64,000 bases of DNA from Escherichia phage LinBro. The stretch lies in sequence record OR896830.1; one strand, 5' to 3'. Of the stretch, positions 1 through 64,000 are shown piece after piece. The notes under the pieces were generated by a model that was not told the origin of the DNA, searched no databases, and saw nothing but the letters and a program-made list of their open reading frames with translations. Numbering within the stretch: position 1 is the stretch's first letter; each line of letters opens with the position of its first letter. Position numbers and translations under genes: made by a program.

Positions 1-1617
1 TTGCGGAGGTGCTTAATGGACTTAAATGCTGTTAAGCAGAAGCGAGTGGAAGATGTTAGGAAAGTCCTAGCTGGAGAGTTGGGGCTTTCTGATGAAGTAA
101 AAGAAATTATCAAATCATTCGGTAAAGACCCCTCTAAATTCCTTCCAACTCAAATTCTGACTTTATTAAGATACACACCAGACCAAGTTCGCCTTATCTT
201 TAAATTGATGACTGATAAGAACTATGTAGCCCCTCAACCGGGTTCTCAAGAGGTCTTTTTAAACACTAATGCTGACTTGGTTCTTTATGGTGGTGCTGCT
301 GGTGCTGGTAAAACTGCTGCATTGTTAATGGACTCTTTAAGATTTATTGAAGACCCTAACTATAATGCTGTATATTTCCGTCGAAATACAACACAGTTAC
401 AAGGTGGTTTATGGCCTGCTGCAAAGAAACTATTTGGTAAGTTTGGTGGGATTCCTCACGAGCAGAAAATGACTATCACATTCCCTTCTGGGGCGACTAT
501 CAAGTTTACCTACCTAGAACTTGAAAAGCACGCTGAAGGTCATCAGGGTATTGAATACTCAGCTATTTACTTTGACGAAGGTACACACTTCTCTGCTTCA
601 CAGATTTCATACCTACAAACCCGTCTACGTTCTGGTGCTGAAGGTGATTCATACATGAAGATTTCCATGAACCCAGACAGAGACCACTTTATTTATGATT
701 GGGTAGAACCATTCTTAGATGAAGAAGGTTATCCAGACCCTGAAAAGTGTGGTCGTATTCGTTGGTATGTAATGAATGATGGTGTGATGGTTTCTGATTG
801 GGAGAGAGACAAGATTCTTGAAATGTTCCCTCTTGAGATTCCTCAAACATACACCTTCATCTCTGGTACGATTGATGATAACCCAATTCTTGACTTCTTA
901 GAACCAAAGTATCGCGGTAAGTTGGAAAACAACACCCCTGTAAACGTTGCAAGACTTCGTTTCGGTAACTGGAAGGCTCGTGCAGAAGGTTCAAACTACT
1001 GGCAAAGACAATGGTGTGAGATTGTTGATTCACTCCCAGAAGATGTATTTGATGTTAGAGCATGGGACTTAGCAGCAACTTTACCATCTGAGATTAACCC
1101 TAACCCAGACTGGACAGCAGGTGTTAAGATGGGTAAATCTAAAAAAGACGGTTGCTATTATATCATTGATGTAGTAAGATTTAGAGATAGACCCTCTGGA
1201 GTCGAAACACAAATTAATTTGACTGCTGAAAGTGACGGTAAGCGAACTGGTATTTTTATCCCTCAAGACCCAGGCGCTGCTGGTAAATCCTACGCAACAT
1301 CCCTCATCAGGAAACTTGCCGAGAAAGGTTATCGAGCAAGAGCCAAACCAACAAATAAAGATAAAGTTACCCGCTTTGCGGGATTTTCTGCTGCTTCTGA
1401 AGCTGGACTTGTAAAAGTCTTGAGAGGTAGTTGGAACGAAGCTTATTTCCAAGAGCTTGAAGGCTTTTGTGGTGATGGCAAAACTAAAGATGACCAAGTG
1501 GATGCTACCAGTGATGCTTTCAACAGTCTTAACGAAGTTAAATTATTCAAGCCACCATCAATGGGTGCTCACACAGACTTAGTGAGAGGAAACCCATATG
1601 AGGGGCTTAGACGTTGA
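1..1617 (+). CDS. terminase large subunit (probably 5'-truncated by window edge)
   Basis: ORF open from nt 1; Walker A P-loop LVLYGGAAGAGKT near N-terminus; sits directly upstream of portal gene. Confidence 0.75.
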   Translation: MRRCLMDLNAVKQKRVEDVRKVLAGELGLSDEVKEIIKSFGKDPSKFLPTQILTLLRYTPDQVRLIFKLMTDKNYVAPQPGSQEVFLNTNADLVLYGGAAGAGKTAALLMDSLRFIEDPNYNAVYFRRNTTQLQGGLWPAAKKLFGKFGGIPHEQKMTITFPSGATIKFTYLELEKHAEGHQGIEYSAIYFDEGTHFSASQISYLQTRLRSGAEGDSYMKISMNPDRDHFIYDWVEPFLDEEGYPDPEKCGRIRWYVMNDGVMVSDWERDKILEMFPLEIPQTYTFISGTIDDNPILDFLEPKYRGKLENNTPVNVARLRFGNWKARAEGSNYWQRQWCEIVDSLPEDVFDVRAWDLAATLPSEINPNPDWTAGVKMGKSKKDGCYYIIDVVRFRDRPSGVETQINLTAESDGKRTGIFIPQDPGAAGKSYATSLIRKLAEKGYRARAKPTNKDKVTRFAGFSAASEAGLVKVLRGSWNEAYFQELEGFCGDGKTKDDQVDATSDAFNSLNEVKLFKPPSMGAHTDLVRGNPYEGLRR

Positions 1618-1624
1618 TAGCTAG

Positions 1625-3100
1625 GTGAGAAGAATGGCAGATATTACAGAAACACAAGAAAGCTTACCACCATTTAGAATGGGTGAAGTAGGTTCTTTGG
1701 GTCTGAAGGTTAAGAATGGAAGAATCTATGAAGAACCTCGTCAGGCACTAAGGTTCCCTGAAAGTATTAAAACTTTCCAATTAATGATGCGTGACCCTGC
1801 TGTAGCAGCATCTGTAAATATTATTAAGATGTTTGTCAGAAAAGTCAACTGGAGATTCGTACCTCCAAAGGGAAAAGAGCAAGACCCTAAAATGCTTGAA
1901 AGAGCAGACTTCTTTAATTCTTTAATGGATGACATGGAGCATGATTGGGCAGATTTTATTAATTCTGTAATGTCATTCTGCACTTATGGGTTCTGTGTTA
2001 ACGAGAAAGTTTATAAGAAGCGACAGGGTAAAAAAGGAAAGTACCAGTCAAAATTTGATGATGGTCTAATTGGATGGGCTAAATTACCAATCAGAAACCA
2101 ATCAACACTTGATAAGTGGTATTTTGACGAAGACTTTAGAAAAGTTACTGGTGTTAGACAGAATCTGAGAAATGTTTCACATATTGCTGGAGCAATTAAT
2201 CTTGGAGAAAGACCACTAACAAGAAAACTTCCACGAGCTAAATTCATGCTGTTCAAGTATGACGATGAATATGGAAACCCAGAAGGTCGTTCACCATTAC
2301 TTAATGCTTATGTACCGTGGAAATATAAAGTACAGATTGAAGAGTACGAAGCTGTTGGTGTTTCAAGAGACTTGGTTGGTATGCCAAAGATTGGTTTACC
2401 ACCGGACTATCTGGATGAGAATGCAGAACCTGAAAAGAAAGCTTTCGTACAATACTGCAAAACTGTTGTTAATGATATGATTGCAAATGACAGAGCAGGT
2501 TTAATCTGGCCTAGATATATCGACCCAGATACTAAAGAGGATATTTTTGAGTTCTCATTAGTTTCTAGACAGGGTGCTAAAGCATACGACACAGGTTCTA
2601 TTATTGACAGATATTCCAAGCAGATTATGATGGCATTTATGTCAGATGTTCTTGCTATGGGTCAGTCAAAATATGGTTCATTCTCTCTTGCAGATTCTAA
2701 GACAAGCTTACTAGCAATGTCAGTAGATATTCTGCTGAAGCAAATTAAGAACGTAATTAACCGTGATTTAGTTGCACAGACTTATGCTCTTAATATGTGG
2801 GATGATGAAGAACATGTACAAATCACATATGATGATATCGAAACTCCAGACCTTGAAGCAATTGGTTCTTATATTCAGAAGACTGTTGCAGTAGGTGCTT
2901 TGGAAGTTGACAAAGAGCTATCTAACAAGCTTAGAGAGCATATTGGTCTTCCTCCTGCTGATGAGTCTCAACCAGTATCTGAAAAGCTTTCTCCAAATAG
3001 CCAAAGCCGCTCAGGAGATGGTTATAAGACCGCTGGAGAAGGTACTGCAAAGACACCTTCAGCGAAAGACCCAAGCACAGCAAATAAGGCAAATAAATAA
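1625..3100 (+). CDS. portal protein
   Basis: 491 aa ORF immediately after terminase, upstream of protease and capsid genes; canonical position and size. Confidence 0.6.
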   Translation: MRRMADITETQESLPPFRMGEVGSLGLKVKNGRIYEEPRQALRFPESIKTFQLMMRDPAVAASVNIIKMFVRKVNWRFVPPKGKEQDPKMLERADFFNSLMDDMEHDWADFINSVMSFCTYGFCVNEKVYKKRQGKKGKYQSKFDDGLIGWAKLPIRNQSTLDKWYFDEDFRKVTGVRQNLRNVSHIAGAINLGERPLTRKLPRAKFMLFKYDDEYGNPEGRSPLLNAYVPWKYKVQIEEYEAVGVSRDLVGMPKIGLPPDYLDENAEPEKKAFVQYCKTVVNDMIANDRAGLIWPRYIDPDTKEDIFEFSLVSRQGAKAYDTGSIIDRYSKQIMMAFMSDVLAMGQSKYGSFSLADSKTSLLAMSVDILLKQIKNVINRDLVAQTYALNMWDDEEHVQITYDDIETPDLEAIGSYIQKTVAVGALEVDKELSNKLREHIGLPPADESQPVSEKLSPNSQSRSGDGYKTAGEGTAKTPSAKDPSTANKANK

Positions 3101-3600
3101 TGGCTGAAGTTATCTCTATTTCAAATGCTACACGAGTGCATTCGTATAGAGGTGTTCTTATTATCACTGACAAATTATCTGTAGAGGCTGGCTCAAGGGT
3201 CAGCCTTTCAGGTTACGTAAGTGACGGTGGAACCTCTGACGTTTTCACTATTTGTAGGTTACTTGATGCTCCAATGAGTGGAAAACCGTTTATTTCAGAA
3301 AATTGTAGTGAAATTGTTAAAATTCCATTTGACAGTTCATGCCTTTTGGGTGTAAAGTTATATAACTGCGAGAATAAACGTATTAATGTTAACAGCATTG
3401 AAGCCGCTTTCATTACCCTCGACACTGCATTTCAATCTCCAATGACAGTTAATAAAGAAACAAACAGACTTGAATACATTTTTTCAAAAAATGATTACAA
3501 AGTACTTGTCAAAGGTAAAGTATATGATATGATTGTAAATGTGGTAGATGAATCTGGTAACCATTCAACAGTCCTTAAACAAAAAGTAAGGTTTAATTAA
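3100..3600 (+). CDS. hypothetical protein (possibly virion-associated)
   Basis: 166 aa ORF with start overlapping portal stop (ATGG/TAATG coupling); no recognisable motif. Confidence 0.4.
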   Translation: MAEVISISNATRVHSYRGVLIITDKLSVEAGSRVSLSGYVSDGGTSDVFTICRLLDAPMSGKPFISENCSEIVKIPFDSSCLLGVKLYNCENKRINVNSIEAAFITLDTAFQSPMTVNKETNRLEYIFSKNDYKVLVKGKVYDMIVNVVDESGNHSTVLKQKVRFN

Positions 3601-3932
3601 TGGGAACATTAACTATTGATGGTAAGAATAAAATCCTCGCCACGCTAACCCCAACGACTATTATTTTACACAATGTAGACCCAACGGCAGACCCTACAGC
3701 AAATAAGGTTACTCAGCCAGTGGCTATTTATTTTTCTGAACCGGATAATGGCTTAATTGCCTCAGAAGACACAGTTAATATCACTGTTCCAGCTTCTGCA
3801 ACGGTCTCACACTATAGCTTGTGGGATGCTAACGATAAATGCGTGGCAACTGGTGCTCTTAGCAAACCTCAATTCTTTGCTGAAGAAGGTATCTATGTTA
3901 TCTCTTCAGTCTCTGTAGATTTAAACAAATAG
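3600..3932 (+). CDS. hypothetical protein
   Basis: 110 aa ORF translationally coupled (TAATG) to upstream ORF. Confidence 0.4.
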   Translation: MGTLTIDGKNKILATLTPTTIILHNVDPTADPTANKVTQPVAIYFSEPDNGLIASEDTVNITVPASATVSHYSLWDANDKCVATGALSKPQFFAEEGIYVISSVSVDLNK

Positions 3933-3943
3933 GGTGAGTAAAA

Positions 3944-5290
3944 ATGAGTTCGAATATCTTCAGACTTGCTGATAGATTATTCAACCAACCTTTACTAGCC
4001 ACTGAATCATTAGCTCACTCAGCAGCAACTTATGTGAATAACAGATTGCTGGGTGATGTCCAAGCAGCAGTAAACTTTGATAAACCCAAAGGTGAAGCAA
4101 GAAGTCTTTTAAAAGTGAAAGATGACATTGCTATTATCCCTATTATGGGTGGTTTAACCCATCGTATGACATTCATTGATGCAATGTGTACAGGTGGATT
4201 AAGTTCTTATGAAGGTTTGCGTAGAGGCTTTGACGAAGCTTTAGCAGATGAGTCAATCAAGACTATTGTTCTGCACATCGATTCTGGTGGTGGTGAAGCT
4301 TCAGGTTGCTTTGAATTAGCACGTCACATTATGGCTTCAAGAGGCCAAAAGAAAATTATTGCTTATGTAGATGAGTTCGCTTGTTCCGCTGCATACGCTC
4401 TTGCATCTTCTGCTGAAGAAATTATTGCATCACCAGATGCAGATGTTGGTTCTATTGGTGTAATCATGGTTCATCAGGAATTAACTAAGGCATTTGAAAA
4501 GAATGGCGTAACAATTAACGTCATCAAAGCTGGTGAGTTTAAAGGTATGGGTTCACCATTCCAAGCACTTTCAGAAGAAAGCAAAGAAAGACTTCAAAAG
4601 AGAATTAATGATACCTACGCAACCTTTACAGGTTTTGTAGCCGAATCTCGTAATCTCTCTGAAGAAGCTGTAAAGAATACTGAGGCGAATGTTTATTCTG
4701 CTCAGGAAGCTCTTGAACTTGGTTTAATTAACTCAATCATGTCTCAAGATGATTTCTTAAATTACTTACAAGGTTCTGAAGAGGCTCCTGTAAGTTTAAA
4801 CGTTAACAATTCAGGTGAAGAAATGACTGAACAAGAAAAGCAAGAACTAGAAGCTTTGCGTCTTCAGGTTGCTCAAATGAAAGCTAAAGAACAGGAAGCT
4901 GCTTTGTCAGATTTGACTAATAAGATTTCTGCTTCTGCTGAAGCTTTTGGATTTGATGCAAAAGAAGCTGCAACGACTATTTTAGGTGCTGGTCTTGATA
5001 ACCCTCTGAGTGTTCTGTTTATGAATGCTATGGAAGGTGCTAACCAGAAACTTAATGAAACTATCGCGTCCCATGCTTCTGCAATGGAAGAAAAAGAATC
5101 AGAAATTACCAAGCTGAAAGAAACTGCTGGTGCTGTTCTTGAACATTCTAATGCTATGGAAGAAATGGGTAATGACGGCGAAGCTGATTTGGTTGAAGAA
5201 GAAAAAGAACCAGCTAAGAATGCTTCCGAAGACACCGCTGAACAACGCAAACTGGCTCTCCAGAATGCTCTAAAATCTCTTATCAAATAA
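3944..5290 (+). CDS. prohead protease (S49/ClpP-fold) fused to acidic coiled-coil scaffold-like C-terminus
   Basis: N-terminal region resembles the S49 (SppA-like) peptidase fold (IDSGGGEASG, DEFACSAAYALASSA); C-terminal half is Ala/Glu/Lys-rich coiled coil; sits between portal and capsid. Confidence 0.7.
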   Translation: MSSNIFRLADRLFNQPLLATESLAHSAATYVNNRLLGDVQAAVNFDKPKGEARSLLKVKDDIAIIPIMGGLTHRMTFIDAMCTGGLSSYEGLRRGFDEALADESIKTIVLHIDSGGGEASGCFELARHIMASRGQKKIIAYVDEFACSAAYALASSAEEIIASPDADVGSIGVIMVHQELTKAFEKNGVTINVIKAGEFKGMGSPFQALSEESKERLQKRINDTYATFTGFVAESRNLSEEAVKNTEANVYSAQEALELGLINSIMSQDDFLNYLQGSEEAPVSLNVNNSGEEMTEQEKQELEALRLQVAQMKAKEQEAALSDLTNKISASAEAFGFDAKEAATTILGAGLDNPLSVLFMNAMEGANQKLNETIASHASAMEEKESEITKLKETAGAVLEHSNAMEEMGNDGEADLVEEEKEPAKNASEDTAEQRKLALQNALKSLIK

Positions 5291-5301
5291 GGAACACAAT
5301 A

Positions 5302-5679
5302 ATGGCATATCAAGGTTTTACTAAGTTAGGTAACAGAGAACCTCTGAATGATATCATTCTTTGGGAACAGATTACACCAACAGGCCACTCTCGTAAAGAG
5401 TACACTCCAGTTGCTTCAACAGAATACCGCGTAGGTGAAGTTCTGAAAGCAGATGGTACTAAGGTACAAGCTGGAGAAGAAGCCCAAGCAGACTCTGTAT
5501 GTATCGTTAATTTCTACGCAGACCTGCAACTGTCTTATCATGGTCAGTTGAAAGTGGTAGGTATCCACCGTGATGCAGAACTGAAAGACCTGCTAACTCT
5601 TGAATCAAGCGTTGATGCTACTGAAGTCAAGAAAGCTCTGGCTGCTAAAGGTATTGATTTCGTACCAACTGGCCTGTAA
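5302..5679 (+). CDS. putative head decoration/stabilisation protein
   Basis: 125 aa ORF immediately upstream of major capsid gene, same strong codon bias as capsid gene. Confidence 0.35.
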   Translation: MAYQGFTKLGNREPLNDIILWEQITPTGHSRKEYTPVASTEYRVGEVLKADGTKVQAGEEAQADSVCIVNFYADLQLSYHGQLKVVGIHRDAELKDLLTLESSVDATEVKKALAAKGIDFVPTGL

Positions 5680-5712
5680 TAACAATAATAAGACATTCTG
5701 GAGAATTTTACA

Positions 5713-6822
5713 ATGTTGACTAATTCTGAAAAAAGCAGATTTTTCCTTGCTGACCTGACTGGTGAAGTCCAGTCTATCCCTAATACTTATGGGTATATTT
5801 CCAACTTAGGTCTGTTCCGTTCAGCACCAATCACCCAAACTACTTTCCTTATGGACTTGACTGATTGGGATGTTAGCTTGCTTGATGCGGTAGACCGTGA
5901 TAGCCGTAAAGCAGAGACTAGCGCACCTGAGCGTGTTCGTCAAATCAGCTTCCCAATGATGTACTTCAAAGAAGTTGAAAGCATTACTCCTGATGAGATT
6001 CAGGGTGTACGTCAGCCAGGCACTGCAAACGAACTGACTACTGAAGCTGTAGTACGTGCTAAGAAGCTGATGAAGATTCGTACCAAGTTCGATATTACTC
6101 GTGAGTTCTTGTTTATGCAAGCTCTGAAGGGTAAAGTTGTTGATGCTCGTGGTACTCTGTATGCTGACCTGTACAAGCAGTTCGACGTTGAGAAGAAGAC
6201 TATTTACTTCGACCTTGACAACCCTAATGCTGACATCGATGCTGCTATTGAAGAACTGCGTATGCACATGGAAGACGAAGCTAAGACTGGCACTGTAATC
6301 AACGGTGAAGAAATTCACGTAGTTGTTGACCGTGTATTCTTCAGCAAACTGGTTAAGCACCCTAAGATTCGTGACGCTTATCTTGCACAGCAGACTCCAC
6401 TGGCTTGGCAACAGATTACTGGTTCTCTGAGAACTGGTGGTGCTGACGGCGTTCAGGCTCATATGAACACTTTCTACTACGGTGGTGTTAAGTTTGTCCA
6501 GTACAACGGTAAGTTCAAAGACAAGCGTGGTAAGGTTCATACTCTGGTTAGTATTGATGGTGTTACTCAGGATGGAACTGTAGGTGTAGGTCATGCTTTC
6601 CCTAACGTTTCTATGCTGGGTGAAGCAAACAACATCTTCGAAGTGGCATATGGCCCATGTCCTAAGATGGGTTATGCAAATACTCTGGGTCAGGAACTGT
6701 ACGTATTCGAATACGAAAAAGACCGTGACGAAGGTATTGACTTTGAAGCTCACTCTTACATGCTGCCATACTGCACACGTCCTCAGTTGCTGGTAGATGT
6801 TCGTTCTGACGCTCAAGAATAA
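5713..6822 (+). CDS. major capsid protein
   Basis: 369 aa ORF after protease/scaffold; strong RBS; pronounced highly-expressed codon bias (ctg, cgt, ggt, gaa). Confidence 0.7.
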   Translation: MLTNSEKSRFFLADLTGEVQSIPNTYGYISNLGLFRSAPITQTTFLMDLTDWDVSLLDAVDRDSRKAETSAPERVRQISFPMMYFKEVESITPDEIQGVRQPGTANELTTEAVVRAKKLMKIRTKFDITREFLFMQALKGKVVDARGTLYADLYKQFDVEKKTIYFDLDNPNADIDAAIEELRMHMEDEAKTGTVINGEEIHVVVDRVFFSKLVKHPKIRDAYLAQQTPLAWQQITGSLRTGGADGVQAHMNTFYYGGVKFVQYNGKFKDKRGKVHTLVSIDGVTQDGTVGVGHAFPNVSMLGEANNIFEVAYGPCPKMGYANTLGQELYVFEYEKDRDEGIDFEAHSYMLPYCTRPQLLVDVRSDAQE

Positions 6823-6843
6823 TATTCTTAAGGAGGGTTATGA

Positions 6844-7293
6844 ATGTGTTATACAGGCGACCCAGCCAATAACCCTCTTGATAGAGTAAGAATCCTCTGC
6901 ACAGACACCAATAATGATGAAATTCTTATTGAGCAGTCTGTGCTAGAGTGGTTCTATCTAGAATCTGGAAAGGATGAAAAGAAAGCAGCCATCAAAGCTC
7001 TTAAATATTTACTCTTTCAAGTAGCCAAGATGGGAGATGAGAAGGTTGGTGGTGTTTATTTACGTAACTCTTCCAGATTCAAATCTCTGAAAGCTGTTTA
7101 TGACGACCTTGTTAAAAGCTCTGTTTCAGGACTACCCTATGCAGGTGGTATTAATCAGTGTGATATTGACATGCGTCGTCAGAATCCTTGCTCTGTCAAG
7201 AAATACACAGAATATGGTGATGCTGCCAGATACGAAGGCAGAGATTACTGCAACCGTGTTAATGGCGTATTTATTATCGAGCGAGATGAATAA
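6844..7293 (+). CDS. hypothetical head completion/connector protein
   Basis: 149 aa ORF in head-tail joining region, RBS aaggaggg upstream. Confidence 0.35.
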   Translation: MCYTGDPANNPLDRVRILCTDTNNDEILIEQSVLEWFYLESGKDEKKAAIKALKYLLFQVAKMGDEKVGGVYLRNSSRFKSLKAVYDDLVKSSVSGLPYAGGINQCDIDMRRQNPCSVKKYTEYGDAARYEGRDYCNRVNGVFIIERDE

Positions 7294-7775
7294 TGGTTAA
7301 AAGGGTTATTCACCCCGCGAGAGCAAAATTAGTCGGGGCTATGAAGAACTTGCAAACGGCTAATGCTCAAGTTGGGTATTTTCAAGAACAAGGTCAACAT
7401 AGCTCTGGTTTTTCTTATCCTGCTTTAATGTATTTACAAGAAGTTATTGGGGTTCCTTCAGCTTCTGGTAAAGTATATCGTAGGTTGTTTGAAATCACTA
7501 TGATGCTAAACAAACAGACCTTGTTAGAGCAGACTAAGAAGAATCTATATAAGCAACTTAGCAGTCTCAACACAGACCCTTCAAATACCTTAGAAGCATT
7601 TGCAAAGAATGCTCAAAAGGCAATTAAAAGAGGTTTTGGTAATTCTGCTATCCTCCCTCCTAACGCACCTTCCACAGTCAAGAAAAAAGGCTTTAACGCA
7701 CCTCTTGTTGAGACAGGTGACTTAAGAGATAACCTTGCTTATAAAATTTCTACTAAGAAGGGTATTAAGAAATGA
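7293..7775 (+). CDS. hypothetical head-tail connector protein
   Basis: 160 aa ORF, ATGA/TAATG coupling with neighbours. Confidence 0.35.
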   Translation: MVKRVIHPARAKLVGAMKNLQTANAQVGYFQEQGQHSSGFSYPALMYLQEVIGVPSASGKVYRRLFEITMMLNKQTLLEQTKKNLYKQLSSLNTDPSNTLEAFAKNAQKAIKRGFGNSAILPPNAPSTVKKKGFNAPLVETGDLRDNLAYKISTKKGIKK

Positions 7776-8173
7776 GACTCTTAAACAGACACAGCTTTGT
7801 AGTAAAGCGTAAAGTCTCTGAAGACGGTTATTATAATGATGATGGTGATTGGGTAGCTTCACAAGATATTGTAGAGGTTAACTGCAAAGGTAATATCCAG
7901 CCATATATCAAAGGTTCTGTAAAGAATGGTACACAGATTGCTTTACCGGAAGGTATCAGGCTTACCGATACAAGAATCCTGTACACCACATATAAACTTA
8001 GAACTTCAGATGATGTAGAGTGGAATGAGTCTGATATTGTTATGATTGATGGTCATGAGTATGAAGTATTTATGACTATGGATTGGTCACAGCAATTAGC
8101 CCATACATCCCATTATGAATATATCATTATTAGAAGGGATAAAATGAATGCAGTTAGAAACAGCAGAACTTGA
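7772..8173 (+). CDS. hypothetical head-tail joining protein
   Basis: 133 aa ORF overlapping neighbours by 4 and 26 nt. Confidence 0.35.
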   Translation: MRLLNRHSFVVKRKVSEDGYYNDDGDWVASQDIVEVNCKGNIQPYIKGSVKNGTQIALPEGIRLTDTRILYTTYKLRTSDDVEWNESDIVMIDGHEYEVFMTMDWSQQLAHTSHYEYIIIRRDKMNAVRNSRT

Positions 8174-8747
8174 AAAAGGTCTAGTTAGAACCTTAGTGGA
8201 TGTTATTGGTCACAGACTAGCTCGTGATAAAAATAATAGACCAAATGTAATTAGAGCTTACCCTTCTGATAACTCAAATGACAAAGGTTTAAAACCTGAC
8301 CAGCCATTTATTACCGTATATTGTCAAGATGCTGCAACACCTTATGGTTGGGTTCTTGATAAGTTTGTTGAGGATGATGTAGTTTGCTACAGAATTGCTT
8401 TTCAGATTCCAGTATTAATTACGGTGAATGGTAAAGGTGCTCACAGTATTATGCTTGAGCTTAAACAACGATTAGAGATGAGTTCAGTCAGAGATTTAAT
8501 CCTTGAAGAAACAGGAGCTACAGTACTAGACACTGGAGCTATCCCGAATGACTACACTTATCTCAATACAGATTTCGAAAATTCTGCGCCTCTTGTTGTA
8601 ACTCTTGTAAAAAACTCAGTCCTGAAGGATGAACGTGGAAGTATTATTGAGCGTGTCATTGTTGATGGTGAGTTGGTTTATGAAGAAGGACAAGAGCCAC
8701 CAGAATATACTATCCATCTAGATGTAGACTCCAAAGGGGTAAAATAA
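8148..8747 (+). CDS. hypothetical tail completion protein
   Basis: 199 aa ORF directly upstream of sheath gene. Confidence 0.35.
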   Translation: MQLETAELEKGLVRTLVDVIGHRLARDKNNRPNVIRAYPSDNSNDKGLKPDQPFITVYCQDAATPYGWVLDKFVEDDVVCYRIAFQIPVLITVNGKGAHSIMLELKQRLEMSSVRDLILEETGATVLDTGAIPNDYTYLNTDFENSAPLVVTLVKNSVLKDERGSIIERVIVDGELVYEEGQEPPEYTIHLDVDSKGVK

Positions 8748-10100
8748 ATGTGGAATCCAATTGTTAATGTAGATATTACATTGAACACCGCAGGAACTAC
8801 AAGAGAAGGTTTTGGTTTGCCACTATTCTTAGCTTCAACAGATAACTTTGAAGAAAGAGTGCGTGGTTACACTTCCTTAACTGAAGTTGCTGAAGATTTC
8901 GATGAGAATACTGCTGCATATAAGGCTGCTAAACAACTTTGGAGTCAGACTCCTAAAGTAACTCAGCTTTATATCGGTAGACGCGCTATGCAGTACACTG
9001 TATCAATTCCTGATGCCGTTACCGAAAGTACAGACTACTCAATTACTGTAGCTGTTGGCGGTGGAATTTCTCAACCATACCAGTACACAGCACAAGATTC
9101 AGACACTGCTGAGGTAGTGTTGCAACAGTTTAAAACACAGATTGAAGCTGACCCAACAATCAAAGATAAGGTTTCTGTGAATGTAACTGGTAGCAATGGC
9201 TCTGCCACAATGATTATTACCAAAGCTGGTGATAATGACTTTGTGAAAGTAACAACCACAGCACAGACTGTATATATTGCAAGTACAACTGCTGATACAG
9301 CAGCAACTGCTCTGGCAGCTATCGAAGCTTACTCTACTGACTGGTATTTCATTGCAGCAGAAGACAGAACTCAACAGTTTGTCTTAGCAATGGCTTCTGA
9401 GATTCAGGCTCGTAAGAAAATCTTCTTTACGGCTAACTCCGATGTAACAGCCCTACAAGGTACAGAATTAGCCAGTGCAAATGATGTTCCAGCACAGCTT
9501 GCTAAGAATATGTACACTCGTACAGTTTGCTTGTGGCATCACGCAGCAGCAGAAGATTATCCAGAGATGGCATACATTGCTTATGGTGCTCCATATGATG
9601 CAGGCTCAATTGCTTGGGGTAATGCTCAGCTAACTGGCGTAGCAGCTTCTCTACAACCATCTAATCAGAGACCTCTGACAAGTATTCAGAAGTCTGCTTT
9701 AGATGTACGTCACTGTAACTTTATTGACCTTGATGGTGGTGTTCCAGTGGTTCGTAGAGGGATTACTTCTGGTGGGGAATGGATTGATATCGTCCGTGGT
9801 GTTGACTGGTTAGAATCAGACCTGAAAACTTCTCTGAGAGACTTGCTAATTAACCAGAAGGGTGGTAAGATTACTTATGATGATACTGGTATTACCCGTA
9901 TTCGTCAAGTCATTGAAACCTCTCTGCAAAGAGCAGTCAACAGAAACTTCCTGTCATCTTACACAGTTAATGTTCCTAAAGCCTCTCAAGTTGCTTTAGC
10001 AGACAAGAAAGCACGTATCCTGAAAGATGTTACCTTCGCAGGTATCTTAGCAGGGGCTATCTTGGATGTTGACTTGAAAGGTACAGTGGCTTACGAATAA
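8748..10100 (+). CDS. tail sheath protein
   Basis: 450 aa ORF immediately upstream of a ~150 aa tube-sized ORF, chaperone pair and tape measure: the contractile-tail gene order. Confidence 0.55.
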   Translation: MWNPIVNVDITLNTAGTTREGFGLPLFLASTDNFEERVRGYTSLTEVAEDFDENTAAYKAAKQLWSQTPKVTQLYIGRRAMQYTVSIPDAVTESTDYSITVAVGGGISQPYQYTAQDSDTAEVVLQQFKTQIEADPTIKDKVSVNVTGSNGSATMIITKAGDNDFVKVTTTAQTVYIASTTADTAATALAAIEAYSTDWYFIAAEDRTQQFVLAMASEIQARKKIFFTANSDVTALQGTELASANDVPAQLAKNMYTRTVCLWHHAAAEDYPEMAYIAYGAPYDAGSIAWGNAQLTGVAASLQPSNQRPLTSIQKSALDVRHCNFIDLDGGVPVVRRGITSGGEWIDIVRGVDWLESDLKTSLRDLLINQKGGKITYDDTGITRIRQVIETSLQRAVNRNFLSSYTVNVPKASQVALADKKARILKDVTFAGILAGAILDVDLKGTVAYE

Positions 10101-10115
10101 TAGAGGTAAATTGGA

Positions 10116-10562
10116 ATGGCTATGTATCAGCAATATTCCCCTAAAGACGTTGTATGTAGCTGGAATGGTATTGCCATTGAAGGCTTTGCCCCAGACTCAT
10201 TCTTGCGTCTACAGAGAACATCACCACTCGTGACACCAGTTGTTGGTGCAGGTGGTCAAGTTGCTCTGACAAGAAATGCAGACAAGACAGGTACTATTGA
10301 GATTGAGTTAATGCAGACTTCTCTCTCTAACCAGATGCTTTCTGCAATTCAAGCTAAACAAGACAATATGGAACTTGAAGAAGATATCTCTTCTAACTTC
10401 GTAATCTACGACCCATCAGGCTCTGTTCTGGCAACTGGTATTAACGCTTGGTTGCAGGAGTTACCGCAGATTGAACTTGGTCGTGACCAGAACTCTAAAA
10501 CTTGGATTTTTGGTTGTGAGAAGTTAGACTACACTTCTACAATTCCAGCGTCAAGTGTTTAA
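10116..10562 (+). CDS. tail tube protein
   Basis: 148 aa ORF between sheath and chaperone genes, followed by strong terminator. Confidence 0.55.
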   Translation: MAMYQQYSPKDVVCSWNGIAIEGFAPDSFLRLQRTSPLVTPVVGAGGQVALTRNADKTGTIEIELMQTSLSNQMLSAIQAKQDNMELEEDISSNFVIYDPSGSVLATGINAWLQELPQIELGRDQNSKTWIFGCEKLDYTSTIPASSV

Positions 10563-10574
10563 TAAATCCTATAA

Positions 10575-10607
10575 GGGGGAGACTTTAAAAGGTCTTCCCC
10601 TTTTTTG
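10575..10607 (+). terminator. rho-independent terminator after tail tube gene
   Basis: 9-bp GC-rich stem GGGGGAGAC/GTCTTCCCC (one G-U pair) with 8-nt loop, followed by TTTTTTT. Confidence 0.7.
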
Positions 10608-10635
10608 TTTCTTTTAAAAGTATTAAGGAATCACA

Positions 10636-11034
10636 ATGAAAACAGAATCTAGAGTAATTAATGGTAAGAAAGTAAATATCATCCTGCTTGGGGCAAGAGA
10701 TGGTATTAAGATGTCTATGAAGTTGGGTAAAATTGTTGTTCCAACATTTGCACAGATGCTGTCAAGTCTTACGGATAAAGATAAGAAAGAAGCTCCAATG
10801 GTTCCATTTAAAGAACTTGTTGAAGCTTGTTTTGACAGAATTGAAGAAATTAACCTTGAAGAGATGGCTACCCTGCTGTTTCAAGGGGCAACTGTTGATG
10901 ACTTCCCACTTAATATTGATACGTACTTCCAAGCAAACTACGGTGAGTTTATTGATTACTTAGCATTTGCGCTGGAGGCAAACTTCGGAAGTTTTTTCGA
11001 AGCAAGCATTTTCAAAAGCCTAACTTCTCAGTAA
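10636..11034 (+). CDS. tail assembly chaperone (upstream frame)
   Basis: 132 aa ORF between tube and tape measure; contains slippery heptamer near its 3' end. Confidence 0.55.
   Translation: MKTESRVINGKKVNIILLGARDGIKMSMKLGKIVVPTFAQMLSSLTDKDKKEAPMVPFKELVEACFDRIEEINLEEMATLLFQGATVDDFPLNIDTYFQANYGEFIDYLAFALEANFGSFFEASIFKSLTSQ
10992..10998 (+). other. candidate programmed -1 ribosomal frameshift site (T_TTT_TTC)
   Basis: Heptamer TTTTTTC in X_XXY_YYZ register relative to ORF 10636-11034; -1 frame is open from here through ORF 11037-11276. Confidence 0.5.
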
Positions 11035-11036
11035 AC

Positions 11037-11275
11037 ATGGGTAACACTCTACAGACACCACTAACTGATGCTGCTGTAGAGGCAACCTATGAAGAAGCAG
11101 ACGAGATGAAATTTGTGCTTGCTATTTATGGTATGGAAGGGTGTAAAGAAACACTTGACCAACTCTTTGCTATGACATTCTCTGATTTATTATCATTGAG
11201 ACAATTTCTTGAAATTCAGAGGTCGTATAAAGAGGAAATTGCTTACAACGAACTTAGAAGAGCAGGAAAAATGTA

Positions 11276-11276
<1 letters not shown>
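11037..11276 (+). CDS. tail assembly chaperone frameshift extension (-1 frame)
   Basis: 79 aa ORF in -1 frame relative to upstream chaperone, immediately before tape measure gene (ATGG overlap). Confidence 0.5.
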
Positions 11277-19274
<7,998 letters not shown>

Positions 19275-19276
19275 TA

Positions 19277-20425
19277 ATGGCAGTAGGTGAAATTCAAATT
19301 AGTGCCTTGCCTCAAGCAGCCTTACCAATTGACCTTAGTGATATCTTCCATCTTAAACAGGGTATCGAGGATAAGAGATGTACTCTTGAGCAATTACTTG
19401 CTCCACACTCAAGCCTAAGAAATAACCCACATGGTGTTACTAAGACACAAATTGGTTTAGATAACGTTATTAATGCTCTCCAGTTAGTTGCTGAAAATAA
19501 CTTATCAGATATTGTTAATGTAGCTGAGGCAAGAGCAAATCTACAGATTATGTCTTCAGAAGAGGTTAATAATCTTATTCAACAGCATATTGATGATAAG
19601 AGCAACCCACACAATACTACTAAGGCACAGGTTGGGTTAAGCAATGTTCAGAACTGGGTGACATCTAACCTTTATAATGAGGATGCAGATAAGTATGCTA
19701 CAGCAAGAGCAGTAAATAACTTGTACAAGGCTGTTCAGGCTTCTTATCCAGTAGGTACTATCCATCTCTCTATGAATCCTGCAAACCCTTCTACATATTT
19801 AATTTGTGGAGGTACTTGGGAGTTAGTTTCAAAAGGAAGAGCACTTGTAGGTTATGATAGTGCTTCTAGGCCAGTTGGTTCAACGTTTGGTTCGCAGACT
19901 ACTGCACTGACAGTTAACAACATTCCTGCACATACTCACTCAGTATACGTCACTGGTGGTGGTCACACACACGGTGCAACGGCCTCTATCAGTGCTTTTG
20001 ACTACGGTACTAAAGGGACTACAACGTTTGACTATGGAACAAAGACTGTATCTACTTATGACTATGGTAACAGAACAACCAGTGCTGCTGGTTTAACACA
20101 AACAACATTCATTAATCGTGGTTATGCTGATGGTGGTTGGAGAGGTTTATCAGTTGAGGGGGCAAGCTATGACCCAAGAGCTACGCTGACAACAGCTAAC
20201 AACCACACTCACTCTGTAGCAATTGGTGCGCATAATCACACAGTGGGGATTGGTGCTCACAGCCATTCTGTTGCAATTGGTTCCCACAACCACTCAGCAA
20301 CAGTAACAGTAACCGGAGCAGGTGAGCATTCGCACTCTGGCACAACTGGCACAACTGGTTCTGGTCAAGCGTTTAGCGTTGAACAGCCATCCTTCGTATT
20401 GTATGTATGGCAGAGAACAGCTTAA
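19277..20425 (+). CDS. tail fibre protein with His-rich (HxH) C-terminal tip
   Basis: 382 aa; C-terminal ~150 aa contain repeated HTHS/HNHT/HSHS motifs and a terminal motif shared with the next gene. Confidence 0.6.
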   Translation: MAVGEIQISALPQAALPIDLSDIFHLKQGIEDKRCTLEQLLAPHSSLRNNPHGVTKTQIGLDNVINALQLVAENNLSDIVNVAEARANLQIMSSEEVNNLIQQHIDDKSNPHNTTKAQVGLSNVQNWVTSNLYNEDADKYATARAVNNLYKAVQASYPVGTIHLSMNPANPSTYLICGGTWELVSKGRALVGYDSASRPVGSTFGSQTTALTVNNIPAHTHSVYVTGGGHTHGATASISAFDYGTKGTTTFDYGTKTVSTYDYGNRTTSAAGLTQTTFINRGYADGGWRGLSVEGASYDPRATLTTANNHTHSVAIGAHNHTVGIGAHSHSVAIGSHNHSATVTVTGAGEHSHSGTTGTTGSGQAFSVEQPSFVLYVWQRTA

Positions 20426-20435
20426 TTTCTTTACA

Positions 20436-20455
20436 GGGGCTGTATAGCCCCTTTT
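20436..20455 (+). terminator. putative terminator/attenuator between tail fibre genes
   Basis: GGGGC-tgtata-GCCCC hairpin followed by TTTT. Confidence 0.5.
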
Positions 20456-20471
20456 AAGAGGAAAATTTATA

Positions 20472-22805
20472 ATGGCAGATTACAAGTTGAGTGAATTAAA
20501 CTCAATTGATACAATTCGTTCAGACGACCTCCTTCATGTCAGGGTTAAAAAGAGACCTGAAATGCTGGGTGATGAAGACCGTCGAATGACCTATCAAGAC
20601 TTCTTAGCGTCTTTTAAACTAGAAAGATTTGTTCAGATTGCTGGTAGCACTATGACGGGCGACTTAGGGATTGTTAAGTTACTTTATGGTGGTAAGGCAG
20701 TCTTTGACCCTACAGGTTCTTCTGAGATTACTATGGGGGATGTTTTAAAGACTTTTAAAATTAATGCAAATGGTCTTAAACTAACTATTGCAGATGCTTC
20801 AAGGTCTGCAACTGTTTATCATACTCTTAATAAGCCAAGCCCTAATGAACTTGGGATGAGAACTAATGCTGAGAATGATGCTAGATATGCTAGATTAGAA
20901 GTACTAAATACTTTTAAGTCTAGGCAGACAATTGTAGCAGATGGTCAAGCACTGTTGTTAAGAAGTGCAACTGATAGCCCTTCTCTCTATGTTAGAGGTC
21001 AAGACCCATCTGGAACTAATAAATGGTATGTTGGATTTAATACTTCAAATGTTCTTGGATTATCAAATGAAGCCTCTGGCACGACATTGACATTGGATTC
21101 AGCAGGTATTAATTCTAATAAGAATTTAAATATCACTGGTCAGGTTAAACCTTCAGACTGGTCTAACCTAGATGATAGATACTTTACCCAAACATTGGCT
21201 AATCAAAGATTTGCACAGTTGGCTGGTAATAACACTTTTAACGGCACTAATACATTCAACCAACTGAGTGTTTTCAAAAAAGATGGTGAAGCAATTAGGC
21301 TACAGAATGCCAATGCTGCACAACCATTGTACATTAAAGCAATTGATAGCACAGGTGTCAACAGATGGTACATTGGTAATAGTAACGAAGGTGATAACGT
21401 AGCTCTAGAAAACTACAAAACTAGTGGCAAGATTACTGTAGGGACAAGTGTTAATATCAATAAAACACTAACTGTAACTGGTCAAGTTCAACCTTCAGAT
21501 TGGACTAACATTGACTCTAGATATATTCCGGCAGCAACATTAAGTACAATTGCAAGAACTAATGCTAAGAATACTTTTTCTCAAGGTCAGATTATTAAGG
21601 CTGATGGAGAGGGTATTAGACTTCAGGGGGTAAATGATACTGGTGGTTTGTTCTTGCAAGGTTATACTTCTGATGGTGCTAAAAAGTGGTTTATGGGTAC
21701 TAATGCTTCAGGAAACTTTACTATCAGGGAGATGGTGTTAGGTACTGAACTGTCTCTTAGAGAGAACTATATCCAGTTTAATAAGAATGTAACAATCACT
21801 GGGCAGGTTCAACCATCAGACTGGACTAACCTAGATAAAAGGTACTATACCGGTTCAGCATCAAACGCCAGATACATGTATGCAGGAAAAACTGGTGAAG
21901 GTGATAATGATGCTGCTATTGCTTGGGATGCTAAGACAGGGCTGTATAATGTCAAGACTGGAGCTACATCATCAAATCTTTTACTTCAGTTATATCAGGG
22001 GTCTGAGTCATCTACACCGTCTGCGCAGCTAAGATTTAAATGGGCGAATGGTGGTATGTGGTATAGGACATCAAGAGATGGTAATGGCTTTGAGAAAAGT
22101 TGGGCTATGGTGTACACAACTGCACAGAAGCCAACCCCTTCAGATATTGGTGCATACACTAAAGCAGAAACTGACCAGAAGATTGCACAGGCAGTAAGTG
22201 ATTCAACAGACCTTAATAAAATCTACCCTGTTGGTATTGTAACGTGGTTTAACAGTAACGTTAACCCTAATACAGCACTGCCTGGTCTAACTTGGACGTA
22301 CCTTAACAATGGTGTAGGTAGAACAATCAGGATTGCAGCAGCTAACGGTTCAGATGTTGCTACAACTGGTGGTTCAGATTCTGTAACGTTATCTGTTGGT
22401 AACTTACCTTCACACACACACAGTTTTTCTGCTACTACTTCGTCTTTTGACTACGGAACAAAAAACACTAACACGACTGGTGCTCACACCCACTCTGTAA
22501 GTGGTTCTACTTCATCTGCTGGTAACCACAGCCACTCTATTTCGTGGATTGGTCAGAACTCACAGCACTATTCCGGTGGTGGTGGTGGTTACATTGGTAC
22601 AGGGCCGGGTTACACCGATGCTAACGGTGCTCACACCCACTCTGTAAGTGGTACTGCCGCTTCTGCTGGTAACCATGCTCACAGTGTTGGTATTGGTGCT
22701 CACAGTCATACAGTTAGTGGTAACACTGGTGGTACAGGTTCTGGTTCAGCATTTAGTGTTACTAACCAGTTCTATAAGTTAATGGCTTGGGTGAGGACTG
22801 CTTAA
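20472..22805 (+). CDS. long tail fibre protein with three internal tandem repeats and His-rich C-terminal tip
   Basis: 777 aa; three ~110 aa repeats each ending TGQV(K/Q)PSDW(S/T)N(L/I)D.RY; C-terminal HTHS/HSHS/HAHS motifs paralogous to the upstream fibre. Confidence 0.65.
21000..21850 (+). repeat. three tandem ~330-nt coding repeats inside long tail fibre gene
   Basis: Repeat units at approx 21008-21190, 21351-21530, 21671-21850 encode ..(K/R)W(Y/F)(V/I/M)G..(T/N)(G)QV.PSDW.N.D.RY. Confidence 0.55.
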
Positions 22806-22812
22806 TCCCTTA

Positions 22813-22841
22813 TTGACTGATTGTTAAGATGGTGTTAATAT
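22813..22841 (+). promoter_or_regulatory. putative sigma70-type promoter (TTGACT-N17-TAATAT)
   Basis: Read directly; overlaps a 9-bp inverted repeat AAGATGGTG...CACCATCTT. Confidence 0.4.
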
Positions 22842-22884
22842 TCTTTATAGGTATTCTCACCATCTTGGCTGATGAGGTGATTAA

Positions 22885-23079
22885 ATGCCTACAATCCTAG
22901 CAATTCTCCTAAAAAATCTAGGTAGTTTCTTCTGGAAACTCATTTTATCTCTTCTAAGTGAATACATGATTGAGAAAGTGTTCTTTAAGCTTGCAAGATA
23001 CCTTGCGGGTAAGACAGACACCCCTATTGATGATGAATTCGTAGATAACTTAGAAAAAGCTTTTAAGGGGGAGAAATAA
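22885..23079 (+). CDS. small membrane protein (holin-like candidate)
   Basis: 64 aa, N-terminal hydrophobic helix ILAILLKNLGSFFWKLILSLL, charged C-terminus. Confidence 0.3.
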   Translation: MPTILAILLKNLGSFFWKLILSLLSEYMIEKVFFKLARYLAGKTDTPIDDEFVDNLEKAFKGEK

Positions 23080-23451
23080 ATGAAGTGGATAGAGGAAGCT
23101 TTTAAAAATAATATTGGTGCAATTGTTGTTGGTATTTTTAGTGTTATTGGGATGTATACCACGATGCAAGTTTCAAGTGGTAAGCAAGAGGTGTCTGTCA
23201 CAACAAAATTACAGCAGCTAGATAATTATAGCAAATCTAATTACTCAGCTATTCGTGATTTACAGTCTGACATAAGACTTATTCAGTTAGGGATGGAGAA
23301 CCAGAAAGTTCAGTTAGAGAATGTTAAGGGTGAGAATGCAAAACTTACCAAAACTCTTGATAAATTCTCTGACAGTGTGAATAATCTGGCTCAATCAGTA
23401 TCAGCCCTCCAAGCTATTACTGAAAAGAACACAAAGAATACTGAAAAATAA
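23080..23451 (+). CDS. membrane-anchored coiled-coil protein (lysis-related candidate)
   Basis: 123 aa, N-terminal TM segment GAIVVGIFSVIGMY followed by coiled-coil heptads. Confidence 0.3.
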   Translation: MKWIEEAFKNNIGAIVVGIFSVIGMYTTMQVSSGKQEVSVTTKLQQLDNYSKSNYSAIRDLQSDIRLIQLGMENQKVQLENVKGENAKLTKTLDKFSDSVNNLAQSVSALQAITEKNTKNTEK

Positions 23452-23456
23452 AATTT

Positions 23457-23490
23457 AAGGCTCCTTTTTACGGGAGCCTTTTTTTTTTTT
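23457..23490. terminator. bidirectional rho-independent terminator between convergent gene blocks
   Basis: 8-bp stem AAGGCTCC/GGAGCCTT, 8-nt loop, followed by T12; A/T-rich on the other side. Confidence 0.7.
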
Positions 23491-23493
23491 GTT

Positions 23494-24393
23494 TTACTTA
23501 CCTACTGACAGAGGTGCTTCAATCTTTCCTGCATGTTGGTAGTTGCTAATACCACCAATAAAATCACTTGCGGTAAGGTGTTTTAGGTCACTTAGCGTGT
23601 TAAGCTGCACACCAATCTCAAAAGTAGGCGCATGGAACTCTTTATTGTTCATCAGTTCATAAACCTGCTTCATATGGTTCTGATAAATCTGAGTATCCCC
23701 AAAGACACCTATCAAGTACCGTGGAGTATATCCAGTCATCTTGCAAAGTACTTCCAGAATAAAACCATAAGATGCAATGTTAAATGGAAGACCTAAAAAG
23801 GTGTCTACAGAACGTTGATACCATTGTAAGTCAACCTCACCTTCGTTAGTGATATAAATCTGAAACAGAACATGACAAGGTGCTAAAGCCATTGAGTTAG
23901 CTGCAATATCTGCTGCATTCCAAGCATTAACAAGCATGTAACGGTCTGTGATATCACCTTTCATCTTCGTTACTAAGGTCTCTAACTGGTCTACAACACA
24001 ACCGTTATGACCTTCAAAGTTTCTCCACTGAACCCCGTAGATTCTCCCACCTGCATCTTCTAACCAGTCTTGCTCAGAAGAATAGTTAGAGCTTAACCAG
24101 CGTTTAAAATCATCTGACCAGATAGTCCAACGTTCCCCATCATTTTCACCCCAAGTACGGTAACGGAGTTCACCAAGTTTATTCTCACCATTCAGGAACC
24201 ATAAAGCTTCCCCAATAACTTGCCGTGTAAACACCTGTTTAGATGTTAAGAGTGGGAAACCAGTACGCATATCAAAACGAAATTTTGGTGGAGCAAATGC
24301 AGAGATAACATCTCCAGTTCGTGTAGTACGCAGTTCACCAACGGATAAAACATGGTTCAGGATATTTTTGTAACTCAAATCAGCTTGTGACAT
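23494..24393 (-). CDS. thyA: thymidylate synthase
   Basis: Motifs ALAPCH, LQWYQRSVDTFLGLPFNIASY and DTQIYQNH align with the ThyA active-site regions. Confidence 0.9.
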   Translation of the reverse strand: MSQADLSYKNILNHVLSVGELRTTRTGDVISAFAPPKFRFDMRTGFPLLTSKQVFTRQVIGEALWFLNGENKLGELRYRTWGENDGERWTIWSDDFKRWLSSNYSSEQDWLEDAGGRIYGVQWRNFEGHNGCVVDQLETLVTKMKGDITDRYMLVNAWNAADIAANSMALAPCHVLFQIYITNEGEVDLQWYQRSVDTFLGLPFNIASYGFILEVLCKMTGYTPRYLIGVFGDTQIYQNHMKQVYELMNNKEFHAPTFEIGVQLNTLSDLKHLTASDFIGGISNYQHAGKIEAPLSVGK

Positions 24394-24394
24394 A

Positions 24395-24940
24395 TCAAAA
24401 GTGTCCTTTTACTTGTGGAACATAGATTTCAAAGGTTGCTTTACCATCATCTGAAGGTCTCGACTGCACCTTTGCAAATACACGGTTATCATACAGCTTA
24501 TCAAAGAAGTTTTCAAAAGGTAAATACACAGTGGCCTCTTCAGTAACTTTATGGAAAACTGTATGGAAAACTACACCAGCATATGGTAAAGCATCGACAA
24601 GAACACCTGCACCACCAATTACAAAGACATCTTCATCAATAGAGCTATCAAGATACTTCAAAAATGCTCCAAAGGACTCTTTGCTGGCCTTAGCATACAT
24701 TACATCTTCTTTACCAAAGTCTATACCATAATAAGGTACAGAGTTTGTTAAGATAAGGTTTTCACGTTCTGGTAAAGGCTTACTACCCAGAGTCTTGAAA
24801 GTCTCGTTACCCATAACTACTAAGTTATCTTTAGTAAGTCTCTTAAACTCTTGCATATCCTGTTTATGTCGAGGCCACGGCATACCAGTTGGAGTGCCAA
24901 ATTCACCGTTTTCACCACTTGCAAATATTAGTTTAATCAT
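24395..24940 (-). CDS. folA: dihydrofolate reductase
   Basis: N-terminal IFASGENGEFG..GMPW and VMGNETFKTLG..PLPER.N and VIGGAGV motifs typical of DHFR; adjacent to thyA. Confidence 0.8.
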   Translation of the reverse strand: MIKLIFASGENGEFGTPTGMPWPRHKQDMQEFKRLTKDNLVVMGNETFKTLGSKPLPERENLILTNSVPYYGIDFGKEDVMYAKASKESFGAFLKYLDSSIDEDVFVIGGAGVLVDALPYAGVVFHTVFHKVTEEATVYLPFENFFDKLYDNRVFAKVQSRPSDDGKATFEIYVPQVKGHF

Positions 24941-25197
24941 TTTGTAAACCCTTTCTTAATGAACCAGTTGATGACACTCTTCACAACTTTACTACGATGG
25001 TAGATAAAATGTGGAGAGGGTTGGTATGAACCATAAGCCCAGAAAGCGATAATTTCATTACACCCTGTACATCGGGTACTTTCTTCAGCAATATGACCGT
25101 TGACTATTTCACTTACCTCACCTTGTAAGTCTGTACACCCACAATGTGGACATCGGATAGGTGTTCCATCAGACTCATAGCAGTGTTCAATTTTCAT
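24937..25197 (-). CDS. small zinc-ribbon protein
   Basis: 86 aa, CPHCGC...CTGC cysteine pairs. Confidence 0.4.
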   Translation of the reverse strand: MKIEHCYESDGTPIRCPHCGCTDLQGEVSEIVNGHIAEESTRCTGCNEIIAFWAYGSYQPSPHFIYHRSKVVKSVINWFIKKGFTK

Positions 25198-25713
25198 TTA
25201 CTTAACCTCAAAAACTGGCTCAAGAACCAATATAAAGTCTACACAGTCATCTTCTTCATCCAGAATACCATCAAAGTTCTTAGGAACGAAGTCGAAGAGG
25301 CTCATAACAAAACAGTCAGAAGTGACCCTGATAGTTCCTCCCATGTTCTCTACAGTTAACACTGTACGACTTTCTTTTACCTCCCTCAGAAGATTACTCA
25401 CAAAGTCATCTAAGAAGTACTTCATCAGTGACTTGAAACCTTTAGGATAATCTGTACCAGAGTATGTTTCAATCTGTGGTACAAGCTTAACATTTATACT
25501 AGTCTTTGTTAAGAACGTTTTAGAGAACATACTATCAGGTAACTTACAAACAGTCTTTCCAGTACCTTCATGCTCAATCTCAACAAAACCAGCTTCATCG
25601 CCACATGTAACTATTTTAAAAGATGCTTCATTCTCATACTGTGAAGCCATAAACTTTTTAAGCATTTCTTTAAGGAAATCTGCATGAGCATCCTGTAAGA
25701 AGATATCAATCAT
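25198..25713 (-). CDS. hypothetical protein
   Basis: 171 aa ORF, tightly packed with neighbours. Confidence 0.4.
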   Translation of the reverse strand: MIDIFLQDAHADFLKEMLKKFMASQYENEASFKIVTCGDEAGFVEIEHEGTGKTVCKLPDSMFSKTFLTKTSINVKLVPQIETYSGTDYPKGFKSLMKYFLDDFVSNLLREVKESRTVLTVENMGGTIRVTSDCFVMSLFDFVPKNFDGILDEEDDCVDFILVLEPVFEVK

Positions 25714-25726
25714 AGTTAATCACCTA

Positions 25727-26086
25727 TTATGGGAACAGACACTTAATGTCATCGTTTTTGAAAACAAAACTTGTGTAGTTATGACCATCAACATCCAACC
25801 AAACAGCCTGAACATCTACACCATCAAGATTCTGGTAAAGCTCTTTGATGAAGTGGTCTTTTACAATCTGACTGCTAGTTGTTTCCAGCTTAATGTTCGA
25901 GATTGCTGAACCTACAGCCATATAGCCCATGACACGTTTCTTCTCAGTATGCTTAATCTTACCATCTTTGTAAGCCATAATGAGATTGGAAAGAATCTTT
26001 ACACCATAATACTTTTCAAGGTGAGTAGGCACACCATAAAAGCCTAATGCGAAGTTTTCAGAGTGGATAATGTTTTCACGTTTCAT
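25727..26086 (-). CDS. hypothetical protein
   Basis: 119 aa ORF. Confidence 0.4.
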   Translation of the reverse strand: MKRENIIHSENFALGFYGVPTHLEKYYGVKILSNLIMAYKDGKIKHTEKKRVMGYMAVGSAISNIKLETTSSQIVKDHFIKELYQNLDGVDVQAVWLDVDGHNYTSFVFKNDDIKCLFP

Positions 26087-26087
26087 A

Positions 26088-26417
26088 TTAATCTGCCAAC
26101 CTTAAATTGAAATTAACACCAAATTTTTCGCATACTTCCAACATATACTCAAGGGAGACGTTACCAGTGAGGTGGATTATGTTGGATACACGAGCCTGAG
26201 AGATACCACAAATTTTAGCGACTTGCTCTTGAGAAAGACCTCTGGATTTAATCTCTCTCTTAAAACGATGTGCAACGAAGTCTCTCATTTCGTCTACATC
26301 CATTGGACAAATATAACTCTCCATTTCAGCCTCTCTATCAGCCTCCCAATCATCTTGTGGAGCATAAGGGTCAAAAACCTCATTCATCTTTCTTCTTCCG
26401 TTTGCGTGAAGTGTCAA
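26088..26417 (-). CDS. helix-turn-helix DNA-binding protein (XRE-like)
   Basis: C-terminal LSQEQVAKICGISQARVSNI helix-turn-helix; true start may be the internal ATG at 26387. Confidence 0.5.
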   Translation of the reverse strand: MTLHANGRRKMNEVFDPYAPQDDWEADREAEMESYICPMDVDEMRDFVAHRFKREIKSRGLSQEQVAKICGISQARVSNIIHLTGNVSLEYMLEVCEKFGVNFNLRLAD

Positions 26418-26592
26418 TCAATGAATCTATGTTTGTAGCCCTAACCTTTTCACGTTCATCGTTAAGATAATCATCAAGAGCCTTTTCAATCTGTGAATCA
26501 TCTTGACAGATAACTGTAAAGACTGTAAAGCCGTCTGTATCGTCAATTATCTTACCATAACCGCTTCTGGGATGTAACTTTTTAAGAGCCAT
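26380..26592 (-). CDS. hypothetical small protein
   Basis: 70 aa ORF with basic C-terminal tail RKRKKKDE. Confidence 0.3.
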   Translation of the reverse strand: MALKKLHPRSGYGKIIDDTDGFTVFTVICQDDSQIEKALDDYLNDEREKVRATNIDSLIDTSRKRKKKDE

Positions 26593-26593
26593 A

Positions 26594-26977
26594 TCAAATA
26601 CCTGTGCAGCTTCTGTTTTCTAAGAAATACTCAACACCGTACATAGCTTTTTGCATCAAATCTTCTTTAAACTGGATACGGTGGTTGAGCATAGACTGTA
26701 CATCAATATCATCACGGTGTTTCTCTTTAATGTTTGCAGATTGCAGGAAATACTCTGCAAGAACACGATACTGGTAGTCAGTCACCTTATCAGTCATCTC
26801 TGTTAAAGACTCTTCAGAGATTGGTTTAAGTAGCTCACCATTCGCTAGAGCAACACCCTTTACAATCTGACAAGTATCCTCTTGGACGCCTGATAAGTTC
26901 ACATTTGGTAGTTCTGTTGAATGAACTGGTAAACTCATTGTCATAACCATTGCAGCAGCTAATAAAATCTTTTTCAT
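26594..26977 (-). CDS. secreted/periplasmic protein with signal peptide
   Basis: N-terminal MKKILLAAAMVMTMSLPVHS signal-like sequence; RBS GAGG upstream. Confidence 0.5.
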   Translation of the reverse strand: MKKILLAAAMVMTMSLPVHSTELPNVNLSGVQEDTCQIVKGVALANGELLKPISEESLTEMTDKVTDYQYRVLAEYFLQSANIKEKHRDDIDVQSMLNHRIQFKEDLMQKAMYGVEYFLENRSCTGI

Positions 26978-27249
26978 AATGACCTCAAAGTTATATTAAA
27001 TTTTGTATTACGTTGAGTATAAAAATAAGCTATAACACCTGACTTGTCAACAGATTTTATAGCTTATTTGGCAGATTTTTTATAAGGCTACTGCCATCCT
27101 TCCATGCTAGACTACGCCATGCCAAACCAGACTTCACATCACCTTACCGTGCAATACATCACTTAAAAACCCTCTTAGAAGACTCTTAAGTGATACTGGT
27201 GAGTACCCGTTGGTTTATGCTGCTCAGTATACTCACCAAATTTTCTATG

Positions 27250-27438
27250 TCAACAACTTTCTAATAAAGTTTTATGAAGATTTTGCTTAACGACCCGCCT
27301 CACATGCCTATGCTCTTTCTTGATAAAGAGTGACCTCTTCTTAACAGAGCGCCTATTCTTGTAAGTATTACTAGGATACTTATCATGAACCGGACAACAA
27401 CTCCCCGGATTTGTAAACTTGATAATCTCTCTTTTCAC
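27250..27438 (-). CDS. small basic protein (hypothetical)
   Basis: 62 aa Lys/Arg-rich ORF directly downstream of ligase gene. Confidence 0.25.
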   Translation of the reverse strand: MKREIIKFTNPGSCCPVHDKYPSNTYKNRRSVKKRSLFIKKEHRHVRRVVKQNLHKTLLESC

Positions 27439-28577
27439 TATTCATAATCCCTAATAACTAACCCAACAGGGAACAGCAGAGACCCCTTACGAGTCATCTT
27501 CTGGAACTGAACCGTTAAAGGCTTTCCGATAAACTCATCAGGGTGCTCAGCAAGATACTGTTTTTTCTCATGAGTAGTCTTCCATGAGACATCTACAAAG
27601 ACGTTAGGAAGAGTCTCTACAACGAACTTACCATGACCACGTTTATCGGTCTTGACACCAGTAACTTTAAACTCTTCAGTGTGCATCTTCTTGTGCTTAA
27701 TCAAGAAGTATGAACGGTGACCACACTCATAGAAGGAGTCTTCAGAGATTGAACGGTACATTGCACCTTCAAACTTAGCTTCAACCCACTTATCATGAGC
27801 TTCATCAAACTCTTCCCAAGAATTTACACGACGAGATTTAACAGGAACAACTTTACAGCCGTCTCTAAAATCATTCAATGGTGAAGTCTCAATAATATCT
27901 CTACGCTCAGGCCACGTCTTAGTACTGTCACAGATATCGTACCAGTAAAACTTGAGTAGATGTCGGTCAGGATTGTCTTCATTTTTAATCATAGAGACAA
28001 TATCTTCTAAGTCCCACCCATGAGCATAAATCTCACCATCAAATTCATCAACATCTTTATGAATCCTCAACATTGCCATAATGTCAGGTATTAGCTCAGT
28101 AGGAATTTTATAAACAGTATTCTCACGAGAGTATGCTGTAAATACACTACCAATACTCAAGCGTCTTGAAATTCTACAACGAACACCATCAAACTTCGGT
28201 TGAGCATCAGCAGGGAATTTCAAATACTTTGCATGACTAACCTTTGAAGCATCATGAGCAAGCTGTACACCTACCTTCTCAGTATTCTGTGCAGACTCTT
28301 TTGTGTAAGCATAACCTTTACGGTCAACTTGCTTTTTATACTTAGCAGCAACTTCAAAGAGAGCTTGCTGTTCAGCGTTACGCTCATTCTTTTTACCGAT
28401 GTTTTTAGGTTCTGCTGTATACTCTTCAAACATCATCTTGCCATTTTCTTTACCATAGGTTGTAATAACTTTGTCACCTACAGCAACGCATGACCAGACG
28501 TTGAAAGAGCCATCTTTATTTTGTTTGTATAGGATTGTCATTTTATTCCTCTGAGTGATACCAAGTGTTGCAAGCAT
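27438..28577 (-). CDS. ATP-dependent DNA ligase
   Basis: Nucleotidyltransferase motif I KFDGVRC (KxDG) at ~aa 128; 379 aa, T7-ligase-like size. Confidence 0.75.
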   Translation of the reverse strand: MLATLGITQRNKMTILYKQNKDGSFNVWSCVAVGDKVITTYGKENGKMMFEEYTAEPKNIGKKNERNAEQQALFEVAAKYKKQVDRKGYAYTKESAQNTEKVGVQLAHDASKVSHAKYLKFPADAQPKFDGVRCRISRRLSIGSVFTAYSRENTVYKIPTELIPDIMAMLRIHKDVDEFDGEIYAHGWDLEDIVSMIKNEDNPDRHLLKFYWYDICDSTKTWPERRDIIETSPLNDFRDGCKVVPVKSRRVNSWEEFDEAHDKWVEAKFEGAMYRSISEDSFYECGHRSYFLIKHKKMHTEEFKVTGVKTDKRGHGKFVVETLPNVFVDVSWKTTHEKKQYLAEHPDEFIGKPLTVQFQKMTRKGSLLFPVGLVIRDYE

Positions 28578-28734
28578 TACATGCGTAAAGCTCTAAGTCA
28601 TTTTTATCCGGTTTATGAAAACAGTTTGCTCCGCAGTGGCAACGAAATGGCTTTCCACCAACTGTCAGGACGAAGGACTGAATCTTTCCATCAGGAGTTC
28701 GTACAGCATTTTTATGCTTATCTTCTTTGTTCAT
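28543..28734 (-). CDS. small zinc-ribbon protein
   Basis: 63 aa, CHCGANC...CNAC. Confidence 0.35.
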   Translation of the reverse strand: MNKEDKHKNAVRTPDGKIQSFVLTVGGKPFRCHCGANCFHKPDKNDLELYACNACNTWYHSEE

Positions 28735-29036
28735 TTCCTCTTGCCACCAATTTCTACGTCAATAACTTGAACATCACCAGCAACATCAAACTTATGAATG
28801 ATGCTTTCCACAGTGTAAGTCCAACCATCAATGCGAACCAACTCACCTTCTCGTGGGACGATTGGGTTACGTTGAGCTACCGTTGTAGTAGAGTGAACAA
28901 CATCATAACAATAGATATAGTTTACTAGGACTTCCATCGTGAAACCCTCACTCAATAACCGTAGTGTGTGATTGACCATTTTTGCCATAGCTATAAGATG
29001 TTGTTGTTTGGGAGTTTGGACATCTGACAACAACAA
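28731..29036 (-). CDS. hypothetical protein
   Basis: 101 aa ORF. Confidence 0.35.
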   Translation of the reverse strand: MLLSDVQTPKQQHLIAMAKMVNHTLRLLSEGFTMEVLVNYIYCYDVVHSTTTVAQRNPIVPREGELVRIDGWTYTVESIIHKFDVAGDVQVIDVEIGGKRK

Positions 29037-29208
29037 TATCTCTGCTTATAGCATCACCATGTAACTTGTATACTCTGCAATCTTGCATCTCTGGTGGGAG
29101 GCTGTAAGAAGCATTTTTATCTTCATAAGAAGGGTTGCAGCCAGATAGAAAAATAACACCAAGCGCAATTACTGATTTCCACATAATACACCCCTGTTTA
29201 CTGTTCAC
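28948..29208 (-). CDS. putative lipoprotein
   Basis: Signal peptide with lipobox-like FLSGC; likely true start at internal Met MWKSV. Confidence 0.4.
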   Translation of the reverse strand: MNSKQGCIMWKSVIALGVIFLSGCNPSYEDKNASYSLPPEMQDCRVYKLHGDAISRDIVVVRCPNSQTTTSYSYGKNGQSHTTVIE

Positions 29209-29353
29209 GATGCTCTACTTCTCTGTATGTACGTCGATAATGAATGATAAGTGGTGCTAATTCATTGCTTTTAACATTTGAGCGTAACAGTTGCCAGTCA
29301 AAACCTTTACCAACTCTTCCATATAAATTAAAAAACTTAACTTTGCGTTTCAT
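29198..29353 (-). CDS. small basic hypothetical protein
   Basis: 51 aa ORF (MKRKVKFFNLYGRVGKGFDW...) below the ORF-track cutoff, preceded by GGAGATACC RBS-like sequence. Confidence 0.25.
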   Translation of the reverse strand: MKRKVKFFNLYGRVGKGFDWQLLRSNVKSNELAPLIIHYRRTYREVEHREQ

Positions 29354-29371
29354 TTTCGGTATCTCCAATAT

Positions 29372-29599
29372 TCAGAGGTTAATATTAATACGTTCGCCCT
29401 TAAGGACTCCAGTACGGTCCCTTGCAATCTTACCATCAACAATAAGGATATGCACAGACCTTAAAGAGTCATTATTAAAACCTTTTACGAACTTACTAGG
29501 CATCACTACAATAAGCATCTCCTGAATCAACTCTGGAGTATAGCAGTTATCATGAAGTTGTTGGATAACGTCTGCAAGTGTCATTTTTGATGTCTCCAA
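29372..29599 (-). CDS. hypothetical protein
   Basis: 75 aa ORF. Confidence 0.35.
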   Translation of the reverse strand: METSKMTLADVIQQLHDNCYTPELIQEMLIVVMPSKFVKGFNNDSLRSVHILIVDGKIARDRTGVLKGERININL

Positions 29600-29790
29600 T
29601 ACTCAATGTCAATAAGTTCTTGTGCAATGCTTTTCAGATTACCTTTCAAGAAAACCTTCTCAGAACCTGAAAGAGATGAATTGTCAATTAACCTGTTCAT
29701 TCTCTCAAACAACTTCTGCTTACGGTTCTTGATAGTTTCCTTTGAAGCGCCTTTCATCATCGCTGCATGGGTTCTTCCACGATGGCTCAT
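29581..29790 (-). CDS. hypothetical protein
   Basis: 69 aa ORF with GGAGGA RBS 7 nt upstream. Confidence 0.4.
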   Translation of the reverse strand: MSHRGRTHAAMMKGASKETIKNRKQKLFERMNRLIDNSSLSGSEKVFLKGNLKSIAQELIDIEYWRHQK

Positions 29791-29851
29791 AAGTCCTCCT
29801 ATACAAGATATTGTATAAGGTACTCTTCCCTGAGCACCTTGTCAATACTAA

Positions 29852-30408
29852 TTAGTGTACTTCAAGCCAATTCTTACCAACTTTACCAGTACCAGTTACA
29901 AGCGTTTCCTCCTTAAGTCCTAAGTTTCTTGATGCCTGACCATACATCCAGTCAATCACTGCTTTAACATCTTGTGTCATCTCTTCTGGGCACTCCCAAC
30001 TGTTCTCATCGTGGTATGCTAGAAGCAATCTAGCACCAATAGCTGGTTTTCGACCATTCAGCTTTGTAAGACCCTCTTCACAAGTTCTTCTACAAGCGAG
30101 GTTGATGGCTTCATTCTGAACCTGACTTTCCGAACCCATGAGCAGATAATTCAATAGTTTGTGTGGAGATTTACACCACAACCATGCACCAGCAACCTTT
30201 ACAAAACCACCTTTAGAGATTGCAGCAGTCTTACCAAATACCTCTTCAAGAGCCTTCTTAGTGGCTTTGAAGTCAGCTTCCAAATTATCTATCAACTTTT
30301 TAATCTTAGGGAGGCGTACAAAGTAAGTTTGCTTAGTTAAAGCACCTTCTTCGGTTGTTGATGCTTTAATCGTCTTGGCAAACTTCTCATCACCTGCCCC
30401 AAACAATA
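29852..30408 (-). CDS. DNA polymerase (family A), exon 2
   Basis: Begins LFGAGDEK (end of O-helix/motif B) and contains motif C LLLAYHDE; joined in frame to exon 1 by predicted splicing. Confidence 0.7.
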
Positions 30409-31209
30409 CATCTGGTCAATACACTCGCAAGGTGTACCAGTTCTCTTATGAACTTCTCCGCATTTCTACGGAGTGTCGGACTATATCACGTAGTAGTAAT
30501 ACTACCGTTGCACTTGGGAATGGTCATTAGCTTACCACCCTACTCTACTCAGTTCATACATTAAGTATGCTTTTCGATAGTCTCTGAACGTTTCTCTGTT
30601 AGGAACTCTAAAATACTATTGTTTACTAAGGTATGCAATTGCTCTCTGCATATTATCAACGCTATCTGCAAGCAACCCCAAAGCCCTATTGCAATTGTGG
30701 CACAACATACCTCTTACTTTTCCGGTTTTGTGGTCATGGTCAACGACAAGTTTAGCCTTATGCCGTGAACTATTCATGATAAAACCTTCACCGCCACAAA
30801 TTTGACATTTGTAATCACAGTTACGAAGTAGGGTTTCAACCTCTTCTCTTTCTAAACCATATGTTCTCAGGTAGTAATTCTTAACTCTACCTTTCTCTCC
30901 GCAATGCGAAGAACAATAAACTTGCCTTGCTGTTCTAGGCATGAACACCTTCTCACAGCTAGGACATTTCTTAGTAAGAACCCTATGTTCTGCTCTTCTG
31001 TCAAATTTTAATACGCAACTTCTGCACCGTTTTTGATTGTATTGGTATGGTTTAAACTCTGCACCACACTCAGTACACAATCTCTCTTTGTAACCTGCCA
31101 TTGTCTCTCTCCTTTGCTTTAGGAGTCCTAACAGAGACTTCGCTGCTGATTACCATATCTTTACAGACTTAGGCTTCCAGCAATTCACAACGTTTTACAT
31201 GCGCCACTG
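30409..31209 (-). mobile_element. group I intron interrupting the DNA polymerase gene (carries an HNH ORF)
   Basis: Exon 1 ends in U (31210) and intron ends in G (30409); P1 helix exon UAUGCGU with guide GCGCAUG (31204-31198); core elements GTTCAGAGACTA (30589-30578) and GATATAGTCC (30487-30478) on - strand; exon lengths sum in frame (2173+557=2730). Confidence 0.75.
30616..31101 (-). CDS. intron-encoded HNH / endonuclease VII-family homing endonuclease
   Basis: Cys-rich zinc ribbons (CTECG, CRSC, CPSC, CQIC) and VVDHDHKTGKVRGMLCHNCNRALG catalytic motif. Confidence 0.7.
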   Translation of the reverse strand: MAGYKERLCTECGAEFKPYQYNQKRCRSCVLKFDRRAEHRVLTKKCPSCEKVFMPRTARQVYCSSHCGEKGRVKNYYLRTYGLEREEVETLLRNCDYKCQICGGEGFIMNSSRHKAKLVVDHDHKTGKVRGMLCHNCNRALGLLADSVDNMQRAIAYLSKQ

Positions 31210-33382
31210 ACGCATAAATGCCATTCTTGGCTTTCTTACGACCCTTACTAATTTCTTGAAGAAGGTTTGTATCCTGAGTAGCTCGACAAGTCAAGATATC
31301 TTCCTCTTTATTAAGGCTGAAGTAGATGCTATTTAAAGTATGCGCATCAGTTCCTGAGTACACCACGTACAAGTCATTTTCAGAATCATAATGCAAATAC
31401 TTGTCAATCTCTGGGTTTAGATACTGGTCAAAATGTTTGCAATAGTATCTGCCATCCTCTTGTTTGACAAACTCAACTTCTTCTTTACCCTCTGTCACTG
31501 CTTTGGTGAACTCTTTATCACCCATAAAGTTACACAGCAGTACAAGTTGCGCGCTATTCATATCTGCTGAAACAATATTAGTTCCTTCTTCACAAGTCCA
31601 CACCTCCCTCATAGGTGCTCCATAGACAGCAGCACCAGACGGTACGTTTACAATACCATATTGTGTCATACGTCCAGTTGAAGTACCAAACACCATTGCA
31701 CCAGCACTAAGGCGACCATCAGGACGAATCTGGTTCAACCAACCTTTTTCATCATCTTTTGAGTTCTCAATAGTTCTGCGTCGGTGCATTAAAGTATAGT
31801 ACTTAGCAATCTTCTGTCCAAGCTCACCTTCAATCGTATCATAAGATGATTCAGTAAGTTTTGGTGAAGTACGGATTAAGCAAGGCTCAAGCAAATCTGT
31901 GTACTTCTTCACAGACCAGTTATGCTCAATGTACTGTACACCTTCATGTTCAACATAACTCAAACCACACCGCTCAACCATTTCCTGCCACTTAGGATGC
32001 TTTGTAATCATCTTTTTATTGTCTTTGAAACGACAAACTTTAACAGGGCGACCATCTGAGTCTTTCTTGTAGTTCCAGTCATCTGGAATCCAACCAACTG
32101 ATTTCAAGTAGTCTTTAACAACTGCTACCTGAGTCATACGAGAAACTTCGAACTCAATTGGTGTATATGGTGCATCAATCAAACCTGTGTAGCGACTTGA
32201 CTCAAGTTCAAAGTGATTGACAACGTGACTGTTATAGTACTTCACAGTCTTGACTGTTTTTACTGGTTTCCAGTCTTTGCATTTTTTGCCAATCTTTGCA
32301 TTCAACTCGTTGCAGATTGCACGAGCATCCTTCATCGCTACAAAACCCTCTTTGTACTCTTCACCAGTTACAGAGTTGGTTGGTGTATAGCAATTTCTCT
32401 TTTCAATGTTAAAAATCTTTGTAGTTGGCTTACCAAATGGTTTGATTTCATAAGTCTGCATCTCACCATTACGTACCTGCTGACGGTACTTTGTCTTAGG
32501 GTACTTGGTAATTCTCTTCAGTCCATCTGCATGACCAAATGTTTCAACATACTCATTCCAAGCTTTTGCAAACTCTTCTCCAGTCACTTTACCTTTGGTC
32601 TTAATAGTTGGAGGTAGATGTGGTTCAACCTCTGAAGCAAGCTCATTAGTCAACTTGTCAAGTTCCTTTACATGGAACTCCATAAGCTCCTTATCAGCTT
32701 TCCAACCATTGATAGCTTGTTGACTCATCCAGAAAGATGTTTCTTTAGCTCGCATATAGGTTTCATAAGTATCTATGCCACACTTCTTAAGCTTGAGATA
32801 CTCATTATCAAGTGCCCGTTTAGTTTTGGCGTTAATACGGATATCTTCTACAACACGAGTGAAGATTTCTGCATTCCACACACCCCAATGTTCAATCTCT
32901 GGTTTACGGACACCAACACGAGCACCCCATGCAGCCAAACCATGAGCACCTTTATAACCCTTTGGGGTTGGCCTATCCATCCACTGAACACGAGACTGGA
33001 TAAGAGAATCCTGAAAGAAATTACTCCACGGCTTACATTTTGGATTATCAAAGTTCCATAAATCAGGCGCAATGTGATTGAAAACCCACCAGTCATAGCC
33101 GAGACCATTATGGATGCAAAGACGTTTTGCCTTTAACGCAAATTCAACACCTTCACGTAAGCCGCCCTTGATGTACTTAGTGTACTTGTGACCGAGGATA
33201 GGTTCATCTGTAAAGACCCATACAGGTGGCTCTTCATCATCAGATTTATAGTCTGCGAAAGCCATTACGTGCACTTTAGTGAACTCAAGGAGTAAACCAT
33301 CAGTTTCTGTATCACCAACCAAATGTAAGTTTTTAAAATCTACGTTTTCCATTTTTACTCCCTCTAAAATCATTAACCTCAT
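31210..33382 (-). CDS. DNA polymerase (family A), exon 1 with 3'-5' exonuclease domain
   Basis: Exo I motif HLVGDTETDGL near N-terminus; motif A-like IVSADMNSAQL; motif B start RKKAKNGIY just before the splice site; the track ORF continues 41 nt into the intron to stop at 31169. Confidence 0.75.
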
Positions 33383-33547
33383 ACATTACTGCAAAAAATT
33401 ATAAAAAGCAAGTTGACAATGCACTTGACAAGGTGTTAATCTTTGCGAAGTGGGTTTTTACTTAAAAGGTTACTTAACAGTTTAACTATACAGATACTTT
33501 AAAACTCTTAAAAGATTATTTAATAGCTTTTAAAAAGCTTTAAAGTA

Positions 33548-33566
33548 TAACGTATAGAATACGTTA
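33548..33566. promoter_or_regulatory. perfect 8-3-8 palindrome (TAACGTAT-aga-ATACGTTA), candidate operator
   Basis: Read directly; ~45 bp upstream of first rightward early gene in AT-rich divergent intergenic region. Confidence 0.4.
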
Positions 33567-33609
33567 AGATAAAAGATTAAAACTTAATAGCTACTTAAAA
33601 GAGGCTTAC

Positions 33610-34032
33610 ATGCAGAAAATGTTTGTTCACCCAGACATAGCTGACTTTGTTAGAGCTTTGCAGAAGTTGGAAGAACTTGACATTGCTGCTCAACGGGAAT
33701 ATGCTCACCATCACAGGAGAATGGTTGATATACAACATGAAATAGAGTTGTCTGAAGACTATGAAGATGACTTAAAATGCTCTGTATTTGAGCATATGAA
33801 AGATGTTGCTACAGCGAGACGTAAAGCTAAAGACACAGTTGCTTTACTAGATTCTCTTAAAAAGAGGTTGCAAAGTGGTACAGACCTGTGTAATCTAGCA
33901 TCACTGATTAACGATGTTGAAACTTCTTGGGATAGGCACTATTATCCACGTTCTGAAAAGACACTTGACTTTTCTTCATCCGAAAACTTAAAATGTTCTA
34001 GAAAGAAACTTAACCAACTGAGAGAGAAATAA
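33610..34032 (+). CDS. hypothetical early protein
   Basis: 140 aa ORF, first gene of rightward block, RBS aaaagagg. Confidence 0.4.
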   Translation: MQKMFVHPDIADFVRALQKLEELDIAAQREYAHHHRRMVDIQHEIELSEDYEDDLKCSVFEHMKDVATARRKAKDTVALLDSLKKRLQSGTDLCNLASLINDVETSWDRHYYPRSEKTLDFSSSENLKCSRKKLNQLREK

Positions 34033-34033
34033 T

Positions 34034-34834
34034 ATGAATATCGATGTAGAAAAGATGCTTGAAGAGAAAGGTGTTGATGAAGCATTCTTAATCAATGCCG
34101 TAGAAAGCATGGCTATGATTCTTCGTGGCAACAACTACACAGAACAGTTTATGCCTGCAAGCTATAACTTGCCTGAAGACAAGTCTGATAACGGTGCTTT
34201 TGCAGAACAGGTTAATATGATGTTGACAGACACTACACTTGCTCTGGCATCTATTGCGGTTGGTGTTGATGCACTTGCTGAGTTCATTTTTTATGAAATG
34301 CAAAAGAATGACTATATCAGGATGTCAGACGAAGATAAGGAACTGTTGCTGACTAAGGACACTGATTTCATTATTGATACGCTTATCTCATCAACGAGTG
34401 CTGTTATGGCTGTTCTTGAGAAGCGTATGGAAGAGAAACTTTCACGATATGAAAAACTTGATTGGGGCGTAGAAGAATTAAACCCACGAATCAAAGAGAT
34501 TATCCAGCAAACTAAAGAGTCTTTGGAAGAAGCTGTTGAAAATGACTCTGTAGCTGACATTGAACCACTTCAGGTGAAAGTTGCACTGATGATTCCAGCT
34601 ATATCTACGATGATGAATATCGTTGCACTAATCCAACTGTCACAGATGATGGGTGTGAGTATTGAGTTCATTGAGGAAATGACTGGTGGCGTTAGTATGC
34701 AAGCAATCAATGATGTTTTGGTGAACATTGGTGCTTCAATCATTGAAGAGAAACTACGCATTAACTTCGGTGATGATTTTGTGAAGCAAATCTCAGCTAT
34801 GGCTGAAAAAGAGGCTGCTGAGCAACTGCACTAA
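34034..34834 (+). CDS. highly acidic early protein (hypothetical)
   Basis: 266 aa with strong excess of Asp/Glu over Lys/Arg. Confidence 0.4.
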   Translation: MNIDVEKMLEEKGVDEAFLINAVESMAMILRGNNYTEQFMPASYNLPEDKSDNGAFAEQVNMMLTDTTLALASIAVGVDALAEFIFYEMQKNDYIRMSDEDKELLLTKDTDFIIDTLISSTSAVMAVLEKRMEEKLSRYEKLDWGVEELNPRIKEIIQQTKESLEEAVENDSVADIEPLQVKVALMIPAISTMMNIVALIQLSQMMGVSIEFIEEMTGGVSMQAINDVLVNIGASIIEEKLRINFGDDFVKQISAMAEKEAAEQLH

Positions 34835-34852
34835 GTCTTTATAAATCTTACA

Positions 34853-34876
34853 AGCCTCCTTAGTTGGGGGCTTTTT
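34853..34876 (+). terminator. rho-independent terminator
   Basis: AGCCTCC-ttagtt-GGGGGCT hairpin (one G-U pair) followed by TTTTT. Confidence 0.55.
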
Positions 34877-34895
34877 AGTAATTAAGGGAGATAAA

Positions 34896-35639
34896 ATGAG
34901 TAATATTATCGCATTTACTGGAAAGGCACGTTCTGGAAAAGACACCTCATGTTCTATTGTGAAGAACATCTTAGAGGATGAGTATGGCTACAATGTTGCT
35001 GTAATGGCCTTTGCAGACAACCTTAAACTATCTGCATCAAAGATATTTGACTTGACTTGGAATGACCTGTACGGTGAAACTAAAGAGACTCCACAGGTTT
35101 TTGACTTATCATACTCTGAACTGATGTTTAAAGTTACGGAAGCTATGGAGTTCACCTTCAGAGATGAACGTTACCATATGGACTTCAAGCTTATGTCAGA
35201 GTTAACCGGACGATTAATCATGGAGCTTAAGAAGGTTGCTAAACCGACTCTATTGACACGTCTGGGGTTTAGTAAAAAGTATAAATTCTCATCAAGACAA
35301 ATTCAACAGGTTTGGGGTACTGAAGTTGTCCGTAAAGTAATGGGCGACAAGTTCTGGTCTAAAGACCTTGAAAAAAGAATGGTTAGATTCCATGAAATGT
35401 GCTCACTTAGAAACCAATATGGTTTTGTCTTAATCAGTGATTTAAGATTTGACTCTGAAGCTGAATGGCTGAGTAGATTTGCACACCAAACTATTGAAGT
35501 AAAAAGAGACAATGTGGACAAAGTTTCATCACATGTTTCAGAAAATGGGATTTCTACAAAATATGAGCGTGACATTATTCATAATAATGGTACTCTTGCA
35601 GACCTTGAGAACAAGCTAAGAGCCATCATTAAAGTTTAA
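34896..35639 (+). CDS. deoxynucleoside monophosphate kinase
   Basis: N-terminal IIAFTGKARSGKDT P-loop matching the T4 gp1 dNMP kinase N-terminus (recalled from memory); 247 aa. Confidence 0.55.
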   Translation: MSNIIAFTGKARSGKDTSCSIVKNILEDEYGYNVAVMAFADNLKLSASKIFDLTWNDLYGETKETPQVFDLSYSELMFKVTEAMEFTFRDERYHMDFKLMSELTGRLIMELKKVAKPTLLTRLGFSKKYKFSSRQIQQVWGTEVVRKVMGDKFWSKDLEKRMVRFHEMCSLRNQYGFVLISDLRFDSEAEWLSRFAHQTIEVKRDNVDKVSSHVSENGISTKYERDIIHNNGTLADLENKLRAIIKV

Positions 35640-35647
35640 AAGAGAGA

Positions 35648-35848
35648 ATGAAGATGAGAGTAAAAGACAATTTTAAAGTTATTGACCACCGTTTAGTGGA
35701 ACTCTCATCTCTTTCCAATGAGGTAATGATTGAACGTCTTAAGAGGGTTGAATCACGAAGGAAAGAGATTGCAGATGAAATTCATGAACTGGACAAGATT
35801 GAAAATGGATTGAAGGAAGAACTACAACGAAGAGGTGCTAATGTCTAA
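35648..35848 (+). CDS. hypothetical coiled-coil protein
   Basis: 66 aa ORF. Confidence 0.3.
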   Translation: MKMRVKDNFKVIDHRLVELSSLSNEVMIERLKRVESRRKEIADEIHELDKIENGLKEELQRRGANV

Positions 35849-37826
35849 AGGTCGTAAATTGAAAGAGGCTGGTCAGTTTGTTGGTCATTGCGCATGTCCA
35901 CGTTGTGGTTCATCAGATGCTGGTTCAATCTATCATCATGACGATGGTTCTTATTCAATGACTTGCTTTAGTTGTAACAAAGGTTTCCCAGAGTGGGATT
36001 TTGATAAAGGACAAATCGTGAGCACTTATTCTACTGGTTCAGACAATAAAAACCGTACTTTCCGTGGAATGGATTTAGACGATGTGAAAGAAAACCTTGA
36101 AGCAATGGACTTAAAGGATAGGAAGATTCCTGCAAAAGTCCTTGAACGCTTAGGTATCAAGGTTGACATTGACAGTGACGGTGAAATTGATGCGCACTTC
36201 TATCCAACTTACAAACGTAATGAAGATGGTAAGCTGGAACATGTTGGCTACCGTGTTCGTCACCGTTACCCAGAAGACCATCCAAAAGAGCACCTACGTG
36301 GTAAGCTAAAAGACTTTTCTGGTGGTGTTGGAGACATTAAAGGTGAACTAGCAATGTTCGGTTCATGGATTGCTCCAGAAGGTGGTAACCGTCTATTCAT
36401 CTGGGAAGGTGAGATGGAATGTGCGACAGCAATCTATATGACTTCTCTTGCGATTAAGGACAAGTCTCGTCGTAAGAATTACTGTCACGTATCTGTTCCA
36501 TCAGGTGCAAACATTAAGTCTATCAAAGACAACTATCAGTACATCACATCATTTGATGAGATTTACTTGTGCTTTGATAACGATGAAGCAGGTGCTAAAG
36601 CCACTAAAGAGGCTGCTGGCATTCTCCCTATCGAGAAGGTTCGTTTATTCCAGTATCCAGAAGGTGTAAAAGACCTTAACGAATGGTGGACAAAGTTCTA
36701 TAAAGAGAAAGATACAGTTCTTGAAGGGTTTAAGCAGCGTATATACAATGCACCCCGTTACTGCCCTGCTGGTATCAAGAACTTCGCAGATGGTTTTGAG
36801 GCAATGAAGAATCGTGGTCAGATTCCATTGATTCCTTTCCCAGAATCATTCGGAGATTTGAACAGACTGACTTATGGCGGTTATGGTTTAGGTGAGATTA
36901 CAACTCTGGCAGCACCCTCTTCAGTGGGTAAATCTGCATACACTCGTGAAATGATTTACACAGCTTGGAAAGAAACCGATTACAATATTGGTGTAATTCC
37001 TGTAGAAGATACCTATGAAGAGTTGATGGAGATGCTTTGTGCAATCCACCTTAGCAAGCAGATTTCTGAGATTCCTTATGACGAACGCGATTGGGATGAA
37101 TTGAAGGAAGCACACGCAGAACTGTCTAAAGGTCGTCGTATCCACATCGTAGACCATCAAGGGGCAATTGACCAAGATAACTTGCTGGAGTTTGTTGACT
37201 ATCTTGTTAATAGCTTAGACTGTAAGATTATTATTCTTGACCCTATTACGTTGGCTCTGTCACGTTCAGATACGGATGAAGAGGAAGTTTTGTCTGAGCT
37301 ATTGCGTCGTTGCAAACGCTACCAGTATGCACAAGTGAACGTCTGTCACGTTCGTAAGAGTGCAGGTGGTCAGAAGGCTAACTCTGAAGGTGGGGATATC
37401 TCTGAAGAGGATATTAAAGGCTCTGGTGCGTATTTCCAGATTTCTATGAACAACATTCTGTTAATGCGTAACAAGGTTGACCCAGACCCTGTTAAGAAAA
37501 ACTTGACAAAAATCAAGCTAACTAAATGTCGTCGTCACGGTAAGTCAACGGGTATTGCTGGTCATACTTGGTACAATCCAGATACAGGACGCCTCATCAA
37601 AGCATCTGGTTGCGGAGTTGACATTGATGGTGCAGCAGAAAATATTCGCCAACAGTTTGGTATTGGTGAAGCTGAAGACCATTACGATGACTCTTTGCCA
37701 CATTATGAGGATGAAGTGTTTGACCGTGAGACTGGTGAAGTCTATGCTGAAGAGCAGCGCCAAAGCTCAACGATTCCACCTGTATTAAGTGAGGATGCAG
37801 ATGACTGCCCATTCGAAACTGAGTGA
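35835..37826 (+). CDS. bifunctional DNA primase/helicase
   Basis: N-terminal zinc ribbon CACPRCGSSD...CFSC, central TOPRIM-like region, C-terminal DnaB-like Walker A LAAPSSVGKSAYT. Confidence 0.7.
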   Translation: MLMSKGRKLKEAGQFVGHCACPRCGSSDAGSIYHHDDGSYSMTCFSCNKGFPEWDFDKGQIVSTYSTGSDNKNRTFRGMDLDDVKENLEAMDLKDRKIPAKVLERLGIKVDIDSDGEIDAHFYPTYKRNEDGKLEHVGYRVRHRYPEDHPKEHLRGKLKDFSGGVGDIKGELAMFGSWIAPEGGNRLFIWEGEMECATAIYMTSLAIKDKSRRKNYCHVSVPSGANIKSIKDNYQYITSFDEIYLCFDNDEAGAKATKEAAGILPIEKVRLFQYPEGVKDLNEWWTKFYKEKDTVLEGFKQRIYNAPRYCPAGIKNFADGFEAMKNRGQIPLIPFPESFGDLNRLTYGGYGLGEITTLAAPSSVGKSAYTREMIYTAWKETDYNIGVIPVEDTYEELMEMLCAIHLSKQISEIPYDERDWDELKEAHAELSKGRRIHIVDHQGAIDQDNLLEFVDYLVNSLDCKIIILDPITLALSRSDTDEEEVLSELLRRCKRYQYAQVNVCHVRKSAGGQKANSEGGDISEEDIKGSGAYFQISMNNILLMRNKVDPDPVKKNLTKIKLTKCRRHGKSTGIAGHTWYNPDTGRLIKASGCGVDIDGAAENIRQQFGIGEAEDHYDDSLPHYEDEVFDRETGEVYAEEQRQSSTIPPVLSEDADDCPFETE

Positions 37827-38082
37827 TAGTTATAAAAGAGAGGGGTTCACACCCTTCTTTGAAGAAAAAAGTTTAAATAAATTTCAGGAAGAGTGTTTGA
37901 CAAAGATTGATAGACTCTATAGAATGCTCCTCATGAAATGCGATGGAGAGGTTGAGATAAAAGAAGATTTTCACCAGAGCATGATTACAGTCATCATTGC
38001 GCTGCCTCAGCATAATATTAGTTGGCTGTTTATAATTAAAGAAAATGTGTTTGAATATCAAGTATATCGGAGAATATCATGA
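37789..38082 (+). CDS. hypothetical protein
   Basis: 97 aa ORF overlapping the end of the primase-helicase gene; start uncertain. Confidence 0.3.
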   Translation: MRMQMTAHSKLSDSYKREGFTPFFEEKSLNKFQEECLTKIDRLYRMLLMKCDGEVEIKEDFHQSMITVIIALPQHNISWLFIIKENVFEYQVYRRIS

Positions 38083-38228
38083 AACACTCTAAAGCATTTG
38101 AAAAAGTTTTTGGGGATTCCTTAAAAGCCACTGCTGGAAAACCAGCAAAATACTATGAAGAAAAACGTGTAAGAACTGGAAAAACTGCACGTAAAGCAGC
38201 TTCTAAAGATAAGCACAACTTCCAGTAA
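38079..38228 (+). CDS. small basic protein (hypothetical)
   Basis: 49 aa ORF (MKHSKAFEKVFGDSLKATAGKPAKYYEEKRVRTGKTARKAASKDKHNFQ) below track cutoff; ATGA overlap with upstream stop. Confidence 0.3.
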   Translation: MKHSKAFEKVFGDSLKATAGKPAKYYEEKRVRTGKTARKAASKDKHNFQ

Positions 38229-38235
38229 TTAGTAT

Positions 38236-38264
38236 TTGACAATAGAGTATCAACAAACTAGAAT
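38236..38264 (+). promoter_or_regulatory. strong sigma70-type promoter (TTGACA-N17-TAGAAT)
   Basis: Read directly; 37 bp upstream of SSB-like gene. Confidence 0.6.
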
Positions 38265-38300
38265 TGGTACTCTTCATAAATTGAGATAGAGGTTTAAATA

Positions 38301-39158
38301 ATGTCTAAAGTTGTTAAAATGAAAGCTCCGGTAGAGAAATACAATGGTACTGAACGCCAAACTCTGCGATACCTGCTGAAAGATGTCTGGTTTTATTACC
38401 TGAACACTTCACCACGTCCGGGAAAAGGTAAGTCTATTGATAAGAAATTCCCAGGCAAAGACTGTAACTACAGCGTATCAATTCTGGCAGAAGACGGTAA
38501 CAAACTGTTTAAAGAGTTTACTAAGTCTAAGAAAAATCCAGAAGGCTGGGATAAAGTCACTACTGAAGCAGTTGATGCAGATGACTTCGAAGAGAAGTTT
38601 GGTTGTAAACCACCTTTTGAAGCAGACACTTACTACATCTTGAAAGTAAGTCGTGCAGCAGCTTATAAAGATGGTGCTGTGTGGACAGCTAAACAGTCAT
38701 TCCCTGTAATGCTGATTGAAGAAGTAAATGGTAAGCGTGTAGCTGTTAAACAGCCGATGAAGAAAATCAAAGCTCAAGCATCTGACAAACATGAAGATGA
38801 TAAGAACTATGATGTAATTCATCCAGATATTGCAGTTGGTAACGGTTCTTTTGGTAGTGTGATTCTTTCTACTCACTTCTACACTTTTGAGAACAATGTC
38901 CTGACAAAACCTATTCAGGAACAGTTTATCATTGACACTCTTGTACCTTACACTGGTGGTAACGGTACTAATGGTGAACCTGAACTGGATGAAGATGAAC
39001 TGGCTATGCTTGGTCTTGATGGTGTCGAAGATAACGGTGAAATCACTGAAGAAGACGCAACAGACCATAAATCTTCGAATGATTCTGATGATGGTGACGA
39101 TGAAGACTTGCCAGACCCAGATGACGAAGAAGATGAAGACTTCGATACAGAAGACTAA
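38301..39158 (+). CDS. single-stranded DNA-binding protein (candidate)
   Basis: 285 aa with extremely acidic C-terminal tail DDGDDEDLPDPDDEEDEDFDTED as in phage SSBs; sits between primase-helicase and exonuclease; strong promoter. Confidence 0.45.
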   Translation: MSKVVKMKAPVEKYNGTERQTLRYLLKDVWFYYLNTSPRPGKGKSIDKKFPGKDCNYSVSILAEDGNKLFKEFTKSKKNPEGWDKVTTEAVDADDFEEKFGCKPPFEADTYYILKVSRAAAYKDGAVWTAKQSFPVMLIEEVNGKRVAVKQPMKKIKAQASDKHEDDKNYDVIHPDIAVGNGSFGSVILSTHFYTFENNVLTKPIQEQFIIDTLVPYTGGNGTNGEPELDEDELAMLGLDGVEDNGEITEEDATDHKSSNDSDDGDDEDLPDPDDEEDEDFDTED

Positions 39159-39176
39159 TCTCTAAAAGTTACTTTA

Positions 39177-39205
39177 AAGCCCTGTACTTAGTATGGGGCT
39201 TTTTC
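39177..39205 (+). terminator. putative terminator
   Basis: AAGCCC / GGGCTT stem with 13-nt loop followed by TTTT. Confidence 0.4.
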
Positions 39206-39220
39206 ATATGGAGAGCCATA

Positions 39221-40261
39221 ATGGAGAAGTACACATTAACAAAGCTTCCCGATTCAGTTACACATGTCTTTATTGACTCTGACAGCATTGCCTATAAAGG
39301 TGCTTGTGTAGTTGAGAAAGCAAAGTATAAATACGTTAATAAACTCACCGCAGAAGAATCTGAGCCATTTGATAATGCAAAAGATGCTGCAAGATGGTTA
39401 GCAGACCAGAGAATCCTTGTAGAAGAGCTTGGCCTAGCATTTGATGAAGATGAATGGGAAAGACAGACTTGGAAAGAAGCTAAGAGTGAAAAAGAAGCTA
39501 TCATGGCTACTCAGCAGGTTCTTCAGGAATGGCTTAAGGTTGTTGGTAAAGAAAGAACTTGGGTAGGTTATTTAACAGAGAAGGGCGTGCATAAACATAA
39601 AGACATTAAAGGTCTTGAGCACCAATATCAAGGTAACCGTAAAGATGCTGTCACACCAACACACTTAGTTGCTTGTCGTGAATACCTTCTGTCAAGACCA
39701 GAGTTCAAACTGATTCTTGATGGATTTGAAGCCGACTCTATCGTTATTGCTAAAGCTGAAAAGATGGGTAAAAAGGCTGCCTTGATGAGTATTGATAAAG
39801 ACCTTCGCCAAGCTGAAGGGACTTACTGCATTGATATGACCTATGAGAAGTCACCTTTGATTTTCATTGCTGACAACAACGTAGGTGAAATTTGGGATTG
39901 CCCAATAAAATCAACACCAAAAGCTAAGAAGACAGTTGGTGTAGGTTTTAAATTCCTTTGTTATCAAGCTGTGGCTGGTGACAATGCTGATAATTATTTT
40001 GGTTTAAAGGGCGTTGGTAAGGCTACTGTAATGAAAGCCCTTGAAGGTAAAACCACTTACAAAGAGTGTCTTGATGCAATTTATGAGCTTTATGCTAAGA
40101 AAGAGTCATACACTTATGTCTCGTGGGATGGTCAAACAATTACCAGAACACCTTTAGAGTTAATGCAGCAACACTTTTTCTTAGCTTATCAGGAAAGAAA
40201 CAAGAAAGACGATTTCACTTTTAAGAAATATAATTGGGAGCCGTGTATGAATGAAGATTAA
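39221..40261 (+). CDS. 5'-3' exonuclease / flap endonuclease (FEN family)
   Basis: N-terminal VFIDSDSIAYK and helix-3-turn-helix-like YFGLKGVGKATVMKAL. Confidence 0.5.
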   Translation: MEKYTLTKLPDSVTHVFIDSDSIAYKGACVVEKAKYKYVNKLTAEESEPFDNAKDAARWLADQRILVEELGLAFDEDEWERQTWKEAKSEKEAIMATQQVLQEWLKVVGKERTWVGYLTEKGVHKHKDIKGLEHQYQGNRKDAVTPTHLVACREYLLSRPEFKLILDGFEADSIVIAKAEKMGKKAALMSIDKDLRQAEGTYCIDMTYEKSPLIFIADNNVGEIWDCPIKSTPKAKKTVGVGFKFLCYQAVAGDNADNYFGLKGVGKATVMKALEGKTTYKECLDAIYELYAKKESYTYVSWDGQTITRTPLELMQQHFFLAYQERNKKDDFTFKKYNWEPCMNED

Positions 40262-40748
40262 AGGATTTGGCAATTGCCCCACCTACGGTCATTGGGTATC
40301 TTTATGTGGGGAAGTTGACCCCACTAAACATTTTGGCTTTGTCTACCTAGTGTACTGCAAAAAGACTGGACAGTATTATTTGGGTAAAAAACAGCTTAAC
40401 AGTGTGACCAAAAGAAAAGTTGCTGGGAAGACTCGGAAGAAGGTAGTCACTAAGGAGAGTGATTGGATGACTTACGAGACTTCTTCTGAGTATATTAAAA
40501 AAGATATTGAGAGTTTTGGAAAAGAATTTTTTGACTTTTACATTATTCAGACCTACTACACAAAAGGTGGCCTAGTCTATGGTGAAGCAAACCTTCAACA
40601 TAAATTCGATGTAATGACAAAAAGGATTGACTCTAAGCTCAGACTCTTCTACAATGCCAATATTGCAGCAATTAAGTTTATCACTAAAGAAACTTATGAA
40701 GATGCTGAAAAAAGAATCCATAAGGTCATGAAAGCAAATTGTGCTTGA
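40251..40748 (+). CDS. GIY-YIG domain protein (candidate)
   Basis: GFVYLVYCKKTGQYYLGKK resembles the GIY...YIG motif; only 165 aa, no DNA-binding extension. Confidence 0.35.
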   Translation: MKIKGFGNCPTYGHWVSLCGEVDPTKHFGFVYLVYCKKTGQYYLGKKQLNSVTKRKVAGKTRKKVVTKESDWMTYETSSEYIKKDIESFGKEFFDFYIIQTYYTKGGLVYGEANLQHKFDVMTKRIDSKLRLFYNANIAAIKFITKETYEDAEKRIHKVMKANCA

Positions 40749-40754
40749 TAACTA

Positions 40755-41018
40755 TTGAGAGAGAATAAAATGTTTAACAAAAGTAAAGCTGTGAGTCATG
40801 TAGCAAAAGTTGACAGCAAGATTGAAGAACTTGAGCGCATTCTTGCAAATGCTAGAGAATCAATAATTAAAGAAGTTGAAGCTGTTGAATCACAAATGCA
40901 GCACCTAATGCTTAAACGCCAAGAGCTACGTGAGCATCTAGAATATATTGAAACACGAGAGCTAAAGGTTAACAGATATTTTAAGGAGTCCAAATGTTTA
41001 ACTCAAGAGAATCAGTAA
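40755..41018 (+). CDS. hypothetical coiled-coil protein
   Basis: 87 aa ORF. Confidence 0.3.
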   Translation: MRENKMFNKSKAVSHVAKVDSKIEELERILANARESIIKEVEAVESQMQHLMLKRQELREHLEYIETRELKVNRYFKESKCLTQENQ

Positions 41019-41749
41019 AAAACTGGAATCTTCGTTGTGGAAACACTCAAAAACAACCTTACAGTAATGAGTATTGGGAATCTTTGAAATCTCAATCTCT
41101 GTGTATGCTTGAAGAAGCAAAAGAGCTTGTAAAAGCAATTGAAGAGAAAGACCCCATTGAGACACTGGATGCTCAGGCAGATTTGCAATATGTTCTTGAC
41201 GGTTTGATTTACCTGTCACAACATGACCATAACGGTGCTATGAAAGCTGTTTGCCATAATAATGACCTGAAATACACAGATGACTATGAAGAGGCTTTAA
41301 AACGTCTTGCAGACATTGAAAAGCGTACTGGTCAAGAGTGTATTATCAGAATGTCAGTAGTTGATGGTAAAGAGTGGTATGTGATTGTTCGTGCAGCCGA
41401 TGGGAAGATTATGAAGCAATCAAATCTCCCTAAAGTACAGCTTGGTGAATACATTGTAGAACTTGAAAGCCAAGAACTTTTTGTGGTAGTATCTGAGACA
41501 TGCGTTATCTGCAAAGGTATTGTAGGTAGCTTAAAGGATTTGGGTGTAGATGGTTTTGTAGAAGTTAATCCAATTACCTCTAAAGCAGATAAAGACTTCT
41601 GTAAAGAGAATGGACTATGGATTGCAGATATTGTCTATTATGATGGTGAGCAGTTCCATGTAACCTCATACCCGAAACTGAATTATGATGCTAATAACCT
41701 GAAGTGCTGGTTAAAAGGGGTTGGTTATAATGGATTCACAGAACATTAA
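40994..41749 (+). CDS. MazG-like NTP pyrophosphohydrolase domain protein (candidate) with C-terminal extension
   Basis: EEAKELVKAIEEKD...ETLDAQADLQYVLDG resembles the EExxE...ExxD metal-binding pattern of all-alpha NTP-PPases. Confidence 0.3.
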   Translation: MFNSRESVKNWNLRCGNTQKQPYSNEYWESLKSQSLCMLEEAKELVKAIEEKDPIETLDAQADLQYVLDGLIYLSQHDHNGAMKAVCHNNDLKYTDDYEEALKRLADIEKRTGQECIIRMSVVDGKEWYVIVRAADGKIMKQSNLPKVQLGEYIVELESQELFVVVSETCVICKGIVGSLKDLGVDGFVEVNPITSKADKDFCKENGLWIADIVYYDGEQFHVTSYPKLNYDANNLKCWLKGVGYNGFTEH

Positions 41750-42053
41750 TAAAGAGGGTGTGGCTCAGAAGAGCCACTTCTCAAACTACAATATTTCTAT
41801 GACGGTGTTTATGAATGACCCGTTACTAGAAAAATATGGTGAGACTCCAGATACACTTCTGGACAATGAACAAGTTTTAAAAGCAGTCCTGTACAAATAT
41901 GGGATTGATATTGAGAAAGAGTATTCCTTTGAAATCTGCCAACACAGAAATACTTTCGGTAAAGTTGTGATGGCTCCGCTCTTTATGGGTGTAGAAAGGA
42001 CTGACTATGGTTGGTTGTATCTGAAAAGAAACTTGGAGAAATACCGTGTCTAA
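41721..42053 (+). CDS. hypothetical protein
   Basis: 110 aa ORF. Confidence 0.3.
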   Translation: MVIMDSQNINKEGVAQKSHFSNYNISMTVFMNDPLLEKYGETPDTLLDNEQVLKAVLYKYGIDIEKEYSFEICQHRNTFGKVVMAPLFMGVERTDYGWLYLKRNLEKYRV

Positions 42054-42381
42054 AGCAAAAAAGCTATCTTATGATGACATTATCTCAGGTGCTAAGTTAG
42101 GTGTTGATAGTATCGGACAAGATGTTAAGCACGGAGACACAGTCATGTACTGTGATGACCGAAGAGGTAGAAGTGCAATCTTGTTTGGAAGAATTGTTTG
42201 CAAGATGAGAGGTAATTACGTTGTTGCAGACATGGATGTGAACGTTACACAAAAACTTGAAACAATTATGGATGCTATCGCACCATCATGGTTCCTAAAT
42301 TGTATGCACACCTCGTCAGTCACAAAAGTAAGTGATAAGTTTTACGATATGTGGCAGAATGAGCAAATTTTCAAGATTTAA
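42046..42381 (+). CDS. hypothetical protein
   Basis: 111 aa ORF. Confidence 0.3.
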   Translation: MSKAKKLSYDDIISGAKLGVDSIGQDVKHGDTVMYCDDRRGRSAILFGRIVCKMRGNYVVADMDVNVTQKLETIMDAIAPSWFLNCMHTSSVTKVSDKFYDMWQNEQIFKI

Positions 42382-42387
42382 ACTATG

Positions 42388-42409
42388 GAGCCTCTTCGGA
42401 GGCTCTTTT
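42388..42409 (+). terminator. rho-independent terminator
   Basis: GAGCCTC-ttcg-GAGGCTC hairpin followed by TTTT. Confidence 0.65.
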
Positions 42410-42427
42410 CATCTGTAGGATTCAAAA

Positions 42428-44662
42428 ATGATTAAGACAATTAAAAAATCAAACGGTACAGTAGTAAGCTTTGACCCAGAAAGACTGAATAAGTGGGCAT
42501 CATGGGCAGATAAACGTGGGATTATCTGGTCAGAAGTCACTATGGAAGCCATGAAACGTGTTTATGAGGGTTGCACTACAAAAGAGATGCACCAAGCCAT
42601 GATTGATGTTTGTGTTGATAAACAAACTCAAGAGTACTCAGATATGGCTGGACGACTGCTTTTGGGTATTATCTACAAAGAAGCCTTTGGAGGCTTTACT
42701 AAGGTTCCTACGCTGGTTACCTTCGTTAAAAATATGGAGAGAGCAGGACTTTGGGAGAAGATGGATTATTCACAGGAAGAGCTTGAATACCTGCAAGGTT
42801 ACATCGTACACTCAAAAGATATCTCTTACGGTTATGCAGTCTTGAAACAGTTCAGAGACAAGTATGGTATCCGTGATATTAAAACGGGAAGACTTTTTGA
42901 GTCACCACAATTTATGTTTATGGGTATGGCTATGAAAGCTTTTGAGAAGCAACCAAAGCACCGTAGACTGCAAGATGTTATCAAGCTGTACACTTATCTA
43001 TCTGACCTGAAGATTAATGCTCCCACACCTTATTTAAACGGTTTAAGAGCTACTAAATCAGGTTATGCGTCATGCTGTTTGATTAAGGCGAATGATACTG
43101 CTGAATCTCTAGGTATTGCTGCAAAGGTTGCCTATGACATGACCACAAAGCAAGCTGGTATTGGGATGCTGATGGAGACTCGCACTATTGGTGATGGCAT
43201 CCGTCAAAATACTATTGAACACATGGGTAAGCTGCCTTATTATAAGCTTGTACGTTCATCTGTAGAGGCAAACAAACAGAAGAGTCGTGGTGGTTCAGCT
43301 AATAACTTCTACACTGCTCTAGACCCGCAGATTGAAGATTTACTGCGTTTGAAGCACCCTACAACGGTTCCTTCTAAACGTATTAATGAGATGGACTACT
43401 CATTCGGCACAAACGATTATTTCTGGCAGTGTGTTCAGTATGATACAGATTGGTTGCTATTCTCTTACAAAGATGCACCAAAACTCTATGACATGTTCTA
43501 CACAGCATCTGCTGATGAGTTTGCTATGGCAGTTGGTCACGCAGTACATACAGGAGTTAAGCACAGACGAGTAAAGGCTCGTGAAATTGCTAAGCTGTTT
43601 ATTCAACAGCGTTATGCTACAGGTCGTGTGTATCCATTCTTCACTAACAATGCAAACACACATACACCATTTAAAGAACCATTGAAGATGTCAAATCTTT
43701 GTATGGAAATTGTATTGCCAGTGTATGGTTTTGAGAAAGAGACAGACCTTTACAGAGACGATGCTGTGAAAGAGGATGGTGAGGTGGCTCTTTGCTTCCT
43801 AGCTAGTTTGGTTGCAGGGAGAATTTCAGAAGATGAATACGCTGACGTTGCTTATTATGCTCTTGCAATGGTTGACTCCGTTATTGACCTTATGGATTAT
43901 CCGTATCCGTCGATGCGTAACCATGTTCAGAAGCGTCGTTCTGTTGGGATTGGCCTTACAAATGTGGCTCATTACCTTGCGAAGAACTACGTGAACTACT
44001 CTTCACGAGCAGGTAAAACGAAACTTCATGAACTTGCAGAGATGCACTCTTACTATCTGCATGAAGCCTCTCTGAGACTTGCTAAAGAGCGTGGCGTTCC
44101 AGAGTACATGAAGTTCACTAAGTATCCTGAAGGCTGGGTTCCTCCAAAGACAGCTAACAAGAAGATTGATGAAAAGCATGATGCAAAACTACGATATGAT
44201 TGGGATGACTTAGCACAACGTATCAAAGAAAATGGTGGAATCCGAAACTCTGTATTAGAAGCTTACATGCCTAATGAGAGTTCTTCACTAGCAACTAATA
44301 CGACAAACGGCTTGTACCCAATTCGTGACTTTATTTTAACTAAAAAGTCTGCAACCGGTAACGTACTGTTTATTGTTCCAGATTATGAAGAACTGAAGTA
44401 TGTCTATGAAATTGCTTGGGATATTGACACCTTTGATATGATTGATTGTTATGCAATTGTTCAAAAGTTCACTGGTCAGGCTATCTCTTCAGACTTCTAT
44501 GTTGACTATGCAAAGTCTAAGAAGGTATCATTGGCTCAAGCTTTGAAGTACATGATTTATGCCAACTCGGTAGGTATGAAAACCATGTACTACCTTAACA
44601 GTCGCATTGGTGTAGGTAAATCTGCACTGCAAGATGCTTATTGCGAGGGTTGTGGTGTTTAG
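42428..44662 (+). CDS. nrdA: ribonucleotide reductase class I large subunit
   Basis: N-terminal ATP-cone-like segment; active-site motif NLCMEI; 744 aa; followed by nrdB. Confidence 0.85.
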   Translation: MIKTIKKSNGTVVSFDPERLNKWASWADKRGIIWSEVTMEAMKRVYEGCTTKEMHQAMIDVCVDKQTQEYSDMAGRLLLGIIYKEAFGGFTKVPTLVTFVKNMERAGLWEKMDYSQEELEYLQGYIVHSKDISYGYAVLKQFRDKYGIRDIKTGRLFESPQFMFMGMAMKAFEKQPKHRRLQDVIKLYTYLSDLKINAPTPYLNGLRATKSGYASCCLIKANDTAESLGIAAKVAYDMTTKQAGIGMLMETRTIGDGIRQNTIEHMGKLPYYKLVRSSVEANKQKSRGGSANNFYTALDPQIEDLLRLKHPTTVPSKRINEMDYSFGTNDYFWQCVQYDTDWLLFSYKDAPKLYDMFYTASADEFAMAVGHAVHTGVKHRRVKAREIAKLFIQQRYATGRVYPFFTNNANTHTPFKEPLKMSNLCMEIVLPVYGFEKETDLYRDDAVKEDGEVALCFLASLVAGRISEDEYADVAYYALAMVDSVIDLMDYPYPSMRNHVQKRRSVGIGLTNVAHYLAKNYVNYSSRAGKTKLHELAEMHSYYLHEASLRLAKERGVPEYMKFTKYPEGWVPPKTANKKIDEKHDAKLRYDWDDLAQRIKENGGIRNSVLEAYMPNESSSLATNTTNGLYPIRDFILTKKSATGNVLFIVPDYEELKYVYEIAWDIDTFDMIDCYAIVQKFTGQAISSDFYVDYAKSKKVSLAQALKYMIYANSVGMKTMYYLNSRIGVGKSALQDAYCEGCGV

Positions 44663-44975
44663 TTTTAATAACTATGAGGGTCGTAAAAGACCCTCTAAAA
44701 ATAACTTTGGAGAGACCATGAAAGATTTAATAGAAAAACATGAGCGGCCTATATACTTGCTCCACAAGCCTCGGAAAACGATGTACTATGTTAGTAGCAC
44801 AGATATGATGATAAAACAAAATGATGACTCATGGGTTGCTGGTATCTCTTACATCTCTACAGCAGATGGTAAAATATACGCAAGACCTTATGAGATGTTC
44901 AATGAAGAAAATTGGGAAGTTTTAGACAGAAAACAAGCCTTAGAAATGATAAAGAAAGGAGAAATCACACTATGA
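44634..44975 (+). CDS. hypothetical protein
   Basis: 113 aa ORF between nrdA and nrdB, ATGA overlap with nrdB start. Confidence 0.35.
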   Translation: MLIARVVVFSFNNYEGRKRPSKNNFGETMKDLIEKHERPIYLLHKPRKTMYYVSSTDMMIKQNDDSWVAGISYISTADGKIYARPYEMFNEENWEVLDRKQALEMIKKGEITL

Positions 44976-46045
44976 TTAACCAGCACCCAATCTTTTTAGG
45001 TGGTGAGAGAAAAACTTTTGACTCACTTAATAAACACTACCCAAAAATCTTTGAGCTTTATAAGCAACAAAAAGCACAAGACTGGTCAGAAGATGAGTTC
45101 CCTTTTGAACAATCACGTCTTGATTTTGAGAGTGTCCCAGCATCAATGTCAGGTGTAATGCTTGAGATTCTTAAGTGGCAGTGGGAAGCAGATACCCAAG
45201 TTGCTAAGAGCTTGGCATTTGCCTTCGCACCATTTATCTCTGATGACATCTATGCAACTGCAATTATGAAGCAGTCTGAGATTGAAAACCTACATGCTCT
45301 TACTTACTCAGAGATTGTAAGGCAATGTATTAAAAACCCTGAAACAATCTTAGATGAGATTAACCAGAATGTTGCTGTGCAAGACCGATTAAAAACTGTG
45401 AATCGTGTTCTTGAAGAATTACTGGATGAAGGTATAAACTATCGTCTGAATTATGTTCGTGATTCACTTCTGGACAAAGACCCTTTACACTTCCATAAAG
45501 TGATTCTGAAAGGGCTGTTTGCAGTGACTGCACTTGAAGGTATATCTTTTATGGCATCATTTGCATGTACTTTTGCACTTGATGCTCAAGATAAATTTCA
45601 GGGTATTGCTCAAGCTGTCCAGAAAATTATGCTTGATGAAATCCTTCACACTAAAATTGATATTGAAGTTTTAAAAGAAACTTTAAGAGATGATGAGTGG
45701 CAGAAAGCTTTTCAACAGATTCTTCCAGAGATTAAAGTAATCTTAGATGAAGTAGTTGAAAGCGAAGAAAAATGGTCGTATTATATCTTCTCTGAAGGAC
45801 GTGCTGTAGTTGGTTTAAATACAAAGCTTCTTCATGAGTGGGTTTACTATAATGCCGCCCCACTGTACGATATGTTTGGCATTCCCAGAGATTTTGTAGC
45901 TCCTAAAGAACCACCTTTGAAATATATGATTAAAAAGATGGAAATTGATAAAGAGCAGAATGCTAATCAGGAGCAACAGAACGGTGCGTATTTATTGAAT
46001 ACTGTTGTAGATGACTTAAATAGTGGATTTTTAGAGGTTCCTTAA
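44972..46045 (+). CDS. nrdB: ribonucleotide reductase class I small subunit
   Basis: Ferritin-like di-iron protein with E..H ligand motifs (EILHTKIDIE); start placed at ATG 44972 after RBS aaggag rather than the upstream track start 44912. Confidence 0.8.
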   Translation: MINQHPIFLGGERKTFDSLNKHYPKIFELYKQQKAQDWSEDEFPFEQSRLDFESVPASMSGVMLEILKWQWEADTQVAKSLAFAFAPFISDDIYATAIMKQSEIENLHALTYSEIVRQCIKNPETILDEINQNVAVQDRLKTVNRVLEELLDEGINYRLNYVRDSLLDKDPLHFHKVILKGLFAVTALEGISFMASFACTFALDAQDKFQGIAQAVQKIMLDEILHTKIDIEVLKETLRDDEWQKAFQQILPEIKVILDEVVESEEKWSYYIFSEGRAVVGLNTKLLHEWVYYNAAPLYDMFGIPRDFVAPKEPPLKYMIKKMEIDKEQNANQEQQNGAYLLNTVVDDLNSGFLEVP

Positions 46046-46287
46046 TGACTTATGTAATTTACTCCAAAACTGGATGCCCTCAGTGTGAGACTGCAAAGAA
46101 TTTTGCAAAAGCTCGTGGTATTGACCATGTTGTGAGAATGTTAGGGCAGGATTATGAACTATCAGACCTGATAGATATTGCACAGATGCCAGTTCGCCAG
46201 ATGCCATTCATCATGAAAACGGATGGTCAAAATCTAAAACCTGTTGGAACGCTACAGAATTTTATGACAGAGGTGAATAATGCTTAA
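46045..46287 (+). CDS. nrdH: glutaredoxin-like protein (NrdH-type redoxin)
   Basis: 80 aa with CPQC redox motif at N-terminus, coupled to nrdB. Confidence 0.65.
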   Translation: MTYVIYSKTGCPQCETAKNFAKARGIDHVVRMLGQDYELSDLIDIAQMPVRQMPFIMKTDGQNLKPVGTLQNFMTEVNNA

Positions 46288-46486
46288 ACGCATTTGGGAA
46301 GGTTTGGTTATTGATGCACCAGCCATTGTGATTGGTATGCTTGTTGTTAACCTATTTACTGATTTTGAACAAGGTTCATTGTTTGGAGCCATGTTACTAT
46401 GGGTTATCTTTGAAATATTAGAGATACAACTAGGCATCACTGAAAAACTAAGAAAACTCGTTTCAAAGTTTTCTAAAAAGATTTAA
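46280..46486 (+). CDS. small membrane protein
   Basis: 68 aa with two hydrophobic segments. Confidence 0.3.
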   Translation: MLKRIWEGLVIDAPAIVIGMLVVNLFTDFEQGSLFGAMLLWVIFEILEIQLGITEKLRKLVSKFSKKI

Positions 46487-46494
46487 AATGAAAG

Positions 46495-46515
46495 GGTCTC
46501 TTCGGAGACCTTTTT
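46495..46515 (+). terminator. rho-independent terminator
   Basis: GGTCTC-ttcg-GAGACC hairpin followed by TTTTT. Confidence 0.65.
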
Positions 46516-46534
46516 AGCATGTAAAGGGGTAATA

Positions 46535-47731
46535 ATGAACAAAGTACAGATTATTAAAAAGAATGGCTCACTTGAAGAACCCGATATCAAAAAAGTTTTA
46601 GCAGCAGTAACTAAGTCAGCTAACAGGGTTGGATATAAAGAACTTCCACCAGATGTTACCCAAGCTCTTGAGTCAGCATTTATGAGGATTCTGGTAAAGT
46701 CCACTAAGCAGAATAATTTGCTCATCTCGGTAAATGATATTCACAGTATTGTTGAGGGTGCTTTGGCAGAAGTCAATCACGAGATTTATGAGTCTTACTC
46801 AACATATAGAAATTACCGTAAAGAGGTTGCTCAAAATTGGGACGAGCTTTACCAAAAGACTAGGGATACACTCTTCTTAGGTGACCGTGAAAATGCTAAC
46901 TTTGACAGTAGTTTAATTTCTACAAAAGGCTCAATTATTCGTGGTTACTTGACTAAAGAAATCTTTAAACAGTACCATTTAACACCAGAGGAACTTGAAG
47001 CCATTGAAAAAGGGTTTATCTACATCCATGACTTAAGAGACCTAATTTTTGGTGGTATCAACTGTTGCCTGTTTGACATCGGCAAAGTACTGAAAGGTGG
47101 CTTTGAAATGTCTGGTATCGAATACTGTGAACCAAAGTCTGTGCTGTCAGCCTTACAGGTTATTGGTGATGTAGTTCTTTCAGCAACTGCACAGCAATTT
47201 GGTGGCTTTACTTTAGCAGAGATTGATAAGGTACTTGTGCCGTATGCTAAAAAATCTTTAGTGTACCACTCAGAGAAAGCTGAAGAGTACGGAATCCCTA
47301 AAGAGCAACACTATAATTACGTAATGGAGCAATTACAGAATGAGTTAACACAAGGTTTCCAATCTCTTGAAATGAAACTCAACACTGTTCCTTGCAGTCG
47401 CGGTGATTTTGCATTTACTACTCTGACATTTGGCCTGTTGGAACCAGATATGCACAATGAAGATAACCGTCTTCAGTTTATGATTGCTAATACAATCCTT
47501 AATGTAAGGATGAACGGGCAAGGGAAAAGCAAAAAACCTGTTGTTTTTCCTAAACTTGTGTATATCTATGAAGAGACAAGACATAAACTTGATGTATGCC
47601 AAGCAAGGTTGTTTGAAAAAGCTATTGAGTGTTGCTCTAAAGCGATGTATCCAGATTTCTTAAGTGTATCTGGTCATGGTGCTGTAGCAGATGCTTTTGA
47701 GCGTTCTGGTAAGGTGATTTCACCGATGGGT
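46535..47731 (+). CDS. nrdD: anaerobic ribonucleotide reductase (class III), exon 1
   Basis: N-terminal ATP-cone; exon ends ...KVISPMG with final nt U at 47731, before the in-frame stop at 47732-47734 that lies in the intron. Confidence 0.75.
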
Positions 47732-48473
47732 TAACAAGCTCTATAGCTCATCTAAAACGTGCCTAAACAGGGAAACTCTACAGATGTAGACAATCCTGTG
47801 CTAAATGATGTACGATGTAAGAAACTATACAACATAGGAGTCTTACATGCCAAACTATCACGTCACTGAAGATGGAAAAGTCTTTAGGGAAAATGGTGTA
47901 GAGCTTACGCAGTGGAAATCCAACACTGGGTATATGAAAGTGAGGTTTTACGGTAAGAAGAATCGTGACATGTATGTCCACAGGTTAGTTGCTGAGAAAT
48001 ATGTACCTAACCCGAACAATCTTCCAATTGTAAAACATAAGGACGATAACAAACTAAATAACCACGTATCTAACTTAGAATGGGGTACTCATTCTGATAA
48101 TGCTAAAGAAGGTTATGAGAATGGATGTTACAAGTTCCACAAGCGTTCATATGCCGTGAAAGCCACACACAAAGTGACAAAGGAAGTTATTGTTACTAAG
48201 TCAATACGAGAGTTATCCAATATACTTGGATACAATCGCAAGACCATCTCTTCAATATTGAAGGGTGTAAAAGAGCATAATAACTTCGAATATGAGTTTG
48301 AATACATCTAAATGCCGAACGACTAACCGTGATGAATGTAGCGGTGTAGGGTCAAGCGACTCGAAATGGTACGCTACTTAGAAATAAGTAGAAGATATAG
48401 TCTGGACTTACTGGCGACAGTAAGCAGCTTGAATAAAGCGGGGTAAGCTTAGCGAACTTACCTGAACAATAAG
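47732..48473 (+). mobile_element. group I intron interrupting nrdD (carries an HNH ORF)
   Basis: Exon 1 ends in U, intron ends in G (aag at 48471-48473); P1 helix exon GATGGGT with guide GCTCATC (47746-47752); core elements GAACGACTAA (48317-48326) and AAGATATAGTC (48391-48401); join gives ISPMG|CRAFLSP. Confidence 0.75.
47847..48311 (+). CDS. intron-encoded HNH homing endonuclease
   Basis: 154 aa; VHRLVAEKY...HKDDNKLNNHVSNLEWGTHSDN typical of the HNH_3-type family. Confidence 0.7.
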   Translation: MPNYHVTEDGKVFRENGVELTQWKSNTGYMKVRFYGKKNRDMYVHRLVAEKYVPNPNNLPIVKHKDDNKLNNHVSNLEWGTHSDNAKEGYENGCYKFHKRSYAVKATHKVTKEVIVTKSIRELSNILGYNRKTISSILKGVKEHNNFEYEFEYI

Positions 48474-49421
48474 TGTAGAGCATTTTTATCACCATACCAT
48501 AACGAATATGGTGAAGAGTTTTATGTAGGTCGTGCTAACATTGGTGCTGTATCTTTGAACTTACCAATGATTTACCAGTATTCTAAAGAGAATGGTTTAG
48601 ATTTCTGGAAAGAGCTTGATAAGTACCTAGAGATGATTCGCAGCTTCCACAAGAAACGCTACGAAATGATTGCTAATATGCCAGCAAGCTCTAACCCTCT
48701 TGCATTCACACAAGGTGGCCTGTACAAAGGGACTAAGAAATCTACCGACAAGGTTGGCTGGGATATCGTGAAGTCCTTCACAGCTTCTTTTGGAGTTACT
48801 GCGCTTGATGAGCTATCTGTTCTTGCTGAAGGTAAACGACTTCATGAAGTTGGGAGCTATAGTTTTGCATACGATGTTCTGGCATACATCAACATGAAAA
48901 CTGAAGAGTTTAAAAATGAAGATGGCTTCTTATATGCTGTCTATGGTACTCCAGCAGAATCACTTTGTGGAACTCAACTAAAACAGTTCAGAGAAATGTT
49001 TGGTGTTATCAAAGGTGTTTCTGACAAGGAATACTTTACAAACAGTTTCCATATGAATGTTGCAGCAGACATCTCACCATTTGAGAAGCAGGACTTAGAA
49101 GAGCCATTCTTCCATATCTGTAGAGGTGGCAGAATCCAGTATGTCAGGGTAGCTAACCCAGAAAACTTAACAGCACTTAAGAGTTGTATTACAAGAGGGA
49201 TGTTGAAAGGTTTTTATCAGGGACTTAACTTTGACCTAGCAATTTGTGAGCATTGTGGTAGCAGACCAAAGGCTGATGTTGAAGAATGTGAGGTTTGCCA
49301 TTCACATGACATCTCTGTGATTAACAGGGTGTGCGGATATCTGGGATGGACTAAGATTAAAGGTGAATCCCGAATGAATGATGCAAAAATCGCTGAGATT
49401 CGTGACAGGATTTCTATGTAA
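48474..49421 (+). CDS. nrdD: anaerobic ribonucleotide reductase (class III), exon 2
   Basis: Begins CRAFLSP...GRANIGAVSLNLP; C-terminal CxxC zinc site and glycyl-radical motif RVCGYLG. Confidence 0.75.
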   Translation, partial: CRAFLSPYHNEYGEEFYVGRANIGAVSLNLPMIYQYSKENGLDFWKELDKYLEMIRSFHKKRYEMIANMPASSNPLAFTQGGLYKGTKKSTDKVGWDIVKSFTASFGVTALDELSVLAEGKRLHEVGSYSFAYDVLAYINMKTEEFKNEDGFLYAVYGTPAESLCGTQLKQFREMFGVIKGVSDKEYFTNSFHMNVAADISPFEKQDLEEPFFHICRGGRIQYVRVANPENLTALKSCITRGMLKGFYQGLNFDLAICEHCGSRPKADVEECEVCHSHDISVINRVCGYLGWTKIKGESRMNDAKIAEIRDRISM

Positions 49422-49430
49422 AACTTGACA

Positions 49431-49469
49431 AGGTGATGTGGGTCTTGATAGGCTTACATCACCTTTTTT
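49431..49469 (+). terminator. rho-independent terminator after nrdD
   Basis: 9-bp stem AGGTGATGT/ACATCACCT with 16-nt loop followed by TTTTTT. Confidence 0.55.
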
Positions 49470-49473
49470 ATTG

Positions 49474-49590
49474 GATGTCAGACATGGCAGAGAGTATTAT
49501 CGGTTTGTTCATAGGTTCTGTCTTACTAGGATTCTTTTTAGGACTTTCTTATTGTGAATTGAGAGATAAGTTAAAATGTTTAAAATATCA
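49474..49590 (+). CDS. very small hydrophobic peptide (speculative)
   Basis: 38 aa ORF MAESIIGLFIGSVLLGFFLGLSYCELRDKLKCLKYQKR, single predicted TM helix. Confidence 0.2.
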
Positions 49591-49776
49591 AAAACGTTGA
49601 TATACATACTCCACATTCTAATCTTCTTCTTTGGGGTTAGTGTTATGGTATGGGGTTTTTCAGACCCACAATGGAGTTTATCATATCACGGACAAATGGA
49701 TTTATGGTCATGCTTCAAACCATTTTTAGGGTTAGCTATAGCATTCAGTGCATTACCAACTAGGGTGAAATTATGA
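49576..49776 (+). CDS. small membrane protein
   Basis: 66 aa with two hydrophobic segments. Confidence 0.3.
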   Translation: MFKISKTLIYILHILIFFFGVSVMVWGFSDPQWSLSYHGQMDLWSCFKPFLGLAIAFSALPTRVKL

Positions 49777-50168
49777 TTAAGTTGAACCAAAAACAGTTAG
49801 AGTGGGTTAAAGACTACACCTCAGAGTGTGGCTCTTGCGAAAAGAATCACGTAAAATACTCAACATTCCATACAGTCTTCACATTGTACATCAGCGACAA
49901 TGTTCTAAGCGACTCCGTAGAAGACGGTGTAGCGTTGCCTAATGAGTTACTTGATAAATTAGCTGTAGTCACTGGAACTTGGTCTGAAGAAGATGGTCAT
50001 GAATTATCTGATGATGTTGTCTTCTACACCCTTGAAAACATCATGAATCCAGAGTACATTATGCTAATGACTTGCGCGCAAGACTGTGTTCCATTACAAG
50101 ACTTTATTAAAGAACACTGTGAAGAGTTTATTACTAAACAGGTTCCTTGTGAGGTGGTGTTTGAATGA
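49773..50168 (+). CDS. hypothetical acidic protein
   Basis: 131 aa ORF, ATGA coupling. Confidence 0.3.
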   Translation: MIKLNQKQLEWVKDYTSECGSCEKNHVKYSTFHTVFTLYISDNVLSDSVEDGVALPNELLDKLAVVTGTWSEEDGHELSDDVVFYTLENIMNPEYIMLMTCAQDCVPLQDFIKEHCEEFITKQVPCEVVFE

Positions 50169-50227
50169 GTAAAACAATTCGAAGAAAAGGTTTAAAGAAC
50201 ATTTATATTTATTGGTGAGGTAACTAG

Positions 50228-50713
50228 ATGAATTACATGGAGATTAGACCATTTGACACAGCTAATGGTGAAGGGGTTCGTGTAAGCCTCTTCGTAGCTG
50301 GCTGTAAACATCACTGTGAAGGCTGCTTTAACAGGGAGTCTTGGAAGTTTAATGCTGGTAAAGTATTTACTTATGCAAACCTCTACGGCATCATTAAGTT
50401 AATGGATGATGAGGCCATCAGTGGGTTGTCAATACTTGGTGGGGAGCCTCTGGATGATAGAAACATTCAAGAGGTCACCAACATATGCAAACGTATTAAA
50501 ACTGTTTATCCAGAAAAGTCTATATGGCTTTGGACAGGTTTTCAGTTACACGAAAAAATTCACTTAGATGTGATGAAATATGTTGACGTAGTGATTGATG
50601 GTAAGTATGATTCATCTAAACCAACAGTTAAACCTTATCGTGGTTCTGATAACCAAAACCTCTGGAGAAAAGAGTATGGGTGGCAAGGTGATTGTCAATG
50701 GCGAGCAGAATGA
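50228..50713 (+). CDS. nrdG: anaerobic ribonucleotide reductase activating protein (radical SAM)
   Basis: CKHHCEGC (Cx3Cx2C) radical-SAM cluster motif near N-terminus; 161 aa; near nrdD. Confidence 0.75.
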   Translation: MNYMEIRPFDTANGEGVRVSLFVAGCKHHCEGCFNRESWKFNAGKVFTYANLYGIIKLMDDEAISGLSILGGEPLDDRNIQEVTNICKRIKTVYPEKSIWLWTGFQLHEKIHLDVMKYVDVVIDGKYDSSKPTVKPYRGSDNQNLWRKEYGWQGDCQWRAE

Positions 50714-50951
50714 TTATTCTGGCAAGTGGACTTACGACATCAACAAGTTAGATGCTTGGATGATTTATACAAGAGAAAAATTTGGCGAACGTTCATTATG
50801 TGCTCTTGCAACAATGGTGAAGAACGTTGCCTTTGTCATTCATGAATCAGATAAGTTTGGAGACTTCTACAGGATTCAAAACATTAGAGAAGGTATAACT
50901 CCAATCGGTATCACTGAAGAAGAACTCCATAAGTTCTGTATTAAACTTTAA
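50676..50951 (+). CDS. hypothetical protein
   Basis: Track ORF 50595-50951 trimmed to in-frame ATG at 50676; overlaps nrdG 3' end. Confidence 0.3.
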   Translation: MGGKVIVNGEQNDYSGKWTYDINKLDAWMIYTREKFGERSLCALATMVKNVAFVIHESDKFGDFYRIQNIREGITPIGITEEELHKFCIKL

Positions 50952-50966
50952 TGAGAGAGACTAAAA

Positions 50967-51233
50967 ATGGGAATTTTAGGTAATATGAAAGCTGGCTTCT
51001 TGAAGGCACTGGCAAAAGCAGCAGCAATCATTTCTATGACTGGAAAGCAGGTTGGTGTAGATGCTTCAGCAATTGCACAGGTTCTTGCAAGCCAAATTGA
51101 ACAGCAGCCTTACATCCACGTTGGACGTGGCAAAGGTGGTAAGAAACAAGCACATCGACCAACTGGTGCAGCAGCAATTAAACGTGCAGCTAAAAAAGCT
51201 CGTAACCGTAAACGTAATAAGAAGGCTAAATAA
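50967..51233 (+). CDS. small protein with amphipathic N-terminus and highly basic C-terminal tail
   Basis: 88 aa; C-terminus GRGKGGKKQAHRPTGAAAIKRAAKKARNRKRNKKAK. Confidence 0.35.
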   Translation: MGILGNMKAGFLKALAKAAAIISMTGKQVGVDASAIAQVLASQIEQQPYIHVGRGKGGKKQAHRPTGAAAIKRAAKKARNRKRNKKAK

Positions 51234-51235
51234 TC

Positions 51236-51556
51236 ATGAGCAAAGTTTATAACACTCGTAAATTACAGATTTTCGTACTGTGCCAGTTTATGGCTAAAGA
51301 GTATAACTACTACTACTGTGGTACAGGGTTCATCAGCGATGATGACGGTTCATACCTACCATTTAAAGAAGCTGTGAAGCTCTTTAATGAAGAGAAAAAC
51401 TCTAAGAAAGATATTGAAAAGGTTAAGCTAACCTACAGCAAGAAAGATAAGAAGATTATCTGCCTAGATAACTTTGTAAAAGTTACTGGAGAAGCAAAAG
51501 AGTTTATGGATGAGAGTGAGATTTCATTCACAAGCATCTTGAAAGTAGCTCAGTAA
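51236..51556 (+). CDS. hypothetical protein
   Basis: 106 aa ORF. Confidence 0.3.
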   Translation: MSKVYNTRKLQIFVLCQFMAKEYNYYYCGTGFISDDDGSYLPFKEAVKLFNEEKNSKKDIEKVKLTYSKKDKKIICLDNFVKVTGEAKEFMDESEISFTSILKVAQ

Positions 51557-51567
51557 ACAGATACTAT

Positions 51568-51598
51568 AAGGGAACTGTAAAGGTTCCCTTTTTATTTT
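51568..51598 (+). terminator. rho-independent terminator
   Basis: AAGGGAAC-tgtaaag-GTTCCCTT hairpin followed by TTTATTTT. Confidence 0.65.
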
Positions 51599-51607
51599 GG
51601 AGATAAT

Positions 51608-52123
51608 ATGTACCTGTCAAATCTGAAACGTTCTGCTGCAATGTCAGTGTTAAGACTCAGTTTTGAGGAACGTCAAGAGTTCATTGACTCCCACCAATAC
51701 GACCCTTCTAACTCCAATCACATGATTCTCTGGAATCGTGACAGTACTCGTGAAAGAGCACTATTCCGTTACTACCCACATTACACCATAGACAACTTGT
51801 ATGAATGTTTTGTTGTGAAGAACACCATTACAGTACTCAATAAACTTTGCAGATACACAGGTAGTCAATCCTTCACATTAGGCCACCACAAACCCGTTAC
51901 AAAGGGTGGTGAGCATCACTGTGCAAACTGGTTTATCCAGACTAAACTTGATAACCAGAAGCAAGGGGATAACCTCCTAAGCACACCTAAGATGACCTAT
52001 GAAGAGCAAGAGAAATATATCAAAAATAATATGCCAGATGTGCTTGACAACAACTATACAGATTTGGCAATATCTCTCCTGTTGAAGTTCGAGACAGTTT
52101 ATAGGGCAACTTACAATGGCTAA
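51608..52123 (+). CDS. HNH-like nuclease domain protein (candidate)
   Basis: GHHKPVTKGGEHHCANWFIQTKLDNQKQ resembles the HH..P...GG.....N HNH signature. Confidence 0.3.
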   Translation: MYLSNLKRSAAMSVLRLSFEERQEFIDSHQYDPSNSNHMILWNRDSTRERALFRYYPHYTIDNLYECFVVKNTITVLNKLCRYTGSQSFTLGHHKPVTKGGEHHCANWFIQTKLDNQKQGDNLLSTPKMTYEEQEKYIKNNMPDVLDNNYTDLAISLLLKFETVYRATYNG

Positions 52124-52394
52124 AGAGAAGTGGGAGATTTTACCATTAGTCAGTGAAGGCGGTAATGGTTGTGAAATGTACATGATACGTGGGCATGTTC
52201 CAGAACCAATTGCACTTGAGATGGTAAACAACTTTACAGATGGCTCTTACAAAGACTTAGGGGAGCCAAATATAAAGCAGCAATGGGTAAAGCCTGTACC
52301 AGACAGCACAGGTAACTGTAGTGTACTTTATCACGTTGTAGACCCTGCAAAATGCAAATCTGCAATGGCAGTAACAAACGTAACTTTTGATTGA
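52116..52394 (+). CDS. hypothetical protein
   Basis: 92 aa ORF. Confidence 0.3.
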   Translation: MAKEKWEILPLVSEGGNGCEMYMIRGHVPEPIALEMVNNFTDGSYKDLGEPNIKQQWVKPVPDSTGNCSVLYHVVDPAKCKSAMAVTNVTFD

Positions 52395-53287
52395 GAGAGA
52401 AAACTATGAAAACTGTTATTGAAGCCGTCGTCACCGCTCAAGAGAAATTCTTCCACACAGAAAAATTTAATATCATTCAATTCCCATCTGGAGAAATTGG
52501 TGGAAACTTCTCTGAAGATTTTGTTAAGTTTACTGAGCGTAATGCTGGTAAGATTGATAATGTTATAATTACTGTACAGGGATATGACAAAGATACACTG
52601 TTTGCATTAGCTTTGGCTAAGGATGCCGTTGACAGTCTTGTTCCCCAGAAATCAGCGATGAAAACCGTTGTTTTCGGGTTCTTACCAAATGCTCGATATG
52701 ACCGCCACATGTTCAAAGGTGATGCAGCAGCACTGAAAGCCTTTGCCAACCTAGTTAATGCAATGGGTTTTGATGCAGTATGTGCTCTTGACCCTCACAG
52801 TAATGTTGCAGAAAACTTATTTAAGTGCTTTCAAAGCATGAAGCAAAAAGATGTGGCAGTACACTTTGCAAGTGACCCACGCATTGATTTCTTGGTAGCC
52901 CCAGATGCAGGTGCAGCTAAGAAGACTGAAGATACCGCTAAAGAGGTGGATAAGCCGTATATCACAATGTCTAAGGTGCGCAATCTTAAGACTGGAGAAA
53001 TCACTGGTATGCGAATCCTTGACGATGTTGATTTGACCGATAAAACTGTCATGATTCTTGATGATATCTGTGATGGTGGTCGAACATTCGTAGAGGCAGC
53101 TAAACACCTACGTGAAGCAGGTGCAAAACGTGTGGAACTCTATGTAACTCATGGTATTTTCTCTAAAGGTGTTGAAAACTTACTTGACAACGGTATTGAC
53201 CATATCTACACTACAAACACTTTAGGCGAAGCTAAAGACCGTGGCTTAACACATTATGGTCAAGTTACTGTAGCAAACATTGATTAG
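52391..53287 (+). CDS. ribose-phosphate pyrophosphokinase (Prs)-like phosphoribosyltransferase-fold protein
   Basis: PRPP-binding loop VMILDDICDGGRTF near the C-terminal third; ~300 aa as for Prs. Confidence 0.6.
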   Translation: MREKTMKTVIEAVVTAQEKFFHTEKFNIIQFPSGEIGGNFSEDFVKFTERNAGKIDNVIITVQGYDKDTLFALALAKDAVDSLVPQKSAMKTVVFGFLPNARYDRHMFKGDAAALKAFANLVNAMGFDAVCALDPHSNVAENLFKCFQSMKQKDVAVHFASDPRIDFLVAPDAGAAKKTEDTAKEVDKPYITMSKVRNLKTGEITGMRILDDVDLTDKTVMILDDICDGGRTFVEAAKHLREAGAKRVELYVTHGIFSKGVENLLDNGIDHIYTTNTLGEAKDRGLTHYGQVTVANID

Positions 53288-53295
53288 GTAACAGT

Positions 53296-53787
53296 ATGAA
53301 TAAGGGTTATTTTGAAAGATACCTAATATATGAACCAGATACAGGTTTATTAATTTGGAGAGTAACCCTTTGCAGTACCGCTATTGCTGGTAATGTGGCT
53401 GGCACAAGGTCTAAGAAGGGTTATATCCAAGTCCAGATAAATAAGAAGAGGTACTATGCACATAATATTGCATGGATTATGTCTGGAGGTGAGATACCAA
53501 GTGGATATGAGATAGACCACATAGACCTTGATAAATCTAATAATAAGTTGGAGAATTTAAGACTTAGCACAAAGTCACAAAATCAGAGGAATAGGGGTAT
53601 ATACAAGAATAATAAAACTGGTGTGAAGGGTGTAAGTTTTTGTAAACAAACAGGTCTTTACAAAGCAAGAGTCATGCTTTACCATAAAGAATACTTTTGT
53701 GGAAGATTTAAAACGGTAGAAGAAGCAAAAGAAGCTGTAATTAAAAAGCGAATAGAACTTCATGGTGAGTTTGCAAGACATAACTAA
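53296..53787 (+). CDS. free-standing HNH homing endonuclease with AP2-like DNA-binding domain
   Basis: YEIDHIDLDKSNNKLENLRLSTKSQN HNH_3-like motif followed by GVKGVSF...GLYKARV...FKTVEEAKEA AP2-like segment. Confidence 0.65.
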   Translation: MNKGYFERYLIYEPDTGLLIWRVTLCSTAIAGNVAGTRSKKGYIQVQINKKRYYAHNIAWIMSGGEIPSGYEIDHIDLDKSNNKLENLRLSTKSQNQRNRGIYKNNKTGVKGVSFCKQTGLYKARVMLYHKEYFCGRFKTVEEAKEAVIKKRIELHGEFARHN

Positions 53788-53801
53788 GAGAGAGGTAAAA
53801 T

Positions 53802-55583
53802 ATGAGTAAGTCACTTTACGCAGTACCAGCAGGTCTTAATGCAGATGCTTACAAGGCATCACATATATATCAGTATCCAGATGCTACGCAATATCTTATG
53901 TTGAACCTGACACCACGTAGTGATAAATGGTTTAACAGCCCCTTAGCAATTGACGGTGTAGTAGCTTTTGGTATTCAACGTTTCGTTAAAGATTACTTGA
54001 TAGACCATTGGAATGCTACGTTCTTTGAACGTGACAAAAAAGAAGCAATTGACGAAATCTTAGAAGTCATGAATGGTGTTCTGGGCAAAGATGCTATCGG
54101 TCGAGAGCATTGGGAGGCACTTCACGACTTAGGTTATCTACCAGTTGAAGTATACGCTGTAGAAGAAGGCACAGTTGTCCCTATGCGTGTTCCGATGATT
54201 GTTTTCCAGAACACTGTTTCAGGTTTCCATTGGGTAGCAGGTTATCTGGAAGATGCTTTCTCTGCTGAGATTTGGAAGGCTTGTACCATTGCAACTATTG
54301 CATTGCACTACAAACGTATCTGTAAGAAGTGGGCTGACCTTACTTGTGACAACGACTTGCATTTGCCTTATCAGTGCCATGACTTTGCTATGCGTGGTAT
54401 GTCCGGCTTTACTGATGACGCATTTAACGCTGTAGGCCACTTAACCAGCTTTAAAGGAACTGATAGCTTCCCTGCTGTGTATACGGCTAAACGAATCTAT
54501 GGACAGTCCTACCCAATCTCTGATATTGGTAGCTCTGTACCAGCCACTGAGCACTCTGTAATGTGTGCAAACATTGCTTGGGAAGGTGGTAATGAGTTGA
54601 TTGAAGAAGAAAGACGCTTTAAAGGTGAGTTACAGACCTTCCGTCGTTTCTTAACAGAAACTTACCCAACTGGTATTGCAAGTATTGTTTCAGACACTTA
54701 TAACTTCTGGAGAACTGTGTCAGAAATCTTACCAGCACTTCGTAAAGAAATTATGGAACGTGATGGTAAGCTGGTAATTCGCCCTGACTCTGGAGACCCT
54801 GTACATATTGTCACAGGCTATAAAGCAATCCACTTAGAGTGTGCTAAGAAGGCTTATTATGAGCACCTAAGCAAGCTGGAAGCTAGTGACACAATGTTGA
54901 ATGCTGTTCTGAACATGAAGCTTGAAAACATCAACTATGGTATTGCTGGATGGCTACTGTCAGAAGGCTACGAAATGGTTGTTGACAGAGAAGACTTTGA
55001 AGTTGCTGATACAGTGATGTTGAAAAATGCTTATATGGTTGGCTCTGCAAACGTTGTAACACGTCCTGTAGCAGAGATTGATGGAGCTATTAAGACCCTG
55101 TACAACATCTTCGGAGGGACTATTAACTCTAAAGGGTTTAAGGTACTGGATGAGCACATCGGCCTTATCTATGGTGACTCTATCACGCTGGAACGTGCAA
55201 ACGAAATCCTGAAGCGTCTGTATGAAATGGGTTTTGCAAGCTCTAACGTAGTGTTTGGTGTAGGCTCTTACACTTACCAGTACATGACTCGCGACACCTT
55301 TGCATTTGCTGTCAAAGCAACTCTTGCAAGCATTGGTGGTAAAGAGATTATGCTTGCAAAAGACCCTAAAACAGATAGTGGTGTTAAGAAATCTGCCTTT
55401 GGTGGTGTAGCACCTATGTGGGATGGTGATAAGCTGAAAGCTGTAGATGGCTATGGATTCCAGAGTTTTGCAGATGTACTTGACCACCAAGCTTGTGCTT
55501 TACGTTTAGTCTTTAGCGACTCTGAGCAGTTCGGTTATACAACTCTTGGAGATATTCGAAATAATATTGACAAGCAGCTTTAA
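53802..55583 (+). CDS. nicotinamide phosphoribosyltransferase (NAMPT/NadV)-like protein
   Basis: N-terminal ADAYKASHIYQYPDAT resembles the NAMPT signature (DxYK..H..QYP); 593 aa. Confidence 0.65.
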   Translation: MSKSLYAVPAGLNADAYKASHIYQYPDATQYLMLNLTPRSDKWFNSPLAIDGVVAFGIQRFVKDYLIDHWNATFFERDKKEAIDEILEVMNGVLGKDAIGREHWEALHDLGYLPVEVYAVEEGTVVPMRVPMIVFQNTVSGFHWVAGYLEDAFSAEIWKACTIATIALHYKRICKKWADLTCDNDLHLPYQCHDFAMRGMSGFTDDAFNAVGHLTSFKGTDSFPAVYTAKRIYGQSYPISDIGSSVPATEHSVMCANIAWEGGNELIEEERRFKGELQTFRRFLTETYPTGIASIVSDTYNFWRTVSEILPALRKEIMERDGKLVIRPDSGDPVHIVTGYKAIHLECAKKAYYEHLSKLEASDTMLNAVLNMKLENINYGIAGWLLSEGYEMVVDREDFEVADTVMLKNAYMVGSANVVTRPVAEIDGAIKTLYNIFGGTINSKGFKVLDEHIGLIYGDSITLERANEILKRLYEMGFASSNVVFGVGSYTYQYMTRDTFAFAVKATLASIGGKEIMLAKDPKTDSGVKKSAFGGVAPMWDGDKLKAVDGYGFQSFADVLDHQACALRLVFSDSEQFGYTTLGDIRNNIDKQL

Positions 55584-55597
55584 AAGTATATGATAAG

Positions 55598-55619
55598 AGG
55601 CTCCTACGGGAGCCTTTTT
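55598..55619 (+). terminator. rho-independent terminator
   Basis: AGGCTCC-tacg-GGAGCCT hairpin followed by TTTTT. Confidence 0.65.
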
Positions 55620-55636
55620 AATTTCTGGAGAAGATT

Positions 55637-55972
55637 ATGAAAATCAAAGAAATGAACATTAACGTTGTCCTAGAAGAACGTTGGGAGAACATTAAGAAAC
55701 CTGAAGATGGTAAAAAGTTCCTTAACAAAATTTTAGTAGCAGCTAAAGAAGAACTGACTGGCAAGATTGCAGCAGCAATCACAATAAAAATCTGTGTAAA
55801 AGGTCTTCCACAACATCACCAATTTGCACTTGACGAGTTTAAAGAAAGCTTCTACAATCCAAACAAACAGATGCTTGAAAGTAACTTTGCAGTGTCTACA
55901 AGTATCGTCCATGACAGAAGCTTTATCCTTTACAAGAATATGAGAGGTGAGTCATGCAAGCATATTGGATAG
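55637..55972 (+). CDS. hypothetical protein
   Basis: 111 aa ORF. Confidence 0.3.
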   Translation: MKIKEMNINVVLEERWENIKKPEDGKKFLNKILVAAKEELTGKIAAAITIKICVKGLPQHHQFALDEFKESFYNPNKQMLESNFAVSTSIVHDRSFILYKNMRGESCKHIG

Positions 55973-56130
55973 AAATTTTACTGTCACTTGGTAGTGTAGC
56001 AGTATTTGTTTACCTTCTTTGCAAGTACTATGCAGAGCACAAGAAGTGTGATTACTGCAACGGGGAAGGGTACACAAGAGCAGGTTGTTGCCCTATTTGT
56101 GGTGGTTCTGGTAAAATGTTTAATAAGTAA
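55954..56130 (+). CDS. small membrane protein with DnaJ-type zinc finger (CxxCxGxG x2)
   Basis: 58 aa ORF below track cutoff: N-terminal TM helix then CDYCNGEG...CPICGGSG. Confidence 0.35.
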   Translation: MQAYWIEILLSLGSVAVFVYLLCKYYAEHKKCDYCNGEGYTRAGCCPICGGSGKMFNK

Positions 56131-56158
56131 TTTAACAGTAAACTAAGAGGAAAGTATT

Positions 56159-58525
56159 ATGCGCATGGTAAATGACCACGCAGAAGTGATTAAGAGTTCA
56201 ACTTCTTTGGAGACATCTCAAGCACAGATTACAATGACACCTGAAATGTTCAGCCTTCTGAGTTCTGGTGTATACACATTCAAAGAAAGGGCAGTGATTC
56301 GTGAACTGTCATGTAATGCAGTAGATGCTCAGAAAGAAGCTGGAAAAGAGAACATCCCATTCCATGTGCATTTACCTACTCGATTTGAGCCTTACTTTGA
56401 AGTCCGTGACTTTGGAACTGGTTTAACCCATGACAAAGTAATGAGTTTGTACCTGAACTATGGGGCTTCTACGAAGAATGACTCTAATGATTACATTGGT
56501 GCAATGGGTATCGGCTCAAAATCACCATTTGCAATTGCTCAGTCATTCACAGTGTCTAGCTATGTTGATGGTGTTGTTAATAAGTACTCTGTTTACCTTG
56601 AGAATGGTATACCTCAAGTAACTAAGCTTACTACTAACCCAACAAATGAACCCAATGGTTTAGCTGTACGTGTGGCAGTTGCTGACCACCGTATTTCAAA
56701 GTTCTTTGAAGAGGCTGGTCATGTATACTCATACTTTGCTGTAAAACCAGAAAGTAACATTGTATATGATGATGTGTTAGCAGATATGAACGTCATTGCT
56801 CGTGAAGAAGGTGTTTATGATGCCATGATTCATAAGCAAAGCTGGCGTTCTAGTGGTAACAGGACGGAGTTTAATGTGGTGATGGGTAATATTGCCTATC
56901 CAGTGAACATGGAAGCATTACTTGGTGATGATTTCTTCAAAGTCTTGCCAGAGTTTTTCCGTAGGAGCGTAGACCTTGTAAACATTTACATGCCTATTGG
57001 TTCAGTCGCTATTGCAGCTTCTCGTGAAGCATTGCAGATGAATGATACGACAAAAAATGTTATCATTGAGGCTACTAAAAAGATAACTGAAGCAATTACA
57101 AAGGATGTTATCAAGAAAGTTAATAGCCAACCTACACTCATGGATGCTGCACAGGCTTATGCTGAGTTACGTTTGAACTCACGAGAGATGTTTAATGCTG
57201 TGTGTCCAAAGTTAGAGTGGGGAGGCGTTAAGCTTGATTCTTTGGAAGAAGAATTACTAAACATTCGTCGTGGGATTATCTACGCAGAAGACGGCTCAGT
57301 CATTTATGAACGTGACGGCAAAGGTAATATTAAGGTTGACAGTAAAGGAAACAACATTCCTAAAGTGGACTACCTATACAATCCAGTTGCTTATGTTAAG
57401 TTCAACTCTTTAGAGAGTAAGATTCGTGCAACAGCACTTTCCTACACTCAAGAGGCGAGCATGTTCAATATCTTTGGTGCAATGCGTAAAAGCCAAATTG
57501 AACAGTTTTTGTTCGTGATTAATGACCGTCGCAATAAAAACGGTACTGAAAAGACTGTAGGCCGCAATCAGATTCTGCGTGGTGCATGTCGAGACTACGC
57601 CAGTGAGTCAAGTCTGTTTCACAGATATAATGGTATTGTGTTTGTATTCTCGACTGAAAAAGAGTTAGACGACCTAATCAATCTACACAAACTTGATAAA
57701 AGCTTGTTAAAGATTGTGAAAATGTCTGATAAGGAGCACCATTACCAGCGCAAAGAAGCTGTAAGGGGTGTTGTAAAACTCTGGAAAGCTGTTCCAGCAG
57801 AAGGTGTAGCTTCCTATAAAGAGGTTTCAGAGGACTTTGATACAATTGAAGAACCTCAGCTTTACATTAAGGCAGTTGGTGACACAGTTGATGGCGAATG
57901 TTTTTGCTCATCTCCAGAAGATGTAGCTAAGTCAGTCGCTAATGTTCTAGGGAAGACAGTCTATGTTTTCCGAAAAGCAAATTGGAAAAAGATACCAGAA
58001 GACTGGATTGAAGTAGATGAGAAGCTCTTGAACGACAGCTTAACTGATGTTCACTGGATTAATCATAACAGGTATATGACACGTATCTATATGAATGGTG
58101 TTCTTGACCTTACAAGCAGTTGGATTATCACCAGAAACTTTACATTCAATAACAGGAAGATTTCTCGTGGTTATTGCTATTCACGAGATACTAACAAAAC
58201 TATCTTCCTAGAAGGCAATGAAGATGCTGTAGAGGCAATGTTCGGTAAAATCCAATACGTTGCTGCACCATTTGCATACACTTATACTGTTAGTGTATTG
58301 AAAACTTTGAAAGACTGTCTTGACAATGATACAAAGCTTTACAAGAAAATTAAGAAAGCTGGTGACCGCATGGTCATTAAGGTGACAAACTACCTTTCAA
58401 AAAGAAAACAAGAAAACTTCTTGCTTTCTCATTTAGATTGGAATAAAGTGTCGCCTATCGAAGTGAGTAAGTTCTTAGGCTTTGATGTGAAGTGTGTTCC
58501 AGAAGGGACTACAATTTACGATTAA
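56159..58525 (+). CDS. rIIA: rIIA-like protein with N-terminal GHKL (Bergerat-fold) ATPase domain
   Basis: ATPase motifs IRELSCNAVDA (N box), VRDFGTGL (G1), GAMGIGSKS (G2); 788 aa followed by rIIB-sized ORF. Confidence 0.6.
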   Translation: MRMVNDHAEVIKSSTSLETSQAQITMTPEMFSLLSSGVYTFKERAVIRELSCNAVDAQKEAGKENIPFHVHLPTRFEPYFEVRDFGTGLTHDKVMSLYLNYGASTKNDSNDYIGAMGIGSKSPFAIAQSFTVSSYVDGVVNKYSVYLENGIPQVTKLTTNPTNEPNGLAVRVAVADHRISKFFEEAGHVYSYFAVKPESNIVYDDVLADMNVIAREEGVYDAMIHKQSWRSSGNRTEFNVVMGNIAYPVNMEALLGDDFFKVLPEFFRRSVDLVNIYMPIGSVAIAASREALQMNDTTKNVIIEATKKITEAITKDVIKKVNSQPTLMDAAQAYAELRLNSREMFNAVCPKLEWGGVKLDSLEEELLNIRRGIIYAEDGSVIYERDGKGNIKVDSKGNNIPKVDYLYNPVAYVKFNSLESKIRATALSYTQEASMFNIFGAMRKSQIEQFLFVINDRRNKNGTEKTVGRNQILRGACRDYASESSLFHRYNGIVFVFSTEKELDDLINLHKLDKSLLKIVKMSDKEHHYQRKEAVRGVVKLWKAVPAEGVASYKEVSEDFDTIEEPQLYIKAVGDTVDGECFCSSPEDVAKSVANVLGKTVYVFRKANWKKIPEDWIEVDEKLLNDSLTDVHWINHNRYMTRIYMNGVLDLTSSWIITRNFTFNNRKISRGYCYSRDTNKTIFLEGNEDAVEAMFGKIQYVAAPFAYTYTVSVLKTLKDCLDNDTKLYKKIKKAGDRMVIKVTNYLSKRKQENFLLSHLDWNKVSPIEVSKFLGFDVKCVPEGTTIYD

Positions 58526-58530
58526 AGTGT

Positions 58531-58560
58531 TTGACAAGGGGCTTTGAAGCCCCTTAGAAT
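58531..58560 (+). promoter_or_regulatory. sigma70-type promoter (TTGACA-N17/18-TAGAAT) with hairpin in spacer
   Basis: Read directly; spacer contains GGGGCT-ttga-AGCCCC hairpin; between rIIA and rIIB. Confidence 0.5.
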
Positions 58561-58604
58561 AGCATCACAAAATGATTTATTAACTAACAAGAGAGAGTAA
58601 TAAG

Positions 58605-59714
58605 ATGACTACTAAAACTAAAGCACAGATTGACGCAGAAATTTACAAACTGGTTAAAGAAGGTAAGCTGACTAAAACAGCTATTGCACAGAAATTTAAT
58701 ACTTCAACCCGTTCAGTTGGTCGTGCTGTAGAGCGTCATGAAGCAACTTTAAAAGGGGATAAGAAGGCAACTTCTACACCAGCTACGAAGACTTTGAAGC
58801 AAGTTGCTAAGACATTTAAAAAGAAAGCTGACAAACCAGTTGAAAAGGTCGTTAAAGATGCTGTACAGAAAGCTCCGGTAAATAAACTGCATGAAGCTAT
58901 GCAGAAAGATGACAAGATTGAGTACATGATTACTGGTGACTCTGTAATTATGACTTATGGTTCAGAATCTGAAATTGTTGAGTCTACTCATCCGAACTAT
59001 CAAGAGATTGTAGTTCATGTTGTGAAAGGTGAGTTCAAAAAAGCCTTTGAATTGATGAACATTCGTAAGTCTATCGAAAACTTCACTCAGGGCGCTATCA
59101 CAATCAAAGGTGACAAGTTATTCTACGGTGCTGTTGAGATGCGTTCTACTCTGGTTGACCGTATTCTTCACATGATGAAGACTGGAGATAAAGGTTTCGA
59201 ACGCCTTGTGATGTTCTTCGAAAAACTGATGGAAAACCCATCTAAAGACTCTGTAGAACAACTTTGGGGCTTCGTATCTCACCTTGATGTTGAAATTGAT
59301 GAAGAAGGCTACATCATTGGTTGGAAGAAAGTATCTACTCGTGAAGGCAAGCTGGTTGACTCCCACACCTACAGAGTACCTAATGATTTGGGTAACATTG
59401 TAGAAATGCCACGTTGGATGGTTGATAATAACCGTAACGTGACTTGCTCTCAAGGTCTTCATGTTGGTGCTTGGGATTATGTTCGTTGCTTCTCAGGTGA
59501 TACAATTCTGAAGGTTCGTGTCCATCCACGAGACGTTGTATCCGTACCAACTGATTACAACGATATGAAGATGCGCTCGTCTCGTTATGAAGTTGCAGCA
59601 ATCGTTGATAATCAACGTAAAGTACTGAAAGCATGGGATGGCAAGACTGAAGCTTTGCATGTCATCGTTGGCACTGCTGGGGAACTTATCTCTCAGCGTA
59701 AACGTGAAATCTAA
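58605..59714 (+). CDS. rIIB: rIIB-like protein
   Basis: 369 aa ORF immediately downstream of the rIIA-like gene (conserved pairing); no independent motif. Confidence 0.45.
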   Translation: MTTKTKAQIDAEIYKLVKEGKLTKTAIAQKFNTSTRSVGRAVERHEATLKGDKKATSTPATKTLKQVAKTFKKKADKPVEKVVKDAVQKAPVNKLHEAMQKDDKIEYMITGDSVIMTYGSESEIVESTHPNYQEIVVHVVKGEFKKAFELMNIRKSIENFTQGAITIKGDKLFYGAVEMRSTLVDRILHMMKTGDKGFERLVMFFEKLMENPSKDSVEQLWGFVSHLDVEIDEEGYIIGWKKVSTREGKLVDSHTYRVPNDLGNIVEMPRWMVDNNRNVTCSQGLHVGAWDYVRCFSGDTILKVRVHPRDVVSVPTDYNDMKMRSSRYEVAAIVDNQRKVLKAWDGKTEALHVIVGTAGELISQRKREI

Positions 59715-59730
59715 TAAGTAATTTCTTAAA

Positions 59731-59753
59731 AGGCTGCTTCGGCGGCCTTTTTT
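59731..59753 (+). terminator. rho-independent terminator
   Basis: AGGCTGC-ttcg-GCGGCCT hairpin (one G-U pair) followed by TTTTTT. Confidence 0.6.
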
Positions 59754-59754
59754 A

Positions 59755-59783
59755 TTTGTATTTTGTGCAGAGTGCTGTATAAT
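59755..59783 (+). promoter_or_regulatory. putative promoter (TTTGTA-N17-TATAAT)
   Basis: Consensus -10 TATAAT at 59778-59783 with weak -35; upstream of secreted transglycosylase gene. Confidence 0.35.
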
Positions 59784-59814
59784 TGTTTTCACGATAAACT
59801 AAACAGGAGAACCA

Positions 59815-60363
59815 ATGAAGAAATTGATTCTAGGTTTGTGCTTAATGTTTACAGCACACTTATCTTATGCAGTTGACTGCCCAGAGCTATCAATTAGCCA
59901 AAAAGTAAACATGTTAAAAGCTTACCAGTATGGTGAGAATAACATGGGTAAAGGTTGGGGTATCACTCTAGCTGCTATAGCCTTACAAGAGTCAGAGTTA
60001 GGTCTGAAGGTAGAGAATAAAAAGACCCATGACTATGGTATCTTCCAGAATCACTTGAAGACTGTTGTAAAGCGTAACAAAATTAGTCCTAATGTGGCTA
60101 AAAAGAAACTCTTAAAAGACTTTGACTATGCTGCGAAGGAAACTCACAAAGAGCTTGAGTTTTGGACAAAGGTGCATGGTCAGCCAAAGTCAAAGAAGAC
60201 TTTACAAAAAGTTTTAGCATCATATAATGCTGGGTATTCGTACAGAATCCCTAAAGCTAAGAAATATTCTCAAGATGTCTATAACAACATGAAAGTTATT
60301 GCTCAATGTGAATTTGCAACAAACATTTCTAAGGTAAACCATGAAAAAATTAAAAAAGTCTGA
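59815..60363 (+). CDS. secreted lytic transglycosylase (SLT domain) with signal peptide
   Basis: Signal peptide MKKLILGLCLMFTAHLSYA; SLT motifs ALQESELG (catalytic E-S), GIFQ, SYNAGYS. Confidence 0.55.
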   Translation: MKKLILGLCLMFTAHLSYAVDCPELSISQKVNMLKAYQYGENNMGKGWGITLAAIALQESELGLKVENKKTHDYGIFQNHLKTVVKRNKISPNVAKKKLLKDFDYAAKETHKELEFWTKVHGQPKSKKTLQKVLASYNAGYSYRIPKAKKYSQDVYNNMKVIAQCEFATNISKVNHEKIKKV

Positions 60364-61036
60364 TGAAGTACTGTGTCATGCTTACGACTTACATCCTCAT
60401 GAGTTAGGTCTTGATTCCTGTGTATGGACTCCAGAACAGTGTAGGGATTTTGAAGACACTGCAAGAGAAGTTGTATGTTCACTCGAAGAGTTCCACACAT
60501 CAGAACCAATTGTGAATGTTGTAGATAAAGAGACTGGACAAACTATAGGTGTAAGTCGTGATAGCTTAGTCATAGTCAATAAAGACCTTGTAGAAAAAGG
60601 GAATCTCATCTTAGCAGATATTGATGGTGTTCTTACAAATTTTAATCACGAAGATTGTTCAACGGAATTGACTGACGGTTCATTCTCGCAGTACACTAAT
60701 CTTCTTGACTCTGTAAGAGCAAAACCAACGTATGTTTTCAATATCATTGATGCAATTGCTAATCATGCTGCTGTTGGACTCTTGACAGCGAGAGGTGAAT
60801 CTCAGAGAATACCTACTGAGATGTTTTTAAGGCATAACACAGAGCATGACTACATGCTTTTTATGCGTGGTTTTGGGACTAACTCTATAAGCGCAGAAAG
60901 TTTGAAAGTGAGGATGATTCAGTCTTGCATTCTGCCTTACTTTAATATAGTATGTTTTATAGAAGACACAGAGAAGAATGTGCAGAAGGTGAACAGAATC
61001 CTTCCACACATTAAAACCATGTTAGTTAAACATTGA
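60341..61036 (+). CDS. HAD-like hydrolase (candidate phosphatase/nucleotidase)
   Basis: LILADIDGVLTN resembles HAD motif I (DxDG); GLLTARGES motif II-like. Confidence 0.35.
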   Translation: MKKLKKSDEVLCHAYDLHPHELGLDSCVWTPEQCRDFEDTAREVVCSLEEFHTSEPIVNVVDKETGQTIGVSRDSLVIVNKDLVEKGNLILADIDGVLTNFNHEDCSTELTDGSFSQYTNLLDSVRAKPTYVFNIIDAIANHAAVGLLTARGESQRIPTEMFLRHNTEHDYMLFMRGFGTNSISAESLKVRMIQSCILPYFNIVCFIEDTEKNVQKVNRILPHIKTMLVKH

Positions 61037-61046
61037 GAGAAAACTT

Positions 61047-61511
61047 ATGAACAATATCATTACGGTAGCACTGGACGATACGGTAAACAAATCTGCAATA
61101 GTTCGTAAAATGATTCAAGGTAACTTTGAAGGTAAAATTTTTCGTGCTGTTAATGTAAAAGCTGATGGCAGCATTCGTGAATATCGTGCATTATTGAATG
61201 TTAAAAAACACGTAAAAGGTGCTGGTTCAACGACTGCACACAAAGAAAACCTGATGACTATCTATGATATGGGTAAGGCTTCAGAGTTAGGTGCTGAAGG
61301 TATCGTTAAAGAAGGTGCTCCGTATCGCTCTTTCAATCTGGAAACTACTCTTATGCTTTCCTTTACAAGTGGTTCTAAAACAATCACTTACCTCTTTACT
61401 GATGCTGCAACGGTATCTGCTATTAAGGATAGCACTGTCAAAGCTGGCGTAGTTGCTGCTGCAAAAGCTTCTTCGATGGCTGCGAATATCCTTGCTAAAG
61501 TCCTCGGTTAA
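61047..61511 (+). CDS. hypothetical protein
   Basis: 154 aa ORF followed by terminator. Confidence 0.35.
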   Translation: MNNIITVALDDTVNKSAIVRKMIQGNFEGKIFRAVNVKADGSIREYRALLNVKKHVKGAGSTTAHKENLMTIYDMGKASELGAEGIVKEGAPYRSFNLETTLMLSFTSGSKTITYLFTDAATVSAIKDSTVKAGVVAAAKASSMAANILAKVLG

Positions 61512-61523
61512 GGTTAAGATACA

Positions 61524-61544
61524 GGCTCCTTCGGGAGCCTTTTT
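61524..61544 (+). terminator. rho-independent terminator
   Basis: GGCTCC-ttcg-GGAGCC hairpin followed by TTTTT. Confidence 0.65.
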
Positions 61545-61563
61545 CATTTTAGGAGATTGTTAA

Positions 61564-61911
61564 ATGACATTTAAAGAGTTCTGTCAAGCTACTTTCATAA
61601 TTGTTTTCTTAGTTGGGGCAGGTGTCTGGGGAGGATACTCTTACAGAGACTACCAAGTTGCTGAAACTGAGCTAAACAATCAAAAGCTCATAAGTGTTGC
61701 TAAAGATGCTTATCAGGAAGGATTAGTCACACTGAGCACCAATTACAAAAATGATTTGAAAGACGTGCTTGCTAAGAATAAGCACACAAAAGAGGTACTA
61801 ACATATGAAAAGACTAAGCCAGAGTTTTATAATGTTTGTGTTACTGATAATTATGTCAGGGTGTTCAACGAACAAAGTGAGCAGTACATTCAAAAACTCC
61901 CAAGTAAGTGA
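61564..61911 (+). CDS. i-spanin-like protein (N-terminal TM, periplasmic domain)
   Basis: 115 aa; TM helix FIIVFLVGAGVWGG then charged coiled-coil-like region; overlapped by lipoprotein ORF in +1 frame. Confidence 0.35.
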   Translation: MTFKEFCQATFIIVFLVGAGVWGGYSYRDYQVAETELNNQKLISVAKDAYQEGLVTLSTNYKNDLKDVLAKNKHTKEVLTYEKTKPEFYNVCVTDNYVRVFNEQSEQYIQKLPSK

Positions 61912-62074
61912 GAGTGATAAGTACACCCAAGAAGAATCACGGTATATCATCAAAGGCAACACAGGCAGCGATGTAGCAGCAGCCCTTGAGTTCTATCGTG
62001 ACGGCTTTTACCAGTGCACAATCAAAGCTAACAACCTTATTGACATGATTTTATTAGGGAATAAGCAGCAATGA
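61805..62074 (+). CDS. o-spanin-like lipoprotein overlapping upstream gene
   Basis: 89 aa; signal peptide with lipobox-like IIMSGC; starts inside the 3' end of the i-spanin-like ORF in a different frame. Confidence 0.35.
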   Translation: MKRLSQSFIMFVLLIIMSGCSTNKVSSTFKNSQVSESDKYTQEESRYIIKGNTGSDVAAALEFYRDGFYQCTIKANNLIDMILLGNKQQ

Positions 62075-62340
62075 CAGAGAATCAAGATACTTTTTACGTA
62101 GAAGGGTACTTACTGTTACCACGACCAAAAGAGACTTATATGCGAATTGATTTCTCACCAACCATTATGGATAATGTGATGTGCCATATCTTTATGCAAG
62201 GTGTCACAGCACAGCTTAAACATGTTGGTAAAGAGTGCAAAATAAAGGTTGACACTCATCCAGAAATCAAAGAGAATCACTACACATGGTTCTTACCAGA
62301 TTCTAAAGAAATCTTAGCAGTTCTTAAAACGAGGAAGTAA
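62071..62340 (+). CDS. hypothetical protein
   Basis: 89 aa ORF, ATGA coupling. Confidence 0.3.
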   Translation: MTENQDTFYVEGYLLLPRPKETYMRIDFSPTIMDNVMCHIFMQGVTAQLKHVGKECKIKVDTHPEIKENHYTWFLPDSKEILAVLKTRK

Positions 62341-62342
62341 CT

Positions 62343-62669
62343 ATGCAGATTAATGGAAGAGACTTTGTAGCCGTTTACTATGAGAAAGGTAAAGAAGTTG
62401 GCGTAGCACAAGTATCTTATGGCAATGGTAAGTGGCTATATGGAACAATCGCAGTAGTTGGAACAAGAAGTGATACAAAAACTTTTAAAGACTGTGTTGA
62501 CCTTCTTGAAGAATCCATCCATAATCATTGGTGTCTGATATGGATGACTGACAACGAAGTGATAGAACGCTTCAAAAAGATTGGTATCAACATTGATAGT
62601 ATTGAGCATGTTGATTTATATGAACTAACTGAGAAGGTAAACTATGAAAGTAATACTAGCCAGAGATAA
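62343..62669 (+). CDS. hypothetical protein
   Basis: 108 aa ORF. Confidence 0.3.
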   Translation: MQINGRDFVAVYYEKGKEVGVAQVSYGNGKWLYGTIAVVGTRSDTKTFKDCVDLLEESIHNHWCLIWMTDNEVIERFKKIGINIDSIEHVDLYELTEKVNYESNTSQR

Positions 62670-62871
62670 AAAGACACGGAAAATTATCCGGTCAGCAGTA
62701 TTTATTGGAAGAAATGAAGTGATTCCTTTTACAGCAAATGATGTGATAGTCTACAGGAAAAAATTAGCATTCAGTTATTGCTTACGTGGCTTTATCTCCC
62801 AGCCATTAGAAGATTTTAAAAATCGTTGTGGTAAAGGCATCATCATTCAAGAGGCAATTATTCATGGCTGA
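62644..62871 (+). CDS. hypothetical protein
   Basis: 75 aa ORF. Confidence 0.25.
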   Translation: MKVILARDKKTRKIIRSAVFIGRNEVIPFTANDVIVYRKKLAFSYCLRGFISQPLEDFKNRCGKGIIIQEAIIHG

Positions 62872-63064
62872 CTTCTGCAAAGACTGTGCTATCGAGATGT
62901 TTGGGCGTGATACAGGTGATTTAAAAGGTCTTATCACTGAAGATGACTTTAAAGCTGGCTACGCAATGCCAGTAATCTGTGAAGGTTGTGGGTGCATCTG
63001 GGTAGACCACGAAGGACAGCGTGTAAAACCTTCAGAAGATAAAGAGTCTTGGGAGAGATGTTAA
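62828..63064 (+). CDS. small cysteine-rich (zinc-binding) protein
   Basis: CKDC...CEGCGC; true start probably internal Met (MADFCKDC). Confidence 0.3.
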   Translation: MVKASSFKRQLFMADFCKDCAIEMFGRDTGDLKGLITEDDFKAGYAMPVICEGCGCIWVDHEGQRVKPSEDKESWERC

Positions 63065-63850
63065 ATGGGTATTGTAAAAATAATCAATGGTGATATCTTT
63101 GCCGCATTTGATAAAGGTAAGTTTGACATCATCGGTCACGGTTGCAACTGTATGAATTTAATGGGTGCAGGTATCGCTGACAAGATTTCTAAACTTTACC
63201 CAAAAGCATATGAGACCGATACAGAAGTTTATCTATATGCAGGTGGTATAGGACACAAGCCCTGTGAAAATTTACTAGGCAATTTCTCTGTAGCACGTTT
63301 AGAACAAGGCCGTATAGCTAACCTTTACACTCAGCTTAAGACTGGTAAAGATGCCCGATACAGTGCTTTAGAATCATCTTTGAAACAGCTTAACAGATAC
63401 TGTGAAGTTAACCAGTTGAAGAAAGTTGGTCTACCTATGATTGGTGCAGGTATCGGTGGGCTAGACCCTCAAGCCGTCACAGTTATCATTAATCAGGTGA
63501 TGAAGAGTGTAGATGTGTATCTGTATGTCTATGAAGGAGAGATGTACCACAAGTTACGCTCAGGTTGGAAGAACTACTGTGAACCAGAATACTTTGCAGG
63601 TGTAGTAACGTTCACAGACAATACAGTTACCCTCTTCAGACGAAGAAAAGGTAAGATACATCAAAGTAACCCTCCGGTTGAAAAGATGTCTCTGAGTAAC
63701 GCTCTAGTTACCCACCTGTCGAAGAGCAATCACAGAATTGCAGTAACATTTGGCAGTGATGCAGATACTTATATCTATGCAAGGACTGATGAGGGTATTG
63801 AGTTAATCTTCTCTTCACCAGAGCTTACCTTCTTAGACGCAAAGAACTAA
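63065..63850 (+). CDS. macro-domain (ADP-ribose-binding/processing) protein with C-terminal extension
   Basis: IINGDIF...DIIGHGCNCMNLMGAGIADKI and PMIGAGIGGLDP match the two glycine-rich ADP-ribose-binding loops of macro domains; 261 aa. Confidence 0.55.
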   Translation: MGIVKIINGDIFAAFDKGKFDIIGHGCNCMNLMGAGIADKISKLYPKAYETDTEVYLYAGGIGHKPCENLLGNFSVARLEQGRIANLYTQLKTGKDARYSALESSLKQLNRYCEVNQLKKVGLPMIGAGIGGLDPQAVTVIINQVMKSVDVYLYVYEGEMYHKLRSGWKNYCEPEYFAGVVTFTDNTVTLFRRRKGKIHQSNPPVEKMSLSNALVTHLSKSNHRIAVTFGSDADTYIYARTDEGIELIFSSPELTFLDAKN

Positions 63851-64000
63851 GAAATTTCGTAGTATATTCACAATAGACTAAGCCTTTCTTATCTGGTAAA
63901 TTTTTCAGGTAAGGAGGGCTTTTTCATTTCAGATTTGTGCAGGTAGAGTTCTGTAGAGAAATCTGTAGAGAGAATTTTAAACTCCAAAGAGAAAATTCAT

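Follow-up and report, generated by a model that had tools for sequence, protein, structure and literature searches.

The experimental link between phage macro domains and a defence system, that of AdfM with DarTG2, is only recent. By HIDEN-SEQ, tk.4 was found to be the sole T4 gene conditionally required on a host expressing DarTG2, and a clean knockout of tk.4 sensitises T4 to this DNA-ADP-ribosylating system; the gene was named adfM, for anti-DarT factor Macrodomain, and the evidence on Tk.4 is genetic (bioRxiv 10.1101/2025.11.20.689424). PhiKZ gp104, which was independently named AdfM, frees DNA of the ADP-ribose that DarT2 attaches, as shown in vitro, and neutralises DarT2 toxicity; its activity is reduced when a conserved Asn of the catalytic site is mutated (construct N23A) (PMC13309987, Cell Rep 2026). 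Human TARG1/OARD1 and BT1257 of B. thetaiotaomicron are standalone cellular macro proteins.

The sequence analysed here, referred to below as the window, is a stretch of 64,000 nt from Escherichia phage LinBro (OR896830.1), which is matched by Felixounavirus genomes (Ounavirinae) at 95–96 % nucleotide identity. The felixounaviruses are FelixO1-like myoviruses that infect E. coli, Salmonella and Shigella, and they are widely used in Salmonella and E. coli diagnostics and therapy. The ORF listing of the window contains a complete CDS (63065..63850, + strand, stop codon included) for a protein of 261 aa with two domains: a macro domain of the Tk.4/AdfM type (aa 1–156; 63065..63532, +) and an orphan C-terminal domain (aa 157–261; 63533..63847, +). 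The original prediction had described this product, from the sequence alone, as a macro-domain protein with an uncharacterised C-terminal extension, and that description proved to be genuine. Beyond it lie the membership of a large and long-annotated family, which includes T4 tk.4 and is labelled 'phosphatase' in PHROG 335, the presence of Gln at the catalytic Lys position, and recombination at the locus. The match to PHROG 335 spans aa 1–260 (E=1.9e–111). Orthologues in Felixounavirus records are called 'phosphatase', 'macro domain protein' or 'O-acetyl-ADP-ribose deacetylase', and some records call the family Poa1p-like phosphatase. In the literature searched, no paper or experiment on the macro gene of Felix O1 or Felixounavirus was found.

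The macro half and its catalytic motif

The macro half matches Pfam PF01661 (32.1 bits; gathering score, 22; E=1.2e–7), and aa 25–141 align with profile positions 2–117 of 118. It has the three-layer α/β/α macro fold, and both Gly-rich ADP-ribose-binding loops are present. Their core motifs, MGAGIA and PxIGAGIGGLD, are invariant across 19 relatives and align with their counterparts in TARG1, DarG and PhiKZ AdfM. The macro half is an additional member of a family that is already known and has recently been characterised. By tblastn, the macro part was found in 2,799 of 50,697 phage records, T-even tk.4 included.

Loop 1, GHGCNCMNLMGAGIADKI (aa 24–41; 63134..63187, +), aligns with Tk.4, PhiKZ gp104 and TARG1, and its invariant residues in the family alignment are H25, G26, N28, C29, N31, M33, G34, A35, G36 and A38. 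N28 is aligned to the Asn of ITVN in PhiKZ AdfM, which is the only Asn of that conserved motif. Loop 2, PMIGAGIGGLDP (aa 124–135; 63434..63469, +), aligns as the diphosphate/distal-ribose-binding loop; P124, G127, A128, G129, I130, G132, L133 and D134 are invariant, and the counterparts are PPLGxGNGGL in DarG and PPLGCANGGLD in PhiKZ AdfM.

Between the loops lies an invariant NLYTQ motif (aa 86–90; 63320..63334, +), placed by a HMMER alignment to TARG1 and by other alignments. Where TARG1 (K84) and the FPTK of DarG and PhiKZ AdfM have the catalytic Lys, the window protein has Q90, and the HMMER alignment sets Gly131 against TARG1 Asp125. Because Gln90 and Gly131 replace the catalytic Lys and TARG1 Asp125, a DarG-type mechanism cannot be assumed. 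Judged from the alignments, the catalytic motif groups the window protein with Tk.4, not with DarG. The replacement of the Lys is also the chief reason for caution in reading the protein as a glycohydrolase. It is no argument against an AdfM-like role in vivo, since T4 Tk.4 shares the Gln. How members of this clade would hydrolyse thymidine-linked ADP-ribose, if they do so at all, is the question that the shared substitution raises.

The same two substitutions would fit a non-catalytic ADP-ribose reader, in which the macro domain would do no more than bind ADP-ribosylated targets or free ADPr, leaving the effector or adaptor function to the C-terminal domain. Non-enzymatic macro domains exist (e.g. 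macroH2A), and the record of one relative carries the label 'high-affinity ADP-ribose binding module'. Against this stand the invariance of N28, the counterpart of the Asn whose mutation weakens PhiKZ AdfM, and the fact that the macro half is very strongly constrained, as befits an enzyme: median ω (Nei–Gojobori, 205 pairs) was 0.06, as compared with approximately 0.20 for the C-terminal half. Catalysis is, moreover, the simplest explanation of the Tk.4 phenotype, and a pure reader is considered very unlikely.

The C-terminal domain

The C-terminal domain is real, with a confidently predicted fold and evidence of purifying selection. Modelled alone, it gave a pLDDT of 82.3 and a pTM of 0.73, with a helix, six β-strands and a C-terminal helix, and its secondary structure was identical in the isolated and the full-length models. 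As the ω values indicate, both halves of the gene are constrained coding sequence, and the tail tolerates several-fold more replacements. In comparison with the Michonne-type orthologues, identity is 75–77 % in the macro half and 45–49 % in the tail. Among 20 near-identical alleles, amino-acid variation clusters at aa 158–169, 181–187 and 244–254, and site 247 has four states.

When residues 157–261 were searched against Pfam, NCBIfam, PDB sequences and PHROGs, phrog_335 was the only match. For the C-terminal 105 aa alone, zero candidates were returned from 5.8 billion proteins by a word-indexed search, which is insensitive and with which the full-length query worked. A profile of 14 C-terminal sequences gave 11 matches from 1.84 billion representative proteins; the true matches were all either fused to the same type of macro domain or gene-call fragments from an internal Met. 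Two apparent standalone copies (P0033 and P0039) were ruled out as fragments beginning at internal Met residues, and long repetitive matches (retroelement, β-propeller, fn3) were treated as spurious hits to unrelated repeat-rich or β-rich proteins. The domain was thus seen only in fusion with a Tk.4-type macro domain, in Ounavirinae-type phages.

The same restriction was observed in the IMG/VR loci, where the extension of approximately 100 aa is limited to Ounavirinae-type contigs of about 85–93 kb (79 loci). Of the 45 Tk.4-type ORFs on contigs outside the Ounavirinae, nearly all are standalone (135–186 aa); the three that reach 209–249 aa have an unrelated tail. This third type of extension (L058, L077, L082) ends in ...EEFEEFL-like helices. 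A metagenomic protein of 339 aa (P0026) joins a Tk.4-type macro domain to another C-terminal domain, Pfam PF20274, and represents a further case of an accessory module gained by the Tk.4-type macro clade. Divergent two-domain relatives, at 33–45 % identity, include Pectobacterium phages Wc4 and Arno18. They keep the order rIIB, lysin, macro, and this shared synteny argues that the architecture was inherited within the lineage.

At the junction of the two domains lies the motif [WF]-x-N-[YF]-S-x-P-x-x-F-D-G-V (aa 168–180; 63566..63604, +), which reads WKNYCEPEYFAGV in the window. It is the most conserved stretch of the C-terminal half: P174 and G179 are invariant, conservation reaches 70 % or more at N170, F177, D178 and V180, and the motif is also found in phage Wc4. 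This conservation and the full-length model, with its high pTM, suggest that the C-terminal domain packs rigidly against the macro domain.

Two simple identities for the extension were considered and set aside. In pI, the domain varies between 4.6 and 8.9 among family members and is neither consistently basic nor consistently acidic, so that nucleic-acid binding is unsupported by charge; since the pI is not conserved and the tail is not homologous to that of DarG, DNA binding or mimicry of ssDNA is not indicated. A fused copy of T4 tk.3, the small gene that overlaps tk.4, was ruled out by hhalign (probability 0.1 %).

Locus organization and allelic exchange

The macro gene is the last of a tightly packed string of genes that runs, in order, from i-spanin and o-spanin through four small ORFs. 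In a consensus scan, terminator-like hairpins were found at both ends of the string, at 61523–61540 and, just 3′ of the macro stop codon and followed by a T-run, at 63880..63921 (+). The ORF that ends right at the macro start (TAAATG) encodes 66 aa (62864..63064, +; MADFCKDC...VICEGCGC...) with a CxxC...CxGC spacing that is typical of a zinc ribbon and gave no Pfam match. Wherever Felixounavirus and Michonne-type phages have the homologous two-domain macro gene, this ORF accompanies it at 74–100 % conservation, although it is left unannotated in some records; in the metagenomic locus L083 a different CPxC...CxxC mini-ORF takes its place. An obligate partnership of this ORF with the macro gene was ruled out, as it is missing in Kolesnikvirus, Wc4 and L084.

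On the 5′ side of the string lie the genes for lysin, rIIB, rIIA, Nampt (53802..55583), an HNH endonuclease and PRPP synthetase (52391..53287). The endonuclease ORF (HNH_3; 53296..53787, +) has a weak AP2-domain match and splits the PRPP synthetase/Nampt pair for NAD+ salvage. Another HNH_3 homing-endonuclease ORF lies between the two ORFs that encode the N- and C-terminal parts of NrdD, the anaerobic ribonucleotide reductase (46535..47734, 47847..48311 and 48555..49421, +); this arrangement may be due to an insertion, of the intron or the intein-like kind, or the gene may truly be split.

The original prediction had further proposed that the macro protein might cooperate with the NAD+ module upstream. 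The module itself is real, but a functional link to the macro gene was not found. The rIIA, rIIB and lysis genes and the hairpin at 61523–61540 intervene between the two, and the macro gene and standalone Tk.4 homologues co-occur across many phage groups regardless of the module. In addition, the Nampt/PRPP-synthetase (NARP2) pathway begins at nicotinamide (PMC13464706), and not at ADP-ribose such as a macro domain would release.

It is apparent that the macro locus is a recombination hot spot. In felixounaviruses of the Si3/BPS17L1/finno type, the allele is 54 % identical to that of the window in the macro half and 26 % in the C-terminal half, with flanking genes that are 93–100 % identical (98.5–100 % for the zinc-ribbon-like ORF). 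When two such loci (L031 and L032) were compared with the window, nucleotide identity dropped approximately 143 nt into the macro gene (window ~63208) and returned approximately 450 nt 3′ of the macro stop, beyond the end of the window. These breakpoints delimit a cassette of about 1.1 kb, comprising most of the macro gene, that has been exchanged between alleles in some felixounaviruses; the small gene downstream of the macro gene has likewise been replaced. In phage VpaE1 (L005), repeats of approximately 100 nt (4665–4767, 5022–5126 and 6096–6194) sit between the small genes 3′ of the macro gene, in the region beyond the window end, and cross-match other phages at 77–96 % identity. These repeats may serve as promoters or terminators; alternatively, recombination may act on them, which would help to account for the mosaicism.

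The orthologue of Kolesnikvirus (260 aa) occupies the same position after the spanins (Erwinia phage vEam_PM_27, L003 2498..3280; also L033 and L034). Its C-terminal stretch of approximately 100 aa had no detectable homology to the Felixounavirus domain by hhalign (probability 0.1 %), and may reflect either domain replacement or extreme divergence. A frameshifted allele of 179 aa (P0008; 15 member sequences) is also present in public data. It ends TTVNQNTLQV in the +1 frame, so that the macro domain is whole and the C-terminal domain is lost; the equivalent in the window would run from 63065 to ~63570 and then in the alternate frame 63513..63605 (+). Either the truncation is natural or a sequencing error has recurred.

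Proposed function and comparison with known systems

The original prediction had suggested that the protein counters ADP-ribosylating immunity, and homology lends backing to that suggestion. The macro half is 35 % identical to T4 Tk.4 over aa 3–157 (E=3e–24), a degree of identity that would not by itself guarantee the same substrate, and it matches the DarG HMMs. The favoured reading, held somewhat short of even confidence, is that the protein is a counter-defence ADP-ribosylglycohydrolase of the AdfM/Tk.4 type, probably directed against DarT2, with a lineage-specific accessory domain. The two invariant Gly-rich loops of the macro domain would serve to bind the ADP-ribose moiety, and the domain would most likely remove the ADP-ribose that a host toxin of the DarT2 type puts on thymidines of single-stranded phage DNA, so that phage replication could go on. 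The 105-residue C-terminal domain, linked to the macro domain via the conserved junction motif, would act as a lineage-specific accessory module; we infer that it might tune specificity by way of a partner, be it the modified substrate, the replication machinery or the toxin itself. Counting against this reading are the absence of a DarT-binding domain of the DarG type and the existence of the P0008 allele, which does without the C-terminal domain.

The substrate might, alternatively, be small and soluble. According to Aravind's group, most phage macro domains act on small ADPr derivatives (PMC9503650). On such an account the macro domain would hydrolyse or sequester ADPr-1′′-phosphate, O-acetyl-ADPr or TIR-derived signals (gcADPR, His-ADPR) rather than acting on DNA, would thereby blunt Thoeris-like or other NAD+-derived signalling defences, and would carry the C-terminal domain as a structural or regulatory appendage. 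This is thought unlikely, although it deserves consideration. The sole functional datum for the clade, that for T4 tk.4, is protection from the DNA-modifying DarTG2, among defence-related HMMs the DarG models alone were matched, and sponge-like or Thoeris-related features were not found.

A further alternative is that ADP-ribosylation of proteins or RNA is reversed, with the C-terminal domain recruiting the modified macromolecule. TARG1, one of the solved proteins most similar to the window protein in sequence and fold, acts on ADP-ribosylated proteins, and macro domains are versatile over protein, RNA and DNA substrates. The modification could stem from host ART toxins, of which CmdT, which modifies mRNA, is an example, or from ARTs that competing phages inject or express; enterobacteria do have an RNA-targeting ART defence, CmdTAC (PMC11618068). 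CmdTAC is, however, reported to restrict T-even phages although T4 has Tk.4, and the catalytic dyad of TARG1 (K84, D125) is not conserved in the window protein. Reversal of protein or RNA modification therefore appears improbable.

As to the C-terminal domain, there is a small chance that it is a new fold with a second, non-catalytic mode of counter-defence, in which it would bind and block a host ADP-ribosyltransferase or another defence protein. If so, the window protein would be a convergent, phage-borne analogue of the two-mode DarG antitoxin, and the fast divergence, the allele swaps and the non-homologous tail of Kolesnikvirus would represent matching to differing variants of host toxins.

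The occurrence of a macro domain in a phage will not surprise the specialist. New here are the fused, lineage-restricted and fast-evolving orphan domain and the allelic cassette. The two-domain form constitutes a natural experiment, in which a constrained enzyme core is joined to a module that is rapidly diversifying, recombining and restricted to one lineage, and it offers a tractable test of the retargeting of an anti-defence enzyme. Should the range of toxin variants or substrates that the protein counters be set by the tail, this would illustrate how phages achieve such retargeting and would add one more small domain to the toolkit of ADP-ribose conflicts. A core gene of the AdfM type in FelixO1-like phages would, in addition, help to predict their host range on strains that carry DarTG.

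Of the known systems, T4 Tk.4 bears the closest resemblance to the window protein in its catalytic motif. Both proteins belong to PHROG 335, both are encoded by a single-copy gene in a lytic enterobacterial myovirus, and they have in common the motifs HGCNC, MGxGxA, NLYTQ, with Gln at the position of the catalytic Lys, and PxIGAGIG. Tk.4 is, however, a standalone macro protein of 155 aa from the tk/vs region, whereas the window gene follows the spanins and its product has an additional C-terminal domain of 105 aa. The function of Tk.4 has been tested experimentally; the window protein is likened to it by sequence.

PhiKZ gp104, likewise a phage macro domain, falls in the DarG-like clade, and its loops carry motifs matching those of the window protein, among them the conserved Asn and GGLD. 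It differs in its low identity to the window protein (approximately 22 %), in its retention of the DarG-type FPTK lysine, in its single-domain architecture and in its import into the phage nucleus. It is also matched far better by the DarG HMM of PADLOC (E=4e–39, as compared with 4e–13 for the window protein, for which positions 18–146 of 329 were aligned). The match of the window protein to the NCBIfam DarG equivalog model NF048014 is likewise partial: it scores 47.7 bits, where the cut-off is 250, and takes in only the macro region of the model (positions 4–152 of 338).

The catalytic dyad of TARG1/OARD1, K84/D125, is replaced by Q90/G131 in the window protein. In DarG of M. tuberculosis, T. 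aquaticus and Thermosipho, as in PhiKZ AdfM, the motif is PTK, in contrast to the LYTQ found here. No darT lies beside the window gene, the neighbours of which are spanins and small phage ORFs, and the DarT-binding domain of DarG2 is approximately 180 aa in length, as against 105 aa for the C-terminal domain described here, with no sequence similarity between the two. DarG2 provides, nonetheless, a precedent for a macro domain that is paired with a toxin-binding domain.
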